Sequence record: MW929182
Source of the DNA: Escherichia phage FS2B
Reading direction: 5' to 3' (one strand)
DNA length: 58,790 bases
Shown here: positions 1-58,790 of the stretch, piece after piece
How positions within the stretch are numbered: the first letter of the stretch is position 1
How the letters are laid out: each line of letters opens with the position of its first letter
Program-made: the position numbers and the translations under genes
The notes under the pieces: generated by a model
Told to the model about the DNA's origin: nothing
Seen by the model: only the letters and a program-made list of their open reading frames with translations
Databases searched by the model: none

Positions 1-1
1 C

Positions 2-895
2 CACCCCTCCCACTGTGTGGAGAATACTGGGTGGGGATGTTACAGTACCTCGCCTGGAAGAGTTGGCGATTTGGCTCTAGGTGTTGAAAGAGGAGGCACT
101 GGAGCTAAAAATGCTGCTAGTGCTCGTTCTAATCTAGGGTTGGGAAGTGTTTCTACTCTGGATAATGTACCTATTGCTAATGGTGGGACAGGGGCTGGAG
201 ATGCTGCTGGTGCAAGGTTCAATATTGGAGCGCTAAGTAACACCCCAGCAAATTCAGGCGTAGGTGGTACTGGGGATCGTGTCCAACATGCCTCCGGGAA
301 CGGCCTGTTTACTTTAGACTTGTTTAACTGCTACTGGTATATGCAGCCAGAGGATACTAACTTCTGGATTGCCCACGGTGTGTCATATGCAGGGTCTGGT
401 GGCGAAGCCTCACAATACGGTCGCATATCTTACGCAATAAAGATTGCAGACGGAACAATAAAATATGTCCATTGTCTTACAAACAAAAACACCACTGTTG
501 ATGTAAACGGATTTATCAAAGCGGCATCTCCGGTAGTTCATATTTACTCCGACGGTCGATATGAGACGAACGAGGAATCTGAGGGGGTTAATGTCATTCG
601 GCAAGGTGTTGGTGAGTACTTGATTACCGGTTGCCTTGGCTTAAACGCAGATGCAAAATGGGGAGGCATTGACGGCGGCTTTGAAATCCCTACTGACCGC
701 AACAAACAACCTAGGGTTTGGCTGGACTATGAGATTAAAGAAGATGGTTCTATTTTAGTTAAAACCTATCACAGAACCCATCCAACCTCTCCGGTTTTTG
801 CTAGAAATGAGATAGAAGGTTTTTCTGACGGTGATCCTATTGATATCCCGAGTGATGCTTTTATTTCAGTTCGTGTTGAAATGCCTTCTGAGTAA
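2..895 (+). CDS. tail fibre protein, 5'-truncated by window edge
   Basis: Frame is open from the window start (track begins at internal GTG 17); Gly-rich repeats of the type NGGTGA..AAGAR.N.G as in phage tail-fibre repeat proteins. Confidence 0.5.
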   Translation, partial: HPSHCVENTGWGCYSTSPGRVGDLALGVERGGTGAKNAASARSNLGLGSVSTLDNVPIANGGTGAGDAAGARFNIGALSNTPANSGVGGTGDRVQHASGNGLFTLDLFNCYWYMQPEDTNFWIAHGVSYAGSGGEASQYGRISYAIKIADGTIKYVHCLTNKNTTVDVNGFIKAASPVVHIYSDGRYETNEESEGVNVIRQGVGEYLITGCLGLNADAKWGGIDGGFEIPTDRNKQPRVWLDYEIKEDGSILVKTYHRTHPTSPVFARNEIEGFSDGDPIDIPSDAFISVRVEMPSE

Positions 896-935
896 TTTAA
901 CAATGCTCCCTTCGGGGGGCTTTAAGGAGATTTAA

Positions 936-3128
936 ATGTCTAGAGAATTAATGCCCAAATCTGGTATAATGATGCCTCATGTGGTTGTAACCAGAGACGC
1001 GGCTGTTGTTGGGGTTTCTACTGTAGATGGACAGGCTGGAGCTATTAACCTCACCGGAAAATATTTACAGAAAACCGACGCAGCTGCTACCTATCAAACT
1101 AAAACAGAGGGTGCATCTAAAGATTTTGTGCTGGATTCGATTCAACCTATTATGTCTGGTGCGCTGTTCCGAGAAGACCCTTGGGTTGTTAATGATACCC
1201 CATTCCGTTCTACTGGAGCTAATGGTGTAGAATCAGTTGATATGATGAAAGTTACTACTGATAACTCAATCAAGATTGGTAGTTATGCCTCTTCAGTTCA
1301 AGGTGTAGAGATTCATTCTGCTGGTCGTCTTCAGGTTGTTGACCAGAATGACTCTGGGGTAGAAACTAAGTATCCAGTTTATTCTAAACGTTACCGTCCT
1401 GAGATTGAGGATTTGCCTTTTGCTGCAATTGGTTCTTATGTTAAAGACTCTAAAGGTCGTACGGTAGGTGTTACTCGTACAGGGATTAACTCTGATATCA
1501 AACAGCTCACACAGAAAGTTACTTTCACTCAACCAGTAACTGTCCCTGATGCAGTTGGTGATTATGATGCAGTCACTTTGAGACAGCTTCGAAACAGTGG
1601 TGGTGGCTCTGGTGGTCCTACGATGAGCGGTATCTCTAACTTTGGTATCGGTGATTTTCACTTACGGGATAGTCGAGCTTTCATCCCAGCTTTTGAAGTG
1701 TTTTCTGATGGTCAGCTTCTAAATCGTGCAGACTATCCAGACCTGTGGGCTTATGCACAGCTGTTATCTCCTATTGAAGACTCTTTGTGGCTAGAAGACC
1801 CTTATCAAAGAGGTAGATACTCTAAGGGTGATGGCACAACTACTTTCCGTGTTCCAGACCGAAATGGTATTCAGCCTAACTCCCTTCAGGCTCTTTATGG
1901 ACGAGGTGATGGTGGTGCTTCCGCAGCTAATGGTCAAGTATTTGATTCTGCGGCCCCAGACATTGTCGGCGCTGTTGCAGCATACTCTGCTGGAACTTAT
2001 GCCCAGCTTTTTGGAGTAGCTACCAATGCATTTTCATCTAGTAATGCCTTCTTTCCTGACGGTACAGGGGATACAATACCTCCGGGGTCTGGGCCAGTCG
2101 ATGGTCGATATAACACTGTTGAGTTTAAGGCTTCCAAATATAATGGAATTTATGGTCGCAGTAACACAGAGATTATGGGTCGTAACTTTGTTGGTGTGTG
2201 GACTATTCGCGCTAATGGTGGGTTTGTCGCTGCTAACACTTCTTGGAGTGTCATTAATAGCGATAGCGCAGCTCCGGCTCTAAATACTTCTGTGGTTGGT
2301 GGTAAGGTAGAATCTAAATATACTAACCCAACCTCTTCCCAATATGCTCGTATTTATGTTTCCTCTTCTTGGGGAAGTGTTTGCTCTGCCGTGATTGAAG
2401 CACAAGGTGCAAGTATTCACGCTTATAAGTTTTATGAGGATGGCACTGTTGATTTTAGGCAGTCTGGTAAGACAAACCCATTCCGCATGTACACACCAAC
2501 TGGAACTTGGACTGGACTGACGGATGCGGGGCCAAACAATTTAACCACCAATGGAATGGATAGGGTGGCGATTTCTAGTGGCTCTGACACAGTGGTGCGT
2601 GGGTACTCTATTGGAGGATCTAAACCTAATGGTTATCCAACCAAGGTTGGGTATCATATGTATTTGCCGGGAAGTGACGCCTTCGGTGTCGCCTGTACAA
2701 CTATTGGAGGAGACAACGGAAAGTTCTGTCGATATTTTTACGACATAGACGGGCAGATGTATGGCTCAACTGATTATGGAAACTTTAGCTATACAAAGAG
2801 TGGTGTCTCGGATGAAAACCTGAAACATAACATTGTTGATATTGATGCAGAAAGAGCTATTGAAGTAATAAAAGGACTGAAGTTCAAATCCTTTGTTTAC
2901 AACGATGATGAGAAGAATCGATCTCGTCGTGGTATCATTGCACAGCAGGCAGAGACGGTAGAACCTCTGTATGTCAAGACTCGCAAATACCCAGGAATGG
3001 AGAAAGGCTCTCCAGAAATTGAGCAGAAAGAGCTAGACACTACTCCAATGCTCCTTGACACTATGCAAGTAGTTCAAGACCTTCTGAAGCGTATTGAAGT
3101 TCTGGAATCGAAGTTAGCAGAGAAGTAA
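936..3128 (+). CDS. tail fibre/tailspike protein with C-terminal intramolecular chaperone (peptidase S74-like) domain
   Basis: ATG with AAGGAG RBS; C-terminal SDENLKHNI..(21 aa)..FVYNDDEKNRSRRGIIAQQAETVEPLYV resembles the endosialidase/tail-fibre chaperone domain. Confidence 0.65.
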   Translation: MSRELMPKSGIMMPHVVVTRDAAVVGVSTVDGQAGAINLTGKYLQKTDAAATYQTKTEGASKDFVLDSIQPIMSGALFREDPWVVNDTPFRSTGANGVESVDMMKVTTDNSIKIGSYASSVQGVEIHSAGRLQVVDQNDSGVETKYPVYSKRYRPEIEDLPFAAIGSYVKDSKGRTVGVTRTGINSDIKQLTQKVTFTQPVTVPDAVGDYDAVTLRQLRNSGGGSGGPTMSGISNFGIGDFHLRDSRAFIPAFEVFSDGQLLNRADYPDLWAYAQLLSPIEDSLWLEDPYQRGRYSKGDGTTTFRVPDRNGIQPNSLQALYGRGDGGASAANGQVFDSAAPDIVGAVAAYSAGTYAQLFGVATNAFSSSNAFFPDGTGDTIPPGSGPVDGRYNTVEFKASKYNGIYGRSNTEIMGRNFVGVWTIRANGGFVAANTSWSVINSDSAAPALNTSVVGGKVESKYTNPTSSQYARIYVSSSWGSVCSAVIEAQGASIHAYKFYEDGTVDFRQSGKTNPFRMYTPTGTWTGLTDAGPNNLTTNGMDRVAISSGSDTVVRGYSIGGSKPNGYPTKVGYHMYLPGSDAFGVACTTIGGDNGKFCRYFYDIDGQMYGSTDYGNFSYTKSGVSDENLKHNIVDIDAERAIEVIKGLKFKSFVYNDDEKNRSRRGIIAQQAETVEPLYVKTRKYPGMEKGSPEIEQKELDTTPMLLDTMQVVQDLLKRIEVLESKLAEK

Positions 3129-3132
3129 GATA

Positions 3133-3153
3133 AGCCCCTTCGGGGGCTTTAGT
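3133..3153 (+). terminator. putative intrinsic terminator after tail fibre gene
   Basis: GC hairpin AGCCCCTTCGGGGGCT followed by a short T-run directly after the stop codon. Confidence 0.4.
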
Positions 3154-3220
3154 AGTAAGTACCCTTAGTAAGTAATGAAACTAATATATCCCAAGAGGTT
3201 AATATATAGGAGACACTCAA

Positions 3221-3439
3221 ATGAAAATGATGAAACAAGCTGCATATGGTTTAATATGTTTAGGCGCAGGTGTTGTGGTATCCACCGCAGTTCCTGTAGG
3301 CGCAGTTCATCCATTAGTAACTGTCCCTGCTCCAGTAGAGAAGCTCAGCTCTCAATGTAAGCAGAGAACAATTCAAAATAACTTAGTTGTTATTTGCCCT
3401 GATGCTGAATCTAACGCTCTGAGAAAGATACTACCTTAA
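3221..3439 (+). CDS. small membrane or secreted protein upstream of lysozyme (possible holin-like)
   Basis: ATG with GGAGA RBS; N-terminal hydrophobic stretch GLICLGAGVVVSTAVPVGAV; position immediately upstream of the lysozyme gene. Confidence 0.35.
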   Translation: MKMMKQAAYGLICLGAGVVVSTAVPVGAVHPLVTVPAPVEKLSSQCKQRTIQNNLVVICPDAESNALRKILP

Positions 3440-3468
3440 TTTAAAGGGACCACAAAAGGAGGTTAGAA

Positions 3469-3960
3469 ATGGATAACGCCGCATTGCCACCTGTACAACT
3501 AAACTTAAGCCCAGCTGGAATGGAATTCATCATGAAGCATGAGGGTATGAGAACCAAGGCTTATAAAGATTCCGCAGGTATCTGGACTATATGTGTAGGG
3601 GCTACGCGCGATATGAATGGTTATCCGGTTAGACAAGGATTAACGTATTCTATAGAGGATTGTCTAGCTCTGCTAGATAGAGACACACAAGACTCTGTTC
3701 GTGCTACTCAGAAGAACATAAAGGTTCCTTTACTAGTTCATGAGTTTGATGCACTCACTTCTTTCAACTTCAATGTTGGCAGTGGGGCTTTGAGCACATC
3801 TAAGTTAAGGAAGGTTATCAATGGAGAGGTGAAAGGGGATGTATATTCCGAATTTCTTCGTTGGGATAAAATAACGGTCAAGGGAGAGAAGCAGAGAAGT
3901 CAGGGTCTTCATAATAGAAGGGTTGCAGAAGCTGATCTTTACACCGAAGGTAAATATTAA
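3469..3960 (+). CDS. phage lysozyme, glycoside hydrolase family 24 (T4 lysozyme-like)
   Basis: AAGGAGG RBS; N-terminal MKHEGMRTKAYKDSAGIWTICVGAT matches the GH24 lysozyme catalytic region. Confidence 0.85.
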   Translation: MDNAALPPVQLNLSPAGMEFIMKHEGMRTKAYKDSAGIWTICVGATRDMNGYPVRQGLTYSIEDCLALLDRDTQDSVRATQKNIKVPLLVHEFDALTSFNFNVGSGALSTSKLRKVINGEVKGDVYSEFLRWDKITVKGEKQRSQGLHNRRVAEADLYTEGKY

Positions 3961-3972
3961 TGGAGGTGCCTT

Positions 3973-4776
3973 TTGGCTATCGAAACTAATGCGGTAGTTA
4001 TTACCGACTTAAACCCGCTCTATCCTAGAGACAGGGATTACATCTACGAAGGGGCGGCTCAAATCCGCCTCATTAAACAAACGTTACAGAACACATTCCC
4101 CAATGTTACAGAGCCAGTTGATATAGATTCTGACACCTTTAAGATCATGTCAGAGAAGCTCAAGTTTACTGGCGATGCAATGGATGTTGGTGGTCTTATG
4201 ATCAAGAATGTTACTCCGGGAACTGGTGACAAGGATGTTGTTACTAAAGGCCAGATGGAAGCGTTCATGAAGAACTGGATGGAGAATAAGCTCTATCGAA
4301 TTGGTTCTTACTACATCACTGAAGAAGACATTAACCCCGGTGATTCAATCTCCTTAGGGTTTGGCTCTTGGGCTAAAGTGACTGGTGTTATCATGGGTAC
4401 TGGTGTAGTAAACCCTGATGGTTCTGTTCCTAACGCTCAAAGAGTTGAGTTCCAAGCAGGTGGTACTGGTGGTCGTGTCTTCAATACTATTCGAACTGAG
4501 AACGTACCTTTGATGACAGTTAATGGCTCCAGCTTCTCTCTATCCAGTAATACTCACAGTCACAACATGGTATTTGGTCGTGGAGATGCTAGTGGTCATA
4601 ACAGCTCGCCAAACTGGTATAGTCCGGGTGGTGGATACAGTCAGAGAACTGATAATGATACTCACACTCATACAATCTCTGGTAGTGTAAGTCTTGGTCG
4701 TGATGATATCTCTCGTCAACCTATTAACACTTTGCCACCATTCAGAGCAGCTCACATTTGGAGACGTATTAGCTAA
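3973..4776 (+). CDS. virion structural protein (tail-associated), apparent TTG start
   Basis: GGAGG RBS 6 nt upstream of TTG; Gly/Ser/Thr-rich beta-type composition; sits between lysozyme and large structural genes. Confidence 0.4.
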   Translation: MAIETNAVVITDLNPLYPRDRDYIYEGAAQIRLIKQTLQNTFPNVTEPVDIDSDTFKIMSEKLKFTGDAMDVGGLMIKNVTPGTGDKDVVTKGQMEAFMKNWMENKLYRIGSYYITEEDINPGDSISLGFGSWAKVTGVIMGTGVVNPDGSVPNAQRVEFQAGGTGGRVFNTIRTENVPLMTVNGSSFSLSSNTHSHNMVFGRGDASGHNSSPNWYSPGGGYSQRTDNDTHTHTISGSVSLGRDDISRQPINTLPPFRAAHIWRRIS

Positions 4777-4785
4777 GGAGGAATT

Positions 4786-7700
4786 ATGGCGCTGTATCCA
4801 ATAAAGTCACTAGGTGCTGTAGGCGTTATCGCTGATCAGGCTCCGACTGACTTAGCTCCTAATGCTTTCACTAATGCTATAAATGCTCGATTTGTTGAGC
4901 AGAGAGTATTTAAGACGGGGGGCAATGCCCCTCTTTCTTATGTAGATGAAGATAAGGATTTAACCCCTCTGTCTTTCGTTTCTATGCCTTTCGATTATTA
5001 TAGCGCAGGTAATAGCTTTCTTGTTGTAGGTACGGATAAGAAGTTATATAAACTGACAGATGAAAGCTTGACTGATATTAGCCGTAAGGTTGCTACAGTC
5101 ACTAAGAAGGCTTCTGCCTCAATTAAGATTTATCCAGTTGTTTCTCAGATCGTTCCTAAAGAATCAACTATCTCAATGAACTTCAATCAGACCAAGAATC
5201 TAGAGGTTTCTCTTCTCCCTGCTGATGCTAACAATACTGATCTTATTTGGGAGGTTAGTAACTCATCCTACGGAAGTATTACGGTAGACCCTAGTGACTC
5301 TAAACTTGCTACTCTAACATCTTTTGAGAAAGAAGGTAATCTTGTAGTAACTATCTCTACTGCCAACGAATCCGTAGTGGCTCAGATTGCTGTTAATATC
5401 ATCGACGGTGATTCAGGCATCTTCTTGAGTCAAGACACTGTTACAATTCGTAAAGGAGGGACTACTACTCTCACGGCTGTTACTGGCAAGACTCCTGTAA
5501 CTTGGTCCAGCAATAACGCTTCTATTGTATCCGTAACCCCTAACGCCAATTCTTTAACTGCTGTCATTACAGCGAATGGAGAAGGTAATGTAACAATCAC
5601 TGCTGATAACGGAACTAAGACTGCTTCTTGTGAGATTGTTTCTATCCCTCAGATTGATAGCATTTCTTTAAGCCAGTCAGATGTTACTGTGAGTAGAGGT
5701 TCTCAGTATATCTTAACTGCTACCCTTTCTCCTGCTAACGCCCCTAATCAAAATATTACTTGGACCTCTTCTAATCCAAATATTGCAACAGTATCAGGGA
5801 CTGGCACACAAGGGACGATCAACGCTCTACTTGCTGGTTTTACTGAGATTACAGCTACCACTGAAGAAGGTAGCAGAGTTGCTGTCTGTACTGTACGTGT
5901 GGATTTAGCTGGAAGGACAATGAGAACAAGTGCTATGGCATTTGCCGCTCCTGTGTCAGAGTCAGTAGAAACTCAAGAGGAAGAAGTAGTAACTCCTCCT
6001 GAAAGTGAAGAGACGGTTTATTTTGCTGAGCCTACATCTGGTATTGATACGTCAGGGATGTACGAAGGTAATAACTTCTACGATTACTCTAACGTGAATG
6101 ACATTGAAGGTTTTGCAAGAGCTTCTTTACTGGCAACCCCTTTGTCATCTGTAACCTTAGATATTGTCAGCGCTTCTCTTGATGTTGGTGAAGAGATTGT
6201 CATTACAGCCACAGCTTCTCCAGAAGGTGAGTACTCTTATCAGTGGTCTGTTGATAAAACTGGTTATGTTTCTACAACTTCAGTCACTGGTAAATCTATC
6301 AAACTGGTTGCTCTTCGTAAAGGGGAGATTAACGTAACATGTACTGTCAGTCAGATGACTCAGAAGGATTACGATGCTTTTGATGACTACCCTTGGTATC
6401 ACGCTGTTATCTCTAACTGTGCAGTTGCTACAACTCACTATGAAACTCCTCAGGTAAAAGAATTCGAATCAGAATACTTTGTAGACCTTCCGGGGTGGGG
6501 TGAGCAAACAGTTGTTGATAGTGATGGAAACCCTTCAGTCAAGAAGTTTAACTGGAAATGTGAGAGAGTGAGGTCTTTTAACAACCGTCTTTTTGCTCTG
6601 AATATGAGAGAGGCTAATGCTTCTGGTGTTACCACTAACTATCCGCTTCGTCTTCGTTGGTCTAACTTTGCCAATGAGAACAAGGCTCCTACACTGTGGG
6701 ATGACTTTGCCTATGATCGAGTTGTGTCTTCGGACTTAGCTTCTAACATCGTAGGGCAGACTCAGGCTCTAGAGAATGGGTATGCTGGTTACATTGACCT
6801 AGCTGACTCTAATGGTAGCTTGATTGATATCCTACCTCTTAAAGACTACTTGTTTGTTTATACAGAGTTTGAAACGTATATTGGTTCTCCAACTAATAAC
6901 ACGTACCAACCTCTAATGTTCAAGAAGCTTTTTAACGACTCTGGTATCCTTGCTCCTGAGTGTGTGGTTGAAGTAGAAGGTAGTCACTTCGTAGTTACTC
7001 AGAACGATGTAATCTTACACAACGGTGCAACTAAGAAATCAATTGCATCTAACCGTGTCAAGAACATGCTGATTAACGAGGTGTGTCTGGTTAATCCTTT
7101 AGCAACTCGAGTACACTTGCATCAGGATAAGAAAGAGGTTTGGGTTCTGTATGTAGGTCCGGGGGAGCCAAAAGAAAGCTTCGCTTGTACTAAAGCTGCT
7201 GTATGGAACTACGAGTTTGATACTTGGTCCTTCCGTACTATCCCATATGCTCAGTGTATTGGTCTGGTTGATCCTCCTGTTTTAGAAAGAGGTCCAATCT
7301 GGTCCGACTTCCAAGAAATCACTTGGGATGATCCATCTATTAAAGAACTCGTTTGGAGAAAGGATGCAACAAACTTTAGACAGAGGGTTACGATAGTAGG
7401 TTCATTCTTGAAGGGATTCTATCAAGTGGATGTGGGTGCTCTTGATTACTTCTATGACAGGCTAAATGATGTTGTTATAGAGAAGCCTCTGGAAATGAGG
7501 TTAGAGAGGACTGGTATAGATTTTGATAATGTGACGAATGAGTGGAATCAGAAGCATATTAACAGGTTCCGACCTCAGACAACTGGTTCAGGTACTTACA
7601 TATTTGAAGCTGGTGGTAGTCAATTCTCAAATGAATATGGACACCCACACACATCTAAGACATATACGATCGGTGTTGACAGGCATGTCTCGGTGAGACT

Positions 7701-7803
7701 GAACCATCCATACCTTTTCTATAATGTTATAGATAATGATGTTAATAGTAATGCTGCTATCAATGGTTTAACGATAGAGTTTGCTGTTGGCGGGCGGAGA
7801 TAA
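4786..7803 (+). CDS. large virion structural protein with tandem bacterial Ig-like (Big_2-type) domains
   Basis: AAGGAGG RBS; repeated segments such as VTWSSNNASIVSVTP..GNVTITA and ITWTSSNPNIATVSG..TEITAT typical of Big_2 domains (roughly nt 5150-5900). Confidence 0.55.
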   Translation: MALYPIKSLGAVGVIADQAPTDLAPNAFTNAINARFVEQRVFKTGGNAPLSYVDEDKDLTPLSFVSMPFDYYSAGNSFLVVGTDKKLYKLTDESLTDISRKVATVTKKASASIKIYPVVSQIVPKESTISMNFNQTKNLEVSLLPADANNTDLIWEVSNSSYGSITVDPSDSKLATLTSFEKEGNLVVTISTANESVVAQIAVNIIDGDSGIFLSQDTVTIRKGGTTTLTAVTGKTPVTWSSNNASIVSVTPNANSLTAVITANGEGNVTITADNGTKTASCEIVSIPQIDSISLSQSDVTVSRGSQYILTATLSPANAPNQNITWTSSNPNIATVSGTGTQGTINALLAGFTEITATTEEGSRVAVCTVRVDLAGRTMRTSAMAFAAPVSESVETQEEEVVTPPESEETVYFAEPTSGIDTSGMYEGNNFYDYSNVNDIEGFARASLLATPLSSVTLDIVSASLDVGEEIVITATASPEGEYSYQWSVDKTGYVSTTSVTGKSIKLVALRKGEINVTCTVSQMTQKDYDAFDDYPWYHAVISNCAVATTHYETPQVKEFESEYFVDLPGWGEQTVVDSDGNPSVKKFNWKCERVRSFNNRLFALNMREANASGVTTNYPLRLRWSNFANENKAPTLWDDFAYDRVVSSDLASNIVGQTQALENGYAGYIDLADSNGSLIDILPLKDYLFVYTEFETYIGSPTNNTYQPLMFKKLFNDSGILAPECVVEVEGSHFVVTQNDVILHNGATKKSIASNRVKNMLINEVCLVNPLATRVHLHQDKKEVWVLYVGPGEPKESFACTKAAVWNYEFDTWSFRTIPYAQCIGLVDPPVLERGPIWSDFQEITWDDPSIKELVWRKDATNFRQRVTIVGSFLKGFYQVDVGALDYFYDRLNDVVIEKPLEMRLERTGIDFDNVTNEWNQKHINRFRPQTTGSGTYIFEAGGSQFSNEYGHPHTSKTYTIGVDRHVSVRLNHPYLFYNVIDNDVNSNAAINGLTIEFAVGGRR

Positions 7804-7810
7804 CAACAAG

Positions 7811-7838
7811 GGGCTTCGTGCCCCTTTTATTGTTTTGG
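7811..7838 (+). terminator. intrinsic terminator
   Basis: Hairpin GGGGCTTCGTGCCCC followed by TTTTATTGTTTT immediately after the stop at 7803. Confidence 0.5.
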
Positions 7839-7846
7839 AGGAACTT

Positions 7847-8815
7847 ATGGGTGCAGGTGGTTTTCGTAAGAATACTGGTCGCAACAACACCACACTCCCG
7901 TACAACGTTGGGTTTCTCAATAATGTACAGGACACAGAAACATATAACGTAGCCGTGTATGATGAATTACAAAAAGTTAGCACAGCTACTAACCAAATGT
8001 TCCAAGCTATAGATGAAATTCACGAAGAGATTGATGTTCGTATTAAAGCTCTTAATGCAATGAATCTACAATTTGATGAGCTTGAGAATAGAATTACTAC
8101 AGAGATAGAAACAGCTATTGCAGATATCCAAACCCAGATGGGGAACCTGTCCACTGAGGATATTTGGGATAATTCTGTTCAACCCCCTGTGAAGCTAGAA
8201 AGCACTGTATCTGGTTTTAAGACCAGCATCGAAGGTAACACAACTAAAATTCAGACAGTAGAAGGTATTGTTAACGATCAAGGTCAAGAGATTGCTCTTG
8301 TTCAGACAGAACTGCAAAATATCAACGGAAGCCTTTCTCAGTATATGAAACTCTCTGAGTATGAAGCTACGTGGGGTGTTAACTCTACAGTCAACGGAAG
8401 ATATGCTGGGGTCAAGTTAACTAACAACGGAACAAACAGTCAATTCCAAGTAACAGCTAACAAATTTATTGTTGGTGATGGCAGCTCTGGGAATACCCCC
8501 TTCGTATTTGAGGGTGGGCGAGCTAGGATGGAATTCGCTGACATAAAGAACGTCAACATCACAACTGCTCAGATTGCCAACGCTAGGATCCAATGGGCAC
8601 AGATTGATAACGTATCTATCTCCAATGCTCAGATTCAGAACTTATCAGCGGATAAAATCACTGCTGGTTCTATGTGGGGTTCTAACTGGAGACTTACTGT
8701 TGGTGGTGATTTTGTTATGGGTGGTACAGGTGGTTCTCAGTTGTGGATGAATGGTAATAGAATAGATTTTTATGATGGGAGTGGAACTCTTCGCATAAGA
8801 ATAGGGAGTTGGTAA
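7847..8815 (+). CDS. tail fibre-like structural protein (N-terminal coiled coil, C-terminal beta-rich part)
   Basis: ATG 7847 with GGAGG RBS downstream of the terminator (track start 7781 would run through the hairpin); heptad-like N-terminal half. Confidence 0.4.
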   Translation: MGAGGFRKNTGRNNTTLPYNVGFLNNVQDTETYNVAVYDELQKVSTATNQMFQAIDEIHEEIDVRIKALNAMNLQFDELENRITTEIETAIADIQTQMGNLSTEDIWDNSVQPPVKLESTVSGFKTSIEGNTTKIQTVEGIVNDQGQEIALVQTELQNINGSLSQYMKLSEYEATWGVNSTVNGRYAGVKLTNNGTNSQFQVTANKFIVGDGSSGNTPFVFEGGRARMEFADIKNVNITTAQIANARIQWAQIDNVSISNAQIQNLSADKITAGSMWGSNWRLTVGGDFVMGGTGGSQLWMNGNRIDFYDGSGTLRIRIGSW

Positions 8816-8816
8816 C

Positions 8817-9851
8817 ATGGCATATGGAATATGGACACGCCCGGTTGGTCCGGGTCCAGCGGCACCTGCTGATATTTACATCGATAGTGGTAGCACATTC
8901 CCTCAACTCAGAAATAGAGTCAGTGGGAATTTCTCTTTTAGTGGAAATACCTGTGACTTGCCTATAAGTGGTTGGGATGGTAGTGGTCAGATAGTTGTAG
9001 TTCCAACAGGGTCTGTTGTTTGGGAGAGATACATACCTCCTAACGTAACGTCTGATGTGTATTGGATAACGGATATATCTGTTATTAATAACTCAACCTT
9101 CAGAGTTACTATGGACTATAATGTAAACGGTTGGGTATTTGATATGGCTTTTAATGTGTATCAAATATGGCCTAGAGCTAACAGGAATTATGGAATCACA
9201 TTCTCCAACTCTGCTGACTATTTCTCAATATCCGATTCTGGGGTTGTTGGTCAATGTATTTGGGCTTGGGAGGGTGACATAAATGGTTCTCTTCAAATAC
9301 CAGATATTGGTGGTTTTGATATGAGCCGAGCAACTGTCTACGCGAATTGGAGTAACGGTGGAGCAGGGCTGCTATACAATCCATCCAATAGGGTTGTTTA
9401 TGTGTACCAGAACAGGTCTCATGATAATGGTAACACAAACCAAACAGGATACATTGGTGGTGTTAGAATTGCCGTCTTCTGTGATGGTTCTGGAGTACCA
9501 ACCCACAATGGTGGTTTAAATATCTTCTCTCCAAATGGGTCTCAGTGTGTATTTTCTACATATAGAACCCCTTTTAGTGTTGAGGGATTTATGCCTATGA
9601 GTGGCGGTAACACATCTCTGGCCTATCCAATGATACCACTATCTTACGGAGCAGGAGCAATAAGAGGCAAGGCTAGTGGTTGGTATTTTCAACACACAAG
9701 ATCTCACATGATGAATGGCTCTTCTTTCGGTACAGGTTTCGGAAGGATGATTTACTCTTGGAGTAGTCAATATGATTTAGGAGGGGGTGGTGCCCTCGGG
9801 TTAAGTATTCCAATATTAGATGCTAGAAAGATATTCAGGAGTATACAATAA
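8817..9851 (+). CDS. virion structural protein, function unknown
   Basis: Tightly coupled to the upstream gene; Gly/Ser/Asn-rich beta-type composition. Confidence 0.4.
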   Translation: MAYGIWTRPVGPGPAAPADIYIDSGSTFPQLRNRVSGNFSFSGNTCDLPISGWDGSGQIVVVPTGSVVWERYIPPNVTSDVYWITDISVINNSTFRVTMDYNVNGWVFDMAFNVYQIWPRANRNYGITFSNSADYFSISDSGVVGQCIWAWEGDINGSLQIPDIGGFDMSRATVYANWSNGGAGLLYNPSNRVVYVYQNRSHDNGNTNQTGYIGGVRIAVFCDGSGVPTHNGGLNIFSPNGSQCVFSTYRTPFSVEGFMPMSGGNTSLAYPMIPLSYGAGAIRGKASGWYFQHTRSHMMNGSSFGTGFGRMIYSWSSQYDLGGGGALGLSIPILDARKIFRSIQ

Positions 9852-9860
9852 GGAGATATT

Positions 9861-10643
9861 ATGGCAATCAGAATGGGTATCGAAGAACTAGACCCAATGG
9901 TACAGCAAGCTTCAAAGAAGTATGGGATTCCTGCTGCTTTGATTCATGCTGTCATCCAAAGAGAGTCCAGTGGTCGTCCTACAGTGGCCTCTGGAACTGG
10001 TCCTGTAGGTTTAATGCAGATCAGTAAAGGGTTGGCTAAAGATTACGGTTACAAACTAGAAGATAGACTTGACCCAGCAAAGAATATTGATATGGGCGCT
10101 CGTTACATAAGAGATAACTTAAAAGCTTTTAATGGTGATGTTAAGAAAGCAATGGTTGGTTATTCAGAAGGTATCGGTGGAGCTAAGCAAATGTTCGCTG
10201 GTAAAAAGGGGTTTACTCCACAAGCTCTTGACTCCATGAACAATAAACACTTTCTTCCTTTCTATGGTGATGCAGCTTCTCAGATTGCTAACCCTGTTGG
10301 AGCTTTGCAAGCTGTTCAACCAGTCAATCAGTTTAGTCCTGACTTGTTAGATAGAGAGAAGGCCGCACAAGCTCCAACTCAGGCAGAGATTGCTGCTTCT
10401 AAGACAGGTGCTTTAGGTGGAAATCCAGTAGAGTTTTACTCTGATGAAGTGCAGGAAGGCGAAAATCAGAAACCTCAACAGAACTTTGGTAATGCAGTAT
10501 TAGGGGTAGCTGCTATGCTTGCTGGTAAACCTCCCACTTCTCAAACAGTTCAGAGGGCAAGTGCACCACATGCAGCAGGTTCTCAGTACAGTCCACAAAC
10601 ACAAGCAGTGCTCAGACGTCTGGCTAGCATTGGTGTAAAGTAA
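9861..10643 (+). CDS. lytic transglycosylase (SLT domain), probably virion-associated
   Basis: AAGGAG RBS; motif AVIQRESSGRP...GLMQIS characteristic of soluble lytic transglycosylases. Confidence 0.7.
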   Translation: MAIRMGIEELDPMVQQASKKYGIPAALIHAVIQRESSGRPTVASGTGPVGLMQISKGLAKDYGYKLEDRLDPAKNIDMGARYIRDNLKAFNGDVKKAMVGYSEGIGGAKQMFAGKKGFTPQALDSMNNKHFLPFYGDAASQIANPVGALQAVQPVNQFSPDLLDREKAAQAPTQAEIAASKTGALGGNPVEFYSDEVQEGENQKPQQNFGNAVLGVAAMLAGKPPTSQTVQRASAPHAAGSQYSPQTQAVLRRLASIGVK

Positions 10644-10662
10644 TAATCTTTAAGGAGGACTT

Positions 10663-11715
10663 ATGTCTTTATTTGGAAAATCAGCTTCTAGCAAAACCAC
10701 AGTGGCCCCTTCCTCTCAGGTTGATGCCCTGCTGAAGCAGATTGTTGCTAATGCTCAGAATATGCAGAACAACGATCCGGGATTCATCTCCCAACAACTG
10801 GCTGGGTTTAATGGCAACCAACAGGGTGCTCTGAACAACTTAGCAGCTTCTACTACTCAGAAGCAATTGGCTGATATGTACACGCCTCGTACACAGCAAG
10901 GGTTGGACCAATTAAACTCTCTTGCACAGCAGTATCAGAATATTGTCAATGGTGGTGGTCTAACTGCTGATGGTGTTAATAACTTTAGTAAAGGATTGAA
11001 TAACTCAGCTCTTGCTCAAGCGACTAGTAAGGCAGCTTCCAATGTATCCCTCGGAAATGGTTCTGATTCAGGCTCTCTCCGTAGAGCTGCTGCTCAAGGT
11101 GCTGCTCTGAACAGTGCTAATACAAACTTAGCTCGTACTATCAGTGGCAAGAATATGGGAATCAGTGCTCTTCAACAAGACCAAAACTTCCAGAGGGGCT
11201 TACTTGGTGCTCAGTCAGGATTGGCTGGACAGAATCTCAATCTTGGTGCTCAAGGTGTTCAGGCAACTCAACAAGCTATCCAGAATCAACTCATGGCTGG
11301 TAATCTACAACAGCAACAAGCCCAAGCTCAAGCTGATATTAATTGGCAGAACGCTATTGGCTCTCAACAGTATGGGTGGAATCAGCTTAACAACCAACTT
11401 AATGTATTAAATAGTGTAAGCCCAATGGCTGGGTACACGATTAAGAATGCTGCTCCGGGGGTTAATACTGGACAACAGCTCCTAGGTGCTGGTATCACTG
11501 GATTAGGTATTGCAGGTCGTATGGGTGCTTTCTCTCCTAATCAACAGACTCAGAATGCTTGGAGTTCCTATAACAACTCAGGTGGGCAATCTGGAATGGC
11601 TGGTCCTATGATTGGTGGTTCTAATCTTTCTCAACAGAAAGGTCAGTCTAACTGGTTATCCACAGCAGGTAGTAATATCTTAGGTGGTGTCTTAGGGGCA
11701 TTTGGAGCAAACTAA
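10663..11715 (+). CDS. Gln/Asn/Gly-rich virion protein (putative internal/ejection protein)
   Basis: AAGGAGG RBS; low-complexity Q/N/G/A-rich sequence; paralogous to the next gene. Confidence 0.45.
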   Translation: MSLFGKSASSKTTVAPSSQVDALLKQIVANAQNMQNNDPGFISQQLAGFNGNQQGALNNLAASTTQKQLADMYTPRTQQGLDQLNSLAQQYQNIVNGGGLTADGVNNFSKGLNNSALAQATSKAASNVSLGNGSDSGSLRRAAAQGAALNSANTNLARTISGKNMGISALQQDQNFQRGLLGAQSGLAGQNLNLGAQGVQATQQAIQNQLMAGNLQQQQAQAQADINWQNAIGSQQYGWNQLNNQLNVLNSVSPMAGYTIKNAAPGVNTGQQLLGAGITGLGIAGRMGAFSPNQQTQNAWSSYNNSGGQSGMAGPMIGGSNLSQQKGQSNWLSTAGSNILGGVLGAFGAN

Positions 11716-11727
11716 AGGAGATTTGAT

Positions 11728-12696
11728 ATGGGACTTTTCGGAGGCGGGGGTAGTAAAACTACTTCCCAAATGATTCGCCCTGAATACATTCAACAGTATA
11801 TTGACCAGCTTAACCAACAGATTGGTAATACTAGTTCAGGGGATTATGTTTATCGTGACAATGTAGGGTTTAATAACAATCAGACAGAGGCACTTAACAA
11901 CCTAGCACAATCTGGCGCTCTAGGTACTCTCTCACAGCAGTATATGGATGCAGCAGGTCAAGGCTTGGGTTATCTAGATAATGCCTATAAAGGTTATCAG
12001 AGCCTCTCTGGACAAGGTGGGATTACTGGAGAGCAGATTGGTGCTCTCGCTGGTCAACTGTATGATGATGACGCTGTGCAAGCAGCCATTACAGCTAATA
12101 ATGAACAGGTTCAACAGAACTTGGCACGTAATGCTCTTCCTCAGTTAGCTCAACAGTTTGCTGGTCAACAAGGTTCAGGTGCTCGTATGGCTAAGTCTTT
12201 TGCCCAAGGTGATGCTCTGAATCAGATGCAAGGCCAAGCAACAGATATTACCAATAGTGCCTATAACTCGGCTATTAGCCAAGCTGAAAGCATCCTCTCT
12301 GGTAATAGACAGAATCAGGCAGCTGCTCTCTCTGGTCTTTCTAATATTGGTTCTAACCTTTCTAACCTAGGTCAGCAGGGTGCTAATTTGTCTCAACAGC
12401 AAATAATGAATCAATGGAATGCAGGGTTGCAGCAACAACAGCAACAACAGAATGAATATGATAATGCCTACCAGAATGCTCAGAACGCAGCTAATTGGGG
12501 ATGGCAAGATATCAATAACCAACTCGGTGCAGCAGGTGTACTTAACGGTGCTCTCGGACAAACTACAACTACTAAAACATCTGGTGGCAAAGGTGGTTTC
12601 CTTGGTGGAGCTATGAGTGGTGCAGCAGCTGGCTCTTCTTTTGGGCCTTGGGGTGCATTAGCTGGGGGTGTAATCGGTGGGTTGGCTAGTACTTAA
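11728..12696 (+). CDS. Gln/Asn/Gly-rich virion protein, paralog of 10663..11715
   Basis: Shared N-terminus M(S/G)LFG..SKTT and GFN.NQ..ALNNLA motif; poly-Q run. Confidence 0.45.
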   Translation: MGLFGGGGSKTTSQMIRPEYIQQYIDQLNQQIGNTSSGDYVYRDNVGFNNNQTEALNNLAQSGALGTLSQQYMDAAGQGLGYLDNAYKGYQSLSGQGGITGEQIGALAGQLYDDDAVQAAITANNEQVQQNLARNALPQLAQQFAGQQGSGARMAKSFAQGDALNQMQGQATDITNSAYNSAISQAESILSGNRQNQAAALSGLSNIGSNLSNLGQQGANLSQQQIMNQWNAGLQQQQQQQNEYDNAYQNAQNAANWGWQDINNQLGAAGVLNGALGQTTTTKTSGGKGGFLGGAMSGAAAGSSFGPWGALAGGVIGGLAST

Positions 12697-12709
12697 TTAG
12701 GAGATAAAT

Positions 12710-14365
12710 ATGCAACAGACAACTTACGCTCAGGTCAGAAGTCGTGACCCGAGAAATACTTTCTATGGTGTTAATCCGGGAGCGGCTTCGGCCTCTCCTT
12801 ATATGGCTAGACCAACTCAGACAGCAGATATTTCTATGTATCAACGTCCTGCTGTACCTTCATCTCTTGCGGGTCTTGTCTCTCAGGCAGAAGAAGATCA
12901 GACTGCTATGGTTAATCCGGGATTCCAGCAACGTCTTATGGAACAGCAGAATCAAGGAACTCCTACAAGTCTTCAAGGTATTGATATTGGAGCACCGGCC
13001 CCTGTAGCGTCTAACCCTAACCTATCCACTGATCAAGGTTTACAGGATGCTGGGCTTATGCCTAGTGACCCTCTTCCGGTAACACCTCCTACTAAACCGT
13101 TAGAAGCTGGTCCTATGGAGTTTACTCCTTCTCAGGTGGAACAGGCACAAGGTGTGATTAATACTCTTGCTCAAGGACAAGATACTGGTGATGGAATGGC
13201 TGCTGCTACTCGTGCTAAAGATCAGGAACGTGTTAACAATGATATCTTGCAAGTTGCGAAAGCTAAAGACCCTTCGGAAGCTTGGAACAAGCTACAGAAA
13301 GAACCATTCTATCAGAACTCTAGTTTCTACACAGGTTTGATGGGTGTAGGTCTTTCCATTATGTCAGGTAAGTCTCCTATTGAAGCTTTCCAGATTGGTC
13401 AGGGAATGGCTAATCAAGATGAGACTAAGAAGCAACTGGAAGCTAACCGTGATGCTCTGATTGAACAAGGCTTCTCTCAAGACTCGATTGCAGCTGCTAT
13501 TGCTAACGGAGACCCATCTCTACTGAAGATGAGAGCTGTAGACCCTGCTCAGAAAGAAGCGTTGTATGCTGCTCGTGAAGAACGACAAAATGCTGAATGG
13601 GATAGACGTCAACAGATTCAAGAGCAAACTATGCGTGAGCGTGCTGATGAAACTCGTCGTGCCGCTGAAGAAAGAGCTAACATGAACTTTGAACGTCAGA
13701 AAGAGTTGATTGGTTATCGTGATAAGGTTAAGGCTGAACGTGCTGAACAAGCTGCTCAGAGTTTTAACTTTAACCCGAAAGAAGTTCGTCTTGCTCAGAA
13801 TACAGCTGAAGGTACGGTTGCTAAGCAGTGGGCAGAGAAAGGTGGCCTGTTTAACCAGTCTAACAAAGACTTGGATTTGGCTGATAAGGCTGTTAAGGAT
13901 AAAGACTATCAGACAGCTCGTTCTGCTTACATGCAGGCTATCATGAACTCCGCAAGGGCTGAAATCGGTGCTACTCGTTCTCTTACCGAAGAAGACTTGG
14001 GGCACTTTGCAGAAGACCCATCAATCTTCGTTCGTGTTGGCAACAAGTTTGCACTGAAATCTGGATGGCGTCCTACTGATTCTGCTCTTGCTTATGCTCG
14101 TAAGCAAGCTAACGTTGGTCACACCTCTGCAATGAAAGGTGTTGCTGATGCTAAGAGAGCTACGATTGAAGCTTACATCGGTTCTGGTATGGATAAGAAG
14201 AGAGCTACTGCATTGGTTAACCGTGCAATCCCTTCTGGTGGTTTCTATGACCCTCTAGGTGTTTTCTCTGAACAAGCAGAAGAAGCAGTTGGTGGTGCAG
14301 CAACCAATCCTAAGCTTAATGGTGCTTTATCAGCTGTCGAAGACACTAGCTGGTTTACTCAATAA
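12710..14365 (+). CDS. putative internal virion/ejection protein
   Basis: AGGAGA RBS; Pro/Gln-rich N-terminus and charged helical C-terminus; located in the ejection-protein-like block. Confidence 0.4.
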   Translation: MQQTTYAQVRSRDPRNTFYGVNPGAASASPYMARPTQTADISMYQRPAVPSSLAGLVSQAEEDQTAMVNPGFQQRLMEQQNQGTPTSLQGIDIGAPAPVASNPNLSTDQGLQDAGLMPSDPLPVTPPTKPLEAGPMEFTPSQVEQAQGVINTLAQGQDTGDGMAAATRAKDQERVNNDILQVAKAKDPSEAWNKLQKEPFYQNSSFYTGLMGVGLSIMSGKSPIEAFQIGQGMANQDETKKQLEANRDALIEQGFSQDSIAAAIANGDPSLLKMRAVDPAQKEALYAAREERQNAEWDRRQQIQEQTMRERADETRRAAEERANMNFERQKELIGYRDKVKAERAEQAAQSFNFNPKEVRLAQNTAEGTVAKQWAEKGGLFNQSNKDLDLADKAVKDKDYQTARSAYMQAIMNSARAEIGATRSLTEEDLGHFAEDPSIFVRVGNKFALKSGWRPTDSALAYARKQANVGHTSAMKGVADAKRATIEAYIGSGMDKKRATALVNRAIPSGGFYDPLGVFSEQAEEAVGGAATNPKLNGALSAVEDTSWFTQ

Positions 14366-14432
14366 GACCTAAGTCCTGCCTTCTATAATGTATATAGGGG
14401 GTAGGACATTTTTATTTATAAAAGGAGACGTT

Positions 14433-17400
14433 ATGGCTAACATTAAACCGTGGGAAGAAGCTTCCAAAGCTCCTGCGTATCTGAATGCCTCTCCGGAGCA
14501 ACAAGCTCAAATGAGAGAACAATATAAGGCAGCAGGTGGCTCTATTCCTGAGGAACAGCCAGTAGCACAACCACAACAAGAAGAACGTGGTGTTATAGGT
14601 GAGTTTGCTCAAGGTGTGTCAAATGCTCTTCAATCTGGTGGTGCAAATATTGCAGCTAGTGCTGCTAAAGGTATTGGTGGTTTAGTTGAGATTGGTGAGA
14701 ATCTAGCTGGAGCACAGACTAGTTATGGTAAGCGTATCCAAGAGAACTCTCAGAACCTTCTGAAAGAACGTATGGATAAGATTGAGGATGGGATTGGTAA
14801 AACTGTCGGTCAGTATGCTGGCGTTGCTGGTGATATTGGTATGACTGTTGCTAACCCATTGGCTGCTGCTGCTATCATCGCAGGTCGTGAGACAGGTCGT
14901 GCATATGCAGACCAAACCCCTGAAGAGGGAGAAGATAAGTCTATTCTAGATGCAGCCTTAGTTGGTGGTGCTAACTATGCGGCTCAGAGAATCCTTCCGG
15001 GTGCTGTCGGTACAGCTGAATCCACACTTGGACGTATTGGTCAGAACGTTGCTAGTAACGCAGTGGCTGGTGCTAAAGGCGGTGCTCTTGTGGGTGCTGC
15101 TGAAGCTCAGAATAAGCACGGAGATGACACAACCTTTGCTAATGTATTAGAAGGTGCTATCGAAGAAGGTGCTATGGGTGCTGCATTCGGTGGTGCAGTT
15201 GGTGGGGTTCATGGTTTGATTAGCCGTCCGGATTCTGCTGTCTTCAAGAATACTCCAGAGTATGCGAAGACTGATATTGCTGCTGATGATGAACTAATTC
15301 GTAGTGCTAAGAATATTGATGAACTGAAAGAAGCTTACTCTAAAGCTGAAACTGCTAACGCTGCTTCTGCTCTTAACCTTCTGGATGAGAATGGATTCCG
15401 TATTACAGATGCTGTTGCTGTAGATTCTCCTGCTGCTCAGCGTATTCTTAATACTGACCAAGCTCGTGCTGAGAAAGCTGCTTCTGTTCAGAAAGAACAT
15501 TCCAACATTCCGGGCCTTAATCCTTTAGCTTCTCCTGCTAAGACTCGTGGTAAAGCATTTGCTGATAATGAGCACAACCAGAAGCAGGCTGTTGCTATGA
15601 AGGATGCAATGGCTGACTACACCAAAGACAACACGAAAGCTCTTACAGATGTTCTAGATAATCTAGACCGTGAATTAACTTCTCTCCGAGCTTCTGGTGA
15701 TTTTACTGGTAGTCCGATTGATATTAAGAACCGTACACAAGCTGACCGTGACTTCATTGATGCTTACAAGACTTTCTACAATGAAGCAAATCGATTCAAA
15801 GCTCGTGATGGTGAAGATTTTAATAACTTTGTAGAGAAAGCTGCTGAACTACAGAAGATGGCTGATAATGTTTCTCCAGAGATGAAGAAAGCTATCGGTG
15901 GGTTGAAGAAACTGAAAGGTATGCCTGAAGGTTTTAATCCTATCCAAGATGCTTACACTCTGAACAATACGGCTAAGTTTATGAGTAACCAAGATCGTGG
16001 TTGGACTTCCCTGACTGATGATGGATTCCGTGAGGCTTCTTCACCTAGTCTGGTAATGAACACTCTCGGTGCTGCTAAGTATGCTCTGAATCGATTCTCT
16101 TCTCAGCGTGCTCGCTCTCAACGTGTTAAGCAACAAGAATCTAACAGCGAAGCTATCCGCTCTCTTGCTCGTGGTGATTTGGAAGTTGCTCGTGCTAAAT
16201 CTACTGCTGATGAAGCTCGTGCTAAGATGGAAGAAGAACCAGTTGTTGATGACATTAAATTTAAGACGCAAAATGACGTGGAAACCGAACCGGTTCGGGA
16301 GCCTTCTTCTAGTACTGTGACGGAAGAAAATCTTCCTTCTTCTACTCCTCAAGAAACCCCTCTCACAGCTCGTGATTTAGTTGCGCAAAGACGCGCTATC
16401 CGTCAGGCTGAACAGCGTCGCGCTGAAGAAGAGGCAGCAGCAGCTCAAGAAGCTCCGGTCGAACAAGCTCCACAGGCTGAACCTCTCCCTGCTCGTAACC
16501 CTCTAGAGGAGCGTCGTGCAATGGAACAGCAACGTGCTCAAGAAGAGGCCGCACAGGCTCCAGAACCAACCGTAGAGGAACCAACAGTCAAAGCTGAGCC
16601 ATTACCTGCTCGTGCTCCTAAAGCTCCTAAGGAAGCTGTACAGGACGTTAAACCGGCAAGTGGTGTAGAACGTTTAGCTGCTATGTCTAGTGCTGCTCGT
16701 CAGGCTACTAAAGATCGTGCAGAACGCTTTGCTCGTTCTCTGTACTCTAAGGCTGCTAAAGCTAAAGCTACTGCTGAAAACTTCTTGGCTTATAAAGGCG
16801 ATCCTAAGGAACTGATGCGTCGTATTCGTCAGGAAGATAATGCTATCAACACTGAACGTCATGAAGAAATGGCTCGTAACCAGCTGGCCTCTCAGCAAGG
16901 TATTGCTACTGCTAAGAACAACACTGTACGAACTAATTTTGCTGAATGGGTTAAAGAACGTGGTCTGCCAGAAGACATTGCTACTAAGGCATTACGTGCT
17001 GAAGAGAAAGGTTTAGGTGGGAACGTAACTAACTTGGATAGTCTGAAACGTCGTGCTGAAAGGTTGTATCAGAAGCAGCGTGAGGATGAGTTTGATAGGC
17101 TGTACCAACAGGCTCTAGAAGAGAACAAAGCTTTCGATAATAAGAATTCTCCTAAACTGGTTGACCAGAAGAAAGAGCTTCAGTCTGAGATTGATGCTTT
17201 GATTGATTCAGAACCTTTACGTCCTGCTCAGAAAGATGCTATGCGTAAGCTGATGAATGACTTTGTAGATGGGAAGTTTAAATCTTCAGAGAAGGCTGGT
17301 AGGGAAGAGGCTTTGGAAGTTGGTCAGATGAAGGATATTTGGGATGGATTTATTAACACCTACAACAGAGAAGTGAATGCCTTCAACAAAGCTAACAAGA

Positions 17401-18854
17401 ACTCTCAGTACGAAGCTGCTGCTAAGCATTTACAGGCTCGTGAAGAACGTCTTGCTACTCTGAAAAACAAAGCTCAGGCTCGTTCAGATGCTAAGGCTGC
17501 TGTTGAGAATGAACGTAAAACTCTAGAGGCTATTGCAGCTCAGAAGAGTGAGATTGAGAAGATGATGGAAGGTTTACCTAAACCTGTTCGTGAGGCTCAG
17601 GAATCTCGTACATTGAAACAGTTGGCTGCTCACCATGACAAGAACTCTCCAGTTCCTCCAGAGAAGTTCCGTAGTTATATTGAACGTATCCACAACGCCG
17701 AGTCAGATTACCTTGATCGTCAGCGTCGTTTAACTGATGCAGAGGAAGATGCTCGTCAGGCCAAGTGGAACAAGATGTACGAGCAAGCGGAAGAGATGAA
17801 CCGTAAGTTTGATGTGGACAAGAGAGTTAAGCGCAGTGAAGAGCTTAAAGCGGCCCAAGAGCGTGAGAATGATCTTATGGCAGTACAACGTCAACGTGAT
17901 GACATTCATCGCCGCCTGATGCGTACTATGGAAGATAAGGGCATATCTAGAGAGGATGCTGAAGCATTTGCTGGTTCCTATATGGATAACCGTTATGCAC
18001 TTCTTGAGAAGCCTATGACTCCTACTGAACATCAGAATGCTCGTTCTCGTATCGAAGCTGATGTTGAGAAGTTTGCTAAGAAGTACGAATCAATGACTCC
18101 TATCGAGAAAGAGATTGTTAAGGTTACTGGAGATACTGAAGGTAAGCTTGATAACTTGGATGCGGATACTAGGAAGGCTATTGAGGAGGCTCAGAAGGTT
18201 GACTCTGATATTAAGAAACTGCAAGAGGAAGAATTGGAGATGGAGAAGATTCGTTCTGCTCTGCCTGATGATGAAAAATCTCAAGCAAATTCTGATATCT
18301 TGGAAAGCATTAAACAACAGGAAGAGGTCTTTGCTGATAAAGTAGAGAAAGCTTTCTTGAGTGGGAAGAGCTTGGATGAGTTGGCTAGTGTGGCTGAAGT
18401 TTTAGACAGGGTTCATGGTGCAGATAAGGCTGGTAACAACCGTCGCTTTGTACGTGCATTGCAGACTGCTGCTGAAAACAAGAAGAAGTATGGTGATAAT
18501 CCAGTAGCTTGGTTTAGTGCTGATGATTACTCTGCCATTGCTAAACTTGGTGCTTCTTCCGCAGGTGGTAACAAATCCAGAGCACTGGAGAAGATCTTTG
18601 GTTCTACAGCTGAACAGGCTAAGAGTAAGTTGCTTGGTAGGGATGATGTAGCGAAGATGAGACGTGTGATTGAAGAGAACCCTGATATTAAGATTCCTTC
18701 TTACAAGACAACGAATCGTACTGAGTACTTGCAGTTCTTGGAGAAGTTTAATGACGAAGGGAAGCCTAAGATTAAACGTGGCTCATTGTCAGAGAAGCTT
18801 GAACGCAGTAAGCGTCAATCGAGACTCCGTGTAAGAGTTCGACCTAAGGAGTGA
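14433..18854 (+). CDS. large (1473 aa) putative internal virion/ejection protein
   Basis: ATG 14433 with AAGGAG RBS; N-terminal Gly/Ala-rich hydrophobic segments then a long Lys/Glu/Ala/Arg-rich helical region with the internal repeat AEPLPAR(N/A)P. Confidence 0.5.
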   Translation: MANIKPWEEASKAPAYLNASPEQQAQMREQYKAAGGSIPEEQPVAQPQQEERGVIGEFAQGVSNALQSGGANIAASAAKGIGGLVEIGENLAGAQTSYGKRIQENSQNLLKERMDKIEDGIGKTVGQYAGVAGDIGMTVANPLAAAAIIAGRETGRAYADQTPEEGEDKSILDAALVGGANYAAQRILPGAVGTAESTLGRIGQNVASNAVAGAKGGALVGAAEAQNKHGDDTTFANVLEGAIEEGAMGAAFGGAVGGVHGLISRPDSAVFKNTPEYAKTDIAADDELIRSAKNIDELKEAYSKAETANAASALNLLDENGFRITDAVAVDSPAAQRILNTDQARAEKAASVQKEHSNIPGLNPLASPAKTRGKAFADNEHNQKQAVAMKDAMADYTKDNTKALTDVLDNLDRELTSLRASGDFTGSPIDIKNRTQADRDFIDAYKTFYNEANRFKARDGEDFNNFVEKAAELQKMADNVSPEMKKAIGGLKKLKGMPEGFNPIQDAYTLNNTAKFMSNQDRGWTSLTDDGFREASSPSLVMNTLGAAKYALNRFSSQRARSQRVKQQESNSEAIRSLARGDLEVARAKSTADEARAKMEEEPVVDDIKFKTQNDVETEPVREPSSSTVTEENLPSSTPQETPLTARDLVAQRRAIRQAEQRRAEEEAAAAQEAPVEQAPQAEPLPARNPLEERRAMEQQRAQEEAAQAPEPTVEEPTVKAEPLPARAPKAPKEAVQDVKPASGVERLAAMSSAARQATKDRAERFARSLYSKAAKAKATAENFLAYKGDPKELMRRIRQEDNAINTERHEEMARNQLASQQGIATAKNNTVRTNFAEWVKERGLPEDIATKALRAEEKGLGGNVTNLDSLKRRAERLYQKQREDEFDRLYQQALEENKAFDNKNSPKLVDQKKELQSEIDALIDSEPLRPAQKDAMRKLMNDFVDGKFKSSEKAGREEALEVGQMKDIWDGFINTYNREVNAFNKANKNSQYEAAAKHLQAREERLATLKNKAQARSDAKAAVENERKTLEAIAAQKSEIEKMMEGLPKPVREAQESRTLKQLAAHHDKNSPVPPEKFRSYIERIHNAESDYLDRQRRLTDAEEDARQAKWNKMYEQAEEMNRKFDVDKRVKRSEELKAAQERENDLMAVQRQRDDIHRRLMRTMEDKGISREDAEAFAGSYMDNRYALLEKPMTPTEHQNARSRIEADVEKFAKKYESMTPIEKEIVKVTGDTEGKLDNLDADTRKAIEEAQKVDSDIKKLQEEELEMEKIRSALPDDEKSQANSDILESIKQQEEVFADKVEKAFLSGKSLDELASVAEVLDRVHGADKAGNNRRFVRALQTAAENKKKYGDNPVAWFSADDYSAIAKLGASSAGGNKSRALEKIFGSTAEQAKSKLLGRDDVAKMRRVIEENPDIKIPSYKTTNRTEYLQFLEKFNDEGKPKIKRGSLSEKLERSKRQSRLRVRVRPKE

Positions 18855-18859
18855 TAAAA

Positions 18860-18900
18860 GAAAAGCCCCCAACCGAAAGGAAGGGGGCTTTATTTGTTTC
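18860..18900. terminator. bidirectional intrinsic terminator at the convergence of the two arms
   Basis: Hairpin AAAGCCCCC..GGGGGCTTT flanked by an A-run on one side and a T-run on the other, between the last plus-strand gene and the last minus-strand genes. Confidence 0.6.
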
Positions 18901-19045
18901 TAAGTTTTAAAAACCATCAAATTCGTCATACATCCCAATTCTCTTCAGAAGTCTGGATGTTCATCTTCAAAGCATCCTGAGATGCCTCCATAGAACCAAT
19001 CTGATTTACTTCCAAGGATAACAACTTCTTCATTCATATACCCTC

Positions 19046-19207
19046 CTAGATTGTGTTTATAAAATTAGTAAGTTTCTCTTCACTTTCATCAAAAGCCTTT
19101 CCAGCTGCTTCCATCTCCCAAGTATCGGCACTGTCAATAAAGCTCTGAGCTTCTAGTAGGTCGTGGATTAAGTCGAAGAGTTTATTTTTATCTGCTTGTG
19201 TGATCAT
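19046..19207 (-). CDS. small hypothetical protein (53 aa), not in ORF track
   Basis: Hand-translated ATG-to-TAG ORF (MITQADKNKLFDLIHDLLEAQSF...), length consistent with coordinates; weak RBS. Confidence 0.25.
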   Translation of the reverse strand: MITQADKNKLFDLIHDLLEAQSFIDSADTWEMEAAGKAFDESEEKLTNFINTI

Positions 19208-19215
19208 GTCAGTTC

Positions 19216-19443
19216 CTAGATTAAATCGTAATACTGAATAATGTCAGAGAGTTTGAACTCTCGAATCTCATCTTTCTCTACATCTATCGCTGTCATAATC
19301 CAACAAGGTTTGCCACCGTTATGAAAACGGGAGCTAGCAACGGAGGTTCGGAGTGGAATAACGGACCGGTCAGCAACCTCGCCTCTCCAATTGCGATAGC
19401 GAAAGCGAAGCACTTGTTGCGTAGATTTTTGATCATCACTCAT
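19216..19443 (-). CDS. hypothetical protein
   Basis: Track ORF; start placed at the internal ATG whose ATGAGTGA overlaps the upstream gene stop. Confidence 0.3.
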   Translation of the reverse strand: MSDDQKSTQQVLRFRYRNWRGEVADRSVIPLRTSVASSRFHNGGKPCWIMTAIDVEKDEIREFKLSDIIQYYDLI

Positions 19444-19837
19444 TTCCTTTTTTGAATTGTTTTCTTGCATCATTCTCTTCTTTTGTTTTAATCTTATGAC
19501 AAGGGTCTTTACACAGAACTTGAAATCCCTCTTTCTCACACAGAGCACGAGAGATGATTTCATCCCAAGTTGCTTCATGATCTAAGGGAACTATAGGTTC
19601 TATGTGGTCAATAGCCATATCCTTTACAGGGTGGTCAGAACCACACATGGCACACTTAAAGTGCATTGCCAGTCTACCTGTCTTTGGATTAATCTTCTGC
19701 TCTGTCTTGGCGTCTGCTAGTGCATCGAACATGGGCTTCCACTTTCTAGTCAGAGAACGAATCCCTGACTTGATGAAAGAGTTATAACGAGCTTCAGTCC
19801 ACATTCCACTACAGCGAGTCTTCTCAGACTTCGCCAT
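19436..19837 (-). CDS. HNH-family endonuclease-like protein
   Basis: CAMCGSDHP..DHIEP...LCKDPCHKIKT resembles the HNH zinc-binding catalytic motif. Confidence 0.55.
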   Translation of the reverse strand: MAKSEKTRCSGMWTEARYNSFIKSGIRSLTRKWKPMFDALADAKTEQKINPKTGRLAMHFKCAMCGSDHPVKDMAIDHIEPIVPLDHEATWDEIISRALCEKEGFQVLCKDPCHKIKTKEENDARKQFKKGNE

Positions 19838-20003
19838 AATCAGCTTCTTCCCAAACTCGTTTGTTTACACGATGACTCACCTTACCCTCACGAGGAATAC
19901 GACCAGTTCTCTGATCAAACAGTTGATGTTTAATCTTTTGGTCTTTACGAGATTCACGGTTGGAGGAGTTTTCATCATATGAACGATAATCAAATTTACC
20001 CAT
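19824..20003 (-). CDS. small basic hypothetical protein (59 aa), not in ORF track
   Basis: Hand-translated ORF (MGKFDYRSYDENSSNRESRK...) with AAGGA RBS; overlaps the downstream gene start by 14 nt. Confidence 0.25.
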   Translation of the reverse strand: MGKFDYRSYDENSSNRESRKDQKIKHQLFDQRTGRIPREGKVSHRVNKRVWEEADYGEV

Positions 20004-20016
20004 TATAATATCCTTA

Positions 20017-20835
20017 TTACCAAGATTTATCTAACCATGTCCAGTCGAACAGGTCTTCCGGAGTCTGACCAACAAAGAGCAGCCGAGCATTCTCAAGCAT
20101 CTTCTCTTCATCTTCAGTATCGAACTTCTTATAATATTCCATTCGTACTATATGATACATGGTCCACTTATCTGTAACACCAGCCAATAGTTTAGCTGCT
20201 GCTTTCTTCCCTATTCCTTGACGTCGAAGCTGGAGCTTACCACCCCACATAACTTCTTTACGTTCTCCACATCCGGGGATATTATCTGTACCATCTCCAA
20301 CCAGCATTTGATAGAAGAAGTTTTGCCATGAGACTAAATCAGACACGTAGTGAGGGGGAACCTCTTTCTGTCTTTCTCCACAAGCCCAGCGATAATGCCA
20401 TCCGGGAGTTATCAACAAATCCTTGTCTCTAGTACAGATGATAGTATTCTTATCCCTACGTTGCCTTTCAGCTAGTGCATCATCAGCCTCTCTTCCAAAT
20501 ACATCAACGTATTCGTACTTGGCTTTAATATAATCACCAACGTTTTGCCAGTGAAAAGGTCTTTCTCCGGGAGGTCTGTTTGCCTTGTAGTCTTGTTGCT
20601 TAGCAACATCGAAACGGAAGTTACCACCTTCGCTGAAGTAGAATATAACCTTACTACAACCCGAGCGAGCTATGATTGTATCGATCTTGTACTGAAGTCG
20701 TTCAATCATGAAATTGTAATCAACTGGAACACGTCCTGTGTCAAGGAAGGGATGCTCCTGAGTAAGAGCACCCACTTCATACCGAAGAACGTCAGCGTCC
20801 ACTATAGCAACTTCAGGGAGCTTAACCTCTTCCAT
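20017..20835 (-). CDS. 5'-3' exonuclease / flap endonuclease (FEN-like)
   Basis: Motifs VAIVDADVLRYEV, GREADDALA, TRDKDLL and LVGDGTDNIPGCGE..GIGKKAAAKLL match the PIN plus H3TH nuclease family; ATG 20835 has an AGGA RBS. Confidence 0.7.
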   Translation of the reverse strand: MEEVKLPEVAIVDADVLRYEVGALTQEHPFLDTGRVPVDYNFMIERLQYKIDTIIARSGCSKVIFYFSEGGNFRFDVAKQQDYKANRPPGERPFHWQNVGDYIKAKYEYVDVFGREADDALAERQRRDKNTIICTRDKDLLITPGWHYRWACGERQKEVPPHYVSDLVSWQNFFYQMLVGDGTDNIPGCGERKEVMWGGKLQLRRQGIGKKAAAKLLAGVTDKWTMYHIVRMEYYKKFDTEDEEKMLENARLLFVGQTPEDLFDWTWLDKSW

Positions 20836-21711
20836 AAATATCATCCTGAGCTTGAGCAATAATCCAATCTAGATCTGATACTGCTGATTCGATGGTTGAG
20901 TCATTAAACAGTAGATATGTTTTTCTCTGCTCTCCTTCAATATATGAGCGAGAGTCTCCATCAAAAGAGCAACCATCTCTAAGAACTTGGACAACTTGGA
21001 CATGGAAATTCTTTTCTAGTTCTCGTACCTCTGCATCAAAACCTCCGTCAGTAAACATGACAATATCATCCTGACCTAACCCTTCTTGTTTGATGCTTTT
21101 TACAGCAAGATTCCCCATATGGTTGTTGCCAAACATAGGTTTTAAGAAGTCTTCACTTGTAGAAATCATCAAATCTCTTACAGACTTCCCTCCCCATTCT
21201 GGTCTAGGTTTTTCTTTCCATTCACGGTCTTCATAGCGTGCTAGAAAGTTTTCTAGAGGTATGCCTAGTGCAGCAGCAGCTACCTTGTACATTGGCTCCT
21301 TGAAGGATTTGGTTGAATGGTTGTGATGGTATGAATGTGCATTGACCCAAGCATTGGCTATCGTATCTTTACCACAACCCGGAGGCCCATTAAGAATTAC
21401 TACTAAAGGCTTATAGTGGGAATCTCCCACCATGTTGGTCAGTGCTAGATTGCCTTGAGATTCCATTTCTAATTGCTCCGTGGGGTCATGTGAGTAGTCT
21501 ACTGGAGAGGTTTTGTTACCAGTAACTTTAGGTAAAATCGCTCTAGTTGTTTCTACGTATTTACCGCCATCAATATTGATTTGAAACTCTACAAGTTCAT
21601 TCTGTAACTCATATCCTGATAAGTTGGATAGCTCCTCCAACTCATCTCTGACGAAATTTAAATGTTTGATTTTAATTGCAAGAGCTTTCTTTAAAGCTTT
21701 TACCTCTTCAT

Positions 21712-21721
<10 letters not shown>
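20822..21721 (-). CDS. P-loop nucleotide kinase (dNMP kinase-like) with N-terminal coiled-coil extension
   Basis: Walker A VVILNGPPGCGKDTIA resembles phage deoxynucleoside monophosphate kinase P-loops. Confidence 0.45.
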
Positions 21722-23207
<1,486 letters not shown>

Positions 23208-23208
<1 letters not shown>

Positions 23209-23468
23209 TATTCTATTCCACGCTCTTTCAGAGCTTCTAACAATCCGTTGTGATTGGCAGCACATTCTGTGTACTGGTCCTGATACCACTCCAACGTAGT
23301 GGCTAGTGCTTTTCCTTGAGCACTTTCTAAAAGAGGTAGGTCAACCCTACATTCAGCTTTTAGGTTTGTTGGTAAGGGCATTGATTGCCTGCTGTTGTCG
23401 CTCATTGAACAAGCTGACATACTCATCACTAGCGCAGACATTATAAAAAACTGGTTTAGTTTTCTCAT
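23208..23468 (-). CDS. o-spanin-like outer membrane lipoprotein, overlapping the i-spanin gene
   Basis: Internal ATG gives MRKLNQFFIMSALVMSMSAC with a lipobox-like MSAC; Pro-containing mature part with two Cys; starts inside the 3' part of 23353..23703 in another frame. Confidence 0.45.
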
Positions 23469-23703
23469 AATGCATCTCTTTATAAACGGTTTCCGTGTTC
23501 TTCTTCCAGTTAGATAAACCGGTAAGAACTCTCTGAGCAACTTCATCAGCTGCCCTACTTCTTTCAATCTCTAACTCTTGTTGATGCTTTTCTTTATCCA
23601 GATTGTTACTGTCTGTTCTGTACTCATTAAACTTCATGCCACCAAAGAATACAAGAGCTGAAAAGATAACAAATCCTAGATTATCACTTAAAGTGCTTTG
23701 CAT
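23353..23703 (-). CDS. i-spanin-like protein (N-terminal TM helix plus periplasmic coiled coil)
   Basis: ATG 23703; TM segment GFVIFSALVFFGG then a charged helical region; overlaps the lipoprotein gene as in Rz/Rz1 pairs. Confidence 0.45.
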   Translation of the reverse strand: MQSTLSDNLGFVIFSALVFFGGMKFNEYRTDSNNLDKEKHQQELEIERSRAADEVAQRVLTGLSNWKKNTETVYKEMHYEKTKPVFYNVCASDEYVSLFNERQQQAINALTNKPKS

Positions 23704-23712
23704 ATTGACTCC

Positions 23713-23740
23713 AACGAAAAAAGCCACCCGGAGGTGGCTA
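23713..23740 (-). terminator. intrinsic terminator downstream of the SSB-like gene
   Basis: Minus-strand hairpin AGCCACCTCCGGGTGGCT followed by TTTTTTCG. Confidence 0.55.
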
Positions 23741-23760
23741 AGCTATAACAAGGAGAGTTA

Positions 23761-24507
23761 TTAGAATGGGCTATCGTTGTCGTCTTCGTAAGTAGAAGCA
23801 GGCTCTTTATCAATCGTAGGGATTGAAGGAGTAGCTTCTTTCTGCTCTGTTTCAGAAGCACGAGTAATTTCACGACCAGCCAGAGGCATGTTCTTAGCGT
23901 CATTAGCTTGAGTAAGCAGGTTGCGCTGGAACGGGAACATCAGTTGATAGGATGCTACGTTCTCGTCGGTTTCAGCATATGGTTCGAAGAATACCAGAGG
24001 ACTACGAGCTTCACCAACTGCTGCACGATATTTGGTTGGGATTGGAGAAATGGTCTTGATGGAGTTTTTAACTTCACCAGCTTTGTTAGTATAAGAGTTA
24101 ACCAGAATGTTAACAGGCTGACCTAACAGAACATCCTTGAACCAAGATAGATCACCTTTCAGTGCTTGAATACTTGGGTCAATCATCTTGCAAAGATCAA
24201 GAATACCAGAGTTCTTAGCTCGTGGGTTTACATCATAGCTCTTGAACTGGCAAGCCGGACGTGGTTCTAATGCCTTACCATCGGAATCTTTACCAGTAGC
24301 ATCAACACCAATCAGCTCGAAAGCTAAATCCATACGGAAAGCCGGATTCTTAGGAGTTACTGCTTTGGTCTTCGGGTCAATCCAAGGGTCACGATTGTGA
24401 ACACCCAAACCTACTACACGAACGATACGAGCTTCGTATTCACCATCAGGGATTACATCGTAGTTGGATTTACGGGAAGAAGTTGCGATAGTTGGAATCA
24501 TAGACAT
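23761..24507 (-). CDS. single-stranded DNA-binding protein-like (acidic C-terminal tail)
   Basis: C-terminus STYEDDNDSPF resembles SSB acidic tails ending in Phe; size and placement in the replication module; preceded by a long AT-rich leader. Confidence 0.45.
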   Translation of the reverse strand: MSMIPTIATSSRKSNYDVIPDGEYEARIVRVVGLGVHNRDPWIDPKTKAVTPKNPAFRMDLAFELIGVDATGKDSDGKALEPRPACQFKSYDVNPRAKNSGILDLCKMIDPSIQALKGDLSWFKDVLLGQPVNILVNSYTNKAGEVKNSIKTISPIPTKYRAAVGEARSPLVFFEPYAETDENVASYQLMFPFQRNLLTQANDAKNMPLAGREITRASETEQKEATPSIPTIDKEPASTYEDDNDSPF

Positions 24508-24923
24508 ATTTTAATTTCCTTATTTAATTTGAAAGATTGTTGCTCTCTTTGAGCGGTTATGTATAGTATACATTACGCTTATACCGATAAGAGTACTATA
24601 TAATATAAGTATCTTTGGTAGTAGATATATCACACTAGTAATGTATATACTGTATAGCTGATAAGGTTATTGCAGGCTTGTATATTGGGCAATTCAAAGA
24701 ATCCCTTGCAAGTACCGAAGGGCAGGAGCCACCTGCGAGATAAAAATAGAGAATTAAGGAATCCTTGATTTAGGTTGTAGGGACTCCTAGGGACTTTGAT
24801 TCTCTATTTAAAAGAATATTAATTACTTATTACCTAAATAATTAACTAACTTACTTAAACCAAATTCAATAAGAATAGATAAAAAGATTATTCCTAAGAA
24901 AGCTAAAAAGTAAAGGATATAAG
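24508..24923 (-). promoter_or_regulatory. AT-rich 416-bp non-coding region with short repeats (candidate promoter or origin region)
   Basis: No ORF of 60 aa or more on the coding strand; repeated GTATA/TATAC-type motifs and GATAAG repeats; lies upstream of the SSB-like gene. Confidence 0.3.
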
Positions 24924-25053
24924 TTACCATTCAAGTAAACCTTTAAAGTTAGATTTTTCTACTATCCTCTGATAACGAAGATTAGAATCAGCTTGTTTCT
25001 TTAACATCTCATTATATTGATCTCTGATAGAGTCTTTATGTACTACAGGTTCT

Positions 25054-25557
25054 TTAAATAACGAGATCTTGTTCTTTTCTTCTTTCATCAAAGACCTTCC
25101 TAATCTCTTGCAGAGAAACAGCTTTATAGTTAATTTGCTCCATTGATGTACAGAAATATCTCCAATCATCAATTACGTGGTTATGAGTATGAGCATAAAT
25201 ATTAAACTTCCCTCTCATCTCATCAGTGTGAATAGGAATATGAGTTACCCAAAACTCTTTATATTTATAATCACCAGAGATTCTACGGAAGACTTTCATC
25301 ATATCAGGGAGAAGTTCTAACCTGTCATGGTTCCCTAAGACTAGATGCTTCTCTCCTCTTACTTCAGCGATGATATCAAGGGCATACTTTTCAAACACCC
25401 AATCACCGGTAAAGAAGATTTTATCACGTTTAGTTACATGATCAAATGCAGCTAGGATTGCTTTGTCATGTTCTTCGATGGTTTTAAATTGCTTACGAAA
25501 ACTACAGATGTTGCGATGGCCTAAGTGACCATCCCCTGCAAAATAAACTTCAGCCAT
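25054..25557 (-). CDS. calcineurin-like metallophosphoesterase
   Basis: Motifs AGDGHLGH, GDWV, GNHD and HTHNH match the metallophosphatase signature. Confidence 0.7.
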   Translation of the reverse strand: MAEVYFAGDGHLGHRNICSFRKQFKTIEEHDKAILAAFDHVTKRDKIFFTGDWVFEKYALDIIAEVRGEKHLVLGNHDRLELLPDMMKVFRRISGDYKYKEFWVTHIPIHTDEMRGKFNIYAHTHNHVIDDWRYFCTSMEQINYKAVSLQEIRKVFDERRKEQDLVI

Positions 25558-25566
25558 AAAGACCTC

Positions 25567-25782
25567 TTAGATAGTACACCCATCACAAGTTAAGTCACCT
25601 AGCAGGGACAGGGAAAGTAATCTGGATTGCTCATCGCTGTATAGTTGATCAATCTCTTCTTTAAGTTTTGCCAACTCCATAAAGTTAATGAGCTGACCAT
25701 GTTCGAGGCAGTCTGTTTTTAGTACGAACAAAACTTCAGCGTTGGTTGAGTCTTCACTTGAGTATTTATCAATGTATTCCAT
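25567..25782 (-). CDS. hypothetical protein
   Basis: Track ORF on the coding strand, tightly packed with neighbours. Confidence 0.35.
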   Translation of the reverse strand: MEYIDKYSSEDSTNAEVLFVLKTDCLEHGQLINFMELAKLKEEIDQLYSDEQSRLLSLSLLGDLTCDGCTI

Positions 25783-25784
25783 TT

Positions 25785-26027
25785 TTATGCCACATCTCCT
25801 TGTTTGTTGTTAATAACATCCAGTGCTGTATAAGCTTTACCTGTTCCTAAGTATTCCAAAACTGGAGGACTCTTCTTTTCTTCAGCGACTACATAAGGTG
25901 TGATCTTCCCTTTCAGTACAGCCTGAGATGCTTTAGCACTGTCTTCAGAGGTATGAATAGTAGTAAGCCCTTTCTTTCCAATTCTATAAGTGTGAACCCA
26001 AATCATTCTTCTTCCCCATATTCCCAA
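25785..26027 (-). CDS. hypothetical protein
   Basis: Track ORF on the coding strand, 2-nt gap to the downstream gene. Confidence 0.35.
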   Translation of the reverse strand: MGIWGRRMIWVHTYRIGKKGLTTIHTSEDSAKASQAVLKGKITPYVVAEEKKSPPVLEYLGTGKAYTALDVINNKQGDVA

Positions 26028-26166
26028 TTTCTTTCATAATATCCAGAGTTATAGTTTAGGGCGCACTTCTCGGCCTCTTCTATGTCGTCGGTGTTTAGGA
26101 TATTCACCCACCCTCCAGCTTCATCAAAACCTTCTTCTTCCTCGTTAATCCATACACTATATTTCT

Positions 26167-26577
26167 TCATCGAATCACCAAAGGCTCTTCAGAGTACACA
26201 GGAGCGGCTATTTCTACAGGAGGTGCTGCCCTAAGGTCATTAAGTCTTACGCCCTTCAGCATACCATCTAGGTGGTCCTTTTTGGGGATTCCAACAGGGA
26301 AGTCATCAATCCAGATATCGACGAAGAAACCTAACTGTCGACACACCTCATCCTTCTGCACACCATTACAAAAGATGACAGGGATTTGCAGGGTCTCTGC
26401 ATCATAGAGGATATCCACGTTATCATAACCATTAGGCTCTGAGAAACGGAAAGTCACGAATCTTACATCATGTCCATACCCTTTCATCAATCCTATCACA
26501 TCTCTCCACAGTCGTCTGTCTGCTGTGTAAGTGTCATCATAATCTAAACCAATATTCATGTCAAACCCTTTAGACAA
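26167..26577 (-). CDS. HAD-superfamily hydrolase-like (possible nucleotidase)
   Basis: N-terminal IGLDYDDTYT fits HAD motif I (DxDxT); later DIWIDDFP fits the DD motif. Confidence 0.4.
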   Translation of the reverse strand: MSKGFDMNIGLDYDDTYTADRRLWRDVIGLMKGYGHDVRFVTFRFSEPNGYDNVDILYDAETLQIPVIFCNGVQKDEVCRQLGFFVDIWIDDFPVGIPKKDHLDGMLKGVRLNDLRAAPPVEIAAPVYSEEPLVIR

Positions 26578-26600
26578 GAAAAGCCGCCCGAAGGCAGCTT
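26571..26600 (-). terminator. intrinsic terminator
   Basis: Minus-strand hairpin AAGCTGCCTTCGGGCGGCTT followed by TTCTTGTC; same core as the hairpin at 55525. Confidence 0.45.
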
Positions 26601-26605
26601 CTTAT

Positions 26606-26782
26606 TTAACTGTTCACTTTAGCTTCAAGTGTTTCGTTTTCAATACTCAAGTCAATCACTACACCAGTAAGCTCAACGACTGCTTGGCGAAGGGCATCTT
26701 TACCCATAGAGTGTACTTGAGATAAGAAGAAAGCTTTACCTTCTTCAGTGGATAGGGTTTCTTTTAATTCAGAAGCAGTCAT
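26606..26782 (-). CDS. small hypothetical protein (58 aa), not in ORF track
   Basis: Hand-translated ORF (MTASELKETLSTEEGKAFF...) with AAGGAA RBS, ending just before the terminator. Confidence 0.3.
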   Translation of the reverse strand: MTASELKETLSTEEGKAFFLSQVHSMGKDALRQAVVELTGVVIDLSIENETLEAKVNS

Positions 26783-26791
26783 TGATATTCC

Positions 26792-26986
26792 TTATGTTAT
26801 GTTATAAATTCGCATGATTGTACCACCATTGGCTTCAATAGCAGCAACCATTTGGTTTCGTTCTTCATCCGTGTAAACTAACACACTTCTAAACTCGCCT
26901 GTTGCATCAGTATAAAGGATGTTATATTTTGGAGGCGGTTTACGGTAAATACCTTCCATCACTCTTTCTCCTCTCGTTCTTTCCAC
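26792..26986 (-). CDS. hypothetical protein
   Basis: Track ORF on the coding strand. Confidence 0.35.
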   Translation of the reverse strand: MERTRGERVMEGIYRKPPPKYNILYTDATGEFRSVLVYTDEERNQMVAAIEANGGTIMRIYNIT

Positions 26987-27142
26987 AGTTCGGCTAGCTC
27001 TAGATAGAACTCAGCCTCATCAGGACGACCTTGTTCATTACAGATGGCGCTCTGACGATAACACCAATCCGATGGCATCTCTTCCACTTCAATCTCCTTG
27101 TTACGAACCAATCAATAAGAATAGTTCATTCGTCTTATTTAT

Positions 27143-27337
27143 TCACTCTACCAATGCAGGTACTTCTATCCTTTTAACTGTGAATGTCTTGTTTGGAAAC
27201 TTTCGAACTAGCTCTGCTGCTTTGGTTATTGCTAAGTTCTCTGTCTCAAAGATACACAGTTGACCATTTAATGCTACGAGAGTGGAGCCACCGCTGAAGA
27301 CGGCCCAAGATTCATAATAACCACGAACACTCATCAC
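27143..27337 (-). CDS. hypothetical protein
   Basis: Track ORF on the coding strand; 4-nt overlap with the upstream gene. Confidence 0.35.
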   Translation of the reverse strand: MMSVRGYYESWAVFSGGSTLVALNGQLCIFETENLAITKAAELVRKFPNKTFTVKRIEVPALVE

Positions 27338-27702
27338 TCAACCTCAATATTATATAGAGTTTTCAGTGTATCTTTAATCCAAGTAATTCTTTTTTGGTTC
27401 TTGTGGTGTGATCTGTTATCCCTATCTCTGAAATATTGGTCACAGCCAAAAGGGTATGTATGGTCCGAGAATTTATCTTGGTTAAACATATTCTTCATGT
27501 CATCCACGTCTAGATGTTTTGTGAAATAATAATACTTCTTATAACAGCGGAAGTTGAAGCATAGTCCGTGATCTTCGTTAAACCAAGGAGGACACTCTTC
27601 TGTTTGAGTTATATGATAATACTGGAGGAGGAAATCTTCCATCCCTCTCTCCTTGAATAAACACCTAAGTGTTCTATAGATTATATTAGTTTCTTTCATC
27701 AC
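27334..27702 (-). CDS. hypothetical protein (Cys/His/Tyr-rich)
   Basis: Track ORF on the coding strand, immediately downstream of the polymerase gene. Confidence 0.4.
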   Translation of the reverse strand: MMKETNIIYRTLRCLFKERGMEDFLLQYYHITQTEECPPWFNEDHGLCFNFRCYKKYYYFTKHLDVDDMKNMFNQDKFSDHTYPFGCDQYFRDRDNRSHHKNQKRITWIKDTLKTLYNIEVE

Positions 27703-27707
27703 TCACC

Positions 27708-29552
27708 TTAGTGTGTGTGCATCCAGTTAAGTCCAATCTGACAATCAGATGCCAGAGGACATTCCATGTTCAGATACTCGCCAGCTTTCTTAACACAAAG
27801 CTCAGTGTGCTCTTTGAGTTTCTGTACATCATTACGGTTTACTGAGAATTGACCTTCATCGTGCATATCAATTACCTTAGCACAACGAACCTTATCTTTC
27901 TCAATCCACTTGTTAAGGAACATCATAGCATATTTCATAACAACAGCACCAGCACATTGCAGGAGTGTGTTAAGGGCTTTATGAACCATAACCTTACCAG
28001 TGGCATCCCGTCTCATTGTAATCTTACGACCATCAACTCCAATCAAGTATCCTTGAGCAGCTTTCTCTGTCATACGATCAATGAGGATTGCAATACATGG
28101 GTTCTCTGCTAAGAAACGTGCTCGCATCACTGAACCTTCGTCAGCCCCACCACCTACAATTGAACCAAGCTTAGCATCGCCAGCACCGTAGTTGAATGCA
28201 TAGATAAACGTTTTAGCGTTGTCACGAGTAGGAAGACCAGCAAGTTTCTGGTTGTGGGAGTGGATATCACCTTCAAGGAGAATATCACGATACATAATAG
28301 CAGAAGCTAAACCACGTTCTGCCAGAGCTTTCTTAGCTGGGTTGTTCTCTTCGATTGCCTCAGCAAGCATATCCCTACACTCTTTAATGAGGTAGTGAGC
28401 GAGCATACGAAGTTCAAGTCCAGAACCATCATACCCTAAGAATACTTCTTTACCAGCGGGTATGTAATATTTGTAAGCACCTACAGGTTTGTCTTTCTTC
28501 CCCGGCTTACCTTTCTCGTAAATTACGTTAGTACCTTTTCGTATATAACAACCATCAGGAACAACGTTAGTAATAACGAAAGGACGAGAATGATCACTGT
28601 CTGAGTTATAGTCAGACTCAAACAAACTGCGGCACTCGTGACCAAACAAACCACGGGAGGGAATATTAACCACGATACGATGTTTGAATCGAAAAGTCGG
28701 CGTAGCGCAGCTGTTAGCTTCTGCCGAAAGTTTACCATCTTCGCGCTCCTTTGCTATGAGTCCACTGATAAGACCTAGCCTGTGAGCCGCCACAACGCGT
28801 CTCTTAAGCAAACTTCCGACACTCCCTAGCTCACCCCCTAACCCTTCTTCAAGAGTCTCCTCGAGGTTTGTAGGAGCTGTAGGCCACTTGTTTGATGTGG
28901 CTAGTGCTTTCTTAATCTCATCAAACGTTACAGGATTACGGCGATTAGGGTTTAATCCCAAACCAAATACGTAAGCCTTCATATAATTCTTAGTTTTAAA
29001 CCTGAAATGCTTTTCTAAGAACTTCTTAATATCAGCGTCAACCATCTCGGCTGTCTGCTTCTGCTTAGCATTGCCTCGCATCCAAGCAGTATACCATGCT
29101 TGGTATGTTCCATACTTTCGCATGTCTTTCTTAATTTCGAAAGTATTCCAAGGCTTCTTAGATACGTTAAACTCTGGAGGAAGAAAGCCCTCATCCATAA
29201 GAGCTTCTTTAACTCGTGCATCTTTCGATGGGTCAAAGTCTACGTATTCGACACAGGTGAAAGCTCCACCAATATCTTCTCTCTTCAGCCCAACCCTATC
29301 ACAATAGGCTTGAGGCCACTTCTGTAAAGCTCCAGACTTCTTAAATGGCTTCATGTAAGTAGAGCCATCTAATCTCATCTTAGGTAAGAGAGGAATCAAC
29401 TCTCTGTCAATATTAACAATAATCTCTTTAAGGAGGTGAACATACCACCGAGCATTTCTTCGGTTGAAACTCACTCCGTGCTTTGCTTGCTTAGAGATTA
29501 TATCAGCGACAGTCATCTCTGTCAAAAATGGAAGAGCGTCCGGGTTGCTCAC
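27708..29552 (-). CDS. family A DNA polymerase, polymerase domain only
   Basis: Motif A-like YDGSGLELRMLAHY, motif B-like RDNAKTFIYAFNYGAG, motif C-like VIDMHDEGQF; no exonuclease motifs in this ORF. Confidence 0.85.
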   Translation of the reverse strand: MSNPDALPFLTEMTVADIISKQAKHGVSFNRRNARWYVHLLKEIIVNIDRELIPLLPKMRLDGSTYMKPFKKSGALQKWPQAYCDRVGLKREDIGGAFTCVEYVDFDPSKDARVKEALMDEGFLPPEFNVSKKPWNTFEIKKDMRKYGTYQAWYTAWMRGNAKQKQTAEMVDADIKKFLEKHFRFKTKNYMKAYVFGLGLNPNRRNPVTFDEIKKALATSNKWPTAPTNLEETLEEGLGGELGSVGSLLKRRVVAAHRLGLISGLIAKEREDGKLSAEANSCATPTFRFKHRIVVNIPSRGLFGHECRSLFESDYNSDSDHSRPFVITNVVPDGCYIRKGTNVIYEKGKPGKKDKPVGAYKYYIPAGKEVFLGYDGSGLELRMLAHYLIKECRDMLAEAIEENNPAKKALAERGLASAIMYRDILLEGDIHSHNQKLAGLPTRDNAKTFIYAFNYGAGDAKLGSIVGGGADEGSVMRARFLAENPCIAILIDRMTEKAAQGYLIGVDGRKITMRRDATGKVMVHKALNTLLQCAGAVVMKYAMMFLNKWIEKDKVRCAKVIDMHDEGQFSVNRNDVQKLKEHTELCVKKAGEYLNMECPLASDCQIGLNWMHTH

Positions 29553-29568
29553 TTTATACTCCTTTAAA

Positions 29569-29991
29569 TTATTGGTAAAGTAAATCTGTAAATGCTTGGT
29601 TATCTTCTACTACATTCAACATGGTAGCTTCATCACTATAAGCCCTAACCGTCCCGTTGACAACTGTCCAAGGAGGAGGTGGAGGTGGTGCATGGTTAGC
29701 CCTATCTTCACGAGGTTGCTCTCGTACTAAATGAGCCACAACCCTCTGATTAGCAACTTCTTCTCTTTCTCTGATAGCTCTCTGAATGTAGGCCAGCTTC
29801 ATGCCCCAAGCTTCTTCAAACTCTTGAGGGTGTTTATCACTGATAACCACATACTGACGTTCAGGAATACCAGAGCGAATTTCTGATAATAATTCATGGA
29901 ACAAATCCAGTTCATGTTCAGTGAGATTCATTTCGATATCATCCCACTTGAGAACTAAGAAACGGTTTGGATATCTAGCTGGTAATGGCAT
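29569..29991 (-). CDS. hypothetical protein
   Basis: Track ORF on the coding strand; contains a PPPPPP run. Confidence 0.4.
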   Translation of the reverse strand: MPLPARYPNRFLVLKWDDIEMNLTEHELDLFHELLSEIRSGIPERQYVVISDKHPQEFEEAWGMKLAYIQRAIREREEVANQRVVAHLVREQPREDRANHAPPPPPPWTVVNGTVRAYSDEATMLNVVEDNQAFTDLLYQ

Positions 29992-30154
29992 CCTACTCCA
30001 CCTCTACTTCAATGTAAGTTCTCTCGCCAACATCGTCTTTTAAGACCCATGACTTGGCATCTTCTTCCGACTTAAAAGCTTTCACAACGCTGTATCCGCC
30101 TTCCCATTCATCGCCGAACCAGCGCTGTCCTACGTAAATGTATTCTTTCATCAC

Positions 30155-30439
30155 TCAACCTCTTGGGAATGGCATCAAAAATTCCATAGCAGATTTAATC
30201 TCATTATTGATTCGTGAATCACGATAAGAGATAAACTTACCTTTGCTATCACGTAACATCACATGGGTTCTGGCTGTTTTGTGAGGGAGCAATGTGATAC
30301 TAGTTGGAATAGCATCAATCCCTACAGCGTATTTGTCAATAGTCTTACTTTCAGCCAACAGATAAGACCAAGTACGCGGTTTCTGCTCCGGGCGGTTAGG
30401 GTATGTGTCCCGAATTTGAACCATAGCTAACTTATTCAT
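30155..30439 (-). CDS. small hypothetical protein, paralog pair member
   Basis: Shares TART.V.LR...GKFISY..FP.G with 30441..30695. Confidence 0.4.
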   Translation of the reverse strand: MNKLAMVQIRDTYPNRPEQKPRTWSYLLAESKTIDKYAVGIDAIPTSITLLPHKTARTHVMLRDSKGKFISYRDSRINNEIKSAMEFLMPFPRG

Positions 30440-30440
30440 A

Positions 30441-30695
30441 TTAAACTCCTTTAGGGAATGGGATGAGATTTTCTACTGCAACACGGAAAGATTTTTCTAC
30501 GTTCTTATTCTTATAAGAGATAAATTTTCCATCAGCTCCTCGAAGGAGTACGTTAGTGCGAGCTGTATTTGGGTTTTGTTGAATCATAGAACGAATGATG
30601 TTCTCTGAACCTCTATGCTTATTGGTGAATTTCCAACTGATAGTTTTACCGGTACGAGTTACATCAATGATATTTACGATTTTTACAATAGACAT
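30441..30695 (-). CDS. small hypothetical protein, paralog pair member
   Basis: Shares TART.V.LR...GKFISY..FP.G with 30155..30439; 2-nt gap between the two genes. Confidence 0.4.
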   Translation of the reverse strand: MSIVKIVNIIDVTRTGKTISWKFTNKHRGSENIIRSMIQQNPNTARTNVLLRGADGKFISYKNKNVEKSFRVAVENLIPFPKGV

Positions 30696-30764
30696 ATTTA
30701 TTACCTAAGAAGTTTAATTTGGTTTATATAAAAGAAAAGGCCACCTGATTAGGCAGCCTTTGTT

Positions 30765-31058
30765 CTAGAGACGAAGCCAAGTTTGATAGTCAGCTTCAGT
30801 GTAATGGTTGTTTCGAGAGTTATTTTTCATTTCCTTGAGAGTAGCTCTCAGGTCAATGTTATGCTCTCTCCTTGTTCTATTCGGGTCTGTATCTTCTAAT
30901 AGATGGGAGTGATCACTACAAGAGTAGTGCTTATAGTGGTCCCTGTATCCTCTACTTGGAGAATACTTGGTCATTAAAGTTGCAACTCTTTTTACACCCT
31001 CTGCTTTACAGAATTTACAATAAGTGTGAATTGTACATCTTTTTGTTTCTGCTGACAC
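30765..31058 (-). CDS. Cys/His-rich hypothetical protein
   Basis: Track ORF; several CxxC-like and His pairs suggest metal binding. Confidence 0.35.
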   Translation of the reverse strand: MSAETKRCTIHTYCKFCKAEGVKRVATLMTKYSPSRGYRDHYKHYSCSDHSHLLEDTDPNRTRREHNIDLRATLKEMKNNSRNNHYTEADYQTWLRL

Positions 31059-31068
31059 TATAACCTCT

Positions 31069-31383
31069 TTATGAGCTTAAAGCTCCTTTGCGTGCTCCAG
31101 CTGCTTTTCCAGCTCGATCACCACTTTTGCCGCCGTTTGAACGGTTTGAGCTGACTGATTCAACACGTAAGTTGCTTGACGCATTAGAGCCTCCAGACTT
31201 GACAGCTCGTTTGTGTCCAACGTCTTTACCTCTGACAGCAGCTTTTCCATCGCGCTTTTCAACGATGCGACGTGCACGGTGGCGCTGAGCATCTCCGCTC
31301 TTGCTCCCAACGCCTGTTTCACCACGGGCAATTGCGGTACGTCTTTCTTGTGCATAATCTCTCTTTCCTACATGATCTGCCAT
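31069..31383 (-). CDS. basic Gly-rich hypothetical protein
   Basis: Strong AAGGAG RBS 8 nt upstream of ATG 31383; an alternative-frame ORF 31077..31355 overlaps and cannot be excluded. Confidence 0.35.
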   Translation of the reverse strand: MADHVGKRDYAQERRTAIARGETGVGSKSGDAQRHRARRIVEKRDGKAAVRGKDVGHKRAVKSGGSNASSNLRVESVSSNRSNGGKSGDRAGKAAGARKGALSS

Positions 31384-31439
31384 TTAGAACTCCTTAATAT
31401 ATCAGTGTACACTAAGGAGTATACATTATAAGTTACTGT

Positions 31440-32177
31440 TTAAGCTTTCTTTTCCATTGCTTTAACAATCGCCTTACAGAAACCAGAACGAACAATATCA
31501 TCTGATTCACCATCTACAATCTCAGCAAACTCATACAGATCGTGTTCATCAATAAAGTTAGTAGCCCAAGTTAGACCACTCTCGCGACCACGCATATCAT
31601 GCTGGTTTGTATCACCCATACAGAACAATTGAGAGGTTTCTCCCAATCGAGTCATGATGGAGAAGGCTTCATCCTTAGTTGTGTTCTGGAACTCATCAAC
31701 AATAACAATAGCATCATTGAAAGAACGACCACGGAGATATTCCAGAGGTACAAACTCAATGTTACCATTTCCGATTTGGCATTCATAGAATCCCTTACCA
31801 TATCGCTGAGTAATAACATCAATGATAGGCATCAGGTATGGTTCAAACTTCTCACGCATTCCTCCCGGAAGTAACCCAAGAGAGTTGCCCATGCCAACCG
31901 AAGGGCGACTCAGAATGATCTTCTGAATCTTACCGCTCTTCAGTGCATCAATAACTGTGGAAGTGATTACAAAGGTCTTACCACAGCCCGCAGGAGCGTC
32001 TGTGAACACAACTTGTTTAGTCTTAATAGCATTGAGTAGCTCAGACTGAAACTGGTTCTGAGGGACTACAGGCTTTGCTAAAACCACCTCTTCATACTCT
32101 CGCTTACCCTTACGAGTAACAAGTGCTTCTCGACGAAGGTCTTTCCGTGATTCTTTCCGTGATTGACGACGACTCAT
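31440..32177 (-). CDS. phoH: PhoH-like ATPase
   Basis: Walker A VFTDAPAGCGKTFV and overall PhoH-like layout. Confidence 0.8.
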   Translation of the reverse strand: MSRRQSRKESRKDLRREALVTRKGKREYEEVVLAKPVVPQNQFQSELLNAIKTKQVVFTDAPAGCGKTFVITSTVIDALKSGKIQKIILSRPSVGMGNSLGLLPGGMREKFEPYLMPIIDVITQRYGKGFYECQIGNGNIEFVPLEYLRGRSFNDAIVIVDEFQNTTKDEAFSIMTRLGETSQLFCMGDTNQHDMRGRESGLTWATNFIDEHDLYEFAEIVDGESDDIVRSGFCKAIVKAMEKKA

Positions 32178-41534: not shown

Positions 41535-42728
41535 TTAGTAGTTTACAACAGTGCCATCATTCAGGGTAAGACTGTTAATCTGCAACACACGACCAAGCTG
41601 GCGATCACCAATCGGTGCATTCCACCCAGAGCGGTAGAAGTTACGACCACAGAAGAACAAGATCACATTACTTGCTACAGTTGAGCCATTCTCAGGGTGC
41701 TTGATATTAGCGATGTAATAACCACGACGTAAAGTACGACGGGTTACAGGGTTGATCTCTAACCCTTGTTCTTCCACTTGCATTGTTTCAGGAACAGGCT
41801 CCGAAGACTCTTCAACAACTGGTTCAGCTGTCAATGCAAAGTTCTCGTCATCTGCTGATTCAGCAAACTCTTCCACTTCTTCAACAGGCAGTTCGTAAGC
41901 AACGCGGTAGTCAGGATCAACACCAGAGAAACTCTTAACAAACTCAACGATGTTGTGAGTGTAAGTTTCCAGAGTTGTTCCAGTCAGGCCCGGAGCTGTA
42001 TTAACTTCCAGAACCCAAGCGTTAGTACCTTTGCTAATCAGGTCAACAGCACCGAAGTTCAAACCCAGAGCAGATACAGCTTTGTGGGCTTGAATCAGAA
42101 CCTGATCAGGCGGCGCATCTTGGAAGTTTGAGGAATAAACCCAACCAGTATGATGGTTTCGAACGTCTTCACGATAGGAAGGATCTTCACGATAACCATT
42201 ACGGCGAATCTTTTTCTGAACATAGGTGATAACACCTTCAAACACATGAACACGCCATTCACGACGTGGGCCTAGAATGCCACGGGTATAGAGGGGGGCG
42301 GGAGCTACACCTTCACCCTGAAGACGAACAGTGATACCTTCTCCAGAATGACCATTCAGAATAGCACGTTCATAAACAACACTATCCAGAGTCCACTCTG
42401 AAGCCTGAGCAGCACTGTTTGTGTATTCTACAGTATGTACCCCAGCAGCTTCCAAAGTTTGAAATGCTGTCATTTTGTTAGCGGCTCGGTTCAAGGCAAC
42501 CACAGAGTTCAATACAGTTGCACCACCAAAGAAAGCATCATTATATCGACGGTTTCCATAGTTGACAACAATATCACCAACTCGAGAACGATAACGAGAG
42601 CCTTCTGATACCAGAGACATTACGTTAGCATTTAAGCGAAGTTCCTGAATCTTAGTGTTAATTGCAGAAGTAAGTTCACGAACTGAATCAGAAGGGCCAT
42701 AAGGAAGAACACGGATACGAGTAGTCAT
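41535..42728 (-). CDS. ATP-grasp ligase (RimK-like) with acidic C-terminal extension
   Basis: VVYERAILNGHSGEGITV, EWRVHVFEGV, VRNHHTGW and FGAVDLI...WVLEVNTAPGL follow the ATP-grasp motif order. Confidence 0.7.
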   Translation of the reverse strand: MTTRIRVLPYGPSDSVRELTSAINTKIQELRLNANVMSLVSEGSRYRSRVGDIVVNYGNRRYNDAFFGGATVLNSVVALNRAANKMTAFQTLEAAGVHTVEYTNSAAQASEWTLDSVVYERAILNGHSGEGITVRLQGEGVAPAPLYTRGILGPRREWRVHVFEGVITYVQKKIRRNGYREDPSYREDVRNHHTGWVYSSNFQDAPPDQVLIQAHKAVSALGLNFGAVDLISKGTNAWVLEVNTAPGLTGTTLETYTHNIVEFVKSFSGVDPDYRVAYELPVEEVEEFAESADDENFALTAEPVVEESSEPVPETMQVEEQGLEINPVTRRTLRRGYYIANIKHPENGSTVASNVILFFCGRNFYRSGWNAPIGDRQLGRVLQINSLTLNDGTVVNY

Positions 42729-42730
42729 TG

Positions 42731-42955
42731 TTAGATACCTTTAAGTTTAAGAATTTCGTTACGAGTTTTTTGAATCTGAGCTTCAATTTCGAAGTAGTCG
42801 TTGAACGCATCGTTCTCTACTTCATCGGATGGTGCATCAATCAGACCGAAAGCGAACGGATACAGCTTTCGCTGCTCCGTTACCAATTCGATATGAACTC
42901 CTATGTAATACTGTAGGAGAGTAATCTTCGGTTTCTTAGGAACCAGATTTGACAT
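42731..42955 (-). CDS. hypothetical protein
   Basis: Track ORF on the coding strand between the ATP-grasp and GATase genes. Confidence 0.35.
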   Translation of the reverse strand: MSNLVPKKPKITLLQYYIGVHIELVTEQRKLYPFAFGLIDAPSDEVENDAFNDYFEIEAQIQKTRNEILKLKGI

Positions 42956-43169
42956 GAGGTTCTACCTTAATGCCTTTGATTTTTACATAATCAGCAAGCA
43001 CGTTGTTGATCACCGTTGGGAAAGGAACCTCAACCTGTGTTTCAAGTACTTGACCAATACCAGCTTGCATCCACTTCTGGATTGCACGAAGGTTATCACA
43101 TCCTGTGCTCGTCATCGGGATACGTCGAGTAGTTACAACGTTATCCAGCATCATCTTACGAATTTCCAT
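42936..43169 (-). CDS. hypothetical protein
   Basis: Track ORF on the coding strand; 2-nt gap to the GATase stop. Confidence 0.35.
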   Translation of the reverse strand: MEIRKMMLDNVVTTRRIPMTSTGCDNLRAIQKWMQAGIGQVLETQVEVPFPTVINNVLADYVKIKGIKVEPHVKSGS

Positions 43170-43171
43170 AC

Positions 43172-45202
43172 TTAACCTCTATTCAATGAACATTTAGGAG
43201 AATTACAATAAACTTGATTCATAGAACCAAGCGTACAACTTTCAGCATCGCGCCACGGAATCTGCTTAAAACACTCTGAGCAGTATCCGAGGGTTGACCA
43301 CATGGCTTTGGTGAAGTCAGTGCTTCGGTTTCCGTCGAAGCTGACAACAGTTTTGCGGAGAGCTGTTCGTGATTCAGGAAACACACCTGCTTTCTCAGCA
43401 GGTTCCTCCTTTTTTGGCTTAGTTGAGATTGCAAAAATACTGTTGCTACGTTTCTCAACATAAGCATCAACAACATCCTCCAGAGTGATGCCTGTCTGTT
43501 TCGCTGAGGAAGGTAATACAGTCATACGACCGATCATATCTTCAGTTACACGTAAAGCGAATTCAGGACGACGGGCGTTTGTTGTATCTGTTGCTTTAAT
43601 CCAGACATAACCATCTTTGATCGTAGCATTAGACACTTTCTTCTTTACTTCTACAGCGCAGACTTTACAGATATCTTCACCACGAAGACGACTAAGTTCA
43701 TCATCGAACTCATTCTCTGTTTTAACTTCACCGCAGATTTCACAAACACCAATAGGAGTTTCCTCCTCTTCTTCCTCTTTAGGTTTAGTCAAACCTTCCA
43801 GACATTCAGGATGCCAATAGCACTGATATGCGAAGACTGCTTTAGGTGCATCCTTCCAATCAATGTGCTTATCACAACCACCACAATCACCATGAGAGTG
43901 CGCTTCCCAGAATTTACGAGTGATAGTAACACCATTCTTGTTGACGAAACTATCATTCATATCAAAAGGGATATCATCATCGAAGTCAGCAGTAGTTGAC
44001 TCAGGCTCCTTTTTCTCCAGAGATGGGTCAACAAAACGACCTGCTGTGATCACTAAACGGACCATAGCATTGACTTCGGAGATGCAGGATACTGTCCCAC
44101 GGTAAACAATTTTAGGGTCTTTCAGGGCATCCTGATAAGCCTTAATGTCTACGTTATGAACATCACCTTCGATATACTCTTGAGATTTCTCATCGTAGAT
44201 ATAACCAATCATCTTACCACGAGAAGGAACAGCACCGGCAGTTGCATAAGGAACAAACTCATGCGGAGTGATTTCCACAGTCATATCGCGGCGAATATCA
44301 ATGTTTCGATCGCTTGCGATTTTGTTTTGACTTACCACTGCGTTTCTTCGACGAACGTCTGCCGCTGTCACACCCGGCTTCGTGTCGTAAGGATTGCTTG
44401 TACTGCTTTTTGAGGAACTTTGATAGTTGCTTTGGCTGTAATTGTTCGAGTAGTAATTGCCCCAACGATTGACTACCGTAAAAACCGGAAGCTCGTGGGC
44501 GACCTCTTCAACCAGTGTCATGCTGTTATTAGACATGTCAAAGATATACTCTGTACCAACTTTACACTCAAAATGCTCATCAATACGGTTCTTGTGAGAC
44601 TTCGAACGCTTCAGAATCCACATCAGCATATCTTCTTCAGAAGCGCCAAACCAATCTCTGTTACAACGTGCGAGATGGAAAGGACGCTCTTCGTTACGAA
44701 TGATATGAAGGCGGTTATCAGAAGCATCATGCCAGATTAAGGTGAAAGCACCATCCAGCTTTTGAATAGTCTCTGCTGCACCAATAGTGTTAATAGAGTG
44801 GCAGATGTTCTCACTATCTACCTCGAAGTTTTTACTGTCAGGTAACAGGTCTTGGTCCATCAAGGTTCCATTATGAACCAGAGTGATGTTACCATGTTGG
44901 AAAGGATGGGCGTTCTTGGCGTTAACTGCACCTTTCGTTGCATGACGGCTGTGACCAACAATCCATGAAGGTGCTACAGTGTAAGCTGTTTCACCAGTGG
45001 TGTGCTTCTTGTACTCATCTTGTAGGATGAATGCGAAAGAAGGAAGAGCTTCTTTATAAGTGAAGACTTCCTTAGTACTTTTACGCTGACCAAAGATACC
45101 GGAGGAATGTTGTCCTCGGAATACTCCAGCATAAAAGAGTTGGTTAAATACGTCTAAATCAGTGCTTGACAGATTACCGCCAGCTAATACGATGCCACAA
45201 AT
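43172..45202 (-). CDS. class-II glutamine amidotransferase (Ntn-type) with Cys-rich C-terminal region; apparent ATT start
   Basis: Hand translation upstream of the track TTG start gives in-frame (ATT)CGIVLAGG...FRGQHSSGI...VGHSRHATKGAVNAKNAHPF..LVHNGTL..SDSE after a TAG stop two codons before the Cys; AGGTGG RBS 8 nt upstream of ATT. Confidence 0.55.
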   Translation of the reverse strand: MCGIVLAGGNLSSTDLDVFNQLFYAGVFRGQHSSGIFGQRKSTKEVFTYKEALPSFAFILQDEYKKHTTGETAYTVAPSWIVGHSRHATKGAVNAKNAHPFQHGNITLVHNGTLMDQDLLPDSKNFEVDSENICHSINTIGAAETIQKLDGAFTLIWHDASDNRLHIIRNEERPFHLARCNRDWFGASEEDMLMWILKRSKSHKNRIDEHFECKVGTEYIFDMSNNSMTLVEEVAHELPVFTVVNRWGNYYSNNYSQSNYQSSSKSSTSNPYDTKPGVTAADVRRRNAVVSQNKIASDRNIDIRRDMTVEITPHEFVPYATAGAVPSRGKMIGYIYDEKSQEYIEGDVHNVDIKAYQDALKDPKIVYRGTVSCISEVNAMVRLVITAGRFVDPSLEKKEPESTTADFDDDIPFDMNDSFVNKNGVTITRKFWEAHSHGDCGGCDKHIDWKDAPKAVFAYQCYWHPECLEGLTKPKEEEEEETPIGVCEICGEVKTENEFDDELSRLRGEDICKVCAVEVKKKVSNATIKDGYVWIKATDTTNARRPEFALRVTEDMIGRMTVLPSSAKQTGITLEDVVDAYVEKRSNSIFAISTKPKKEEPAEKAGVFPESRTALRKTVVSFDGNRSTDFTKAMWSTLGYCSECFKQIPWRDAESCTLGSMNQVYCNSPKCSLNRG

Positions 45203-45281
45203 TTTCTAATCCACCTGAAGGGTAAACCCTTTCATCTAATTAACCTTTAAATTGTGCCCCTTTATCAGAGGCACCCATTGA

Positions 45282-46385
45282 TTACAGCGCTTGCTCTAAC
45301 TGATTTTCCAGATGGTCTGGAATGTACCCTGTGATATTGCTATCACTGTGACCTGACTCACGTAGTAAGTCAAAAATAGCACGGATACGCTGTTCTGGAG
45401 CGTGTCTTACTTGAGATAGGTCTGCTGTACGAAGCATAACCAAAATCTCTTGGTACAAGTTGTTAGCGTTCCCTCGGACATACCCAAGGAAGCCATAGAA
45501 GTCTGACATAAGACGTAAGTCAACAAGAGCCTCTCCGTTGGAGTTGGTTCGACGTAAACGAATACGACCAGACTGTTCTACTTCATGAGAACGGCAATAC
45601 AAAACATCACGGGCCATACAATATCCTGAATGCAAATCAGATTCATCCAGATTGTAATCCAGAGGAAGGTAAGGAAGCATTGGGGCAAATCGTACAGTAT
45701 TTAAGTGCTCAATAAACTGATCATTGCTCATATCTGCGTTATCTAAAGCCAGCTTCTTCAACATCAAGAAGCGGTTAACCAGATTGAGAAGTTGACCACG
45801 TTTCCACTTAGGCTCACTGATACGGAACTCAATTGAACCGTATTGGGCAAGTGGCAGAAGGTTCAGAGATGTATATTTATCCCATGAACGAACCAGACGG
45901 TTGAAGAATTCTTCACCATCGTAGTTAAATGCGTCAGAGGCATTCATTACCTGTGCTTGTACCACTGCAAACGCAGGGCAGAAATTGCTACGGTAACGAT
46001 GGTAGCCTGAACACTTGAACAGCATCTTTTCATAGAAGGTCCAAGCAAGGATGGTCTTCTTGAGGATATTACTATCAGCATCCCTCATATCCATATGAAC
46101 GTGAGTAGAGCAACGCCAAGTCCCCTCGGCGTGCGATTCAGCTACTGCTTCACTCAGGTTGTTGATAGCGTCTAACAACTCCTGTCCGTTGTAAGGTCGT
46201 GAACATACCATTTCACAACCGTTACGCAGGGAACCATCCTCTGTGCAATCCCACATATCTGCTTCGATATGTTCAGAACCTTCGAGTTCAAGTTCAATAC
46301 CGACACCGCACTGAAGTGCAATTGAACTATGCGCCTCAGTTAAACGACCTTCTCGATATCCAAAAGTTTGCGCTACAGTTGTCAT
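45282..46385 (-). CDS. carboxylate-amine ligase (amidoligase, glutamine-synthetase-like fold)
   Basis: GIELELEG, EDGSLRNGCEMVCSRP and STHVHMD resemble the amidoligase/GCS2 conserved blocks. Confidence 0.55.
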   Translation of the reverse strand: MTTVAQTFGYREGRLTEAHSSIALQCGVGIELELEGSEHIEADMWDCTEDGSLRNGCEMVCSRPYNGQELLDAINNLSEAVAESHAEGTWRCSTHVHMDMRDADSNILKKTILAWTFYEKMLFKCSGYHRYRSNFCPAFAVVQAQVMNASDAFNYDGEEFFNRLVRSWDKYTSLNLLPLAQYGSIEFRISEPKWKRGQLLNLVNRFLMLKKLALDNADMSNDQFIEHLNTVRFAPMLPYLPLDYNLDESDLHSGYCMARDVLYCRSHEVEQSGRIRLRRTNSNGEALVDLRLMSDFYGFLGYVRGNANNLYQEILVMLRTADLSQVRHAPEQRIRAIFDLLRESGHSDSNITGYIPDHLENQLEQAL

Positions 46386-46999
46386 AACGAATCCACCAAC
46401 GTAATATTATAATTGCTAAGGTTTTCAGAGATGTGATGAAAATGCTCCAGAAGTCGCATCGGTTGTTGACCGTAAGAGTCACGAGGCGCTTCCAGATCTA
46501 CCTGACCTACCAGTGCACCTTTATAATGCACTTTACCATCTGTAGGATTGATGTAAATATAACGAGTAACCAATCCATCAAATTCAGGATTGAACAGACT
46601 GTAAACCATTTCACCAGAGATCGAACGACCAATCCCCGGAGCGTTTCGAATCTTGTTACCCATCAAACCCTTCGCTCTCTGACGAACAGGATTGATATGA
46701 GTCCAGCTTACAGTGTTACCGTTATGGAACAGATAACCAACATCAGGTGATTCGAGAATCAAGGTTGGGTCGAACACTGGAATATTCATCGTAGTGTTTC
46801 GGAGATTCCCATGCTCGTTCTTGTACCACTGCTCTACAACAAAATACAGAGCCTGTTCTGCTTCATGCGAGAAGTCATCGCTGCGGAAGTTACCGCTCTG
46901 CTCAACACCAATCACAAAACACGGAAGGTTGATATTGCCTGCTCGTTTAGCAATCCATGTACCATTATAGTAATGAGAAAAATCAGCTACTAAGCTCAC
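46382..46999 (-). CDS. hypothetical protein within the ligase operon
   Basis: Track ORF; 4-nt overlap with the amidoligase gene. Confidence 0.45.
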   Translation of the reverse strand: MSLVADFSHYYNGTWIAKRAGNINLPCFVIGVEQSGNFRSDDFSHEAEQALYFVVEQWYKNEHGNLRNTTMNIPVFDPTLILESPDVGYLFHNGNTVSWTHINPVRQRAKGLMGNKIRNAPGIGRSISGEMVYSLFNPEFDGLVTRYIYINPTDGKVHYKGALVGQVDLEAPRDSYGQQPMRLLEHFHHISENLSNYNITLVDSL

Positions 47000-47008
47000 G
47001 ATAACCTC

Positions 47009-47815
47009 TTATGCTACCTGAAGGAGTTTGATCTGCTGGTCAGCTTCTTTAACGTTGTTCCCGTTAATGATTTCATGAAGCTTCTCAATCGGAAGGCGAG
47101 AGTGCAATGCCATCAGAGTGGACATATCACACTGCTGAACAACCTTGTCAACCTGATCGTAAACAAACTTACGGTTTTCACGATCACTAATCCAGAAGTT
47201 AGACAGAGAGCGGTATTCAATACCATAGTCTTTATAACGGATTGCAGATGCTTTACCGTAGAGTTCTTTACGGCGAGTATCTTTGTCCATAATTACTGCT
47301 GGGAGAGACAGGAAGTAGTCACACAACACACCCAGCATCATCTGAGTTTGCAGAGTGATATCCAAAGCACCAACTACGCCAAGATGTACGTGACCACCGG
47401 CAGTACGAAGTCCCTTATTCTGAGAAGTCGGGGATGGGTTTTTCTGACCAGTGAAGGCGTTGAAATCAGGAGTGCACCCGAAGATGAACGCTGATTCGTT
47501 AAAGGTCTTCATCTCTTCTTCAGTGAAGATGTGAGAGCTAACACCCGGAGCTGTTTCCATGTCCAGTTTGTTCAGGACATTATTGGTGAGATCAATACCA
47601 CGTTGCATGTTATCGTTAAACGCTTCAAAACCGCTCTGTGGGTCAATATCAAACTCAGCCAGTACGTTGTCCTCTTGGAGACGAACATCCTTAGCCAGAG
47701 CGATCTTATCGTCCTTAGAGCAGCCTAATAAACCGGCTACAGAAGTGATGATACCATTACTAGTACGAACGAACATTTCAGGGTCAGAGCCGATGAGGAA
47801 TTTGCGCTTAGTCAT
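47009..47815 (-). CDS. second carboxylate-amine ligase-like protein (GCS2-like)
   Basis: N-terminal FLIGSDPEMFV and later GGHVHLGV resemble GCS2-type motifs (LGVEEEF, G.H.H.GV); weaker match than 45282..46385. Confidence 0.4.
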   Translation of the reverse strand: MTKRKFLIGSDPEMFVRTSNGIITSVAGLLGCSKDDKIALAKDVRLQEDNVLAEFDIDPQSGFEAFNDNMQRGIDLTNNVLNKLDMETAPGVSSHIFTEEEMKTFNESAFIFGCTPDFNAFTGQKNPSPTSQNKGLRTAGGHVHLGVVGALDITLQTQMMLGVLCDYFLSLPAVIMDKDTRRKELYGKASAIRYKDYGIEYRSLSNFWISDRENRKFVYDQVDKVVQQCDMSTLMALHSRLPIEKLHEIINGNNVKEADQQIKLLQVA

Positions 47816-48779
47816 TGTAATACTCCACTAGTTCAGAAAAGAGAGATGAGATTGTGTTACCAACTTCTTCAAGAGTAAGACCGGAATCTGCTCCAGTTCT
47901 TTGAATCAGTCGGGATGTAAAGTTTTGTACCGTAATGTTTCCCAACTTGTCGTCTATTGCTTCACGTTTGTGACCATAACAGTTGGACCAGAGTCTTAAC
48001 CACTCTGACATTGTTTCATACTCGTCTGGGTCTTGATCTTTAGCACGAGCAAATCTTCGTAAGGCATCTTGGTTGTGGTTACGAACATAACCATTCTCAT
48101 TGTCGCCAACACCGAAGGGGTTTTGAACCCATACTTGCTTCGTATATTCATCAGAGTCTACAACCAAAGGAAGGAAAGCTGCTGCTGACATATTGTTGTT
48201 AATAACAATAGAGGTGCTCTCGCTACTCCCATTGGCTCTTCCTCGTTGAGACCACCCACCGAAGAAGTCACGACCCAACCCAGCTAACACTAGAGCGATG
48301 CCGATGCGTTTACGCTTCAGCCACTCTTCCCTGTCTTCAATTCCTTCTGCTAGGAAATCCATTCCACGATATTGCCCTTCCAGAATACTACGGAAGAGCA
48401 TAAGTCCTGTGAAGACCTGATCTGCTGGATGCTCACGAAGATTGACAGCAACACTGTTCGCTGAAGTGATAGTAAATACATCACGATAGCAAGACATAGA
48501 ATTCATAATGTCTGCTGTTTCAATCAAGTTCTTTTCAATATCAGATGGAACATGACCATGAAAAGAGTGGGTCCAGTAATTCAACATCTCCAATTGCAAG
48601 TTAATGTCACGGTTGAAGCGTTTATGGCGCCCATCTTCCATTACACATTCGTCATTAACATCATATACGACTTGACCTTGCATGTAGTTGTGGATACCGA
48701 AGCACCCACGACCTAAGAACTTCTGTTCCCCTAAATCCTGTTGAAGATTAAGAGGTACGATCGTTGTGGAGATTGACAT
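47808..48779 (-). CDS. hypothetical protein within the ligase operon
   Basis: Track ORF; 8-nt overlap with the downstream gene. Confidence 0.45.
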   Translation of the reverse strand: MSISTTIVPLNLQQDLGEQKFLGRGCFGIHNYMQGQVVYDVNDECVMEDGRHKRFNRDINLQLEMLNYWTHSFHGHVPSDIEKNLIETADIMNSMSCYRDVFTITSANSVAVNLREHPADQVFTGLMLFRSILEGQYRGMDFLAEGIEDREEWLKRKRIGIALVLAGLGRDFFGGWSQRGRANGSSESTSIVINNNMSAAAFLPLVVDSDEYTKQVWVQNPFGVGDNENGYVRNHNQDALRRFARAKDQDPDEYETMSEWLRLWSNCYGHKREAIDDKLGNITVQNFTSRLIQRTGADSGLTLEEVGNTISSLFSELVEYYND

Positions 48780-48789
48780 AACTAACCTT

Positions 48790-49986
48790 TTATTTTCCTA
48801 AAAATAATCCGCTCATAATACCATCCCACTCAGAGGACGGAATCACTGAATACTCCGAACTTTGGTCCAGAGTTCCACTACTAAATCGCTGAATGATGTT
48901 GTAGATGTTGAACAGGTCTTTAGCCTCGGCACGAATGCCGTAGATTAACCTGTTAGCTGTTTTCTCATTTTTAGACACGCGACGGGTAAAGTTAACCAAA
49001 AGATTATCACCTTTAAGTGTCTCTGACCCGTCTTTTACTAGATCGGGGTGCATCACTGGCAAGAACATTGAGTTGTTAACTCGTAATTCTGCTGTTTCAT
49101 CATTCTCGTAATGAATCCACTTAAAGTCTTCATCACGGAAATGACCGCATCCATCTCTATATGACTGTTGACGCCAAGGCACTTGAAATGCTTCAGCGTA
49201 TTTATCAGCCATGCCGACTGTAAATAGCGACGCTGGGAAGATACAAGCATCCCAATCGTTACCAACCAGAGTTGCTTTCTTTTCTCCCAAGAGGTTAGTG
49301 TAAGTGCTAACCATTCGGGAATAAACGTAAGCCTGAAGGATTGTCCAGCCTTCAACCAACCATTTATGGAGGAAGGTTTCAACTTGACTCTCTTCATCTT
49401 CACAATAGAAGGTTCGGTCTAACATCAAATAGAACAGACAACGATCAGCAGGGATGTTCTCAGTTGCTACCCCCATAAAACCTTTATCGTGCCAGCGTAA
49501 ACAGGAGGGACGATCTTTGTCCACAAATGCTTCCATAGCTTCCAGTACAGCACGAGGTGTGGTTCGATGTTCAGGGTTTTTGTCGTTCCAACGTTCGATG
49601 TTATTCTTGGGAGGTGTGTCTTCATCTTCATACGAACACCAACTTAAAGCTTCAGCTACATGCTTTTCATCACGCCAACGTCTAAAACCTAACATCTTCA
49701 TATGAGTTCCGGAGTTCCAGATATGCTTGATTTTACACATATCCATCTCTCGGCTTAACAGGAACTCTTCTCCATCAGCACTACGAACGTTAGCTTCTTC
49801 ATGCCACACTCGAACGTGCATATTCCATCCATGAGTTGCCTCATACATGTTAGGGTCGAAGTAGTCATCATCTTCGTCGTCTTCATCAACGCCACCATTA
49901 TAGTTGCGAAGCTGAAGGAACCCATAACAAGGAGGACTAACCGTTAAAACATTACCTTCAGTATCTTCTAATGTTACTGGAAACAT
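48790..49986 (-). CDS. hypothetical protein within the ligase operon (acidic N-terminal region)
   Basis: Track ORF; no recognisable motif. Confidence 0.45.
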   Translation of the reverse strand: MFPVTLEDTEGNVLTVSPPCYGFLQLRNYNGGVDEDDEDDDYFDPNMYEATHGWNMHVRVWHEEANVRSADGEEFLLSREMDMCKIKHIWNSGTHMKMLGFRRWRDEKHVAEALSWCSYEDEDTPPKNNIERWNDKNPEHRTTPRAVLEAMEAFVDKDRPSCLRWHDKGFMGVATENIPADRCLFYLMLDRTFYCEDEESQVETFLHKWLVEGWTILQAYVYSRMVSTYTNLLGEKKATLVGNDWDACIFPASLFTVGMADKYAEAFQVPWRQQSYRDGCGHFRDEDFKWIHYENDETAELRVNNSMFLPVMHPDLVKDGSETLKGDNLLVNFTRRVSKNEKTANRLIYGIRAEAKDLFNIYNIIQRFSSGTLDQSSEYSVIPSSEWDGIMSGLFLGK

Positions 49987-49997
49987 TATACCAACCT

Positions 49998-50360
49998 CTA
50001 TTGGTTTTTAATCAACTCGATCGATTTACGAATATAGAGAATATCTCGGAAGTTTCGATAGTTGTTCATAAATTGATGCTTCTGGAAAGAAGCTTCTTCC
50101 AGAGCTTTCTTTGCGTCTGCGTAGCTTTTACGGGCAAGATGTACAACCCGTTCTGGTAACATGTTTGCATGACGGATGACATACTTGTGAGCTTTCATGT
50201 TGCTTTGCTCACGAGCAATCTTACCTTTAGCAACTTTGATACCATTTGCAATCCAAGCAAGTTCTTGCTCAAGTTCTTCGTTGGACATACCACCGAGGTT
50301 TGATGCAACCTTGTTCAGAGTTTCAATATTAACGTTGCCCTTGATGGGACGTGTATTCAT
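49998..50360 (-). CDS. hypothetical helical protein
   Basis: Track ORF on the coding strand. Confidence 0.4.
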   Translation of the reverse strand: MNTRPIKGNVNIETLNKVASNLGGMSNEELEQELAWIANGIKVAKGKIAREQSNMKAHKYVIRHANMLPERVVHLARKSYADAKKALEEASFQKHQFMNNYRNFRDILYIRKSIELIKNQ

Positions 50361-50530
50361 ACTTACTCCTGTTGTTTACACTCGTCAATAACCCACTGAT
50401 AAGTGGATTGCCCAGAAAAGAAACACTGAATAAATCCAGATGTTCTCTGCGTTACCAGTGCTAGTGCACAAATCACTACCGCTGCTGCTAGCAGTTTTAA
50501 ATCTAATTTAGACATATTTCCTCTCGTTGA

Positions 50531-50559
50531 ATTTAAAAAAGGACTCTCCGAAAAGAGTC
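50531..50559 (-). terminator. intrinsic terminator
   Basis: Minus-strand hairpin GACTCTTTTCGGAGAGTC followed by CTTTTTTAAATT. Confidence 0.55.
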
Positions 50560-50619
50560 AAGCTTTAAATACAAAAAGATATTACCCAATATCTGTGGAT
50601 AACCTGCTCTTAAAATATC

Positions 50620-50750
50620 TATCCGACGGATGTTCGAGGAATGTTCCTCTCCCTAGCATCGGCCCCATACGGGAAATATATTAAGATTAGGTTAGTTGAG
50701 TCAGAATAACTCACATAGCCCTCCGAAGAAGGCTATAGGCGTTACTACAA
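50620..50750 (-). repeat. conserved intergenic element, copy A (second copy at 55943..56050)
   Basis: Identical blocks CGGATGTTCGAG, CTCCCTAGC and CTCACATAGCCCTC in the same order as copy B, plus a conserved hairpin ATAGCC(CT)...(AG)GGCTAT. Confidence 0.5.
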
Positions 50751-50966
50751 CTAAAAGTCACTTGATTCTACAAAAGCATCACTAAGGATTTCGTCAATTT
50801 CTTTGTTAGTCAAATCTTTCCTGAACCAACAACAAGGTACATCCACCCATTGACCAGAGTTGTTTTCTACAGAGCATCTATTGCCTGTCTTACTCTTGCA
50901 CTTATAGGTTTTACCTTTGTCTAGACGATAATGTATTCTGTGAACGATCGACACAAGCGTTATCAT
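50751..50966 (-). CDS. hypothetical Cys-rich small protein
   Basis: Track ORF on the coding strand. Confidence 0.35.
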   Translation of the reverse strand: MITLVSIVHRIHYRLDKGKTYKCKSKTGNRCSVENNSGQWVDVPCCWFRKDLTNKEIDEILSDAFVESSDF

Positions 50967-58217: not shown

Positions 58218-58790
58218 TTACCACTCGTAACTTACACCAGCGCCCAGAACAGCGTCACTCTCTGAAGTCATTGCCACTGATGCTTTAGTTACTACGTTTT
58301 CATTGAAACGAGCACTAACACCAATAGCAAGAGCAGATTCACCATCGTAAGCACCTACCCCAGCACCAACAGAGAAAGCAGATCCTTGACTTACTTGCGG
58401 GATGTTAGCCATTGCAGCCACGCCAGAAATACCAGCAGAGGCATGATCACGGTTACGGTCTACTTGTTTTTGCAAAGAAGCAAAACGTTTGTTGGTGGAT
58501 TGTTCCAGAGCTTTGATAGATTTGGCGTTAGCATTAACGGCAGACATATCTGCATCTTTACCGTTTTTGCCATTTAATCCGTCAACGCCATTCAAACCTG
58601 CTGCACCAGTTAGGCCAGTTTCGCCTTTCTTACCATCTGCACCAGAATCACCTTTTTCACCTTGAGCGCCTTGTTCTCCATCAATGCCATCTTTACCATC
58701 AATGCCATCTTTACCATCAATGCCATCTTTACCATCAATGCCATCTTTACCATCAATGCCATCTTTACCATCAATGCCATCTTTACCATC
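58218..58790 (-). CDS. collagen-like (Gly-X-Y) repeat protein with YadA-anchor-like C-terminal domain, 5'-truncated by window edge
   Basis: Frame is open to the window end; hand translation of 58596..58790 gives (GIDGKD)n then GEQGAQGEKGDSGADGKKGETG; C-terminus AGISGVAAMANIPQ...GAGVSYEW resembles trimeric autotransporter anchors. Confidence 0.5.
   Translation of the reverse strand, partial: DGKDGIDGKDGIDGKDGIDGKDGIDGKDGIDGKDGIDGEQGAQGEKGDSGADGKKGETGLTGAAGLNGVDGLNGKNGKDADMSAVNANAKSIKALEQSTNKRFASLQKQVDRNRDHASAGISGVAAMANIPQVSQGSAFSVGAGVGAYDGESALAIGVSARFNENVVTKASVAMTSESDAVLGAGVSYEW
58677..58790 (-). repeat. tandem 18-bp direct repeat (at least 6 copies, continues beyond the window)
   Basis: Unit CCATCAATGCCATCTTTA repeated head-to-tail on the plus strand; in frame it encodes GIDGKD repeats on the minus strand. 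Confidence 0.8.

What the first reader, a model, noticed from the sequence alone, without database searches (positions are those of the whole stretch)
10663..18854. Block of Gln/Asn-rich paralogs and a 1473-aa helical protein resembling an ejection-protein module
Two paralogous Q/N/G-rich proteins sharing an N-terminal M(S/G)LFG..SKTT motif, a 551-aa protein, and a 1473-aa protein with Gly/Ala-rich hydrophobic segments and a long charged helical region carrying the internal repeat AEPLPAR(N/A)P follow the SLT transglycosylase. The arrangement resembles internal-core or ejection proteins of podoviruses, but the prion-like Q/N composition of the paralogs is unusual.
Basis: inference. Interest (0 to 1): 0.35.

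Follow-up and report, generated by a model that had tools for sequence, protein, structure and literature searches.

The report
Kuravirus DNA-ejection protein gene block
These four genes, plus the cell-wall-cutting enzyme gene just upstream, encode proteins that a phiEco32-like E. coli phage stores in its head and expels to help its DNA cross the cell envelope; this was shown experimentally for near-identical proteins of phage SU10, so the finding is correct but already known.

Summary
The window is Escherichia phage FS2B, a phiEco32-like Kuravirus. The four ORFs (350, 322, 551 and 1473 aa) are 95-100% identical to SU10 gp21-24 and phiEco32 gp23-26. The SLT protein just upstream (9861-10643) is the gp20 ortholog and belongs to the same module.

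For SU10, published mass spectrometry shows gp20-24 in virions and absent from particles that have released their genome.

The Q/N-rich paralogs belong to a large podophage family (phrog_4287, 'DNA ejection protein'; 382 representatives at 50% clustering). Members share an N-terminal MGLFGG...T-rich motif, a Q/N-rich helical core and a C-terminal glycine zipper. P22 gp7 has the same build and a similar tail, although membership of its family could not be shown.

The 551-aa and 1473-aa proteins occur only in long-headed podophage lineages and have no detectable relative in the PDB. Which protein does which job in the channel is inference.

Verdict: real, correctly interpreted, already known, low interest.

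The parts
9861..10643 (+). SLT lytic transglycosylase (260 aa). It is the first of the five ejected proteins and the ortholog of SU10 gp20 / phiEco32 gp22.
   Evidence: Pfam SLT E 1.2e-23. 34% identity to the N-terminal transglycosylase domain of T7 gp16, E 4e-14. phrog_342 'internal virion protein with endolysin domain', 1e-24. 253/260 identical to phiEco32 gp22. SU10 gp20 is lost on genome release.
10663..11715 (+). Q/N-rich paralog A (350 aa), ortholog of SU10 gp21 / phiEco32 gp23. It has the N-terminal MSLFG..SKTT motif, a Q/N-rich core and a longer, degenerate Gly-rich tail.
   Evidence: 97% identical to SU10 gp21. phrog_4287 'DNA ejection protein', 1.4e-117. Q+N 26.6%. In SU10 virions by MS (53% coverage).
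11728..12696 (+). Q/N-rich paralog B (322 aa), ortholog of SU10 gp22 / phiEco32 gp24. It has the MGLFGGGGSKTTS motif, a Q/N-rich core, a TTTTKTSGG stretch and the C-terminal glycine zipper LGGAMSGAAAGSSFGPWGALAGGVIGGLAST.
   Evidence: 319/322 identical to phiEco32 gp24. phrog_4287, 3.5e-109. Family alignment A1. Profile search found 382 family representatives. hhalign of the Gly-zipper against P22 gp7 gave 86.6% probability.
12710..14365 (+). 551-aa ejection protein, ortholog of SU10 gp23 / phiEco32 gp25. The N-terminal ~135 aa are predicted disordered and Pro-rich; the rest is helical. The most conserved part is a Gly-rich hydrophobic segment at residues ~199-232 (FYQNSSFYTGLMGVGLSIMSGKSPIEAFQIG).
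   Evidence: 95% identical to SU10 gp23. phrog_12130. Invariant columns cluster at residues 199-230. AlphaFold mean pLDDT 64, helical over residues 140-520. No PDB fold match. BFVD matches are limited to orthologs in Kuravirus, Grimontviridae, Aeromonas and Vibrio podophages.
14373..14407 (+). Terminator-like hairpin (15 pairs followed by ATTTTTATTT) between the 551-aa and 1473-aa genes. It contains the upstream in-frame ATG at 14388.
   Evidence: AAGGAG lies 5 nt upstream of the ATG at 14433, which is the start annotated in phiEco32 and SU10.
14433..18854 (+). 1473-aa ejection protein, ortholog of SU10 gp24 / phiEco32 gp26. It has a conserved Gly/Ala-rich N-terminal domain (~residues 40-520), a Pro-rich duplicated linker (~601-745), and a long charged, probably helical region that varies in length between lineages.
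   Evidence: 1453/1473 identical to phiEco32 gp26; 98.4% to SU10 gp24. The most abundantly detected of these proteins in SU10 virions (116 peptides, 73% coverage). Remote colinear orthologs in Grimontviridae and in the element L007.
16410..16613 (+). Duplicated unit of about 39 aa that carries AEPLPAR(N/A)P, inside the Pro/Glu/Ala-rich linker of the 1473-aa protein.
   Evidence: Direct repeats D6 and D10, 74-81% nucleotide identity, spacing 114-117 nt. Residues 682 and 721. Two copies in 114 of 120 close homologs.
18864..18900 (.). GC-rich hairpin (GCCCCC...GGGGGC) with A/T runs on both sides. It is probably a bidirectional intrinsic terminator that closes the late operon against the convergent minus-strand genes.
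   Evidence: Sequence read. Minus-strand terminator-like site 18883-18866. SU10 annotates a terminator at the equivalent place.

Best explanation
This is the ejection-protein (internal virion protein) module of a phiEco32-like Kuravirus, and it comprises five late genes: SLT, A350, B322, C551 and D1473. The proteins are packaged in the prolate head together with the DNA. After the tail nozzle forms and the tail needle falls off, they leave through the tail channel ahead of or together with the DNA. The SLT protein cuts peptidoglycan, and the others assemble a conduit across the periplasm and membranes.

Shown for near-identical orthologs: the proteins are in the virion and are lost when the genome is released.

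Inferred here from size, gene order, composition and weak similarities: the two Q/N-rich paralogs are the small gp7/gp14-type components, and their C-terminal glycine zippers insert into a membrane to form the proximal pore, probably as a hetero-oligomer since both copies have been kept since an old duplication. The 551-aa protein is the middle-sized tunnel component, with one conserved Gly-rich hydrophobic helix. The 1473-aa protein is the large gp16-type component that reaches the inner membrane and cytoplasm; its transglycosylase domain, which is fused in T7 gp16, is encoded here as a separate gene.
For: Orthology: 96.6-99% nucleotide identity to 70 of 98 Kuravirus records. Gene lengths and order are identical to phiEco32 gp22-26 and SU10 gp20-24. 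Protein identity is 95-100%.

Experiment, from the literature: SU10 gp20-24 are present in virions and absent from genome-release intermediates, which also lack the needle gp18 (PMC9509320). LC-MS/MS of purified SU10 detected all five (PMC4281155).

SLT: homologous to the transglycosylase domain of T7 gp16 (E 4e-14).

Paralogs: both fall in phrog_4287 'DNA ejection protein', as do all 109 distant members tested. They share architecture with P22 gp7, and hhalign gives 86.6% probability on the Gly-zipper.

Gene position: the block follows the tail needle and ends the late operon, as in P22.

Conservation: the whole SLT-A-B-C-D block is conserved at 27-43% identity in a divergent relative, and each paralog matches its own counterpart best.
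Against: No experiment has been done on this phage itself. The role of each protein is not supported by detectable homology. C551 and D1473 show no significant similarity to P22 gp20/gp16 or T7 gp15/gp16, nor to any PDB sequence or fold. The paralog family does not reach phrog_598 (P22 gp7) at HMMER sensitivity. There is no classical transmembrane segment in any of the proteins. [quoted passage not shown] No trans-envelope channel made of these proteins has been imaged; the SU10 authors call it a 'putative extension'.
Confidence: 0.88

Rival explanations
1. The proteins, especially the 1473-aa one, act mainly as an internal core or length-determining scaffold for assembling the unusually long prolate head. 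On this view their release at infection is incidental.
For: The SU10 supplement calls them 'putative core proteins'. The charged helical middle of the D-type protein varies in length between lineages (1113 to 1529 aa), while its ends are conserved. Every lineage found here with a D-type protein is one of these phiEco32-/7-11-like podophages, which are described as long-headed (C3 morphotype) where morphology was reported.
Against: SU10 has a dedicated scaffolding protein, gp8. No ordered core density is resolved in the virion. D-ortholog length does not scale with genome size: 1306 aa at 75.1 kb, 1336 at 76.5, 1473 at 77.5, 1385 at 86.3, 1529 at 90.2 and 1446 at 102.9 kb. The proteins leave the capsid on genome release, as ejection proteins do.
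Confidence: 0.08
2. The Q/N-rich paralogs are genuine prion-like or amyloid-forming proteins, and self-templated aggregation is their working mechanism.
For: Each has a 60-aa stretch with 47-50% Q+N and only 1-3 charged residues. AlphaFold gives no confident fold (mean pLDDT 36.8). Phage entry proteins are enriched in PLAAC-predicted prion-like domains (PMC5694896).
Against: Specific residues are conserved across the family, not only composition (Q52, G79, L201, Q241, N250 and others). The region is predicted as long helices rather than as disordered or beta structure. The enrichment grades down to 6.5% Q+N in the lowest of the 150 family representatives examined, so high Q/N content is not required for the family's function. 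No assay of aggregation exists.
Confidence: 0.05
3. The 1473-aa protein is an injected effector that acts in the cytoplasm, for example against host defence in the way P1 DarB does, and is not a structural part of the DNA conduit.
For: It is large, abundant in virions and ejected. It is highly charged and has no transmembrane segment. One ortholog, in Salmonella phage SE131, is annotated 'DarB-like antirestriction'.
Against: No enzymatic or other Pfam domain is detectable. The annotation names given to orthologs (TolA, liver stage antigen, erythrocyte binding protein, nuclear pore complex) look like artefacts of composition. It occupies the position of the last and largest ejection gene, as gp16 does in T7 and P22. 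Its Grimontviridae orthologs share a short N-terminal motif with P22 gp16 (E 0.003 and 0.011).
Confidence: 0.07

Closest known systems
Ejection proteins gp20-24 of Escherichia phage SU10 (Kuravirus), equal to phiEco32 gp22-26
   Same: Direct orthologs. The gene order and lengths are the same (260/350/322/551/1473 aa) and the proteins are 95-100% identical. They were shown to be in virions and released with the genome.
   Different: Nothing of substance. The deposited annotation of this phage starts the large gene 15 codons too early.
P22 ejection proteins gp7, gp20 and gp16 (Lederbergvirus; also Sf6, CUS-3, HK620, epsilon15)
   Same: The genes follow the tail-needle gene at the end of the structural operon and run from small to large. 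P22 gp7 is Q/N/G/A-rich (Q+N 17.9%) and ends in a glycine zipper around 'PWGA', very like paralog B. The D-type proteins of Grimontviridae share the extreme N-terminal motif NG.T.NFPDGT with P22 gp16.
   Different: The PHROG families are separate (598/917/770 against 4287/12130/14629). There is no full-length homology at HMMER sensitivity. The small component is duplicated here. The large component is 2.4 times longer than P22 gp16. A free-standing SLT protein is ejected here.
T7 internal core / ejectosome proteins gp14, gp15 and gp16 (Autographiviridae)
   Same: The logic is the same: a small outer-membrane component, a middle tunnel component, and a large inner-membrane component with transglycosylase activity (PMC8954989). 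The SLT protein is homologous to the N-terminal domain of T7 gp16.
   Different: No similarity outside the SLT domain. The SLT activity is a separate polypeptide here. No ordered core stack is resolved on the SU10 portal. There are five proteins rather than three.
PLAAC-predicted prion-like domains in phage entry proteins (Tetz and Tetz 2017)
   Same: Q/N-rich stretches with few charged residues, in proteins involved in penetration or injection, with Podoviridae the most enriched of the three large tailed-phage families.
   Different: That survey is purely compositional. No prion behaviour has been shown for any ejection protein, and this family has conserved residues and predicted helices.

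Membership tests
Kuravirus ejection-protein module (SU10 gp20-24 / phiEco32 gp22-26) | Orthologous sequence for each of the five proteins | tested here: met
   253/260, 349/350, 319/322, 528/551 and 1453/1473 residues identical to phiEco32. 97% to SU10 gp21, 95% to gp23 and 98.4% to gp24.
Kuravirus ejection-protein module (SU10 gp20-24 / phiEco32 gp22-26) | Same gene order at the end of the late operon, after the nozzle and needle genes | tested here: met
   A terminator follows the last gene.
Kuravirus ejection-protein module (SU10 gp20-24 / phiEco32 gp22-26) | Present in virions and lost on genome release | not testable with these tools
   Shown for SU10 orthologs in the literature, not for this isolate.
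phrog_4287 'DNA ejection protein' family (the two paralogs) | Full-length match to the family profile | tested here: met
   E 1.4e-117 and 3.5e-109, covering nearly the whole of each protein (residues 1-350 of 350 and 1-310 of 322). All 109 distant relatives found with our own profile also match it.
P22 gp7-type small ejection protein (phrog_598) | Detectable sequence homology to P22 gp7 | tested here: inconclusive
   No phrog_598 hit for the paralogs or for 109 relatives. The HMMER score is cancelled by composition bias. hhalign gives 86.6% probability, but only over the 34-column Gly-zipper, and 53.9% over residues 55-98. Composition-corrected BLASTP links gp7 to one family member over 150 aa, with E 2e-4 in a 137-sequence database.
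P22 gp7-type small ejection protein (phrog_598) | Architecture: Q/N/G/A-rich helical body with a C-terminal glycine zipper around a PWGA core | tested here: met
P22 gp20 / T7 gp15-type tunnel protein (for the 551-aa protein) | Sequence or fold similarity | tested here: not met
   hhalign probability 1.1% against P22 gp20 and 0.2% against T7 gp15. Foldseek against the PDB found nothing below E 0.1.
T7 gp16 / P22 gp16-type large ejection protein (for the 1473-aa protein) | Sequence similarity outside the transglycosylase domain | tested here: not met
   BLASTP E 0.88 against T7 gp16. The N-terminal-domain profile gives 2-3% hhalign probability. Only the Grimontviridae orthologs, not D1473 itself, share an 18-residue N-terminal motif with P22 gp16.
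T7 gp16 N-terminal lytic transglycosylase (for the upstream SLT protein) | SLT-domain homology | tested here: met
   34% identity over 116 aa, E 4e-14. Pfam SLT 1.2e-23.
Prion-like (Q/N-rich) domain proteins | A stretch of at least ~60 residues dominated by Q/N with few charged residues | tested here: met
   47% and 50% Q+N over 60 aa, with 1 and 3 charged residues. PLAAC itself was not run.
Prion-like (Q/N-rich) domain proteins | Self-propagating aggregation | not testable with these tools
   No assay is available. Predicted helices and conserved residues argue against it.

The most novel reading that the evidence does not exclude
The two anciently duplicated Q/N-rich paralogs might form an obligate hetero-oligomeric pore. 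In this reading the Q/N-rich helices act as polar zippers, so the proteins could pass through the narrow tail channel unfolded and then assemble quickly and without energy input outside the capsid, anchored by their glycine zippers. That would be an ejectosome design distinct from the T7 gp14 pore and a functional use of prion-like composition. The evidence does not exclude it: both paralogs are kept as separate orthologous lineages in a relative only 39-43% identical, no fold could be predicted, and no structure of any member exists.
Probability: 0.1. Interest if true: 0.5.

Novelty: already known. Interest (0 to 1): 0.13.

Why it matters
It matters little as a discovery. The function was established for SU10 in 2022, and two of the four genes are already annotated 'DNA ejection protein' in the phiEco32 and SU10 RefSeq records and a few other GenBank records (most records call them hypothetical proteins).

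What remains open is structural. No atomic model exists for any Kuravirus ejection protein or for any member of the widespread phrog_4287 family. How a five-protein set, including a duplicated Q/N-rich component and a 1473-aa charged helical protein, extends the 28-nm nozzle across the envelope is unknown. Kuraviruses are candidates for phage therapy, so their entry mechanism has some applied interest.

Two by-products of this work are useful for annotation. The large gene of this phage should start at 14433 rather than 14388. The names attached to its orthologs ('TolA', 'nuclear pore complex', 'liver stage antigen' and similar) are artefacts of composition.

Tried and rejected
1. Single-sequence and profile searches of PDB sequences with A350, C551, D1473 and the alignments A1, A2 and A4 found nothing meaningful. 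The polyubiquitin 'hits' to the C551 profile are sums of nine sub-threshold repeats of about 3 bits each, so they are an artefact.

2. Pfam found nothing for any of the four proteins.

3. A HMMER profile built from 137 family members gave P22 gp7 a score of 2.1 bits with 68.7 bits of bias, so it was uninformative.

4. hhalign of the paralog family against P22 gp20 and T7 gp14 gave no relation. hhalign of C551 against P22 gp20, P22 gp16 and T7 gp15 gave none either. The N-terminal domain of D against P22 gp16 and T7 gp16 gave 2-3% probability.

5. The AlphaFold model of B322 has mean pLDDT 36.8, so no fold search was run on it. The C551 model (mean pLDDT 64) has no PDB fold match.

6. The idea that D1473 acts as a head-length ruler was dropped, because ortholog length does not track genome size.

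7. A protein-database search with D1473 returned only relatives at least 96% identical among the 120 listed, so it gave no useful diversity.

8. I tested whether the divergent element in an E. coli assembly is a common prophage. It has no megablast match in 5,426 complete E. coli genomes or in 50,697 phage records.

9. The 2008 phiEco32 proteomics paper (PMC2587145) is not held in the library.
Full report
OBSERVATION. Four consecutive + strand ORFs encode proteins of 350, 322, 551 and 1473 aa (1488 aa from the first ATG). They follow a 260-aa protein at 9861-10643 that has a clear SLT domain (Pfam E 1.2e-23). The two small proteins are paralogs: BLASTP with composition adjustment gives 31% identity over 275 aa and E 2e-12. 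Both begin M(S/G)LFG...SKTT. Their Q+N content is 26.6% and 25.2%, about three standard deviations above the window's ORFs (mean 10.4%, sd 4.7, n = 31). Each has a 60-aa stretch with 47-50% Q+N and almost no charged residues.

In the large protein the first ~300 residues are 31-33% Gly+Ala, with one weakly hydrophobic stretch and no classical transmembrane helix. The rest is 27-45% charged. AEPLPAR occurs at residues 682 and 721. It is the core of a duplicated unit of about 39 aa that is visible in the DNA, and 114 of 120 close homologs keep both copies.

WHAT THE WINDOW IS. The region is 96.6-99% identical in DNA to dozens of phiEco32-like Escherichia and Shigella phages of the genus Kuravirus. 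The window itself is Escherichia phage FS2B. Gene order and lengths match phiEco32 gp22-26 and SU10 gp20-24 exactly. Protein identities are 253/260, 349/350, 319/322, 528/551 and 1453/1473 to phiEco32, and 97%, 95% and 98.4% to SU10 gp21, gp23 and gp24. RefSeq already labels the two paralogs 'DNA ejection protein'.

EXPERIMENTAL EVIDENCE ALREADY PUBLISHED. For SU10, LC-MS/MS of purified particles detected gp20, gp21, gp22, gp23 and gp24, with 39.6, 53.4, 49.1, 52.1 and 73.2% coverage (116 peptides for gp24) (PMC4281155). [quoted passage not shown] Its supplementary SDS-PAGE/MS figure shows that emptied particles lack gp20-24 and the tail needle gp18. The authors propose that after the nozzle forms and the needle is lost, the five proteins leave the head, gp20 degrades peptidoglycan, and the others extend the nozzle into a channel across the periplasm. 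They saw no resolved density for these proteins inside the head. A later genomic survey of Kuravirus-like phages repeats this assignment (PMC9965538).

THE Q/N-RICH PARALOGS. Both fall in phrog_4287 'DNA ejection protein'. A profile built from 21 homologs and scored against 1.84 billion representative proteins found 382 family members at E <= 1e-3 and 77 at E <= 1e-10, mostly 300-430 aa long. All 109 distant members tested also match phrog_4287. Isolated phages carrying distant members include Sinorhizobium phiM5, Ochrobactrum OH, Caulobacter Kuura and Methylophilales Venkman.

The family shares three features: an N-terminal MG(L)FGGG motif followed by a Ser/Thr-rich stretch, a Q/N-rich core, and a C-terminal glycine zipper of the type LGGAMSGAAAGSxFGPWGAxAGGxIGG. 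Mean Q+N over 150 representatives is 18.6% (range 6.5-27.4%). The Kuravirus copies are therefore the extreme of a trend that runs through the family.

P22 gp7 is classed in a review as the gp14-like outer-membrane component (PMC8954989). It has the same build: Q+N 17.9%, G+A+S 39.7%, and a tail '...GASGAIAGAGLAKLIGSSTPWGAAIGGGIGLLGSLF'. hhalign of the broad family against gp7 gives 86.6% probability, but only over the 34-column zipper. HMMER sees nothing once composition bias is removed, and no family member reaches gp7's PHROG, phrog_598. I conclude that the paralogs work like gp7-type proteins, while membership of the gp7 family is unproven. AlphaFold predicts long helices followed by a disordered Gly-rich tail, at very low confidence (mean pLDDT 36.8). 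That is in keeping with the conformational plasticity described for ejection proteins (PMC8954989) but tells us nothing about the fold. A PLAAC survey had already found prion-like domains concentrated in phage attachment, penetration and injection proteins, and among the three large tailed-phage families most frequent in Podoviridae (PMC5694896).

THE 551-AA PROTEIN. Its homologs are limited to Kuravirus-like phages and their relatives. The invariant positions cluster in a Gly-rich hydrophobic segment, residues 199-232, and this is also the part that aligns with the 553-aa syntenic protein of Cronobacter phage A24 (E 1e-4). The AlphaFold model is moderately confident (mean pLDDT 64; 70-90 over most of residues 140-520). 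It is all-helical, with a disordered, Pro-rich N-terminal ~135 residues. Foldseek found no PDB match (best E 0.13). In BFVD it found only orthologs in Kuravirus, Cronobacter GAP52, Proteus Privateer ('virion-associated protein'), Aeromonas and Vibrio podophages. There is no similarity to P22 gp20, P22 gp16 or T7 gp15.

THE 1473-AA PROTEIN. By tblastn with the full-length protein, relatives at least 80% identical occur only in Kuravirus-like phages. More distant orthologs can be recognised by their position and by colinear similarity of the Gly/Ala-rich N-terminal domain and a short C-terminal piece. They occur in Cronobacter A24 (1306 aa; E 7e-5 and 0.022), in Proteus, Salmonella and Aeromonas phages of Grimontviridae and in Lahexavirus, and in a divergent element described below (1113 aa; E 4e-27). 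The charged middle varies in length and sequence. Neither the protein nor a profile of its N-terminal domain matches any PDB sequence, T7 gp16 or P22 gp16. The only hint of a link is an 18-residue motif at the extreme N-terminus of the A24 and P59 orthologs, which matches the N-terminus of P22 gp16 (pairwise E 0.003 and 0.011). The Kuravirus protein does not keep this motif. The names attached to orthologs (TolA, liver stage antigen, erythrocyte binding protein, nuclear pore complex, DarB-like) reflect composition and not homology. No Pfam domain is present.

CONSERVATION OF THE BLOCK. An E. coli assembly (GCA_023211535.1) carries, next to SU10-type capsid and portal genes, the same five-gene series: SLT 291 aa, then 334, 322, 498 and 1113 aa. 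These proteins are 30%, 39%, 43%, 27% and 29% identical to the window's proteins, and each paralog matches its own counterpart best. The duplication is therefore older than this divergence, and both copies have been retained, which suggests they are not redundant. Grimontviridae have a single ~410-aa family member in place of the pair.

MECHANISM. Shown for orthologs: the proteins are packaged in the head and released with the genome. Shown here: the SLT protein is homologous to the transglycosylase domain that T7 carries at the N-terminus of gp16 (E 4e-14), so that activity is a separate polypeptide in this lineage. Inferred from size order, gene order, composition and the weak similarities above: the paralogs are the small, membrane-proximal pore components, anchored by their glycine zippers. 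The 551-aa protein is the tunnel component. The 1473-aa protein is the large distal component that reaches the inner membrane and cytoplasm. I put about 0.9 on the module being ejection proteins and about 0.35 on this particular division of labour.

RIVALS. A head-core or ruler role for the large protein is not supported, because ortholog length does not track genome size and a dedicated scaffolding gene exists. A true prion mechanism is unsupported, given the conserved residues and predicted helices. An injected-effector role for the large protein cannot be excluded, but the protein has no recognisable domain.

VERDICT. The feature is real and was correctly interpreted, and it is already known from work on SU10 and phiEco32. 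What remains open is the structure and stoichiometry of the Kuravirus ejectosome.

Noticed in passing
window 14373-14433: A strong terminator-like hairpin (15 pairs followed by ATTTTTATTT) sits between the 551-aa and 1473-aa genes. The upstream in-frame ATG at 14388, which the deposited FS2B annotation uses (1488 aa), lies inside this hairpin. The ATG at 14433 has an AAGGAG 5 nt upstream and is the start used in phiEco32 and SU10. So 14388 is probably a mis-called start, and the hairpin may attenuate expression of the large gene.
   Followed up: partly
L007 900-15900 (E. coli assembly GCA_023211535.1, contig DAHCAP010000002.1, 389,554 bp); also L008: A divergent Kuravirus-like structural block: SU10-type capsid, terminase and portal genes, then SLT and proteins of 334, 322, 498 and 1113 aa, which are 27-43% identical to the window's proteins. 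It lies in the middle of a 389-kb bacterial contig. It has no megablast match in 5,426 complete E. coli genomes or in 50,697 phage records. It could be a prophage, or an uncultured lineage related to phages that are regarded as strictly lytic, or an assembly chimera.
   Followed up: partly
window 8817-9851 (+): A 344-aa ORF lies between the tail-needle gene and the SLT gene. It is the ortholog of SU10 gp19, falls in phrog_1265 'membrane protein', and is listed as not detected in SU10 virions. It occupies the same position as P22 gene 14, a non-virion gene annotated 'head morphogenesis' that lies between the needle gene and the ejection genes. No sequence similarity between the two was seen.
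   Followed up: partly
L009 6842-11842 (Salmonella phage 7-11): The ortholog of the 1473-aa protein is annotated as three separate CDS (gp024 650 aa, gp026 488 aa, gp027 408 aa) with a tiny ORF between the first two. The first and last pieces match the N- and C-terminal parts of the A24 ortholog in the same reading frame. The gene may be interrupted, or the record may contain errors.
   Followed up: partly
window 1-3200: The window (the whole 58,790-base FS2B record) begins inside the ortholog of the phiEco32 gp14 tail-fibre gene. It therefore lacks roughly the first 11.6 kb of the phiEco32 map (terminase, portal, scaffold and capsid genes). Relatives are 75-79 kb, so the record looks incomplete.
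   Followed up: partly
window 18864-18900: A GC-rich hairpin with A/T runs on both sides lies between the end of the late + strand operon and the convergent - strand genes. It is probably a bidirectional terminator and matches one annotated in SU10.
   Followed up: partly
window 13520-14005 (-): A 161-aa antisense ORF lies inside the 551-aa gene. It is Leu/Ser/Phe-rich and is not annotated in the phiEco32 or SU10 RefSeq records examined, so it is probably not a gene.
   Followed up: no

What the first reader, a model, noticed from the sequence alone, without database searches (positions are those of the whole stretch)
23208..23703. Overlapping spanin-like gene pair located in the replication arm, far from the lysozyme
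A TM plus coiled-coil protein (23353..23703) and a lipoprotein whose gene starts inside it in another frame (23208..23468) have the architecture of i-spanin/o-spanin pairs. They are on the opposite strand and about 20 kb from the lysozyme and its candidate holin, so lysis genes are dispersed.
Basis: partly seen in the sequence, partly recalled or inferred. Interest (0 to 1): 0.35.

Follow-up and report, generated by a model that had tools for sequence, protein, structure and literature searches.

The report
Known overlapping spanin genes of phiEco32-like phage
The two overlapping genes are real and are the outer-membrane-breaking "spanin" pair of a phiEco32-like E. coli phage, but this pair, its overlap and its position far from the lysozyme gene are already on record, so the finding is correct and ordinary.

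Summary
On the minus strand, 23353..23703 encodes a 116-aa protein with an N-terminal transmembrane segment. 23208..23468 encodes an 86-aa lipoprotein precursor (lipobox MSAC, Cys20) in the +1 frame, overlapping the first gene by 116 nt.

The window is a phiEco32-like Kuravirus (97-98% nucleotide identity). The pair corresponds to phiEco32 genes 39 and 38. Kongari et al. 2018 already list it as an overlapped two-component spanin with the same lengths (116 and 86 aa) and the same 116-nt overlap. RefSeq names gene 39 "Rz-like spanin".

Comparative data support translation of both frames:
- Codon-position diversity follows each frame in its own region.
- The lipobox Cys and the overlap persist in relatives down to about 30% identity.
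- In phages 9NA and PM-CJR the homologous pair closes a holin-endolysin cassette.
- In SU7-type relatives an HNH gene splits the pair, yet a new lipoprotein signal peptide is present.

The endolysin (3469..3960) and the annotated holin (3221..3439) lie 19.2 kb away on the other strand, as claimed. This dispersal is also already visible in published Kuravirus annotations.

Two corrections apply. "Coiled-coil" is not supported (Pepcoil found none in phiEco32 gp39), and most database records truncate the o-spanin to 57 aa. Novelty: already known. Interest: low.

The parts
23353..23703 (-). i-spanin gene (homologue of phiEco32 gene 39), 116 aa. N-terminal TMD, helical periplasmic domain, conserved Cys90.
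   Evidence: ORF and translation. PHROG 1152 Rz-like spanin, 3.9e-37. 95% identity to phiEco32 gp39. Annotated 'Rz-like spanin' in RefSeq. Listed in SpaninDB Table S4.
23635..23679 (-). Codons for the i-spanin transmembrane segment (about residues 9-23, LGFVIFSALVFFGGM).
   Evidence: Kyte-Doolittle 15-residue windows of 1.5-2.2. A published Kuravirus annotation by DeepTMHMM reports an N-terminal TMD (PMC13417854).
23208..23468 (-). o-spanin gene (homologue of phiEco32 gene 38 with the correct upstream start), 86-aa lipoprotein precursor and 67-aa mature protein.
   Evidence: phrog_2425 at 3.7e-26, covering profile positions 3-82 of 86. Identical to the phiEco32 86-aa form. Same start as in Kongari Tables S1/S4. 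tblastn finds full-length matches in 194 phage records.
23409..23420 (-). Lipobox codons M17-S18-A19-C20 of the o-spanin. Cys20 is the predicted lipidation site and Ser at +2 predicts outer-membrane sorting.
   Evidence: The Cys is invariant, and the lipobox reads MSAC, MSSC, LSAC, TSSC, ISAC, IAGC, MSGC or LMAC in relatives.
23353..23468 (-). 116-nt region read in two frames (i-spanin C-terminus and o-spanin signal peptide plus first mature residues).
   Evidence: Nucleotide diversity is depressed at all three codon positions relative to the flanks.
23709..23712 (-). Shine-Dalgarno GGAG for the i-spanin.
   Evidence: Invariant in 13 relatives.
23716..23739 (-). Hairpin AGCCACC-UCCG-GGUGGCU followed by U6, lying between gene 40 and the i-spanin. 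It looks like a terminator or an RNA-stability hairpin.
   Evidence: Terminator scan. Nearly invariant in 13 relatives whose coding flanks are only about 77-94% identical. Fold of -17.6 kcal/mol.
24567..24575 (-). TAATGTATA, an exact match to the phiEco32 gp36-sigma promoter element, about 60 nt upstream of gene 40. It corresponds to the published promoter upstream of phiEco32 gene 40 (called P40 here) and is the likely source of spanin transcripts.
   Evidence: Motif search. Sequence. PMC8948821 gives the consensus tAATGTAtA and reports experimentally mapped promoters upstream of genes 6, 13, 26, 40, 58 and 68.
23761..24507 (-). Gene 40 homologue (248 aa, unknown function), the first gene downstream of P40 and upstream of the spanin pair. 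Context only.
   Evidence: phrog_6599.
22768..23208 (-). Macro-domain gene (gene 37 homologue). Its ATG overlaps the o-spanin stop codon (TAATG), which suggests co-transcription and translational coupling. Context only.
   Evidence: Pfam Macro, 1.3e-10.
3469..3960 (+). Endolysin (gene 17 homologue), the functional partner, 19.2 kb away in the late structural arm.
   Evidence: (Phage_lysozyme, 4.3e-32).
3221..3439 (+). Annotated holin (gene 16 homologue), 72 aa with a single hydrophobic segment.
   Evidence: phrog_11161 holin, 2.8e-50. PMC13417854 notes that only a signal peptide was predicted in the homologue.

Best explanation
The locus is the two-component spanin of a phiEco32-like Kuravirus, in the 'overlapped' gene architecture.

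The 116-aa product is anchored in the inner membrane by its N-terminal TMD and projects a mostly helical domain of about 90 aa into the periplasm. The 86-aa product is exported, lipidated at Cys20, cleaved by signal peptidase II and sorted to the outer membrane, since Ser at +2 is not a Lol-avoidance signal. Its mature 67 aa are a flexible tether of about 23 residues followed by a C-terminal helix.

By analogy with lambda Rz/Rz1, the two proteins bind through their periplasmic ends to form a bridge across the periplasm. That bridge is held inactive by the peptidoglycan mesh. Once the late-expressed endolysin (released by the holin) removes the mesh, the complexes collapse and fuse or disrupt the outer membrane, completing lysis.

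Shown here: the sequence features, homology, conservation of both frames, and synteny of homologues with lysis cassettes.

Inferred: topology, lipidation, complex formation, membrane fusion, and transcription from the gp36-dependent promoter upstream of gene 40 (called P40 here) by read-through of the conserved hairpin. That transcription route would give middle-class timing, ahead of or independent from the late holin and endolysin.
For: Anatomy:
- TMD, lipobox, 116-nt +1-frame overlap and SD sequences.

Identity:
- The window is 97-98% identical to phiEco32, SU10 and related phages.
- phi32_39 is annotated as Rz-like spanin.
- Kongari 2018 lists the phiEco32 spanin with identical sizes and overlap. 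It places the i-spanin in the JH2 family and the o-spanin in the NJ01/ECBP2/KBNP1711/PhiEco32 family.
- PHROG 1152 match at 3.9e-37.

Both frames under selection:
- Diversity peaks at o-frame position 3 in the o-only part (0.386, against 0.176 and 0.034 at positions 1 and 2).
- Diversity peaks at i-frame position 3 in the i-only part (0.26).
- Diversity is depressed in the overlap.

Deep conservation:
- 9NA, PM-CJR, phiSUSP1, CL1 and an IMG/VR contig all keep the TMD protein, the +1-frame lipoprotein, the invariant lipobox Cys, i-spanin Cys90 and o-spanin Cys69. These are relatives at 28-49% identity.

Guilt by association:
- In 9NA and PM-CJR the pair directly follows the holin and endolysin genes.

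Natural experiment:
- In KM01, EK010, E20-1, Bas86/87, SU7 and PAS59 an HNH_3-AP2 endonuclease gene separates the two genes.
- The mature o-spanin there is preceded by a different but still canonical lipoprotein signal, for example MLTKKKQKSCLVIFLASSLMAC.

Uniqueness:
- This is the only convincing lipoprotein-signal ORF in the window.

Timing:
- TAATGTATA lies upstream of gene 40, matching the published promoter upstream of phiEco32 gene 40.
- The SU10 authors class these CDSs as middle genes.
Against: - No experiment on this or any Kuravirus spanin was found. SU10 proteomics did not detect either protein.
- There is no Pfam match to lambda Rz (Phage_lysis) or Rz1.
- No coiled-coil was predicted by Pepcoil for phiEco32 gp39.
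- The mature o-spanin has only 3 Pro and a predicted helix, unlike proline-rich, unstructured Rz1.
- The i-spanin N-terminus carries no positive charge. [quoted passage not shown] The N-in/C-out topology is therefore not predicted by the positive-inside rule.
- A terminator-like hairpin lies 13 nt (with its U-run, 12 nt) upstream of the i-spanin ATG, so expression depends on read-through or processing.
- The AlphaFold models are single-sequence and low confidence (pLDDT 61).
Confidence: 0.9

Rival explanations
1. The pair is an envelope complex with a role other than lysis. Examples would be a middle-phase superinfection-exclusion or receptor-masking lipoprotein with an inner-membrane partner, comparable to T5 Llp or Cor-type lipoproteins. 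Outer-membrane disruption would then be done by something else, or not be needed.
For: - The genes lie in the middle-class replication and transcription arm, downstream of a gp36-dependent promoter, and not with the late holin and endolysin.
- There is no Pfam Rz/Rz1 match.
- No coiled-coil is predicted.
- The o-spanin is helical rather than proline-rich.
- In Felixounavirus and Suspvirus relatives the pair is also away from lysis genes, near rIIB.
Against: - Homologues in 9NA and PM-CJR are the terminal genes of holin-endolysin cassettes.
- A TMD protein with an overlapping out-of-frame lipoprotein is the defining spanin arrangement (PMC6139136).
- No other spanin candidate exists in the window, including next to the endolysin.
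- Dispersed spanin genes are known elsewhere. In Privateer the spanins are about 12 kb from the endolysin. T4 is the prototype of the separated spanin architecture, and from my own knowledge its spanin genes pseT.3/pseT.2 lie away from e and t.
Confidence: 0.06
2. Only the database-annotated products are made. That would be the 116-aa membrane protein and a 57-aa cytoplasmic protein starting at the internal ATG 23381, as phi32_38 is annotated. The upstream signal-peptide reading frame would be an untranslated by-product of the i-spanin coding sequence.
For: - GenBank and RefSeq records for phiEco32, SU10, ShigP1 and others annotate a 174-nt CDS.
- The SD before ATG 23468 is modest (AAGAG).
- No proteomic detection exists.
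Against: - The 57-aa start lies after the lipobox Cys. Kongari et al. describe exactly this kind of start-site error (64 o-spanins with a wrong start) and give the 86-aa form for phiEco32 and NJ01.
- The phrog_2425 profile aligns from residue 6.
- Signal peptide and lipobox are conserved in relatives at about 30% identity.
- Phages that lost the original signal through the HNH insertion carry a replacement signal with a lipobox.
Confidence: 0.03
3. The whole feature is a chance coincidence of a hydrophobic ORF and an out-of-frame Cys-containing ORF.
For: Short ORFs with hydrophobic starts are common in AT-rich phage DNA.
Against: - Coding periodicity is seen in both frames.
- tblastn finds full-length matches to the o-spanin in 194 phage records and matches to the i-spanin in 427.
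- It is the unique convincing hit in the six-frame lipobox scan.
Confidence: 0.01

Closest known systems
phiEco32 gp39/gp38 spanin (SpaninDB; Kongari et al. 2018, PMC6139136). i-spanin family 'JH2', o-spanin family NJ01/ECBP2/KBNP1711/PhiEco32.
   Same: - Same genes in a sister genome: i-spanin 95% identical, o-spanin 100% identical.
- Same lengths (116 and 86 aa), same 116-nt overlap, same strand and same neighbours.
   Different: Only point substitutions, mainly in the first 120 nt or so of the i-spanin gene.
Salmonella phage 9NA gp59 plus an overlapping unannotated lipoprotein, and Proteus phage PM-CJR gp063 plus an overlapping lipoprotein.
   Same: - Homologous i- and o-spanins. The o-spanins are 34-39% identical. 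The i-spanins of this group, such as ESSI-2 (placed with 9NA in Kongari's o-spanin grouping), are about 30% identical.
- Same +1-frame overlap at the same conserved EKT...F.N.C motif, with the same conserved Cys residues.
   Different: There the pair is the last element of a contiguous holin-endolysin-spanin cassette. Here it is 19 kb from the endolysin, on the other strand, in the middle-gene arm.
SU7/EK010/KM01/Bas87-type Gordonclarkvirinae spanins (separated by an HNH endonuclease gene).
   Same: The mature o-spanin and most of the i-spanin are homologous, with the same genomic position and the same upstream hairpin.
   Different: - A roughly 545-bp insert carrying an HNH_3-AP2 gene sits at the lipobox position.
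- The i-spanin has its own non-overlapped C-terminus.
- The o-spanin signal peptide is a different sequence, read across the 3' end of the HNH gene.
- The window has the uninterrupted overlapped form.
Lambda Rz/Rz1 (prototype two-component spanin).
   Same: The functional plan is the same: a type II inner-membrane protein plus an outer-membrane lipoprotein encoded in the +1 frame of the same DNA, with periplasmic Cys residues (PMC6139136).
   Different: - No detectable sequence homology (no Pfam Phage_lysis or Rz1 hit).
- Overlapped rather than embedded.
- No predicted coiled-coils.
- The o-spanin is 67 aa with a predicted helix and 3 Pro, against 40 aa with 10 Pro and no structure in Rz1.
- Not in a lysis cassette.
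Phages with dispersed lysis genes: Proteus phage Privateer, and T4 (pseT.3/pseT.2 versus e and t).
   Same: Spanin genes lie away from the endolysin. In Privateer they are about 12 kb apart (PMC7881722). For T4, the spanin names and the distance from e and t are from my own knowledge; T4 is shown as the prototype of the separated spanin architecture in PMC6139136.
   Different: The spanin families are different. T4's two spanin genes are separated rather than overlapped.

Membership tests
Two-component spanin (criteria of Summer 2007 / Kongari 2018) | i-spanin: small protein with a single N-terminal TMD and a periplasmic C-terminal domain. | tested here: met
   A single hydrophobic segment covers residues 9-23 with about 90 hydrophilic residues after it. 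The N-in/C-out orientation itself is not predicted by charge, because the N-terminus is net negative (note on NJ01). Distant homologues do have basic N-termini.
Two-component spanin (criteria of Summer 2007 / Kongari 2018) | o-spanin: signal peptidase II signal with lipobox and invariant Cys, and no Asp at +2 (outer-membrane sorting). | tested here: met
   The signal is MRKLNQFFIMSALVMSMSAC followed by S. The Cys is invariant in all relatives examined. SignalP itself was not available. A published Kuravirus annotation using SignalP 6 reports the lipobox.
Two-component spanin (criteria of Summer 2007 / Kongari 2018) | o-spanin gene embedded in, overlapping, or immediately following the i-spanin gene. 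| tested here: met
   116-nt overlap in the +1 frame, the same as the phiEco32 entry in Table S4.
Two-component spanin (criteria of Summer 2007 / Kongari 2018) | Located in or next to the lysis cassette (usual, not obligatory). | tested here: not met
   The pair is 19.2 kb from the endolysin and holin, on the opposite strand. The criterion is met by the homologues in 9NA and PM-CJR.
Two-component spanin (criteria of Summer 2007 / Kongari 2018) | Required for outer-membrane disruption; complements lambda Rz/Rz1. | not testable with these tools
   No experimental paper on a Kuravirus spanin was found.
Lambda Rz / Rz1 sequence families (Pfam Phage_lysis, Rz1) | Significant match to the Pfam profiles. 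| tested here: not met
   hmmscan at E up to 1 gave no Rz or Rz1 family for either protein.
PHROG 1152 'Rz-like spanin' / SpaninDB i-spanin family JH2 | Profile match, or near-identity to listed members. | tested here: met
   3.9e-37 over residues 2-116. 95% identical to phiEco32, a listed JH2 member.
SpaninDB o-spanin family NJ01/ECBP2/KBNP1711/PhiEco32 (PHROG 2425) | Near-identity to listed members, or a profile match. | tested here: met
   Identical to the phiEco32 86-aa sequence. 96.5% identical to NJ01. phrog_2425 at 3.7e-26.
Coiled-coil i-spanin (lambda-type CC1-linker-CC2) | Predicted coiled-coil segments in the periplasmic domain. | tested here: inconclusive
   Pepcoil gave 0 segments for phiEco32 gp39 (Table S3). 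Jpred gave 61% helix. The single-sequence AlphaFold model shows helices 36-76, 79-91 and 93-111 at pLDDT about 61. No coiled-coil predictor was run here.

The most novel reading that the evidence does not exclude
The spanin of this phage group may be regulated and built differently from the lambda paradigm.

Regulation: it would be made as a middle-class product from the promoter upstream of gene 40 (P40), through a nearly invariant CUUCGG-type hairpin with a U-run that sits 12 nt before its start codon. The flanking CUCC can pair with the Shine-Dalgarno GGAG, which would tune the spanin dose independently of the late holin and endolysin.

Structure: the complex would lack coiled-coils and use a helical rather than proline-rich o-spanin, implying a distinct way of joining or fusing the two membranes.

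A related open point lies outside the window. The HNH-bearing relatives suggest that homing-endonuclease cassettes can convert overlapped spanins into separated ones while supplying a replacement i-spanin C-terminus and a replacement lipoprotein signal.
Probability: 0.12. Interest if true: 0.35.

Novelty: already known. Interest (0 to 1): 0.1.

Why it matters
There is little new biology here. The value is practical, as an annotation correction. Most deposited records of this phage group, including RefSeq phiEco32 and SU10, start the o-spanin at an internal ATG and so lose the signal peptide and lipobox. Automated pipelines then call it 'hypothetical protein'. The correct start is ATG 23468 (86 aa).

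The case also illustrates that spanin genes need not sit in the lysis cassette, which matters for engineering or lysis-timing studies of therapeutic Kuraviruses.

The HNH-split variant in sister genera is a neat natural confirmation that the lipoprotein signal is under selection.

Tried and rejected
- **Group I intron in KM01/Bas87.** One Bas87 record joins the i-spanin from two pieces, which suggested an intron. I rejected this for three reasons. Rfam found no intron family in L010 or L012 at E up to 1. The junctions leave no 3'-terminal G. The insert begins with a diverged duplicate of the i-spanin C-terminus that gives a complete ORF, and it ends with a new signal peptide.
- **Pfam.** The search gave no informative family for either spanin.
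- **IMG/VR.** The scan with the i-spanin gave only 6 loci, so I used the GenBank phage collection instead.
- **Primary phiEco32 papers.** Savalia 2008 (PMC2587145) and Pavlova 2012 (PMC3275717) are not held. Promoter and timing statements therefore rest on how later open papers cite them.
- **AlphaFold.** Single-sequence models of both proteins have low confidence (pLDDT 61), so I used them only for secondary structure. No fold search was attempted.
- **Proteomics.** The SU10 table lists neither spanin.
- **Large protein-database searches.** I did not run them, because the identity of the genes was already settled by near-identical annotated genomes and the published catalogue.
Full report
**1. 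What is in the sequence**

On the minus strand an ORF runs from ATG 23703 to a stop at 23353 (116 aa). GGAG lies 6 nt upstream of its ATG. A second ORF runs from ATG 23468 to a stop at 23208 (86 aa). It lies in the +1 frame relative to the first and shares 116 nt with it.

The first protein has one strongly hydrophobic segment at about residues 9-23, followed by about 90 hydrophilic residues and a single Cys (C90). The second begins MRKLNQFFIMSALVMSMSAC. That is a basic n-region, a hydrophobic core and the lipobox M-S-A-C20, followed by Ser. By the established Lol-avoidance rule (Asp at +2 retains a lipoprotein in the inner membrane), Ser predicts sorting to the outer membrane. The mature part is 67 aa with two further Cys, at precursor positions 40 and 69, and three Pro.

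I scanned every start codon in all six frames of the 58.8-kb window for a lipoprotein-type signal. This ORF was the only convincing hit. The other hits were an internal stretch of a 268-aa protein and an antisense ORF.

**2. Where the window comes from**

The region 22000..25000 is 97-98% identical to phiEco32, SU10, KM01 and dozens of other Kuravirus genomes of the subfamily Gordonclarkvirinae. The two ORFs correspond to phiEco32 genes 39 and 38.

RefSeq calls gene 39 "Rz-like spanin". Gene 38 is annotated in phiEco32, SU10 and ShigP1 as a 174-nt CDS (57 aa). That CDS starts at the internal ATG equivalent to window 23381, which lies downstream of the lipobox Cys. In ShigP1 this truncated CDS is nevertheless labelled "o-spanin".

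**3. Already catalogued**

Kongari et al. 2018 (PMC6139136) annotated spanins by hand in 677 phage genomes. Their Table S4 lists "Phieco32 ovl, -1, 35417-35768, 35272-35533, overlap 116". That is a 116-aa i-spanin and an 86-aa o-spanin sharing 116 nt, which is exactly the arrangement found here.

Their family tables place the i-spanin in the 15-member "JH2" family (FelixO1-like plus phiEco32-like phages). The o-spanin falls in a four-member family (NJ01, ECBP2, KBNP1711, PhiEco32). The same paper reports 196 unannotated o-spanins and 64 with a wrong start, and the gene 38 records are an example of the wrong-start error.

The window's i-spanin is 95% identical to phiEco32 gp39. Its o-spanin is identical to the phiEco32 86-aa sequence.

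Two recent Kuravirus genome papers describe the same genes. ZCEC16 ORFs 35 and 36 are described as "overlapping spanins" with an N-terminal TMD and a lipobox by DeepTMHMM and SignalP 6 (PMC13417854). vAPECPW12 is described with holin at 2191-2409, endolysin at 2439-2930 and o-spanin at complement 21764-21937 (PMC12733307).

**4. Independent tests that both frames are real**

*(a) Profiles.* The i-spanin matches PHROG 1152 "Rz-like spanin" at 3.9e-37. The o-spanin matches phrog_2425 at 3.7e-26 from residue 6 onward, so the match includes the signal peptide.

*(b) Codon-position diversity across 11 distinct relatives.*

| Region | i-frame pos 1 (= o-frame pos 3) | i-frame pos 2 (= o-frame pos 1) | i-frame pos 3 (= o-frame pos 2) |
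|---|---|---|---|
| i-only | 0.103 | 0.066 | 0.26 |
| overlap | 0.041 | 0.040 | 0.146 |
| o-only | 0.386 | 0.176 | 0.034 |

In the i-only part diversity peaks at i-frame third positions. In the o-only part it peaks at o-frame third positions and is lowest at o-frame second positions, which is a clear coding signature for the o-frame. In the overlap all three positions are depressed. Toward the mature o-spanin the pattern shifts from i-frame-dominated to mixed.

*(c) Deep conservation.* tblastn finds full-length matches to the 86-aa protein in 194 phage records and matches to the i-spanin in 427. I examined 9NA, Proteus phage PM-CJR, phiSUSP1, the Felixounavirus CL1 and an IMG/VR contig, at 28-49% identity to the window proteins. 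Each has a TMD protein with the conserved EKT..F.N.C motif. Each also has a lipoprotein starting in the +1 frame at the same place, with lipoboxes ISAC, IAGC, MSGC or MSAC. i-spanin Cys90 and o-spanin Cys69 are conserved throughout.

*(d) Synteny.* In 9NA and PM-CJR the pair is the last element of a holin-endolysin cassette.

*(e) A natural experiment.* In KM01, E20-1, EK010, Bas86, Bas87, SU7 and PAS59 a roughly 545-bp insert sits at the lipobox position. It carries an HNH_3-AP2 endonuclease gene.
- The insert starts with a diverged copy of the i-spanin C-terminus, so the i-spanin stays complete (113-114 aa).
- In KM01 the old signal peptide remains as a dead stub.
- The unchanged mature o-spanin is preceded by a new canonical lipoprotein signal read across the 3' end of the HNH gene. 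In KM01 this is ...HIKKKLLSCTGILLAFSLSAC. In Bas87 it is MLTKKKQKSCLVILLASSLMAC and in SU7 MLTKKKQKSCLVIFLASSLMAC.
- The SU7 record already annotates this as "O-spanin".
- Rfam finds no group I intron there.

Three different signal peptides in front of one mature domain, all keeping the lipobox Cys, argue strongly that lipidation is required.

**5. Genomic context and likely expression**

The endolysin is at 3469..3960 (+) (Pfam Phage_lysozyme, 4.3e-32). The annotated holin is at 3221..3439 (+) (phrog_11161). Both lie among the tail genes of the late arm, as in phiEco32 genes 16 and 17. The spanin pair is 19.2 kb away on the other strand.

The pair sits between gene 40 (unknown function) and the genes for a macro-domain protein, the phage sigma factor gp36, a GTP-binding-domain protein (gene 35), a dNMP kinase and an exonuclease. 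It is also already implicit in published annotations. [quoted passage not shown]

An exact TAATGTATA lies at 24567..24575 (-), about 60 nt upstream of gene 40. This is the single-element promoter recognised by gp36 holoenzyme. Promoters of this kind were mapped experimentally upstream of phiEco32 genes 6, 13, 26, 40, 58 and 68 (PMC8948821). I refer to the one upstream of gene 40 as P40. The leftward gene cluster belongs to the middle class in phiEco32. The SU10 authors also list these CDSs as middle genes.

Between gene 40 and the i-spanin ATG lies the hairpin AGCCACC-UCCG-GGUGGCU followed by U6. This 50-nt stretch is almost invariant in 13 relatives whose coding flanks are only about 77-94% identical. 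It is retained even in SU10, where a different HNH gene is inserted just upstream. Most relatives have the extra-stable CUUCGG loop. The minimum-energy fold also pairs an upstream CUCC with the GGAG Shine-Dalgarno.

The o-spanin stop overlaps the macro-domain start (TAATG).

My inference, not shown, is this. Genes 40, 39, 38 and 37 (and perhaps 36) are co-transcribed from P40. The hairpin acts as a partial terminator or as an RNA processing or stability element that sets the spanin dose. The 7-11 paper discusses comparable CUUCGG hairpins upstream of that phage's sigma gene. Making spanins earlier than the holin and endolysin is compatible with the accepted model, in which spanin complexes are harmless until the peptidoglycan is removed.

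**6. Mechanism**

The most likely mechanism is the standard two-component spanin model described in PMC6139136. The i-spanin sits in the inner membrane and the lipidated o-spanin in the outer membrane. They bind each other in the periplasm, and the conserved Cys residues plausibly form stabilising disulfides. The outer membrane is disrupted or fused after the endolysin acts. Everything past the sequence features is inferred.

There are differences from lambda Rz/Rz1:
- There is no Pfam homology.
- The architecture is overlapped rather than embedded.
- Pepcoil finds no coiled-coil in phiEco32 gp39, while Jpred gives 61% helix for the i-spanin and 46% helix for the o-spanin.
- The single-sequence AlphaFold model of the i-spanin (pLDDT 61) is all-helical.
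- The single-sequence AlphaFold model of the o-spanin (pLDDT 61) shows a disordered tether plus a helix at residues 44-82.
- The Kuravirus i-spanin N-terminus lacks positive charge, so the positive-inside rule does not by itself predict the topology. Distant homologues do carry basic N-termini.

**7. Rival explanations**

- A non-lysis envelope function, such as superinfection exclusion, is suggested only by the middle-arm location and the atypical o-spanin. The cassette-embedded homologues and the absence of any other spanin candidate count against it. I give it about 0.06.
- The database-style 57-aa product is contradicted by the conserved and replaceable signal peptide. I give it about 0.03.
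- Chance is excluded.

**8. Verdict**

The feature is already known, both as a catalogued spanin of phiEco32 and in recent Kuravirus annotations.

The useful by-products are the corrected o-spanin start (23468, not 23381), the conserved hairpin in front of the i-spanin, and the HNH-split variant in sister genera.

No experimental study of this spanin family was found. SU10 proteomics did not detect either protein.

Noticed in passing
L010 1201..2241 (KM01); L012 688..1725 (Bas87); L020 309..1346 (SU7); L021 (EK010). Insertion point corresponds to window ~23416..23423.: In seven distinct phages (nine hit records: KM01, E20-1, EK010, Bas86, Bas87, SU7, PAS59) an HNH_3-AP2 homing-endonuclease gene sits exactly at the o-spanin lipobox, turning the overlapped spanin into a separated one. 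The insert supplies a diverged i-spanin C-terminus and, across the 3' end of the HNH gene in another frame, a new lipoprotein signal peptide. In KM01 the old signal peptide survives as a dead stub. One Bas87 record instead joins the i-spanin as if spliced, but no group I intron was found by Rfam.
   Followed up: yes
window 23704..23760 (-): The short spacer before the i-spanin (CUCUCCUUGU.AUAG.UU-AGCCACC-UYCG-GGUGGCU-UUUUUUCGUUGGAG) is almost invariant in 13 relatives whose coding flanks are only about 77-94% identical. It persists in SU10 downstream of an inserted HNH gene. It looks like a CUUCGG-type terminator or stability hairpin, and the upstream CUCC can pair with the Shine-Dalgarno GGAG. 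No covariation is available to test the fold.
   Followed up: partly
window 23381 (internal ATG) versus 23468: GenBank and RefSeq records of phiEco32, SU10, ShigP1, EK010 and KM01 annotate the o-spanin as a 57-aa CDS starting after the lipobox Cys. In KM01 that CDS is even mislabelled 'Appr-1-p processing enzyme family protein'.
   Followed up: yes
window 3221..3439 (+): The annotated holin (72 aa) has a single hydrophobic segment after a basic N-terminus and a 40-residue C-terminal tail with two Cys. A 2026 Kuravirus paper reports that DeepTMHMM sees only a signal peptide in the homologue. The holin assignment in this phage group appears to rest on position and on family naming (phrog_11161), not on tested function.
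   Followed up: no
window 24557..24575 and 24639..24647: The P40 promoter element TAATGTATA (-) is immediately abutted by a near-copy on the other strand, forming a palindrome (TTATGTATA-G-TATACATTA on the + strand). A second exact TAATGTATA lies on the + strand 64 nt away, pointing antisense into genes 41/42. A possible divergent or antisense promoter was not examined further.
   Followed up: no
window 22768..23208 (-); L019 4677..5309 (CL1): A macro-domain (Appr-1-p processing / O-acetyl-ADP-ribose deacetylase) gene starts on the o-spanin stop codon (TAATG). In the Felixounavirus CL1 a macro-domain gene also lies about 1.7 kb downstream of the homologous spanin pair. This hints at a shared module between these otherwise unrelated phage groups.
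   Followed up: no
window 22767..22796 (-): A strong sigma70-like promoter match (TGGACA-18-TATAAT, 11 of 12) lies inside the end of the macro-domain gene, just upstream of the phage sigma-factor gene. This agrees with the published bioinformatic prediction of a sigma70 promoter within phiEco32 gene 37.
   Followed up: partly
window 23583..23703 (first ~120 nt of the i-spanin gene): The window differs from phiEco32 mainly in the 5' third of the i-spanin gene (about 26 of 31 identities per block), while the rest of the locus is nearly identical. This suggests a local recombination mosaic. The i-spanin is 100% identical to that of phage Ptacy1479.
   Followed up: no

What the first reader, a model, noticed from the sequence alone, without database searches (positions are those of the whole stretch)
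24508..24923. AT-rich 416-bp non-coding region with iterated motifs upstream of the SSB-like gene
This is the longest AT-rich gap in the replication arm. It contains repeated GTATA/TATAC-type motifs and two GATAAG copies and directly precedes the SSB-like gene, while a strong terminator follows that gene. The placement fits a replication origin or a strong middle promoter region.
Basis: inference. Interest (0 to 1): 0.4.

Follow-up and report, generated by a model that had tools for sequence, protein, structure and literature searches.

The report
Back-to-back phage promoters, hidden small RNA
This gap in a phiEco32-like coliphage shows no sign of being a replication origin; it holds the already published promoter of the SSB-like gene placed back-to-back with an apparently unreported twin of the phage's P68 promoter, which points the opposite way into a very conserved, structured non-coding RNA of about 160 bases whose function is unknown.

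Summary
The window is a Kuravirus (phiEco32-like) genome, about 98% identical to phiEco32, and the local genes lie on the minus strand. The gap is real, but its last 101 bases are a small membrane-peptide gene (phi32_41 homolog), so the non-coding stretch is 24508-24822.

The minus-strand copy is the published middle promoter P40 of the SSB-like gene.

The plus-strand copy is not among the six published gp36 promoters. It repeats P68's TTGGTAGTAGATAT block, its 10-base spacer length and its AATGTATATA box. Both blocks are kept in all relatives carrying the element, while the spacer sequence between them varies.

This promoter faces away from gene 40 into a stretch with no conserved ORF. That stretch has:
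- a 5' hairpin with compensatory changes;
- a swappable central module;
- a 98-base segment that is 96-100% identical where flanking genes are 82-88% identical;
- a long hairpin with the layout of a bidirectional terminator.

No iterons or GC-skew extremum support an origin. Function of the putative RNA is unknown; nothing was tested experimentally.

The parts
23722..23739 (-). Intrinsic terminator downstream of the SSB-like gene (AGCCACC-TCCG-GGTGGCT followed by TTTTTTCG).
   Evidence: The same site is annotated as a terminator in phage WFI101126.
23761..24507 (-). Gene 40 homolog, 248 aa: an SSB-like protein with an OB-fold core and an acidic tail ending DDNDSPF.
   Evidence: phrog_6599 at E = 5e-119, function unknown. 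No Pfam hit and no PDB sequence hit. AlphaFold pLDDT is 82. The top Foldseek hits against the PDB are SSB, PriB, RPA and PrgE, but weak (best E = 1e-3; TM-score normalised to target length about 0.2-0.5). The C-terminal DDxPF is conserved.
24508..24560 (-). 53-nt leader of the gene-40 mRNA. It has a small 5' hairpin GCUC-AAAGA-GAGC (24554-24542), then the conserved ACAAUC, then the AAGGAA ribosome-binding site (24521-24516).
   Evidence: RNA fold of the leader. The stem covaries among relatives (GCUC/GAGC, GUUC/GAAC, GUCC/GGAC, GUUCA/UGAAC), read directly. The automatic alignment failed to recover it.
24561..24600 (-). Promoter P40, gp36-dependent middle promoter. TAATGTATA is at 24575-24567 and AATGTA at 24574-24569. 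The predicted start is about 24560-24557. Of the two -35 contact bases seen in P68, only -34A is present (24594).
   Evidence: Exact motif. The 41-base string is identical to the 'middle promoter between CDS37 and CDS38' of SU10 table S2. P40 is listed among the six phiEco32 gp36 promoters. The start site is inferred from the P68 register.
24615..24653 (+). Apparently unreported gp36-type promoter facing away from gene 40. It reads TTGGTAGTAGATAT (24615-24628), a 10-base spacer, then TAATGTATATA (24639-24649). The predicted start is about 24654-24657.
   Evidence: The 14-mer, the spacer length and the AATGTATATA box are the same as in P68 (35573-35533, minus strand). The composite TGGTAG-N17/18-AATGWA occurs 3 times in the window against 0.07 expected. 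The -37G and -34A contact bases of the cryo-EM structure are kept. Both boxes are conserved while the spacer varies in 22 unique close relatives and 5 divergent ones. The site is absent from the published promoter lists.
24654..24812 (+). Putative non-coding RNA of about 159 nt (about 185 nt in relatives with module B).
- P1, the 5' hairpin: 24654-24670.
- UUGCA junction: 24670-24674.
- Variable module A: 24675-24715.
- Conserved 3' half: 24715-24812, containing P3 and P4.
- P3: GCAGG-AGCCA-CCUGC, 24722-24736.
- P4: long hairpin, 24744-24809.
   Evidence: - No conserved ORF: relatives differ by 1-base indels and by exchange of the whole module.
- P1: 2 of 6 pairs change on both sides, G.U alternates with G-C, and 99% of cells are paired. 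Divergent relatives have entirely different stems.
- P3: GCAGG/CCUGC becomes GCUGG/CCAGC in L041.
- The 3' half is 96-100% identical where the flanking coding sequence is 82-88% identical.
- GC skew is +0.22 on the plus strand, opposite to the neighbourhood.
- No Rfam family matches.
24744..24809 (.). Long hairpin P4 flanked by an A-run and a T-run, the layout of a bidirectional terminator. On the minus strand it lies 13 bases after the gene-41 stop and is followed by AUUUUUAUCU. On the plus strand it closes the putative RNA and is followed by only AUUUAAAA. It contains the direct repeat TAGGGACT twice (24778-24785 and 24788-24795).
   Evidence: Plus strand: -23.5 kcal/mol, z = -3.1, a 16-bp outer stem with two G.U pairs. 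Minus strand: -18.2 kcal/mol, z = -3.9, an 11-bp outer stem. The outer stem never varies, so there is no covariation evidence. The terminator scan did not call it, because the loop exceeds its limit.
24823..24930 (-). Gene 41 homolog, a 35-aa hydrophobic peptide (MVTYILYFLAFLGIIFLSILIEFGLSKLVNYLGNK). This is the extremely AT-rich right part of the reported 'gap'.
   Evidence: Annotated in phiEco32, SU10 and others. phrog_24970 at E = 6e-26. Substitutions are mostly conservative, and EcoN5 has a truncated 25-aa variant. The gene is deleted in ECBP2, Bas88, TH43, E20-1, Bas86 and Paul.

Best explanation
The region is a transcription junction of the middle-gene arm with four pieces. I find no positive evidence that it is an origin.

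1. Reading the minus strand, the operon that starts at P58 ends after gene 41 at a long hairpin followed by a U-run (inferred).
2. Transcription restarts at P40, the published gp36-dependent promoter. This gives the SSB-like gene an mRNA with a 53-nt leader that begins with a small covarying hairpin. The promoter identity rests on exact sequence identity with a published promoter; the start site and the role of the hairpin are inferred.
3. Back-to-back with P40, on the plus strand, lies a second gp36 promoter that copies P68 in its -35 block, spacing and -10 box. This is shown at the level of sequence and conservation, not experimentally.
4. That promoter should produce, in the middle and late phase when E. 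coli RNA polymerase carries gp36 and gp79, a non-coding RNA of about 160 nt. The RNA starts with a 5' hairpin, carries an exchangeable central module and a nearly invariant 3' half, and ends at the same long hairpin read from the other side (inferred).

I think the RNA itself is most likely the functional product, acting as a regulatory or protein-binding small RNA of unknown target. The reason is that its body is more conserved than the flanking genes and its 5' hairpin keeps pairing through compensatory changes that fit only the plus strand in half of the sequences.
For: - The phage is identified as phiEco32-like, 98-100% identical.
- The P40 string is identical to the published SU10 middle promoter, and P40 is on the published list.
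- The plus-strand promoter shares a 14-mer with P68 that occurs only twice in the window. Spacing and -10 box are the same. The composite pattern occurs 3 times against 0.07 expected.
- The -37G and -34A bases contacted by gp36 are present.
- Both boxes are invariant, or nearly so, in 27 unique relatives, while the spacer between them varies.
- P1 covaries, and its G.U pairs form on the plus strand only.
- P3 shows a compensatory change in L041.
- The 98-nt 3' half is 96-100% identical against 82-88% for flanking genes.
- There is one copy per genome in 98 phage records.
- The plus strand has an excess of G over C, as sense strands do elsewhere in this genome.
- P4 folds stably on both strands.
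Against: - There is no experimental start site, RNA-seq or Northern blot for the plus-strand transcript.
- Three later papers list only six gp36 promoters. I could not read the primary paper (Pavlova 2012), so prior description cannot be fully excluded.
- The U-run after P4 on the plus strand is short (AUUU), so the 3' end, and therefore the RNA length, is uncertain. Transcription might read through as antisense RNA into genes 41-43.
- P3 and P4 are almost invariant, so covariation cannot prove them.
- P1 is weak, at -2 to -6 kcal/mol.
- No target was found among phage translation-initiation regions beyond shuffled controls, and nothing similar exists in E. coli genomes.
- In two relatives (L045, L052) the divergent promoter is kept but the downstream sequence is different and short. 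This hints that the act of transcription, not the RNA, may be what matters.
Confidence: 0.62

Rival explanations
1. Replication origin. The plus-strand gp36 promoter makes a primer or activator transcript, as at the T7 primary origin or at T4 oriF/oriG. That transcript opens or primes DNA synthesis in the adjacent AT-rich DNA next to the SSB gene. The conserved hairpins would then be DNA or primer-RNA signals.
For: - A promoter with no gene behind it lies inside the replication-gene arm, beside the SSB-like gene.
- Very AT-rich DNA lies on both sides: 28% and 18% G+C.
- There is a single copy per genome.
- A 98-base block is extremely conserved, which could equally reflect DNA-level recognition.
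- L045 and L052 keep the divergent promoter with a different downstream sequence.
Against: - There are no iterons; the only direct repeat is one 8-base pair.
- There is no GC-skew extremum here. The only one, near 19 kb, coincides with the switch in gene orientation.
- A rightward primer would send a fork head-on into all middle and early transcription.
- The AT-rich tract right of the hairpin is a gene in this phage and is largely deleted in several relatives.
- Promoter-to-promoter spacing is unconstrained, with an insertion of about 140 bases in some genomes.
- Relatives with the gene-40 protein at 64-69% identity lack the element altogether.
- P1's G.U pairs point to an RNA, or at least a plus-strand single-stranded, structure.
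Confidence: 0.12
2. There is no functional plus-strand RNA. Under this view:
- the conserved hairpin block is a minus-strand signal, either the terminator or an RNase III-type processing site between genes 41 and 40 of a polycistronic mRNA;
- the plus-strand promoter acts only through transcription itself, by colliding with read-through polymerases or by stimulating P40 through divergent supercoiling, or else it is silent.
For: - On the minus strand, P4 is followed by the better, invariant U-run (AUUUUUAUC) and lies 13 bases after the gene-41 stop.
- The fold z-score is slightly better on the minus strand.
- Terminator followed by promoter is the expected layout in front of P40.
- L045 and L052 keep the promoter but not the RNA body.
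- No target was found for the RNA.
Against: - P3 and the module lie downstream of the minus-strand terminator, yet they are conserved or structured.
- P1 does not fold on the minus strand in about half of the sequences, where G.U becomes C-A.
- The 38-base interior of P4 is far more conserved than terminator loops usually are.
- P4's outer stem is 16 bp on the plus strand but 11 bp on the minus strand.
Confidence: 0.22
3. The plus-strand promoter drives a small protein gene, for example the 32-codon TTG ORF at 24670-24768.
For: A 32-aa ORF and a 21-aa ORF exist on the plus strand.
Against: - In phiEco32 and all other relatives sampled the AAGG upstream of the TTG start reads AAAG or another non-matching sequence, so no ribosome-binding site is conserved.
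- 1-base indels among close relatives shift the reading frame.
- Modules B, C and D replace the sequence with unrelated text giving unrelated peptides.
Confidence: 0.02

Closest known systems
phiEco32 gp36-dependent promoters (P6, P13, P26, P40, P58, P68; Pavlova et al. 2012 as summarised in PMC4331800, PMC8948821 and PMC4281155; P68 open-complex structure in PMC12276001)
   Same: The minus-strand site is P40 itself. The plus-strand site has the tAATGTATAtA box and, like P68, the upstream TTGGTAG block with -37G and -34A at the same distance.
   Different: The plus-strand site is not on the published list. It points against the direction of all middle genes and has no protein gene behind it.
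Promoter-dependent phage origins: the T7 primary origin (phage promoters followed by AT-rich DNA) and T4 oriF/oriG (a middle promoter whose transcript forms a primer R-loop). This comparison rests on my own knowledge.
   Same: A phage-specific middle promoter with no gene behind it, AT-rich DNA nearby, and a location among replication genes.
   Different: The DNA just downstream of the promoter has ordinary G+C content and a conserved sequence, rather than being an easily unwound tract. The fork direction would oppose transcription. There is no experimental or skew support.
Bidirectional intrinsic terminators, and T7-type RNase III processing hairpins (own knowledge)
   Same: A hairpin flanked by an A-run and a U-run between convergent transcripts. 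It is a long, irregular hairpin in an intercistronic position and is conserved in sequence.
   Different: The stem is AU-rich and encloses 35-44 bases, well above the 3-8-base loop allowed by the terminator scan used here. The U-run is good on one strand only. Neither termination nor cleavage has been tested.
Phage-encoded small non-coding RNAs (for example the four ncRNAs reported for Pseudomonas phage PA5oct, PMC7318152, abstract seen)
   Same: A short, structured transcript without an ORF, made from a phage genome during lytic growth.
   Different: This one is predicted to depend on a phage-encoded sigma factor. It has an exchangeable central module and matches no Rfam family.

Membership tests
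gp36-dependent promoter of phiEco32-like phages | Consensus box tAATGTAtA | tested here: met
   Exact TAATGTATA at 24575-24567 (minus strand) and 24639-24647 (plus strand). There are only four exact copies in the window.
gp36-dependent promoter of phiEco32-like phages | P68-type upstream contacts: -37G and -34A at fixed distance from AATG | tested here: met
   Plus-strand site: TTGGTAG with G at -37 and A at -34, the same register as P68. P40 has only -34A, read from the sequence.
gp36-dependent promoter of phiEco32-like phages | Transcription start 6-8 bases downstream of the box, dependent on gp36 holoenzyme | not testable with these tools
   The literature reports this for P40 in phiEco32. 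No data exist for the plus-strand site.
gp36-dependent promoter of phiEco32-like phages | Located upstream of a middle or late gene, in the direction of that gene | tested here: not met
   Met for P40. Not met for the plus-strand site, which has no conserved ORF downstream. This is a habit of the known members rather than a mechanistic requirement.
Replication origin (iteron type or promoter-primed type) | Repeated initiator-binding sites (iterons) | tested here: not met
   The only direct repeats are one 8-base pair (TAGGGACT twice) and chance-level pairs.
Replication origin (iteron type or promoter-primed type) | Extremum of cumulative GC skew at the site | tested here: not met
   The single maximum is near 19 kb, at the switch of gene orientation. 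At 24-25 kb there is only a local blip, caused by the G-rich plus-strand block. The test is weak, because in this genome skew follows transcription.
Replication origin (iteron type or promoter-primed type) | Promoter without a gene, next to an easily unwound AT-rich tract | tested here: inconclusive
   The promoter is present. The AT-rich tracts are the promoter block itself and the gene-41 segment, which is deleted in several relatives.
Replication origin (iteron type or promoter-primed type) | Initiation of DNA synthesis mapped to the site | not testable with these tools
   This needs depth profiling or 2D gels.
Intrinsic (rho-independent) terminator | Stable hairpin immediately followed by a U-run | tested here: inconclusive
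   P4 is stable on both strands. The U-run is good on the minus strand (AUUUUUAU) and poor on the plus strand (AUUU). The stem is AU-rich and encloses 35-44 bases, so the consensus scan does not call it.
Any curated RNA family (Rfam 15) | Covariance-model score at or above the gathering threshold | tested here: not met
   No hit in the region at the gathering threshold. The best sub-threshold hits score 15-18 bits against thresholds of 39-85 and are chance matches.
Structured non-coding RNA (generic) | Base pairs kept through compensatory changes | tested here: met
   - P1: 2 of 6 pairs change on both sides, plus a G.U/G-C alternation. 0 of 500 shuffles reach the observed covariation score. 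Three further unrelated stem sequences occur in divergent relatives.
- P3: one compensatory event.
- P4 and the alternative long-range stem P2 (UUGCAGG 24670-24676 with CCUGCGA 24732-24738, which competes with P3) are invariant, so they are uninformative.
Single-stranded DNA-binding protein (gene 40 product) | OB fold plus acidic C-terminal tip ending in a hydrophobic residue | tested here: met
   The model has pLDDT 82, and its top structural matches are SSB, PriB, RPA and PrgE, though weak. The tail DDNDSPF fits the conserved DDxPF. There is no sequence-level hit to Pfam or the PDB.

The most novel reading that the evidence does not exclude
The plus-strand transcript is a functional small RNA that depends on the phage sigma factor. 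Its nearly invariant 3' half would bind a host or phage protein. Its exchangeable central cassette (modules A, B, C and D, shuffled among otherwise near-identical phages) would set specificity, for example as a decoy or regulator aimed at variable host factors or defence systems.
Probability: 0.15. Interest if true: 0.75.

Novelty: new member of a known kind. Interest (0 to 1): 0.5.

Why it matters
phiEco32 is a model for how a phage reprograms E. coli RNA polymerase with its own sigma factor (gp36) and a co-factor (gp79). Its promoter catalogue has stood at six.

A seventh site that duplicates the structurally characterised P68, yet faces the opposite way into a conserved non-coding RNA, would have three consequences:
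- it would extend that catalogue;
- it would give a first candidate regulatory RNA for this phage group, many of whose members were isolated as candidate therapeutic coliphages;
- it would explain why this intergenic block is more conserved than the genes around it.

The prediction is cheap to test, because RNA-seq data from Kuravirus-infected cells already exist. It also cautions against calling AT-rich gaps 'origins' when they hold promoters for a phage sigma factor.

Tried and rejected
- Rfam at the gathering threshold and at permissive E-values gave nothing real. The DUF2815-RNA hit (15 bits against a threshold of 41) matches only the ribosome-binding-site part.
- tRNA/tmRNA scan: the only gene is tRNA-Arg at 54.5 kb.
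- Similarity of the RNA, or of modules B, C and D, to 5,426 E. coli genomes: none.
- Paralogs elsewhere in the window: none, apart from the promoter boxes.
- Duplex-energy scan of three RNA segments against 158 phage translation-initiation regions: no better than shuffled RNA.
- CsrA-sponge idea: I count four GGA motifs by hand in 159 nt, against about three expected from composition. That is not an enrichment, so I dropped the idea.
- Protein-coding reading of the plus strand: rejected because of frame-shifting indels and module replacement.
- Iterons: none.
- Pattern scans of IMG/VR and JGI metagenomes returned only known isolates, close relatives and chance hits.
- More distant phages with a gene-40 homolog (7-11, GAP52, Privateer, LAh_8, Vp_R1, CsaP_009) have only 54-243 bases upstream of it and lack the element.
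- MAFFT with RNAalifold could not align the short leader hairpin, so that evidence comes from direct reading.
- The primary papers (PMC3275717, PMC2587145) are not held in the library.

Full report
**Identity and layout**

The 1.9 kb around the finding is 95-99.5% identical to about 60 Escherichia and Shigella phages of the phiEco32 group (Kuravirus and Suseptimavirus, subfamily Gordonclarkvirinae). The 416-base region itself is 98% identical to phiEco32 and occurs once per genome in 98 records.

All genes between about 19 kb and the right end of the window are on the minus strand. The region therefore lies upstream of the 248-aa gene 23761-24507 (phi32_40 homolog) and downstream of the genes homologous to phi32_41, phi32_42 and a phosphoesterase. 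The phage sigma factor gp36 is encoded nearby at 22101-22748.

**Checking the observation**

- With ORFs of at least 50 aa, 24508-24923 is a 416-base gap at 30% G+C, the longest in the middle-gene arm.
- GTATA/TATAC are enriched: 8 copies against 1.8 in shuffles.
- Two GATAAG copies exist.
- A canonical terminator follows gene 40.
- The gene is plausibly an SSB. It has no Pfam or PDB sequence hit. A model with pLDDT 82 matches, weakly but almost exclusively, OB-fold ssDNA-binding proteins. The family also keeps an acidic tail ending DDxPF.

Two corrections are needed.

First, the right 101 bases belong to a 35-aa hydrophobic ORF, the phi32_41 homolog. It overlaps the stop of the upstream gene, matches phrog_24970, and varies by mostly conservative substitutions. 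The non-coding stretch is therefore 24508-24822.

Second, the gap is a mosaic of 28%, 44-45% and 18% G+C, not a uniform AT-rich tract.

**What the motifs are**

Published work on phiEco32 states that E. coli RNA polymerase carrying gp36 recognises the box tAATGTAtA, placed 6-8 bases upstream of the transcription start. It lists six such promoters, upstream of genes 6, 13, 26, 40, 58 and 68.

The window holds four exact TAATGTATA copies, and two of them lie in this gap on opposite strands. The minus-strand copy (24575-24567), with 32 flanking bases, is identical to the string that the SU10 paper lists as the middle promoter in front of the gene-40 homolog. This is P40. Using the register of the P68 open-complex structure (AATG at -14 to -11), the start falls at about 24560, which gives a 53-nt leader.

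**A second promoter, apparently unreported**

The plus-strand copy reads TTGGTAGTAGATAT, a 10-base spacer, then TAATGTATATA (24615-24649).

- The 14-mer occurs only twice in the window. The other copy is P68, followed at the same distance by AAATGTATATA.
- The composite pattern TGGTAG-N17/18-AATGWA occurs three times against 0.07 expected.
- The two upstream bases that gp36 contacts in the cryo-EM structure, -37G and -34A, whose mutation abolishes transcription, are present in the same register.
- Across 22 unique sequences from isolates and metagenomes, both boxes are invariant while the spacer between them differs freely.
- Five more divergent relatives, found through gene-40 homologs of 71-81% identity, keep TGGTAG, a 17-base spacer and AATG(T/A)A.

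This is the conservation pattern of a working promoter. It points rightward, away from gene 40 and against every neighbouring gene, and it is not in the published lists. I could not read the primary 2012 paper.

**What lies behind it**

From the predicted start (about 24654) to 24812 there is no conserved ORF. Close relatives differ by single-base indels, and whole segments are replaced. The sequence has four parts.

1. **A 5' hairpin, P1.** Its stem changes by compensatory substitutions: ATAGCT/AGCTAT, ATAGTT/AACTAT, AGAGTT/AACTCT, ATAGA/TCTAT and, in divergent relatives, AUCUCU/AGAGGU and ACAUC/GAUGU. In 11 of 21 sequences one pair is G.U, which would be a C-A mismatch on the other strand.
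2. **A central module that exists in at least four unrelated versions.** It is flanked by the constant UUGCA and GAAGGGC. The versions are distributed without regard to phylogeny. For example, MN05 and SR02 share P1 but carry different modules.
3. **A hairpin, P3 (GCAGG-AGMCA-CCUGC).** It becomes GCUGG/CCAGC in one divergent relative.
4. **A long hairpin, P4 (24744-24809).** It is stable on both strands.

The last 98 bases are 96-100% identical in phages whose flanking coding sequences are only 82-88% identical. The block also has an excess of G over C on the plus strand, the opposite of its surroundings. No Rfam family matches.

**The long hairpin**

P4 is bracketed by an A-run and a T-run. 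On the minus strand it begins 13 bases after the gene-41 stop and is followed by the invariant AUUUUUAUC, so it probably terminates the operon that starts at P58. P40 is then needed to restart transcription.

On the plus strand the same hairpin has a longer outer stem, 16 bp with two G.U pairs, but only a short U-run. The 3' end of the putative RNA is therefore uncertain. The terminator role is inferred, and an RNase III site is an alternative.

**Origin hypothesis**

I found no iterons and no GC-skew extremum at this position. The distance between the two promoters is not fixed: some genomes have an insertion of about 140 bases. The element is absent from phages whose gene-40 protein is 64-69% identical, and from the Grimontviridae relatives and Aeromonas phage LAh_8.

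A rightward primer would also drive a fork head-on into middle and early transcription. On the other side, two relatives keep a divergent promoter with a different, short downstream sequence. This leaves room for models in which transcription itself is what matters, including origin activation. I rate the origin reading at about 0.12.

**Function of the RNA**

The function is unknown. There is no similarity to E. coli genomes. No phage translation-initiation region pairs with the RNA better than with shuffled controls. GGA motifs are not enriched, by my hand count.

I commit to a middle-phase small RNA that acts through its conserved 3' half, with the module as a variable specificity element. 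This step is inference.

**Verdict**

The P40 part is already known.
- The origin half is unsupported.
- The added value is a seventh predicted promoter of the P68 class and a conserved, modular RNA family with no ORF, restricted to phiEco32-like phages. It is a new member of a known kind, of moderate interest, and directly testable with existing RNA-seq data.

Noticed in passing
window 24542-24554 (minus strand), inside the gene-40 leader: A small hairpin sits 7 nt after the predicted P40 start and is followed by the conserved ACAAUC. The stem covaries among relatives (GCUC/GAGC, GUUC/GAAC, GUCC/GGAC, GUUCA/UGAAC). It is present even in phages that lack the small-RNA element (L043, L044). It could be a 5' stabiliser or a translational operator of the SSB-like gene.
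   Followed up: partly
window 27125-27153 (minus strand): A third match to TGGTAG-N17-AATGAA lies just upstream of the phi32_50 homolog. It is conserved in phiEco32, SU10, NJ01 and a metagenome contig. It is a possible further gp36-type promoter, not on the published list.
   Followed up: no
window 24559-24573: The palindrome ATGTATA-G-TATACAT overlaps the -10 box and start region of P40. Suseptimavirus relatives keep TGTATA/TATACA arms with a 3-base spacer instead. It may be an operator, or an echo of the box.
   Followed up: no
L015 about 630-775 (myPSH1131); also L024, L028, L030, L032, L036, L037: An insertion of about 140 bases of unrelated sequence lies between P40 and the plus-strand promoter in one sub-lineage. 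That lineage also carries module B and an ATGGTAGTATAT variant of the -35 block.
   Followed up: no
window 24675-24715 compared with relatives: The central module of the putative RNA exists in at least four unrelated versions. The versions are shuffled among otherwise near-identical phages. GAUAAG-like sequences recur in predicted loops: the P1 loop GAUAAG/GAUAAA, the module B loop CGAUAAGG and the module C loop AGAUAAGU.
   Followed up: partly
L045 1-200 and L052 330-658: Relatives with the gene-40 protein at 75% and 68% identity keep a divergent TTGG(T/A)AG-N17-AATG(T/A)A promoter next to P40. Downstream of it they have only a short AT-rich sequence that looks like a terminator, rather than the conserved RNA body. 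L045 is cut by the contig end.
   Followed up: partly
L002 1331-1744 and L003 1331-1744 (WFI101126, SU10): An HNH homing endonuclease gene is inserted between the gene-40 homolog and its terminator in some relatives. It is absent from this window and from phiEco32.
   Followed up: no
window 24823-24930: The 35-aa membrane-peptide gene (phi32_41 homolog) is deleted in ECBP2, Bas88, TH43, E20-1, Bas86 and Paul, and is shortened to 25 aa in EcoN5.
   Followed up: partly
window 52974-53391 and 55470-56053: These gaps are as long as or longer than the one studied here (418 and 584 bases). They lie in the early region, where three sigma-70 early promoters are reported for SU10 and phiEco32.
   Followed up: no
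window 54553-54628 (minus strand): tRNA-Arg (anticodon TCT), the only tRNA gene in the window.
   Followed up: no
window 23761-23790 (C-terminus of the gene-40 protein): The tail DDNDSPF resembles the C-terminal tip of bacterial SSB (DDDIPF, from my own knowledge). This suggests that the phage protein could dock onto host SSB partner proteins.
   Followed up: no

What the first reader, a model, noticed from the sequence alone, without database searches (positions are those of the whole stretch)
45170..45230. Glutamine amidotransferase gene appears to start at ATT, with the catalytic Cys codon two codons after an in-frame stop
Hand translation of the minus strand upstream of the track ORF start (a TTG at 44863) gives TAG-AAA-ATT-TGT-GGC-ATC-GTA, continuing as CGIVLAGG..FRGQHSSGI..NAHPF..LVHNG. 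Class-II amidotransferases need Cys as the first mature residue, and the only codon between the stop and the Cys codon that could initiate is ATT (plus 45200..45202), 8 nt after an AGGTGG Shine-Dalgarno. The track ORF therefore misses about 113 N-terminal residues, including the nucleophile. This is either genuine non-AUG initiation, possibly expression control, or a start-codon mutation that has inactivated the gene.
Basis: seen in the sequence. Interest (0 to 1): 0.6.

Follow-up and report, generated by a model that had tools for sequence, protein, structure and literature searches.

The report
Conserved ATT start of phage amidotransferase
The phage's glutamine amidotransferase gene really does begin at the rare start codon ATT; reference annotations already record this, but the ATT belongs to a conserved hairpin plus ribosome-binding-site module, shared by many distantly related phages, that probably limits or conditions synthesis of the enzyme.

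Summary
On the minus strand the sequence reads TAG(45208-06) AAA ATT(45202-00) TGT(45199-97), with AGGTGG 8 nt upstream. The ATT-initiated ORF is 676 aa, and its Cys2 aligns with the mature Cys1 nucleophile of GlmS and PurF.

It is neither an error nor a dead gene. The window is a phiEco32-like Kuravirus, and 68 phage records carry the identical 81 nt around the ATT. Three genera share the 47-nt leader unchanged although their synonymous sites are saturated. Codons 2-113 are under strong purifying selection.

GenBank and RefSeq records of phiEco32, SU10 and Bas91 already start the CDS at this ATT, so the bare finding is known. Many other records truncate the gene.

What I could not find described is the wider pattern. 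In a protein-based survey, 10 of 65 homologous phage loci start at ATT. ATT lineages are scattered across the family tree. Nearly all combine three features:
- a GGAGG-type Shine-Dalgarno site exactly 8 nt from the ATT, the geometry of E. coli infC;
- usually the identical spacer ATTAGAAA;
- a covarying hairpin that abuts the Shine-Dalgarno site. None of 50 ATG lineages has one.

Most likely this is genuine AUU initiation used to throttle or condition expression, by analogy IF3- and ppGpp-sensitive. That regulatory step is inferred, not shown.

The parts
43172..45202 (-). Full class-II (Ntn) glutamine amidotransferase CDS, ATT start to stop; 676 aa (phiEco32 gp83 orthologue)
   Evidence: identical CDS boundaries are annotated in phiEco32, SU10 and Bas91
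45200..45202 (-). ATT (AUU) initiation codon
   Evidence: It is the only possible initiator between the in-frame TAG and the Cys codon, and is conserved
45197..45199 (-). TGT codon for the catalytic N-terminal Cys (Cys1 after Met removal)
   Evidence: Invariant C2 in alignment A2; aligns with Cys1 of GlmS structure 1xff and of PurF
45203..45210 (-). 8-nt spacer ATTAGAAA, containing the in-frame stop TAG (45208-45206)
   Evidence: Identical in Kuravirus-group phages, Aeromonas phage BUCT695, Melvirus T4S1, L031 and at least 7 metagenomic lineages
45211..45216 (-). Shine-Dalgarno sequence AGGTGG (AGGAGG in most other ATT lineages)
   Evidence: the GGAGG-N8-ATT geometry equals that of E. coli infC
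45218..45231 (-). Hairpin AAGGG-TTTA-CCCTT, ending 1 nt before the Shine-Dalgarno site
   Evidence: covarying helix at the same position in 11 of 14 ATT lineages, absent from 50 ATG lineages
45206..45235 (-). In-frame 9-codon mini-ORF (ATG AAA GGG TTT ACC CTT CAG GTG GAT TAG) overlapping the hairpin and the Shine-Dalgarno site; probably incidental
   Evidence: Present in Kuravirus-group phages and BUCT695, absent from T4S1, L031 and the metagenomic lineages
45254..45274 (-). Terminator-like hairpin GTGCCTCT-GATAA-AGGGGCAC after the upstream amidoligase gene
   Evidence: fold; compensatory differences between genera; annotated as 'terminator' in phage WFI101126
45282..46385 (-). Upstream gene, Amidoligase_2 family (phiEco32 gp84 orthologue)
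44861..44863 (-). TTG where the mechanical ORF call begins (codon 114 of the real gene); not the start
   Evidence: the codons upstream of it are under purifying selection

Best explanation
Translation of the amidotransferase starts at AUU 45202-45200. Initiator tRNA inserts fMet there. Deformylase and methionine aminopeptidase then expose Cys1, the nucleophile that every class-II amidotransferase needs at its N-terminus. Because the start codon must sit directly before the Cys codon, expression can only be tuned through the identity of the start codon and its leader.

These phages use a dedicated leader module: a short hairpin abutting the Shine-Dalgarno site, a strong GGAGG-type Shine-Dalgarno site, an A-rich 8-nt spacer (ATTAGAAA) and AUU. 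The strong, optimally spaced Shine-Dalgarno site and the hairpin make a weak codon usable. The hairpin plausibly keeps the Shine-Dalgarno site free of upstream pairing, or docks or stacks on the 30S platform. AUU keeps output low and, by analogy with infC, makes it depend on IF3 discrimination and on ppGpp and nutrient state.

Shown: the sequence, its conservation, selection on the N-terminal domain, the covarying hairpin, and the infC-like geometry.

Inferred: that AUU is decoded as the start, what the hairpin does, and any IF3, ppGpp or dosage role.
For: - Sequence and frame.
- Family N-terminus is Met-Cys-Gly: 52 of 65 surveyed loci read ATG-TGY-GG. Cys aligns with Cys1 of mature GlmS and PurF, and the Arg, Thr, Asn-Gly and Asp motifs are invariant.
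- Not an error or a pseudogene: 68 records are identical over 81 nt and 98 cover at least 80% of it. Every representative read, from 3 Gordonclarkvirinae genera plus TH34, has ATT. Codons 2-113 show pN 0.13-0.16 against pS 0.68-0.76.
- The 47-nt leader is 100% identical between those genera despite saturated synonymous sites.
- Only ATT accompanies the spacer: every GGATTAGAAANNNTGTGG hit in IMG/VR that lies in front of an amidotransferase ORF has NNN = ATT. The metagenome scan found 22 sites in front of ICG... ORFs, 18 of them with clearly amidotransferase-like N-termini from about 10 lineages with very different proteins.
- ATT also occurs with other spacers (L215, L240, L243), always with GGA ending 7 nt before the ATT.
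- Shine-Dalgarno pairing is stronger in ATT than in ATG lineages: median -10.2 against -6.0 kcal/mol.
- A hairpin with its 3' end at -15 or -16 is found in 14 of 17 ATT entries and 0 of 50 ATG entries. Shuffles rarely match it. On the model-based alignment, 92.7% of cells pair against 48% in shuffles, and 6 of 6 pairs have double changes.
- E. coli infC reads GGAGG-AATAAGGT-ATT, the same 8-nt spacing.
- The protein is made during infection: 9 peptides in the SU10 proteome (PMC4281155).
- AUU is a non-canonical start discriminated by IF3. Non-AUG mRNAs are preferentially inhibited by ppGpp and nutrient limitation, and AUU gave about 5% of AUG in one reporter (PMC5499595).
Against: - There is no direct evidence for initiation at this AUU. 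The SU10 paper lists an expected mass of 63.8 kDa for this protein, which equals the mass I calculate for the truncated 563-aa ORF. So its peptides say nothing about the N-terminus.
- In the Kuravirus group the Shine-Dalgarno site is AGGTGG, with a calculated pairing of only -5.9 kcal/mol. The 'strong site compensates' argument is therefore weaker for this window than for most other ATT lineages.
- The apparent invariance of ATTAGAAA is partly imposed by the search patterns used.
- Lineages are not statistically independent, and deep nodes of the neighbour-joining tree are unreliable.
- Alignment A5 was fitted to the model's structure and so leans towards it.
- The IF3, ppGpp and dosage role rests on analogy only.
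- 3 of 14 ATT lineages lack a convincing hairpin by the simple search.
Confidence: 0.8

Rival explanations
1. The ATT is a start-codon mutation (ATG to ATT) that has inactivated the gene. The amidotransferase domain is a decaying pseudogene, and at most a C-terminal fragment is made from TTG or ATG near 44863.
For: AUU is normally a poor initiator (PMC5499595). Gene callers truncate the ORF in many records: the mechanical list, EcM-vB1, KBNP1711 and EP335, BUCT695. The expected mass of 63.8 kDa in the SU10 paper equals the calculated mass of the truncated ORF.
Against: The ATT and its leader are identical in 68 records and in three genera. Codons 2-113 are as constrained as codons 114-250, with omega about 0.08. 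All catalytic residues are intact. ATT recurs in many other lineages with the same leader architecture. No Shine-Dalgarno site is visible before the TTG at 44863.
Confidence: 0.02
2. Sequencing or assembly error: the true codon is ATG.
For: ATT and ATG differ at a single base.
Against: Independent genomes sequenced over about 17 years on different platforms, plus IMG/VR and metagenome contigs, all read ATT. No GGATTAGAAA-ATG-TGTGG variant in front of an amidotransferase ORF was found in IMG/VR.
Confidence: 0.01
3. The protein is made from the upstream in-frame mini-ORF (ATG 45235), by one of two routes. Readthrough of TAG 45208-06 would give a 12-residue propeptide that is autocatalytically removed, as in B. 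subtilis PurF. Alternatively, termination at TAG followed by 70S re-initiation at the AUU 3 nt downstream.
For: The mini-ORF is in frame and conserved in Kuravirus-group phages and BUCT695. Its stop lies 3 nt before the AUU, much as the thrS stop TAA lies 3 nt before the infC AUU. AAGG lies 8 nt before its ATG.
Against: T4S1 and L031 have the same Shine-Dalgarno site, spacer and ATT but no upstream ATG in frame. No conserved equivalent of the mini-ORF is apparent in the metagenomic leaders, although their frames were not checked one by one. BUCT695 has no Shine-Dalgarno site before the mini-ORF ATG, and both of its differences from Kuravirus change the peptide. The only tRNA in the window is tRNA-Arg(TCT), so there is no suppressor. 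Re-initiation could still contribute in the Kuravirus group.
Confidence: 0.06
4. The conserved inverted repeat next to the Shine-Dalgarno site acts at the DNA level, as an operator for a dimeric regulator or as a recombination or endonuclease site, rather than as an RNA hairpin. The leader's conservation would then reflect protein binding, not translation.
For: In BUCT695 the repeat is a perfect 14-bp palindrome, AAGGGTTAACCCTT. The whole 47-nt leader, not only the stem, is invariant in Gordonclarkvirinae. An HNH homing endonuclease gene sits directly upstream in T4S1.
Against: Stem sequences are unrelated between lineages while pairing is kept, which fits a structure rather than a sequence-specific site. 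The palindrome occurs only once in the 58.8-kb window. The position is fixed relative to the Shine-Dalgarno site and the ATT. It co-occurs with ATT and never with ATG.
Confidence: 0.08

Closest known systems
E. coli infC (IF3) initiation region with an AUU start
   Same: AUU is the only initiator. The GGAGG Shine-Dalgarno site lies exactly 8 nt upstream: infC GGAGG-AATAAGGT-ATT against the phage module GGAGG-ATTAGAAA-ATT. Both have an in-frame stop two codons before the AUU. The rare start codon is phylogenetically conserved.
   Different: infC has no hairpin abutting the Shine-Dalgarno site by the same search. In infC the AUU serves autoregulation by its own product, IF3. Here the product is a metabolic enzyme and any IF3 dependence is untested. 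This window has AGGTGG rather than GGAGG.
E. coli pcnB (poly(A) polymerase I) AUU start
   Same: AUU initiation of an enzyme-coding gene, generally interpreted as keeping expression low (my own knowledge). RefSeq annotates the ATT start.
   Different: pcnB has GAGGT with a 5-nt spacer and no adjacent hairpin. The two leaders show no obvious similarity by eye.
Class-II (Ntn, PurF-type) glutamine amidotransferase domains of GlmS, PurF and AsnB
   Same: The profile of the phage family aligns from Met-Cys to residue 1 of mature GlmS and PurF (E = 1e-17 to 1e-12). Cys1 and the Arg-Gly, Arg..Thr, Asn-Gly and Asp motifs are invariant. Pfam GATase_6 and GATase_7 hits lie above their cut-offs.
   Different: There is no sugar-isomerase or phosphoribosyltransferase acceptor domain. 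Residues from about 200 to 676 have no Pfam match. The gene lies in a phage cluster with Amidoligase_2, a COOH-NH2 ligase and an ATP-grasp enzyme whose product is unknown. The database name 'L-glutamine-D-fructose-6-phosphate aminotransferase' is not supported.
B. subtilis PurF-type propeptide processing
   Same: Both solve the same problem: Cys must become residue 1.
   Different: PurF of B. subtilis encodes an 11-residue propeptide that is cleaved off (my own knowledge). Here an in-frame TAG two codons upstream excludes an encoded propeptide, and homologues start Met-Cys.

Membership tests
Class-II (Ntn) glutamine amidotransferase | Catalytic Cys is the first residue of the mature protein, directly after the initiator Met or a propeptide | tested here: met
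   ATT-TGT with an in-frame TAG two codons upstream. M1-C2-G3 is invariant in 17 family members. It aligns with Cys1 of the mature GlmS chain 1xff_A.
Class-II (Ntn) glutamine amidotransferase | Conserved glutaminase residues (GlmS numbering Arg26, Arg73, Thr76, Asn98-Gly99, Asp123) | tested here: met
   R29-G30, R86, T89, N111-G112 and D129 are invariant in A2 and are aligned to the GlmS motifs RG, RWAT, HNG and DTE.
Class-II (Ntn) glutamine amidotransferase | Significant match to curated family profiles | tested here: met
   GATase_6 at 55 bits (cut-off 27) and GATase_7 at 27.4 bits (cut-off 25). GATase_4 at 21.2 bits is below its cut-off of 23.
Class-II (Ntn) glutamine amidotransferase | Glutamine hydrolysis with ammonia transfer to an acceptor | not testable with these tools
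   Needs an enzyme assay. The acceptor is unknown.
GlmS (glutamine-fructose-6-phosphate aminotransferase), as named in many records | C-terminal SIS sugar-isomerase domains | tested here: not met
   No SIS or other Pfam domain beyond residue 193.
infC-type AUU start (IF3-discriminated initiation region) | AUU is the only available initiator, preceded by a Shine-Dalgarno site at functional spacing | tested here: met
   The 8-nt spacing is the same as in infC. In all ATT lineages GGA ends 7 nt before the ATT.
infC-type AUU start (IF3-discriminated initiation region) | Evolutionary conservation of the non-canonical codon | tested here: met
   Conserved in Kuravirus, Suseptimavirus and Nieuwekanaalvirus, in BUCT695, in a Melvirus and in about 10 metagenomic lineages. 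Across the whole family it is patchy: 10 of 65 loci.
infC-type AUU start (IF3-discriminated initiation region) | Translation repressed by IF3 and raised when the start is changed to AUG | not testable with these tools
   Needs reporter fusions, IF3 titration or toeprinting.
Propeptide-processed Ntn amidotransferase (B. subtilis PurF type) | Encoded N-terminal propeptide upstream of the Cys | tested here: not met
   In-frame TAG at 45208-45206. No conserved upstream ORF in T4S1 or L031, and none apparent in the metagenomic leaders.
Programmed stop-codon readthrough or recoding | Conserved upstream in-frame ORF with its own start, plus a suppressor tRNA or a readthrough signal | tested here: not met
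   The mini-ORF is present only in Kuravirus-group phages and BUCT695. The only tRNA is tRNA-Arg(TCT). No Rfam recoding element reached its threshold.

The most novel reading that the evidence does not exclude
The hairpin + GGAGG + AUUAGAAA + AUU leader is a discrete translational control cassette specific to phage class-II amidotransferase genes. It would be either ancient and frozen, or repeatedly exchanged between phages of E. coli, Aeromonas and marine bacteria. It would act as a sensor of the host's translational state (free IF3, ppGpp), so that a glutamine-consuming enzyme is made only in a particular window of infection or nutrient condition. The hairpin abutting the Shine-Dalgarno site would be a previously unrecognised helper that licenses initiation at AUU.
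Probability: 0.25. Interest if true: 0.7.

Novelty: new variant of a known kind. Interest (0 to 1): 0.45.

Why it matters
1. Annotation. A large share of deposited genomes of phiEco32-like, Aeromonas and marine phages truncate this gene and lose the catalytic Cys. Functional predictions for the conserved amidoligase, amidotransferase and ATP-grasp cluster therefore start from a wrong protein. The name 'GlmS' attached to it is also unsupported.

2. Biology. Conserved AUU starts are very rare in bacteria; infC and pcnB are the textbook cases. This is a family in which about 15% of surveyed loci use AUU, always in one recognisable architecture, and that architecture includes a covarying hairpin that infC and pcnB lack. 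It offers a natural, phylogenetically replicated system for asking what makes AUU usable, and why a phage would want a deliberately weak or IF3-sensitive start on a glutamine-hydrolysing enzyme.

Tried and rejected
- Readthrough, propeptide or re-initiation from the in-frame mini-ORF. Rejected as a general mechanism because other ATT lineages lack the ORF and there is no suppressor tRNA.
- Frameshifting on the A-AAA-UUU-G run. By hand, neither -1 nor +1 slippage from any upstream frame leads into the ORF, and no upstream ORF exists in most lineages.
- Out-of-frame UUG or GUG overlapping the AUU. Both frames hit stops within 4-8 codons.
- Known RNA families. Rfam gave only sub-threshold noise: TLS-PK6 at 16.7 bits and astro_FSE at 14.2 bits.
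- The long-range helix GGUUAAU/AUUAGCU plus GAUG/CAUC in the minimum-energy fold. The z-score is only -1.5 and the pairing is not kept in BUCT695.
- A repeated operator. The palindrome is unique in the window.
- A phage sigma (gp36) promoter. Matches to the consensus tAATGTAtA in the window are at chance level and none lies here. Published gp36 promoters lie upstream of genes 6, 13, 26, 40, 58 and 68 only (PMC4331800). No sigma-70-like promoter was found on the minus strand.
- Presence in cellular genomes. The single genome-contig hit precedes a 15-codon ORF and is a chance match.
- The search for related loci with the 17-member alignment failed because the alignment was too diverse. It was repeated with 6 members.
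- The original phiEco32 paper (Savalia et al. 2008) could not be read. I therefore cannot say whether its text mentions the ATT. No paper in the searchable library mentions it.
Full report
**What is in the sequence**

The minus strand reads CCCTTC-AGGTGG-ATTAGAAA-ATT-TGT-GGC-ATC-GTA. The coordinates are:
- TAG 45208-45206
- ATT 45202-45200
- TGT (Cys) 45199-45197
- AGGTGG 45216-45211

Translation gives *KICGIVLAGG...FRGQHSSGI...NAHPF...LVHNG. The mechanical ORF list begins this frame at TTG 44863, giving 563 aa. Starting at the ATT adds exactly 113 codons, giving 676 aa. Pfam GATase_6 and GATase_7 hits fall in residues 76-193, so they straddle the TTG.

**Where the window comes from, and what is already annotated**

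The region is 97-100% identical to phiEco32-like phages (Kuravirus, subfamily Gordonclarkvirinae).

GenBank EU330206 and RefSeq NC_010324 annotate phi32_83 from locus position 3299 of L001. That position is the A of this same ATT. SU10 (KM044272) and Bas91 (PQ850614) do the same. The ATT start has therefore been in public annotation since 2008.

Other records truncate the gene:
- EcM-vB1
- KBNP1711 and EP335
- Aeromonas phage BUCT695, at an internal ATG
- Melvirus T4S1

**Is it an error or a dead gene?**

No, for four reasons.
- An 81-nt query centred on the ATT is matched exactly by 68 phage records, and 98 records cover at least 80% of it. Every representative I read has ATT: phiEco32, ECBP2, KBNP1711, EP335, SU7, TH34, and the IMG/VR and metagenome contigs.
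- Between the window and KBNP1711 or ECBP2, codons 2-113 have pS 0.68-0.76 (saturated) but pN only 0.13-0.16. That matches codons 114-250.
- A 17-member family alignment has M1, C2, G3, R29, G30, H84, R86, T89, H99, P100, F101, N111, G112, D129 and S130 invariant.
- Its profile aligns from Met-Cys to residue 1 of mature E. coli GlmS (1xff) and PurF, with the RG, R..T, NG and D motifs in register.

The protein was detected in the SU10 proteome with 9 peptides (PMC4281155). That paper lists an expected mass of 63.8 kDa for it. This equals the mass I calculate for the truncated 563-aa ORF, whereas the full protein is 76.1 kDa. So the proteome does not report on the N-terminus.

**Do homologues put the Cys at the N-terminus?**

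Yes. More distant phage homologues read ATG-TGT/C-GG. These include Proteus 3H10_20, Cronobacter A24, Salmonella 7-11, Aeromonas LAh_6, Pseudoalteromonas HP1, Pseudomonas JB8 and IMG/VR contigs.

I ran a protein-based, start-codon-blind survey of IMG/VR. The Cys-Gly N-terminus could be located in 65 loci:

| Start codon | Loci |
|---|---|
| ATG | 52 |
| ATT | 10 |
| GTG | 1 |
| TTG | 1 |
| mis-registered | 1 |

Among 55 non-identical N-termini, 6 start at ATT.

**The leader is the real surprise**

The 47 nt upstream of the ATT are identical in three Gordonclarkvirinae genera whose synonymous sites are saturated.

Aeromonas phage BUCT695 belongs to a different family, the Grimontviridae. Its protein is 54% identical to the window's and clusters with ATG-starting Cronobacter and Salmonella phages. 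It nevertheless differs from the Kuravirus leader at only 2 positions.

A marine Melvirus, T4S1, has a protein about 35% identical. Its leader reads AGGGGT-TGTG-ACCCCT-AGGAGG-ATTAGAAA-ATT-TGTGG. L031 has an unrelated hairpin followed by the same AGGAGGATTAGAAAATTTGTGG.

In IMG/VR, every GGATTAGAAANNNTGTGG hit in front of an amidotransferase ORF has NNN = ATT. ORFs. Eighteen of them have clearly amidotransferase-like N-termini, from about 10 lineages with very different proteins. No genuine instance occurs in 185,579 bacterial and archaeal genomes.

**Architecture linked to ATT**

Three features go with the ATT.

1. Shine-Dalgarno site. All ATT lineages, including three with other spacers (L215, L240, L243), have a GGAGG-type site whose GGA ends exactly 7 nt before the ATT. 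Pairing to the anti-Shine-Dalgarno sequence is stronger than in ATG lineages: median -10.2 against -6.0 kcal/mol.
2. Hairpin.
   - A stable hairpin with its 3' end at -15 or -16, abutting the Shine-Dalgarno site, occurs in 14 of 17 ATT entries (11 of 14 lineages) and in 0 of 50 ATG lineages. Shuffles seldom match it.
   - Stems are unrelated in sequence. Examples are AAGGG/CCCTT, AGGGGT/ACCCCT, GCATGT/ACATGC, CCTGA/TCAGG, GCAGG/CCTGC, GCCATC/GGTGGC and CCGGC/GCCGG.
   - A covariance model built from three lineages recovered 16 ATT leaders and only one weak ATG hit.
   - On that alignment, 92.7% of cells pair against 48% in shuffles and about 38% when partners are slid. All 6 pairs show double changes, and 0 of 500 shuffles reach the observed values. 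The caveat is that the alignment was fitted to the model.
3. Geometry. E. coli infC reads GGAGG-AATAAGGT-ATT, the same 8-nt spacing, and also has an in-frame stop two codons upstream. Neither infC nor pcnB has the adjacent hairpin.

**Evolution**

On a neighbour-joining tree of 70 N-terminal domains, ATT/ATTAGAAA lineages are scattered, each with ATG sisters. Deep nodes are unreliable, but two shallow cases are clear: BUCT695 beside A24, and the Kuravirus group beside L188, L189 and L192.

ATG relatives keep recognisable remnants of the leader, for example L189 GAGGATTATAAG-ATG. I cannot decide between two scenarios: an ancestral ATT module that was repeatedly replaced by ATG, with loss of the hairpin, or horizontal spread of the module.

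**Mechanism**

I take AUU 45202-45200 as the true start (confidence about 0.8). fMet is inserted and then removed to expose Cys1, which is established biochemistry for GlmS, PurF and AsnB.

The Cys codon must follow the start codon directly. Expression can therefore only be tuned through the start codon and the leader. AUU is non-canonical and discriminated by IF3. It gave about 5% of AUG in one reporter. Non-AUG mRNAs are preferentially inhibited by ppGpp and nutrient limitation (PMC5499595).

The strong, optimally spaced Shine-Dalgarno site and the hairpin would make the weak codon usable. The AUU would keep output low or conditional. The role of the hairpin (insulating the Shine-Dalgarno site, or stacking or docking on the 30S platform) and any IF3 or ppGpp sensing are inferences.

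**Rivals**

Pseudogene, sequencing error, readthrough or re-initiation from the in-frame mini-ORF (45235-45206), and a DNA-level operator were all considered. They are given with their evidence under the rival explanations.

**Verdict**

The bare fact is already in reference annotations, so on its own it is ordinary. I could not find the conserved, hairpin-coupled, infC-like AUU module across diverse phages described in any paper I could search. It is a moderately interesting new variant of a known phenomenon.

Noticed in passing
window 45241-45252 (minus strand TTTAAAGGTTAA); L009-L012, L020-L022, L008 upstream of the amidotransferase gene: Between the terminator-like hairpin and the Shine-Dalgarno site, many relatives carry TTTAAATGTAA(A/T). 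These include Proteus, Cronobacter, Salmonella 7-11, BUCT695, L020 and L021. The motif resembles the phiEco32 gp36 promoter consensus tAATGTAtA. No gp36 promoter is reported upstream of gene 83, and the Kuravirus version is degenerate (AAAGGTTAA).
   Followed up: partly
window 45254-45274 (minus strand): A terminator-like hairpin follows the amidoligase gene. It shows compensatory differences between genera (GGGTGCC...GGGGCAC against GGGCGC...GGGCGC) and has no clear U-tract. One GenBank record (WFI101126) annotates it as a terminator.
   Followed up: partly
window 43172-44600 (minus strand; residues about 200-676 of the amidotransferase): The C-terminal roughly 480 residues have no Pfam match. 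They contain three Cys4 zinc-ribbon-like motifs (HGDCGGC...CYWHPEC; CEICG...CKVCA; CSECF...CNSPKC) and an acidic KPKEEEEEE linker. Marine homologues are only about 410-420 aa, so they probably lack most of this extension. Its function is unknown.
   Followed up: no
L030 1025-1504 (phage T4S1, PQ867847.1): An HNH/His-Me homing-endonuclease gene is inserted directly upstream of the ATT leader in this Melvirus. The related phage HP1 has a small hypothetical ORF there and an ATG start. Endonuclease-driven co-conversion could be one route by which the leader moves between phages.
   Followed up: partly
window 45206-45235 (minus strand): A nine-codon mini-ORF, MKGFTLQVD*, lies in frame with the amidotransferase gene and overlaps the hairpin and the Shine-Dalgarno site. 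It is conserved only in Gordonclarkvirinae and BUCT695. Both BUCT695 substitutions change the peptide (F to L, V to A).
   Followed up: yes
L003, L005, L006, L008, L030 (GenBank records of EcM-vB1, KBNP1711, EP335, BUCT695, T4S1): Many deposited genomes annotate a 5'-truncated amidotransferase that lacks the catalytic Cys. Many also name it 'L-glutamine-D-fructose-6-phosphate aminotransferase' although no SIS domain is present.
   Followed up: partly
L258 939-965 (E. coli infC start region): The stop codon of thrS (TAA) lies in frame two codons before the infC AUU (TAA GGT ATT). This matches the position of TAG in the phage module (TAG AAA ATT). It may be a coincidence, or a shared requirement for a stop just upstream of an AUU start.
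   Followed up: no
window 41535-42728, 45282-46385, 46382-46999 and further upstream (minus strand): The amidotransferase gene sits in a conserved cluster: COOH-NH2 ligase, a hypothetical gene, Amidoligase_2, the amidotransferase, two small ORFs, and an ATP-grasp (RimK-like) enzyme. Marine relatives add gamma-glutamyl cyclotransferase and a Peptidase_C26 gamma-glutamyl hydrolase. This suggests a gamma-glutamyl or peptide-ligation pathway of unknown product.
   Followed up: partly
window 45166-45193 (plus strand): A good sigma-70-like match (TTGACA-16-TACGAT, 10 of 12) lies antisense to the first codons of the amidotransferase gene. The count is at chance level for the region (1 found, 0.9 expected).
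   Followed up: no
window 54553-54628 (minus strand): The only tRNA gene in the window is tRNA-Arg(TCT).
   Followed up: no

What the first reader, a model, noticed from the sequence alone, without database searches (positions are those of the whole stretch)
50620..50750. Conserved intergenic element copy A, followed by a strong terminator
About 120 nt with three blocks identical to a second copy 5.3 kb away (CGGATGTTCGAG, CTCCCTAGC, CTCACATAGCCCTC) and a stem-loop ATAGCC..GGCTAT whose loop differs between copies while the stem is kept. On the minus strand it begins 13 nt after the stop of 50751..50966 and is followed by an intrinsic terminator (50531..50559), so it could be a structured 3' region or small RNA. 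A DnaA-box-like TGTGGATAA lies just beside it at 50594..50602. The conserved blocks do not look like sigma-70 promoter hexamers.
Basis: seen in the sequence. Interest (0 to 1): 0.5.

Follow-up and report, generated by a model that had tools for sequence, protein, structure and literature searches.

The report
Conserved structured RNA in phage early operon
The two similar intergenic stretches are copies of a previously undescribed folded RNA, conserved across three groups of enterobacterial phages, that sits just ahead of a transcription terminator and most likely controls whether the host polymerase reads on into the next genes.

Summary
The window is a phiEco32-like Kuravirus whose genes here lie on the minus strand. 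Copy A (50618-50746) and copy B (55935-56058) belong to one structured RNA family, read on the minus (sense) strand. No Rfam family matches it.

The architecture is two hairpins (H1, H2), an A/U-rich joiner, a small hairpin (H3), and a closing helix (Pc) around a conserved 8x8 internal loop (GCUAGGGR / RAACAUCC) capped by hairpin H4.

In 36 distinct sequences, 96.6% of cells pair and 11 pairs show compensatory changes. A non-Watson-Crick pair beside H4 covaries (A-G 22, C-A 12, A-A 2, C-G 0).

Homologues occur in every phiEco32-like genome retrieved, in Salmonella 7-11-like phages at the same position, and, more divergent, in Citrovirus-like phages.

Between the window and 7-11 it is the only non-coding DNA still alignable. 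The upstream gene varies while the downstream gene is constant, so it is a leader, not a 3' tail.

Copy A is followed by a conserved perfect DnaA box and a conserved intrinsic terminator 16 nt before the next ribosome-binding site.

The best reading (about 0.45) is a cis-acting element controlling terminator read-through, like nut or put. The function is inferred, not shown.

The parts
50618..50746 (-). Copy A, core of the RNA element (AGUAAC 5' flank through AUAGA)
   Evidence: Covariance model R1 scores it 140.8 bits, E 4e-27.
50714..50737 (-). Copy A hairpin H1 (UAUAGCCUUC-UUCG-GAGGGCUAUG)
   Evidence: Predicted by folding. Eight pairs are 100% paired, and two of them show compensatory changes.
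50697..50713 (-). Copy A hairpin H2 (UGAGUUA-UUC-UGACUCA)
   Evidence: U-A changes to C-G and U-G to U-A in relatives.
50674..50696 (-). A/U-rich joiner, which is the 5' strand of the long-range helix (UAACCU, UCUUAA, AUAUUU)
   Evidence: The same long-range helix is predicted independently in the window, 7-11 and pSal-SNUABM-01. The middle segment has 3 covarying pairs.
50664..50673 (-). Copy A hairpin H3 (CCC-GUAU-GGG)
   Evidence: The stem is CCC/GGG, GCC/GGC or GGC/GCC in different lineages, and is 100% paired.
50623..50662 (-). Closing helix Pc (CCGAU/GUCGG), conserved internal loop (GCUAGGGA / GAACAUCC) and hairpin H4 (GAGGA-ACAU-UCCUC)
   Evidence: Three Pc pairs show changes on both sides and a fourth shifts U-G to C-G between copy types. 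H4's 4th pair is G-C, C-G or A-U. The loop positions next to H4 covary as A-G / C-A / A-A and never C-G.
50600..50622 (-). 3' strand of the long-range helix (AGAUAU, UUAAGA, AGGUUA)
50594..50602 (-). Perfect DnaA box TTATCCACA, invariant in all 22 A-type sequences
   Evidence: A 36/40-nt match including this box lies in the E. coli nrdD-treC intergenic region.
50577..50594 (-). Small hairpin AGAUAUU-GGGU-AAUAUCU, present only in the phiEco32-like (Gordonclarkvirinae) A-type sequences
   Evidence: It is absent in 7-11.
50527..50574 (-). Intrinsic terminator (stem 50559..50542 plus U-run) with an extended lower stem
   Evidence: It is conserved in 7-11, where the record annotates it as a terminator.
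50363..50515 (-). First gene downstream of copy A (phi32_90 homologue, 50 aa). Its ribosome-binding site starts about 16 nt after the terminator U-run.
55935..56058 (-). Copy B, core of the RNA element (H1 56045..56017, H2 56016..56000, H3 55984..55975, Pc/loop/H4 55974..55939)
   Evidence: R1 scores it 108 bits, E 4e-20.
55696..55934 (-). Copy B 3' extension. It holds a hairpin with a GGGG loop (55905..55882), H5 with loop UAGGGGUA (55870..55843), and a long hairpin H6 (55828..55744). It runs up to the start of the phi32_112 homologue.
   Evidence: Covariation in H5 and H6 was seen by eye in the alignment.
55555..55695 (-). First gene downstream of copy B (phi32_112 homologue, 46 aa, basic N-terminus), followed by a strong terminator at 55545..55522

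Best explanation
Copies A and B are two paralogous members of a new family of structured RNA. It is transcribed as part of the long, sigma-70-driven early operon of this phiEco32-like phage, on the minus strand.

**Anatomy.** The functional core is a small hairpin (H3) next to a helix (Pc). Pc closes a conserved, largely purine-rich 8x8 internal loop (GCUAGGGR / RAACAUCC) capped by hairpin H4. Two adjacent hairpins (H1, H2) precede the core. In copy A, a long-range helix between the joiner and the downstream linker encloses it.

**Proposed mechanism.** The RNA acts in cis on the transcribing host RNA polymerase, either directly or through a bound phage or host factor or a ligand. It determines whether the polymerase stops at, or reads through, the terminator that follows.
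- For copy A, that is the conserved terminator 60-90 nt downstream, which sits immediately before the ribosome-binding site of the gp90-to-gp81 block (amidoligase, glutamine amidotransferase).
- For copy B, it would be the terminator after the small gene 112.

In layout this resembles lambda nutR or HK022 putR: gene stop, RNA site, terminator, next genes.

**Shown.** The structure, its strand, its conservation and covariation, its linkage to the downstream gene, and the conserved terminator.

**Inferred.** That the downstream genes depend on read-through, and that the RNA controls it.
For: **1. The structure is real and strand-specific.**
- 96.6% of 930 cells pair. 11 of 28 pairs have changes on both sides.
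- The covariation score is 0.317, against at most 0.069 when the partners are slid by 1-3 columns.
- RNAalifold independently recovers H1, H3, Pc and H4.
- There are many U-G pairs, which would be C-A mismatches on the other strand.
- The full copy-A leader folds with z = -4.25, and the 7-11 version with z = -4.48.

**2. A specific non-Watson-Crick pair flanks H4.** Counts are A-G 22, C-A 12, A-A 2, C-G 0. It switches within each of three lineages and is not linked to any other column.

**3. It is deeply conserved.**
- All 103 phage records matched by the copy-A query cover at least 80% of it.
- Salmonella 7-11-like phages have it at the equivalent position.
- Divergent members occur in a Citrovirus-like contig (E 1e-10, with an entirely different Pc sequence, AAUAGC/GCUAUU) and in Klebsiella phage KpnP_VR7901 (E 7.5e-5).
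- Between the window (40-58.8 kb) and 24 kb of 7-11, only five blastn matches exist. Four lie in enzyme genes and the fifth is this element.

**4. It behaves as a leader.** The upstream gene differs among relatives for both copies, while the downstream gene is constant.

**5. The terminator context fits.**
- The copy-A terminator is conserved from phiEco32-like phages to 7-11 and lies directly before the next gene.
- No conserved promoter lies between the element and that gene. The next strong sigma-70 consensus on the minus strand is at 42568..42540, and no gp36-type promoter is nearby.

**6. The literature describes a long early operon.**
- In SU10 and phiEco32, the sigma-70 early promoters lie only at the far right end (upstream of CDS125 and between CDS120 and 121), and early transcription may run on into the middle genes (PMC4281155).
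[quoted passage not shown] The early cluster is thought to be one long operon (PMC4331800).
- The polymerase therefore has to pass these terminators.

**7. Copy B's extension resembles an N leader.** The apical part of the long hairpin H6 shares a 30-nt identical stretch with the leader between nutL and gene N of P22-like phage SEN22.
Against: - No experiment, transcript end or read-through measurement is available.
- I found no conserved alternative (antiterminator) pairing between the element and the terminator. That argues against a classical riboswitch or attenuator, though not against nut- or put-like action.
- 7-11 has only one copy, about 18 kb downstream of its validated early promoters. 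Terminator-like sites exist upstream of it. It therefore cannot be the general antiterminator for the whole operon there.
- Copy B has no adjacent canonical terminator.
- Other Grimontviridae genera with the same gene cluster (Privateervirus, Libingvirus, Crifsvirus), and Citrovirus phage Pecta, lack a detectable copy.
- There is no sequence similarity to put, nut or EAR, and no Rfam match.
Confidence: 0.45

Rival explanations
1. It is a processed, stable small RNA that acts in trans, by base pairing or by sequestering a protein. Copy A would be cut out of the early transcript 5' of H1 and would end at the intrinsic terminator, like enterobacterial sRNAs derived from 3' UTRs.
For: - The layout is gene stop, then structured conserved RNA, then a terminator whose U-tract can pair with an upstream A-rich tract to give a closed 3' end.
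- H1 is a strong hairpin with a UUCG loop at the 5' side.
- 7-11-like phages encode a ProQ/FinO-family protein a few kb upstream.
Against: - Copy B and the Citrovirus-type members share the core but lack a canonical terminator.
- The candidate single-stranded 'seed' (CUAACCUAAUC) is predicted to be paired in the long-range helix.
- No conserved promoter of its own exists, because the upstream gene varies.
- The element tracks the downstream gene.
Confidence: 0.2
2. It is a riboswitch. The Pc/internal-loop/H4 domain would be an aptamer for a small molecule, for example one linked to the downstream amidoligase, glutamine amidotransferase and ATP-grasp pathway. The terminator would be its expression platform.
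For: - The order is aptamer-like conserved internal loop, linker, terminator, ribosome-binding site.
- In phiEco32-like phages, 7-11-like phages and Citrovirus, the element lies upstream of the same enzyme cluster.
Against: - No conserved antiterminator alternative was found.
- Copy B precedes an unrelated 46-aa gene with no platform.
- The internal loop differs in Citrovirus (GCUAGGGA/UCACCAUCC in KpnP_VR7901, GCUACG/CCUCC in CVT22). That is unusual for a ligand pocket.
- Related phages with the same enzyme cluster lack the element.
- No Rfam riboswitch class matches.
Confidence: 0.1
3. It is an RNA processing or stability element. It would be a site for RNase III or RNase E that splits the polycistronic early transcript, protecting the upstream 3' end and the downstream 5' end, as the RNase III sites of T7 early mRNA or the lambda N leader do.
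For: - It is intergenic in a long operon, and the upstream gene's stop codon abuts it.
- It contains stable hairpins.
- Part of copy B's long hairpin H6 is homologous to the stem between nutL and N in a P22-like phage. From my own knowledge, the corresponding stem in lambda is an RNase III site.
Against: - The helices of the core are short (3-10 bp), well below the roughly 20 bp that RNase III prefers.
- The invariant internal loop and the covarying non-canonical pair go beyond what a cleavage or stabiliser hairpin needs.
Confidence: 0.12
4. It is a DNA-level element: a replication origin or DnaA-binding site, a promoter, or a recombination hot spot between gene modules.
For: - A perfect DnaA box is invariant in all 22 A-type sequences. 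It lies within a 36/40-nt match to the E. coli nrdD upstream region.
- The 5' edge of the element coincides with the boundary where upstream genes differ between phages.
Against: - The DnaA box is absent from copy B and from the Citrovirus members, so it cannot explain the shared core.
- G-U pairs and compensatory changes are strand-specific.
- GC skew shows no inflection near 50.6 kb.
- No conserved sigma-70 or gp36-type promoter motif is present.
Confidence: 0.05

Closest known systems
HK022 put RNAs (putL, putR): cis-acting, factor-independent antitermination RNAs
   Same: - There are two paralogous structured RNA copies in the phage's early transcription.
- Each lies after a gene or promoter and ahead of terminators.
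- Structure is conserved more than sequence.
- It includes two directly adjacent hairpins (H1, H2).
   Different: - No sequence similarity.
- This element is larger (about 125-165 nt, against about 70 nt from memory) and has a conserved internal-loop domain.
- Both copies lie in one transcription direction.
- Activity on the polymerase is untested.
Lambda/P22 nut sites (boxA, boxB) with the N leader
   Same: - The layout is gene stop, RNA site, terminator, later genes, as at nutR-tR1.
- Copy B is followed by a long stem and a small basic protein gene, as nutL is followed by the N leader stem and N.
- Part of that stem is homologous to the SEN22 N leader.
   Different: - There is no boxB-type 15-nt hairpin.
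- A boxA-like string (UGCUC.AACA) appears only in some copies and is not conserved in copy A of phiEco32-like phages.
- No N homologue was detected.
EAR (eps-associated RNA) of Bacillales
   Same: It is a structured RNA of about 120 nt placed between genes inside a long operon, and is proposed to let the polymerase pass internal terminators.
   Different: It is a different organism group and a different structure, with no Rfam match.
Terminator-type riboswitches and attenuators
   Same: The order is conserved structured domain, intrinsic terminator, ribosome-binding site of a metabolic operon.
   Different: No conserved alternative pairing was found, the loop sequence varies between phage groups, and copy B has no platform.
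3'-UTR-derived, terminator-ended enterobacterial small RNAs
   Same: Copy A lies between a stop codon and an intrinsic terminator.
   Different: The element follows the downstream gene, not the upstream one. Copy B has no terminator.

Membership tests
Any Rfam 15 RNA family (including tRNA, known riboswitches, ribozymes, GlmY/GlmZ, 6S, EAR) | A score at or near the family's covariance-model threshold | tested here: not met
   The gathering-threshold scan of the window finds only the tRNA at 54556-54628. E-value scans of both intergenic regions up to E 10 give one meaningless hit (13 bits against a 219-bit cutoff) and nothing else. ARAGORN finds only tRNA-Arg.
HK022 put-type antitermination RNA | The nascent RNA acts in cis to make the polymerase terminator-resistant without protein factors | not testable with these tools
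   This needs in vitro transcription or reporter assays.
HK022 put-type antitermination RNA | A structured RNA lies upstream of terminators in the early operon, in paralogous copies with conserved structure | tested here: met
   There are two copies, the structure is conserved, and terminators lie at 50559..50542 and 55545..55522.
Lambda-type nut site | A boxA (CGCUCUUUA-like) followed by a short boxB hairpin bound by an arginine-rich N protein | tested here: not met
   No conserved boxA or boxB is present. GCUC.AACA occurs only where H4's 3' arm happens to be GCUC (copy B, Salmonella type), not in copy A of phiEco32-like phages. No N-family match was found for neighbouring proteins.
Terminator-type riboswitch | Mutually exclusive terminator and antiterminator pairing linked to the aptamer's closing helix | tested here: inconclusive
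   Only 4-6 nt complementarities (AAGAGC with GCUCUU) are present in some lineages, and they are not conserved in 7-11 or pSal.
Terminator-type riboswitch | Binding of a small-molecule ligand | not testable with these tools
   This needs in-line probing or ITC.
Intrinsic (Rho-independent) terminator, for the 50527-50574 part | A G+C-containing stem-loop followed by a U-run on the transcribed strand | tested here: met
   The stem GACUCUUUUCGGAGAGUC is followed by CUUUUUU. It is conserved, with a compensatory change in the stem, and is annotated as a terminator in 7-11.
DnaA box | A match to TTATCCACA (TTWTNCACA) | tested here: met
   The match is exact at 50602..50594 on the minus strand and invariant in 22 of 22 A-type sequences. 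DnaA binding itself was not tested.
   There are stops in all six frames, no ORF of at least 40 aa, and element lengths of 123-138 nt that differ by non-multiples of 3.
phiEco32 gp36-dependent promoter | The single element tAATGTAtA, 6-8 nt upstream of the start | tested here: not met
   No match with up to 1 mismatch lies on the minus strand in either intergenic region. The nearest hit, 50929-50937, is on the plus strand inside a gene.

The most novel reading that the evidence does not exclude
This would be a new class of polymerase-reprogramming RNA shared by enterobacterial phages that also carry their own sigma factor and an amidoligase/glutamine-amidotransferase cluster (Kuravirus, 7-11-like phages, Citrovirus). 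The conserved purine-rich internal loop would bind the elongating host RNA polymerase, or a phage or host factor. That would switch transcription through the terminator into the delayed-early and middle genes. It would supply the timing mechanism missing in 7-11, which has no middle promoters. Host DnaA bound at the adjacent invariant box would add a second input that couples read-through to the host's replication state.
Probability: 0.2. Interest if true: 0.8.

Novelty: new member of a known kind. Interest (0 to 1): 0.6.

Why it matters
**An open question about these phages.** phiEco32 and 7-11 are model phages for sigma-factor takeover of host RNA polymerase. Their long early operons contain intrinsic terminators. 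For 7-11, no middle promoters were found, so it is unexplained how the genes beyond the early block get transcribed on time.

**What this element offers.** It is a conserved structured RNA placed exactly before a conserved terminator, and the only non-coding sequence still alignable between these distant phages. That gives a concrete, mutable candidate for the control point.

**Independent of mechanism.** It is a well-supported new RNA family with clear covariation, a covarying non-canonical pair and at least 36 distinct sequences. It could be added to RNA family databases and to phage annotation, where both intergenic regions are currently blank.

Tried and rejected
- **Known RNA families.** Rfam at gathering and E-value thresholds, and tRNA/tmRNA search, gave no match.
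- **Coding or paralogous ORF.** Rejected.
- **Promoters inside the element.** A CTGACT-18-TATATT match in copy A is not conserved in copy B, Suseptimavirus or Salmonella phages. There is no gp36 promoter motif.
- **Replication origin.** GC skew shows no inflection at 50.6 kb and simply follows gene orientation.
- **A third copy.** The third long early intergenic region (52974-53263) is structured but is not a family member (E 0.35 in phiEco32).
- **A second copy in 7-11.** None was found with either model, with filters off.
- **Other phages with the same gene cluster.** Other Grimontviridae (Privateervirus, Libingvirus, Crifsvirus) and Erwinia phage Pecta gave no significant hit. The apparent 353-nt gap upstream of the endolysin in Cronobacter phage 009 looks like an unannotated ORF.
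- **Chance pattern hits.** L002, L006, L016, L029 and L044 are chance matches in unrelated contexts.
- **A conserved antiterminator.** None is convincing.
- **A pairing partner for the UCCACA half of the DnaA box.** Only shifting 4-bp options exist, so this was rejected.
- **gp112 as an N-like arginine-rich protein.** Its N-terminus is basic (KRMNRP, shared with 7-11 gp135), but there is no family match and the downstream genes in Citrovirus are unrelated. It is kept only as a lead.
- **Literature.** No paper mentions this element. The two primary phiEco32 papers are not held.

Full report
**What the window is.**
The region matches phiEco32-like coliphages (Kuravirus, Gordonclarkvirinae) at 95-98% identity. 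In phiEco32 coordinates, copy A lies between phi32_91 and phi32_90, and copy B lies between phi32_113 and phi32_112. All genes in this part of the window are on the minus strand, so the element is read below on that strand.

**Checking the observation.**
- The three blocks are exact and in the same order in both copies.
- Neither copy can be coding. All six frames contain stops, and family members differ in length by non-multiples of three.
- A covariance model of the family finds exactly two sites in the 58.8-kb window, at E 4e-27 and 4e-20. Both window copies were in the training alignment, so the informative result is that no third site scores.

**Anatomy.**
Both copies fold on the minus strand into the same series of elements:
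- a conserved AGUAAC 5' flank, which often contains the upstream gene's stop codon;
- hairpin H1 (AUAGCC...GGCUAU, with a UUCG loop in copy A);
- hairpin H2 directly adjacent (UGAG...CUCA);
- an A/U-rich joiner containing UAAC;
- a 3-bp hairpin H3 with a G/AUAU loop;
- a 5-bp closing helix Pc;
- a conserved internal loop (5' GCUAGGGR, 3' RAACAUCC);
- hairpin H4 (GAGN...NCUC).

In copy A, and in the Salmonella-phage version, the joiner also pairs with the linker downstream of Pc (UAACCU with AGGUUA, UCUUAA with UUAAGA, AUAUUU with AGAUAU). This encloses H3, Pc and H4. Folding predicted the same long-range helix independently for the window, 7-11 and pSal-SNUABM-01. Its middle segment has three covarying pairs.

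**Comparative support.**
I collected 38 instances (36 distinct) from phage records, IMG/VR and metagenomes.
- On the model-based alignment, 96.6% of cells pair. 11 of 28 pairs show changes on both sides.
- The covariation score is 0.317, against at most 0.069 when partners are slid. That alignment was fitted to the structure, which favours it. However, RNAalifold recovered H1, H3, Pc and H4 on its own, and the differences are also visible in the plain MAFFT alignments.
- Pc is CCGAU/GUCGG in copy A, UCGGU/GCCGA in Salmonella phages, ACACC/GGUGU or UCACC/GGUGA in copy B, and AAUAGC/GCUAUU in a divergent contig.
- The two loop nucleotides flanking H4 covary as A-G (22), C-A (12) and A-A (2), and never C-G. 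They switch within each of the A, B and Salmonella lineages and are independent of all other columns.
- From memory of the Leontis-Westhof tables, that set fits a sheared (Hoogsteen/sugar-edge) pair. This is a recollection, not a test.
- Frequent U-G pairs make the structure specific to the minus-strand transcript.

**Distribution.**
- Copy A is found in all 103 matching records at 80% coverage or better. These comprise about 97 Escherichia/Shigella phiEco32-like phages and 6 Salmonella 7-11-like phages of a different family, the Grimontviridae.
- In 7-11 it sits at the equivalent place: after gp112, before an annotated terminator, and then the endolysin and the amidoligase cluster.
- Between 18.8 kb of the window and 24 kb of 7-11, only five stretches align at the DNA level. 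Four are in enzyme genes and the fifth is this element.
- Copy B is found across the phiEco32-like phages but not in 7-11.
- Divergent members were found in a contig related to Citrovirus phages (56.7 bits, E 1e-10) and in Klebsiella phage KpnP_VR7901 (E 7.5e-5), with a weak one in CVT22. In these, H1 and H2 are replaced by other hairpins, but H3, Pc, the loop and H4 persist. That domain is therefore the core.
- All three phage groups encode their own sigma factor and the amidoligase/glutamine-amidotransferase cluster.
- Other Grimontviridae genera and phage Pecta gave no hit.

**Context.**
- The gene upstream of each copy differs among relatives, while the downstream gene (phi32_90 or phi32_112 homologue) is constant. 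The element therefore belongs with what follows it.
- Copy A is followed by the invariant GGTTATCCACA, whose first half is the 3' strand of the long-range helix. A conserved terminator comes next, with its U-run ending about 16 nt before the next ribosome-binding site.
- I found no conserved promoter between the element and gp90. The next strong sigma-70 consensus on this strand is 8 kb downstream, at 42568..42540.
- For 7-11, only two early promoters upstream of gene 151 were validated and no middle promoters exist (PMC8948821). The early cluster is thought to be one long operon (PMC4331800).
- The polymerase must therefore pass these terminators. That is the basis for my preferred mechanism.

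**Mechanism and rivals.**
I favour a cis-acting leader that sets terminator read-through, like nut or put (0.45).
- A classical riboswitch is less likely (0.1). No conserved antiterminator pairing exists, the loop differs in Citrovirus members, and copy B lacks a platform.
- A terminator-ended small RNA (0.2) fits copy A but not copy B or the Citrovirus members.
- A pure processing or stability site (0.12) does not explain the invariant loop.
- A DNA-level role (0.05) cannot explain the strand-specific covariation, though the DnaA box itself may well act as DNA.

**Side observations that bear on the reading.**
- Copy B continues for about 240 nt with further conserved hairpins.
- The apical 60-odd nt of its long hairpin H6 is present in some phiEco32-like phages and absent in others. 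It shares a 30-nt identical stretch with the leader between nutL and gene N of P22-like phage SEN22. That parallels the lambda arrangement of RNA site, large stem and small basic protein gene.
- The linker of copy A, including the DnaA box, matches 36 of 40 nt immediately upstream of E. coli nrdD, in the opposite orientation relative to that gene.

**Verdict.**
This is a real, previously undescribed structured RNA family with strong comparative support. Its function is inferred only from position and context.

Noticed in passing
window 55754-55817 (minus strand), inside hairpin H6 of the copy B extension: A module of about 60 nt is present in some phiEco32-like phages (window, phiEco32, KBNP1711, 4E8) and absent in others (NJ01-like, LAMP, ECBP2, EK010). 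It contains a 30-nt stretch (TCGGCAATGAGTACGCGGTCAGGGTTAGTC) identical to the leader between nutL and gene N of P22-like Salmonella phage SEN22. About 27 P22-like records match. It also carries a possible mini-ORF (ATGAGTACG...) with a Shine-Dalgarno-like sequence.
   Followed up: partly
window 50577-50615 (minus strand); L051 1501-1542: The linker of copy A, including the perfect DnaA box, matches 36/40 nt of the E. coli nrdD-treC intergenic region. The match lies about 14 nt upstream of the nrdD start, in the opposite orientation relative to nrdD. It was detected in 399 of 5426 E. coli genomes at E <= 0.01. This suggests a shared protein-binding DNA site. I found no literature on it.
   Followed up: partly
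window 55696-55934 (minus strand): The copy B extension holds further conserved hairpins with G-rich loops (GUAGGGGUAC, CUAGGGGUAG). Similar AGGGGU-type loops occur in the hairpin just before the next gene in Citrovirus-type members (KpnP_VR7901, L049). A GGGU loop also occurs in copy A (50577-50594). This looks like a recurrent motif of unknown role.
   Followed up: partly
window 52974-53263 (minus strand): A third long early intergenic region begins with TAAGTAAT. It contains several stable hairpins (one with a UACG loop), an ACUAAC string, a terminator (53052..53033) and a promoter-like TTGAAT-17-TTATAT before the next gene. It is not a member of the family (E 0.35). A similar terminator sequence occurs in 7-11 (L015 35983..35965).
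   Followed up: partly
window 56046-56058 and 50738-50746; alignments: The 5' edge of both copies (AGUAAC) coincides with the point where upstream genes differ between related phages. The element may therefore mark a recombination or module boundary. In Suseptimavirus, the H1 of copy A carries the copy-B type sequence, suggesting exchange between the two copies.
   Followed up: partly
window 55555-55695 (minus strand); L015 37845-38024: The 46-aa protein downstream of copy B (phi32_112 family) has a basic N-terminus with the motif KRMNRP. It shares this with 7-11 gp135, which lies next to a gene annotated as Q-like antiterminator. Its function is unknown (PHROG families of unknown function).
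   Followed up: partly
window 42540-42568 (minus strand): A near-consensus sigma-70 promoter (TTGTCA-17-TATAAT, 11 of 12) lies upstream of the ATP-grasp gene. 7-11 has a predicted promoter at the corresponding position.
   Followed up: no
L048 14324-14408 (Escherichia phage ECO319P1, Crifsvirus): A hairpin UUUAUAGGG...CCCUAUGUGA followed by UUCUCAACUAA resembles H1, H2 and the joiner of the element (CUAUGUGA and CUCAACUAA are identical). It lies directly upstream of the ATP-grasp gene. The model score is not significant (E 0.68).
   Followed up: no
window 54553-54628 (minus strand): A tRNA-Arg (anticodon TCT) lies between the two copies.
   Followed up: no
L049 (JBOFGJ010000684.1) and L050 (CALKAR010000070.1): Contigs binned as Flavobacterium and Peptococcaceae genomes carry this phage RNA element and phage-type early genes. 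They are probably phage contigs mis-binned into those assemblies.
   Followed up: partly

What the first reader, a model, noticed from the sequence alone, without database searches (positions are those of the whole stretch)
58218..58790. Collagen-like repeat protein with YadA-anchor-like C-terminus at the window edge
The minus-strand gene continues beyond the window. Its visible part encodes Gly-X-Y repeats produced by an 18-bp tandem DNA repeat, then a helical stalk and a C-terminus (AGISGVAAMANIPQ...GAGVSYEW) resembling the beta-barrel anchor of trimeric autotransporter adhesins. In a phage this is unusual: it could be a host-surface-displayed protein made during infection, or a fibre whose C-terminal domain acts as a trimerisation/chaperone module. 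The repeat is also a likely site of copy-number variation.
Basis: partly seen in the sequence, partly recalled or inferred. Interest (0 to 1): 0.55.

Follow-up and report, generated by a model that had tools for sequence, protein, structure and literature searches.

The report
Phage-encoded collagen-stalked trimeric autotransporter adhesin
The window ends inside a gene of a phiEco32-like coliphage that encodes a small outer-membrane adhesin of the YadA type, with a collagen-like rod of variable length; databases have annotated this gene since 2008, but its role in a lytic phage has never been tested.

Summary
Window 58218-58790 (minus strand) is the 3' 190 codons of a gene cut by the window end. 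It contains a perfect 18-bp tandem repeat (6.3 copies, encoding GKDGID), 26 uninterrupted Gly-X-Y triplets, a roughly 50-residue helix, and a full-length YadA_anchor domain (Pfam 70.6 bits against a cut-off of 22.7). The predicted fold matches only the solved trimeric autotransporter (TAA) anchors Hia, AtaA and YadA.

The window is a Kuravirus (phiEco32-like) phage, and the gene is the orthologue of phi32_119. Full-length orthologues start with a classic Sec signal peptide. The gene lies in the leftward non-structural cluster, about 40 kb from the tail and lysis genes, and is bracketed by terminators in a variable accessory slot. It is therefore a host-surface-displayed mini-TAA, not a tail fibre.

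Repeat copy number ranges from 0 to at least 9 units among sequenced relatives, and several assemblies break inside the array. Similar signal-peptide-bearing TAAs occur in 80 phage records from unrelated virulent lineages. GenBank called the gene 'agglutinating adhesin' in 2008, and a 2013 paper noted it. So it is already known at the annotation level, while its function during lytic infection remains untested.

The parts
58218..58790 (-). 3' part (190 codons plus stop) of the phage trimeric-autotransporter gene, orthologue of phiEco32 phi32_119 / Bas90_0117. The 5' end (signal peptide, Cys-containing tip, further Gly-X-Y triplets) lies beyond the window.
58678..58790 (-). Perfect 18-bp tandem repeat (GATGGTAAAGATGGCATT on the coding strand), 6.3 copies, encoding (DGKDGI)n. 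It is cut by the window end, so the true copy number is unknown.
   Evidence: copy number 0 to >=9 in relatives
58554..58787 (-). Collagen-like region: 26 uninterrupted Gly-X-Y triplets (residues 2-79 of the visible part), proline-free and rich in Lys/Asp/Glu.
   Evidence: (PF01391, 56.7 bits)
58407..58553 (-). Alpha-helical stalk (residues 80-128) leading into the barrel. It contains the motif AGISGVAAMANIPQV (residues 119-133, running 5 residues past this segment), most positions of which are invariant or nearly invariant among homologues.
58221..58400 (-). YadA-type membrane anchor (residues 131-190): four predicted beta-strands ending in ...GVSYEW, with a C-terminal aromatic residue.
58193..58210 (-). 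G+C-rich hairpin (CCTCTCCC-GAAA-GGGAGGGG) followed by a T-rich tail, 8 nt after the stop codon. It is a likely intrinsic terminator closing the cassette.
   Evidence: MFE -19.6 kcal/mol, z -2.67; same element in Bas90

Best explanation
This is the C-terminal two-thirds of a minimal trimeric autotransporter adhesin (type Vc secretion) encoded by a virulent phiEco32-like coliphage. It is made inside the infected cell, not built into the virion.

Shown or directly readable:
- Full-length orthologues carry a Sec signal peptide (MKAIVLSSILALSVMASPVFA|KS).
- After the signal peptide comes a roughly 28-residue tip with two cysteines.
- Next is a proline-free, charge-rich Gly-X-Y run whose length is set by an 18-bp tandem repeat.
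- Then come a helical stalk and a canonical four-strand YadA anchor ending in an aromatic residue.

Inferred from what is established for TAAs:
- The protein crosses the inner membrane through Sec.
- Three anchors are assembled by BAM into a 12-stranded barrel.
- The three passenger chains thread out through the barrel and zip into a coiled coil and then a collagen-type triple helix.
- The result is a rod of roughly 10-30 nm, depending on repeat number, that presents the small disulfide-bonded tip beyond the LPS layer.

The gene is an accessory cassette in a terminator-flanked variable slot of the non-structural, leftward-transcribed cluster.

The biological role is inferred and untested. I think it most likely remodels the surface of the infected cell. 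It could mask the O-antigen/LPS receptors against superinfecting or sister phages, or make infected cells stick to neighbours or surfaces. Repeat expansion and contraction would tune the reach of the rod.
For: - Domain and fold: YadA_anchor scores 70.6 bits over the whole profile. Sequence matches to the YadA anchor 2lme (E 7e-9) and to Hia run to the last residue. The AF2 model has a helix plus four strands at pLDDT 81-88. The only Foldseek PDB hits with E<=0.001 are TAA anchors: Hia, AtaA and YadA, with target TM 0.66-0.83.
- Signal peptide: it is present in all complete Kuravirus orthologues, including a second, divergent N-terminal variant in EcP-vB. It is also present in six TAAs from unrelated virulent phages. 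A crude heuristic finds it in 20 of the 21 ORFs extracted from IMG/VR loci that are not cut by a contig end.
- Location: in Bas90 the structural and lysis genes lie at 1-28 kb on the + strand, while this gene lies at 67.9-68.8 kb on the - strand. That is the cluster PMC8948821 describes as early/host-takeover.
- Cassette behaviour: the slot is empty in WFI101126 and holds an HTH gene in SGF2. Two terminators lie upstream and one downstream.
- Selection: among Kuravirus alleles pS is 0.01-0.07 against pN 0-0.006. dN/dS is 0.21 against the N4-like FSL SP-058 homologue. Both N-terminal variants keep the signal peptide, two Cys and an unbroken Gly-X-Y run.
- Not host DNA: there is no match in 5,426 E. 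coli genomes, and GC is 0.45 against 0.42 for the window.
Against: - No expression or localisation data were accessible. The phiEco32 proteome and transcription papers (Savalia 2008, Pavlova 2012) are not in the library.
- No convincing promoter precedes the gene. Two terminators lie just upstream. The gp36-promoter-like TACTGTATA is a one-mismatch hit, and such hits occur at chance frequency (20 observed, 17.5 expected). It also degrades to two mismatches in EcP-vB.
- A proline-free Gly-X-Y run has not been shown here to form a stable triple helix. The AF2 monomer model is uninformative for that part (pLDDT below 50).
- A homologue in Yersinia phage fHe-Yen8-01 is annotated 'phage particle associated protein'.
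- The proposed biological role (exclusion or aggregation) rests on analogy only. PADLOC gives no hit.
Confidence: 0.8

Rival explanations
1. It is a virion tail fibre or tail protein. The collagen-like rod is a fibre shaft and the C-terminal domain serves only as a trimerisation or chaperone module.
For: - The best PHROG hit is phrog_26246, 'tail protein' (E 8e-81), and many collagen-like tail-fibre PHROGs match the Gly-X-Y part.
- RefSeq and Bas90 name the gene 'tail protein'.
- The fHe-Yen8-01 homologue is annotated 'receptor binding protein / phage particle associated protein'.
- Collagen-like repeats are common in phage fibres (own knowledge; prophage collagen-like proteins of E. coli O157, PMC3368898, listed).
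Against: - A cleavable Sec signal peptide sends the protein out of the cytoplasm, where virions assemble.
- The C-terminal domain is a full YadA membrane anchor with a terminal aromatic residue, and no fibre or chaperone Pfam domain is found.
- The gene is about 40 kb from the tail genes, on the opposite strand.
- Most kuraviruses lack it. Only 14 of 99 matching records cover at least 80% of the query, and the slot is empty in WFI101126.
- The BASEL paper describes Kuravirus host recognition by long and short tail fibres, based on the solved SU10 virion, without mentioning this protein.
- Outer-membrane debris co-purifying with virions would explain a mass-spectrometry hit.
Confidence: 0.06
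2. It is a passively carried gene captured from an enterobacterial host. It has no role in lytic infection, or it acts only as a transferable bacterial virulence or adhesion gene.
For: - Small TAAs of about 200 aa with roughly 60% identical anchors exist on enterobacterial chromosomes. One in Cedecea neteri lies between flagellar operons and not in a prophage.
- The gene is dispensable within the genus.
- Moreno Switt et al. listed it as a putative virulence gene.
Against: - Purifying selection acts within Kuravirus and between Kuravirus and N4-like phages.
- The composition has been ameliorated to the phage: GC3 is 0.25 and GC is 0.45.
- There is no close E. coli counterpart.
- The gene sits at the same position, next to dUTPase, in N4-like phages of Salmonella and of Erwinia.
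- It recurs in 80 records of many virulent lineages.
- These phages are virulent, so there is no lysogen to benefit from it.
Confidence: 0.08
3. It is a lysis or envelope-breaching accessory. A phage beta-barrel inserted massively into the outer membrane, working with the adjacent SleB-like cell-wall hydrolase, weakens the envelope.
For: - The next gene downstream (57718-58107) has a Hydrolase_2 domain at 32 bits, cut-off 27.
- The protein is targeted to the outer membrane.
Against: - A complete holin/endolysin cassette and an Rz-like spanin are annotated elsewhere in the Bas90 genome.
- The hydrolase gene is kept in kuraviruses whose slot is empty or holds an HTH gene, so the two genes are not linked.
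- A terminator separates the two genes.
- A long collagen passenger of variable length has no obvious use in lysis.
Confidence: 0.04

Closest known systems
YadA / Hia / AtaA-type trimeric autotransporter adhesins (type Vc secretion)
   Same: It has an N-terminal Sec signal peptide (in orthologues) and a helical stalk. The C-terminal YadA_anchor has a helix plus four strands and a terminal aromatic residue. Sequence and fold matches to 2lme, 2gr7/3emo and 9vnj support this.
   Different: It is very small, at 196-262 aa. No YadA head, neck or stalk-repeat domains are detected. The passenger is a collagen-type Gly-X-Y run. It is encoded by a virulent phage. NCBIfam full-length models for YadA and BimA are matched only at the anchor and far below their cut-offs.
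Eib immunoglobulin-binding TAAs of E. coli, carried on lambdoid prophages (own knowledge: Sandt and Hill 2000/2001; EibD structure, Leo et al. 2011)
   Same: They are phage-borne trimeric autotransporters displayed on the host surface.
   Different: Eib genes act by lysogenic conversion from temperate prophages and have coiled-coil Ig-binding passengers. This gene sits in a strictly lytic podovirus, has a collagen-like passenger, and has no DNA match in complete E. coli genomes.
Bacterial collagen-like surface proteins (streptococcal Scl1/Scl2, Legionella Lcl, Bacillus BclA)
   Same: They have charge-stabilised Gly-X-Y rods with little or no hydroxyproline. The rod length varies by tandem repeat number, and the rod projects a terminal domain from the cell surface. 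There are domain-level hits to the Scl1, Scl2 and Lcl models and to BclA 1wck.
   Different: They are anchored by LPXTG sortase or by other means, not by a YadA barrel. All NCBIfam scores are far below the family cut-offs.
Collagen-like phage tail fibres (for example prophage collagen-like proteins of E. coli O157, PMC3368898; PHROG collagen-like tail-fibre families)
   Same: They are Gly-X-Y repeats in a phage gene, and this similarity is the source of the 'tail protein' annotation.
   Different: Those proteins lack signal peptides and end in fibre domains. This protein has a signal peptide and an outer-membrane anchor and lies outside the structural module.
'Agglutinating adhesin' / YadA homologues of other virulent phages (FSL SP-058/076, vB_EamP-S6 gp046, GAP32 gp424, SKML-39 gp201, Hena1 gp235)
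   Same: They share the same anchor (45-66% identity), a signal peptide, and a location outside the tail modules. The FSL SP-058 group also has a collagen-like passenger of 44 triplets. Moreno Switt et al. 2013 discussed them together with phiEco32.
   Different: Most others have long coiled-coil repeat passengers of 320-580 aa instead of collagen. Their genomic contexts differ: next to dUTPase in N4-like phages, and among tRNA genes in Hena1.

Membership tests
Trimeric autotransporter adhesin (type Vc) | C-terminal YadA-like membrane anchor domain at the extreme C-terminus | tested here: met
   PF03895 scores 70.6 bits (cut-off 22.7) over profile positions 1-60 of 60 and ends at the last residue. 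phmmer matches YadA 2lme and Hia to the last residue.
Trimeric autotransporter adhesin (type Vc) | Anchor protomer consists of a pore-traversing helix followed by four beta-strands | tested here: met
   The AF2 model has a helix at 75-128 and strands at 139-148, 151-161, 166-175 and 180-188, with pLDDT 81-88. Foldseek hits with E<=0.001 are only Hia, AtaA and YadA anchors. This is a prediction, not a solved structure.
Trimeric autotransporter adhesin (type Vc) | N-terminal Sec signal peptide | tested here: met
   It is not visible in the window because the gene is cut. It is present in orthologues that are 98-99% identical over the shared part: MKAIVLSSILALSVMASPVFA|KS and the variant MKAFALSAILVLSAISAPSFA|HS. 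It was judged by n/h/c-region inspection and the -3/-1 rule, since no SignalP run was available.
Trimeric autotransporter adhesin (type Vc) | C-terminal aromatic residue / beta-signal for BAM (G-x-x-aromatic-x-aromatic) | tested here: met
   The sequence ends G-V-S-Y-E-W. Among the nearest 50%-identity cluster representatives, 144 of 147 end in W, F or Y. The motif definition comes from own knowledge.
Trimeric autotransporter adhesin (type Vc) | Obligate homotrimer forming a 12-stranded barrel, with the passenger exported to the cell surface | not testable with these tools
   Only monomer prediction was available. This needs heat-modifiability on SDS-PAGE, protease shaving or immunofluorescence.
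Trimeric autotransporter adhesin (type Vc) | Head/neck/stalk passenger modules (YadA_head, YadA_stalk, Hep_Hag, HIM); typical but not obligatory | tested here: not met
   No such Pfam family is reported at E<=0.1. The passenger is collagen-like plus a plain helix.
Collagen triple-helix repeat proteins | Long uninterrupted Gly-X-Y run | tested here: met
   There are 26 triplets in the window and 12-37 in full-length Kuravirus orthologues. PF01391 scores 56.7 bits against a cut-off of 27.2.
Collagen triple-helix repeat proteins | Actual formation of a stable triple helix | not testable with these tools
   The Kuravirus-type run has no proline. The AF2 monomer is uninformative, with pLDDT below 50. 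This needs CD melting or trypsin resistance of the recombinant passenger.
Phage tail fibre / tail protein | Encoded in the structural (late) module and lacking an export signal | tested here: not met
   The gene is on the opposite strand, about 40 kb from the tail genes, and a signal peptide is present.
Phage tail fibre / tail protein | Fibre-type C-terminal domain (intramolecular chaperone Peptidase_S74, fibre tip or collar domains) | tested here: not met
   Pfam reports only Collagen and YadA_anchor, and there are no fibre structures among the significant fold matches.
Phage tail fibre / tail protein | Presence in purified virions | not tested
   The phiEco32 proteome paper is not held. The only hint is the 'particle associated' annotation of the fHe-Yen8-01 homologue.

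The most novel reading that the evidence does not exclude
Signal-peptide-bearing mini-TAAs may be a widespread, functionally uncharacterised class of infection-phase surface-remodelling factors of virulent phages of Enterobacterales. They occur in Kuravirus, N4-like, jumbo, Ackermannviridae, Vequintavirinae and FelixO1-like phages. In the Kuravirus version, slippage in an 18-bp repeat would tune a collagen rod of 10-30 nm to the depth of the host's O-antigen layer. The rod would block superinfecting phages or glue the infected cell to fresh prey.
Probability: 0.3. Interest if true: 0.6.

Novelty: already known. Interest (0 to 1): 0.3.

Why it matters
Lytic phages are usually thought to change the host envelope only to exclude rivals or to lyse the cell. 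A bona fide bacterial adhesin is maintained under purifying selection in many unrelated virulent phages, which suggests a surface function during the short infection window that nobody has tested. In practical terms:
- The 'tail protein' label now propagated by automated annotation is very probably wrong.
- The 18-bp array breaks short-read assemblies, so genome ends and 'partial' genes at this locus are artefacts.
- Phage-therapy safety screens may flag this gene as a virulence factor.

Tried and rejected
- gp36 (phage sigma) promoter upstream of the gene. TACTGTATA lies 14 nt before the ATG, but one-mismatch matches to tAATGTAtA occur at chance frequency (20 observed, 17.5 expected). The element has two mismatches in EcP-vB. 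I dropped it as evidence.
- Sigma-70 promoter scan of the orthologous upstream region. Nothing was found on the gene strand near the start, only two terminators.
- Host or prophage origin. A distant blastn of the non-repeat part against 5,426 complete E. coli genomes found no match.
- Defence or exclusion system membership. PADLOC gave no hit.
- Named TAA equivalogs. NCBIfam gave only sub-threshold, domain-level hits to YadA, BimA, Scl1/2 and Lcl.
- Functional linkage with the neighbouring SleB-like hydrolase. I rejected this because the hydrolase is retained when the slot is empty or holds another gene.
- Literature. The phiEco32 proteome and transcription papers (PMC2587145, PMC3275717) are not held. 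The SU10, Kuravirus-taxonomy and BASEL papers do not mention the protein. There is no paper on fHe-Yen8-01. The 2026 global TAA preprint does not mention phages or collagen.
- The cyanophage 'YadA domain-containing structural protein' literature was not used as evidence for virion association here. The paper does not show that those proteins carry the membrane anchor, and I did not test them.

Full report
**What is in the sequence**

On the minus strand the reading frame is open from the window edge (58790) to a TAA stop at 58218-58220.

- Tandem Repeats Finder finds an 18-bp array at 58678-58790 with 6.3 copies, 100% identity and score 226.
- All six complete units are GATGGTAAAGATGGCATT, encoding DGKDGI.
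- The array is part of 26 uninterrupted Gly-X-Y triplets that contain no proline and many Lys/Asp/Glu.
- Pfam reports two domains: Collagen (56.7 bits, cut-off 27.2) and YadA_anchor (70.6 bits, E 1e-19, cut-off 22.7). The YadA_anchor match covers the whole 60-position profile and ends at the last residue.
- phmmer against PDB sequences aligns the last 90 residues with the YadA membrane anchor 2lme (E 7e-9) and with Hia, right to the terminal ...EW.

An AlphaFold2 model was built on 24 homologues. The collagen part is uninformative, as expected for a monomer (pLDDT below 50). The model gives a helix at residues 75-128 and four strands at pLDDT 81-88. The only Foldseek hits in the PDB with E<=0.001 are the anchors of Hia, AtaA and YadA, with target TM 0.66-0.83.

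**Where the window comes from, and the missing 5' end**

The region is 99.6% identical to Escherichia phage MN03, 99.4% to SkaterBoy_Bas90 and 99.0% to phiEco32, all Kuravirus (Gordonclarkvirinae). The gene is the orthologue of phi32_119 / Bas90_0117.

The annotated TTG starts of those records run through two intrinsic terminators. The credible start is the ATG of MKAIVLSSILALSVMASPVFA|KSGNNGNGNGGCGVGQSTNGCGIGDWFK..., which is a textbook Sec signal peptide followed by a short tip with two cysteines. A second N-terminal variant (EcP-vB, P0002, P0029) differs in sequence but again has a signal peptide, two cysteines and an unbroken Gly-X-Y run.

The DNA is not host DNA. A distant blastn of the non-repeat part finds nothing in 5,426 complete E. 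coli genomes. GC is 0.45, against 0.42 for the window, with GC3 at 0.25.

**Repeat variation and an assembly artefact**

Among sequenced relatives the number of GIDGKD units varies as follows:

| Phage | GIDGKD units |
|---|---|
| KM01 | 0 |
| EK5 | 1 |
| phiEco32 | 2 |
| phiEc_1 | 4 |
| Ec3-ASingh | 5 |
| Bas90 | 7 |
| PGN6866 | at least 9 |

This gives 12 to 34 Gly-X-Y triplets, which corresponds to rods of roughly 10-29 nm at 0.286 nm per residue. The records of MN03 and PGN6866 end inside the array, and ShigP1 has a run of N there. Two IMG/VR contigs end inside the homologous gene. The truncation at the window edge is therefore most likely an assembly break at the repeat. It is not a biological end.

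**Genomic setting**

In Bas90 the head, tail-fibre, holin and endolysin genes lie at 1-28 kb on the plus strand. This gene lies at 67.9-68.8 kb on the minus strand, among many small genes of unknown function. PMC8948821 describes this leftward cluster as the early, host-takeover class. I could not read the primary macroarray data, so the 'early' assignment is inferred from position.

The gene occupies a variable slot:

- In WFI101126 the two upstream terminators are followed directly by the next gene.
- In SGF2 and 172-1 the slot holds an XRE-like HTH gene. That cassette shares the 5' leader and still carries the last 22 nt of the adhesin ORF and its terminator.
- In this window, and in 14 of 99 matching records, the slot holds the adhesin.

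A hairpin terminator follows the stop codon at 58193-58210 (MFE -19.6 kcal/mol, z -2.67). I found no convincing promoter.

**Is the gene functional?**

Over the last 140 codons, Kuravirus alleles differ mostly synonymously (pS 0.01-0.07, pN 0-0.006). Against the homologue in the N4-like Salmonella phage FSL SP-058, dN/dS is 0.21. The motif AGI(A/S)GVAAMANIPQV and the anchor glycines are conserved across 24 homologues, at most positions invariantly or nearly so.

**Distribution**

tblastn finds the anchor in 80 phage records: Kuravirus, N4-like Schitoviridae, jumbo phages, Ackermannviridae, Vequintavirinae, FelixO1-like phages and others.

- All six that I extracted have Sec-type signal peptides and end in W.
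- A crude heuristic finds a signal peptide in 20 of the 21 ORFs extracted from IMG/VR loci that are not cut by a contig end.
- Collagen-type passengers recur in the FSL SP-058 group (44 triplets) and in 14 of the 147 nearest 50%-identity cluster representatives.
- In every representative hit the match ends at, or within a few residues of, the C-terminus.
- Small chromosomal TAAs with about 60% identical anchors exist in Cedecea and Enterobacter. The Cedecea neteri one is not in a prophage.

**Mechanism**

Shown here: the domain architecture, the fold prediction, the signal peptide in orthologues, the non-structural location, the cassette behaviour, the repeat polymorphism and the purifying selection.

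Inferred from established TAA biology (own knowledge: Linke et al. 2006; Hia and YadA anchor structures): Sec export, BAM-dependent assembly of a 12-stranded trimeric barrel, and export of the three passenger chains through the pore. The chains would then fold into a coiled coil and a collagen-type triple helix, possibly stapled by the N-terminal cysteines. The product would be a length-variable rod on the surface of the infected cell.

Speculative: what the rod is for. My preferred guess is masking of the O-antigen/LPS receptors, which kuraviruses use according to the BASEL paper, or clumping of infected cells with neighbours. Repeat number would tune the reach of the rod.

**Rivals**

- Virion fibre. 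This rests on PHROG and RefSeq names and on one 'particle associated' annotation in a Yersinia phage. It is contradicted by the signal peptide, the membrane anchor, the location and the dispensability within the genus. The Kuravirus tail-fibre picture drawn from the SU10 virion structure also does not include this protein.
- Passive passenger. This is contradicted by the selection and by the conserved position next to dUTPase in N4-like phages of two host genera.
- Lysis accessory working with the adjacent SleB-like hydrolase. This is contradicted by the separate late lysis cassette and by the hydrolase being kept without the adhesin.

**Novelty**

The phiEco32 gene was deposited in 2008 as 'agglutinating adhesin' (EU330206). 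Moreno Switt et al. 2013 noted yadA homologues in phiEco32 and in FSL SP-058/076, and remarked that the FSL SP-058/076 genes are not near tail genes. The finding is therefore a correct rediscovery of an annotated gene.

Several points are, as far as the held literature shows, not written up:

- the signal peptide and the corrected start;
- the collagen-TAA architecture;
- the repeat polymorphism;
- the terminator-flanked slot;
- the breadth of signal-peptide-bearing TAAs in virulent phages.

None of these changes the kind of thing this is. The function during lytic infection remains an open and testable question.

Noticed in passing
window 57718-58107 (-): The gene directly downstream encodes a 129-aa protein with a SleB-like cell-wall hydrolase domain (Pfam Hydrolase_2, 32 bits, cut-off 27; phrog_12974). 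It has no signal peptide and no obvious Shine-Dalgarno sequence at the right spacing. It lies far from the late holin/endolysin cassette. It is conserved in kuraviruses whether or not they carry the adhesin.
   Followed up: partly
orthologous slot in L002 7405-7545, L011 3009-3654, L012 3009-3222; window side 58108-58217: This is a variable accessory slot behind two intrinsic terminators. It is empty in WFI101126, holds an XRE-like HTH gene in SGF2/172-1, and holds the adhesin here. A short leader (TCTAYTRTATAGGAA) is conserved in front of whichever gene is present. SGF2 keeps the last 22 nt of the adhesin ORF as a remnant.
   Followed up: partly
window 58790 (edge); L003, L010, L008, L026, L028: At least four other public records or contigs end inside this gene, two of them shown to end in the collagen repeat itself, and one more has Ns in the repeat. 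The 18-bp array therefore systematically breaks short-read assemblies and creates false genome ends and 'partial' adhesin genes.
   Followed up: yes
window 58082-58213 (-): A 43-aa ORF, annotated in phiEco32 and Bas90 as a hypothetical protein (phi32_118), overlaps the terminator hairpin of the adhesin gene. It is probably not a real gene.
   Followed up: no
window 53807-54025, 56057-56272, 56286-56501, 56501-56749, 56742-56972, 56978-57220 (all -): Six small ORFs of 72-83 aa in the non-structural cluster are paralogues. They are 19-30% identical to the first sequence and share the pattern L..L..GDVF...LY...DG..CVNL.SG.V. Their function is unknown.
   Followed up: partly
window 54234-54533 (-) and 54553-54628 (-): The ORF begins MSWGGVISLICIFLVCIALTGC, which is a lipobox-like signal. 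A gene at the corresponding position next to the tRNA in phiEco32 is annotated 'putative phage lipoprotein', though I did not verify orthology. This would be a second envelope-targeted product of this cluster. It sits next to the phage's single tRNA-Arg(TCT).
   Followed up: no
L016 1332-2306 (Yersinia phage fHe-Yen8-01): A 324-aa homologue with a signal peptide and a YadA anchor is annotated 'receptor binding protein; phage particle associated protein'. I could not find the basis for this, and it conflicts with the export signal. It may reflect outer-membrane contamination of virion preparations.
   Followed up: partly
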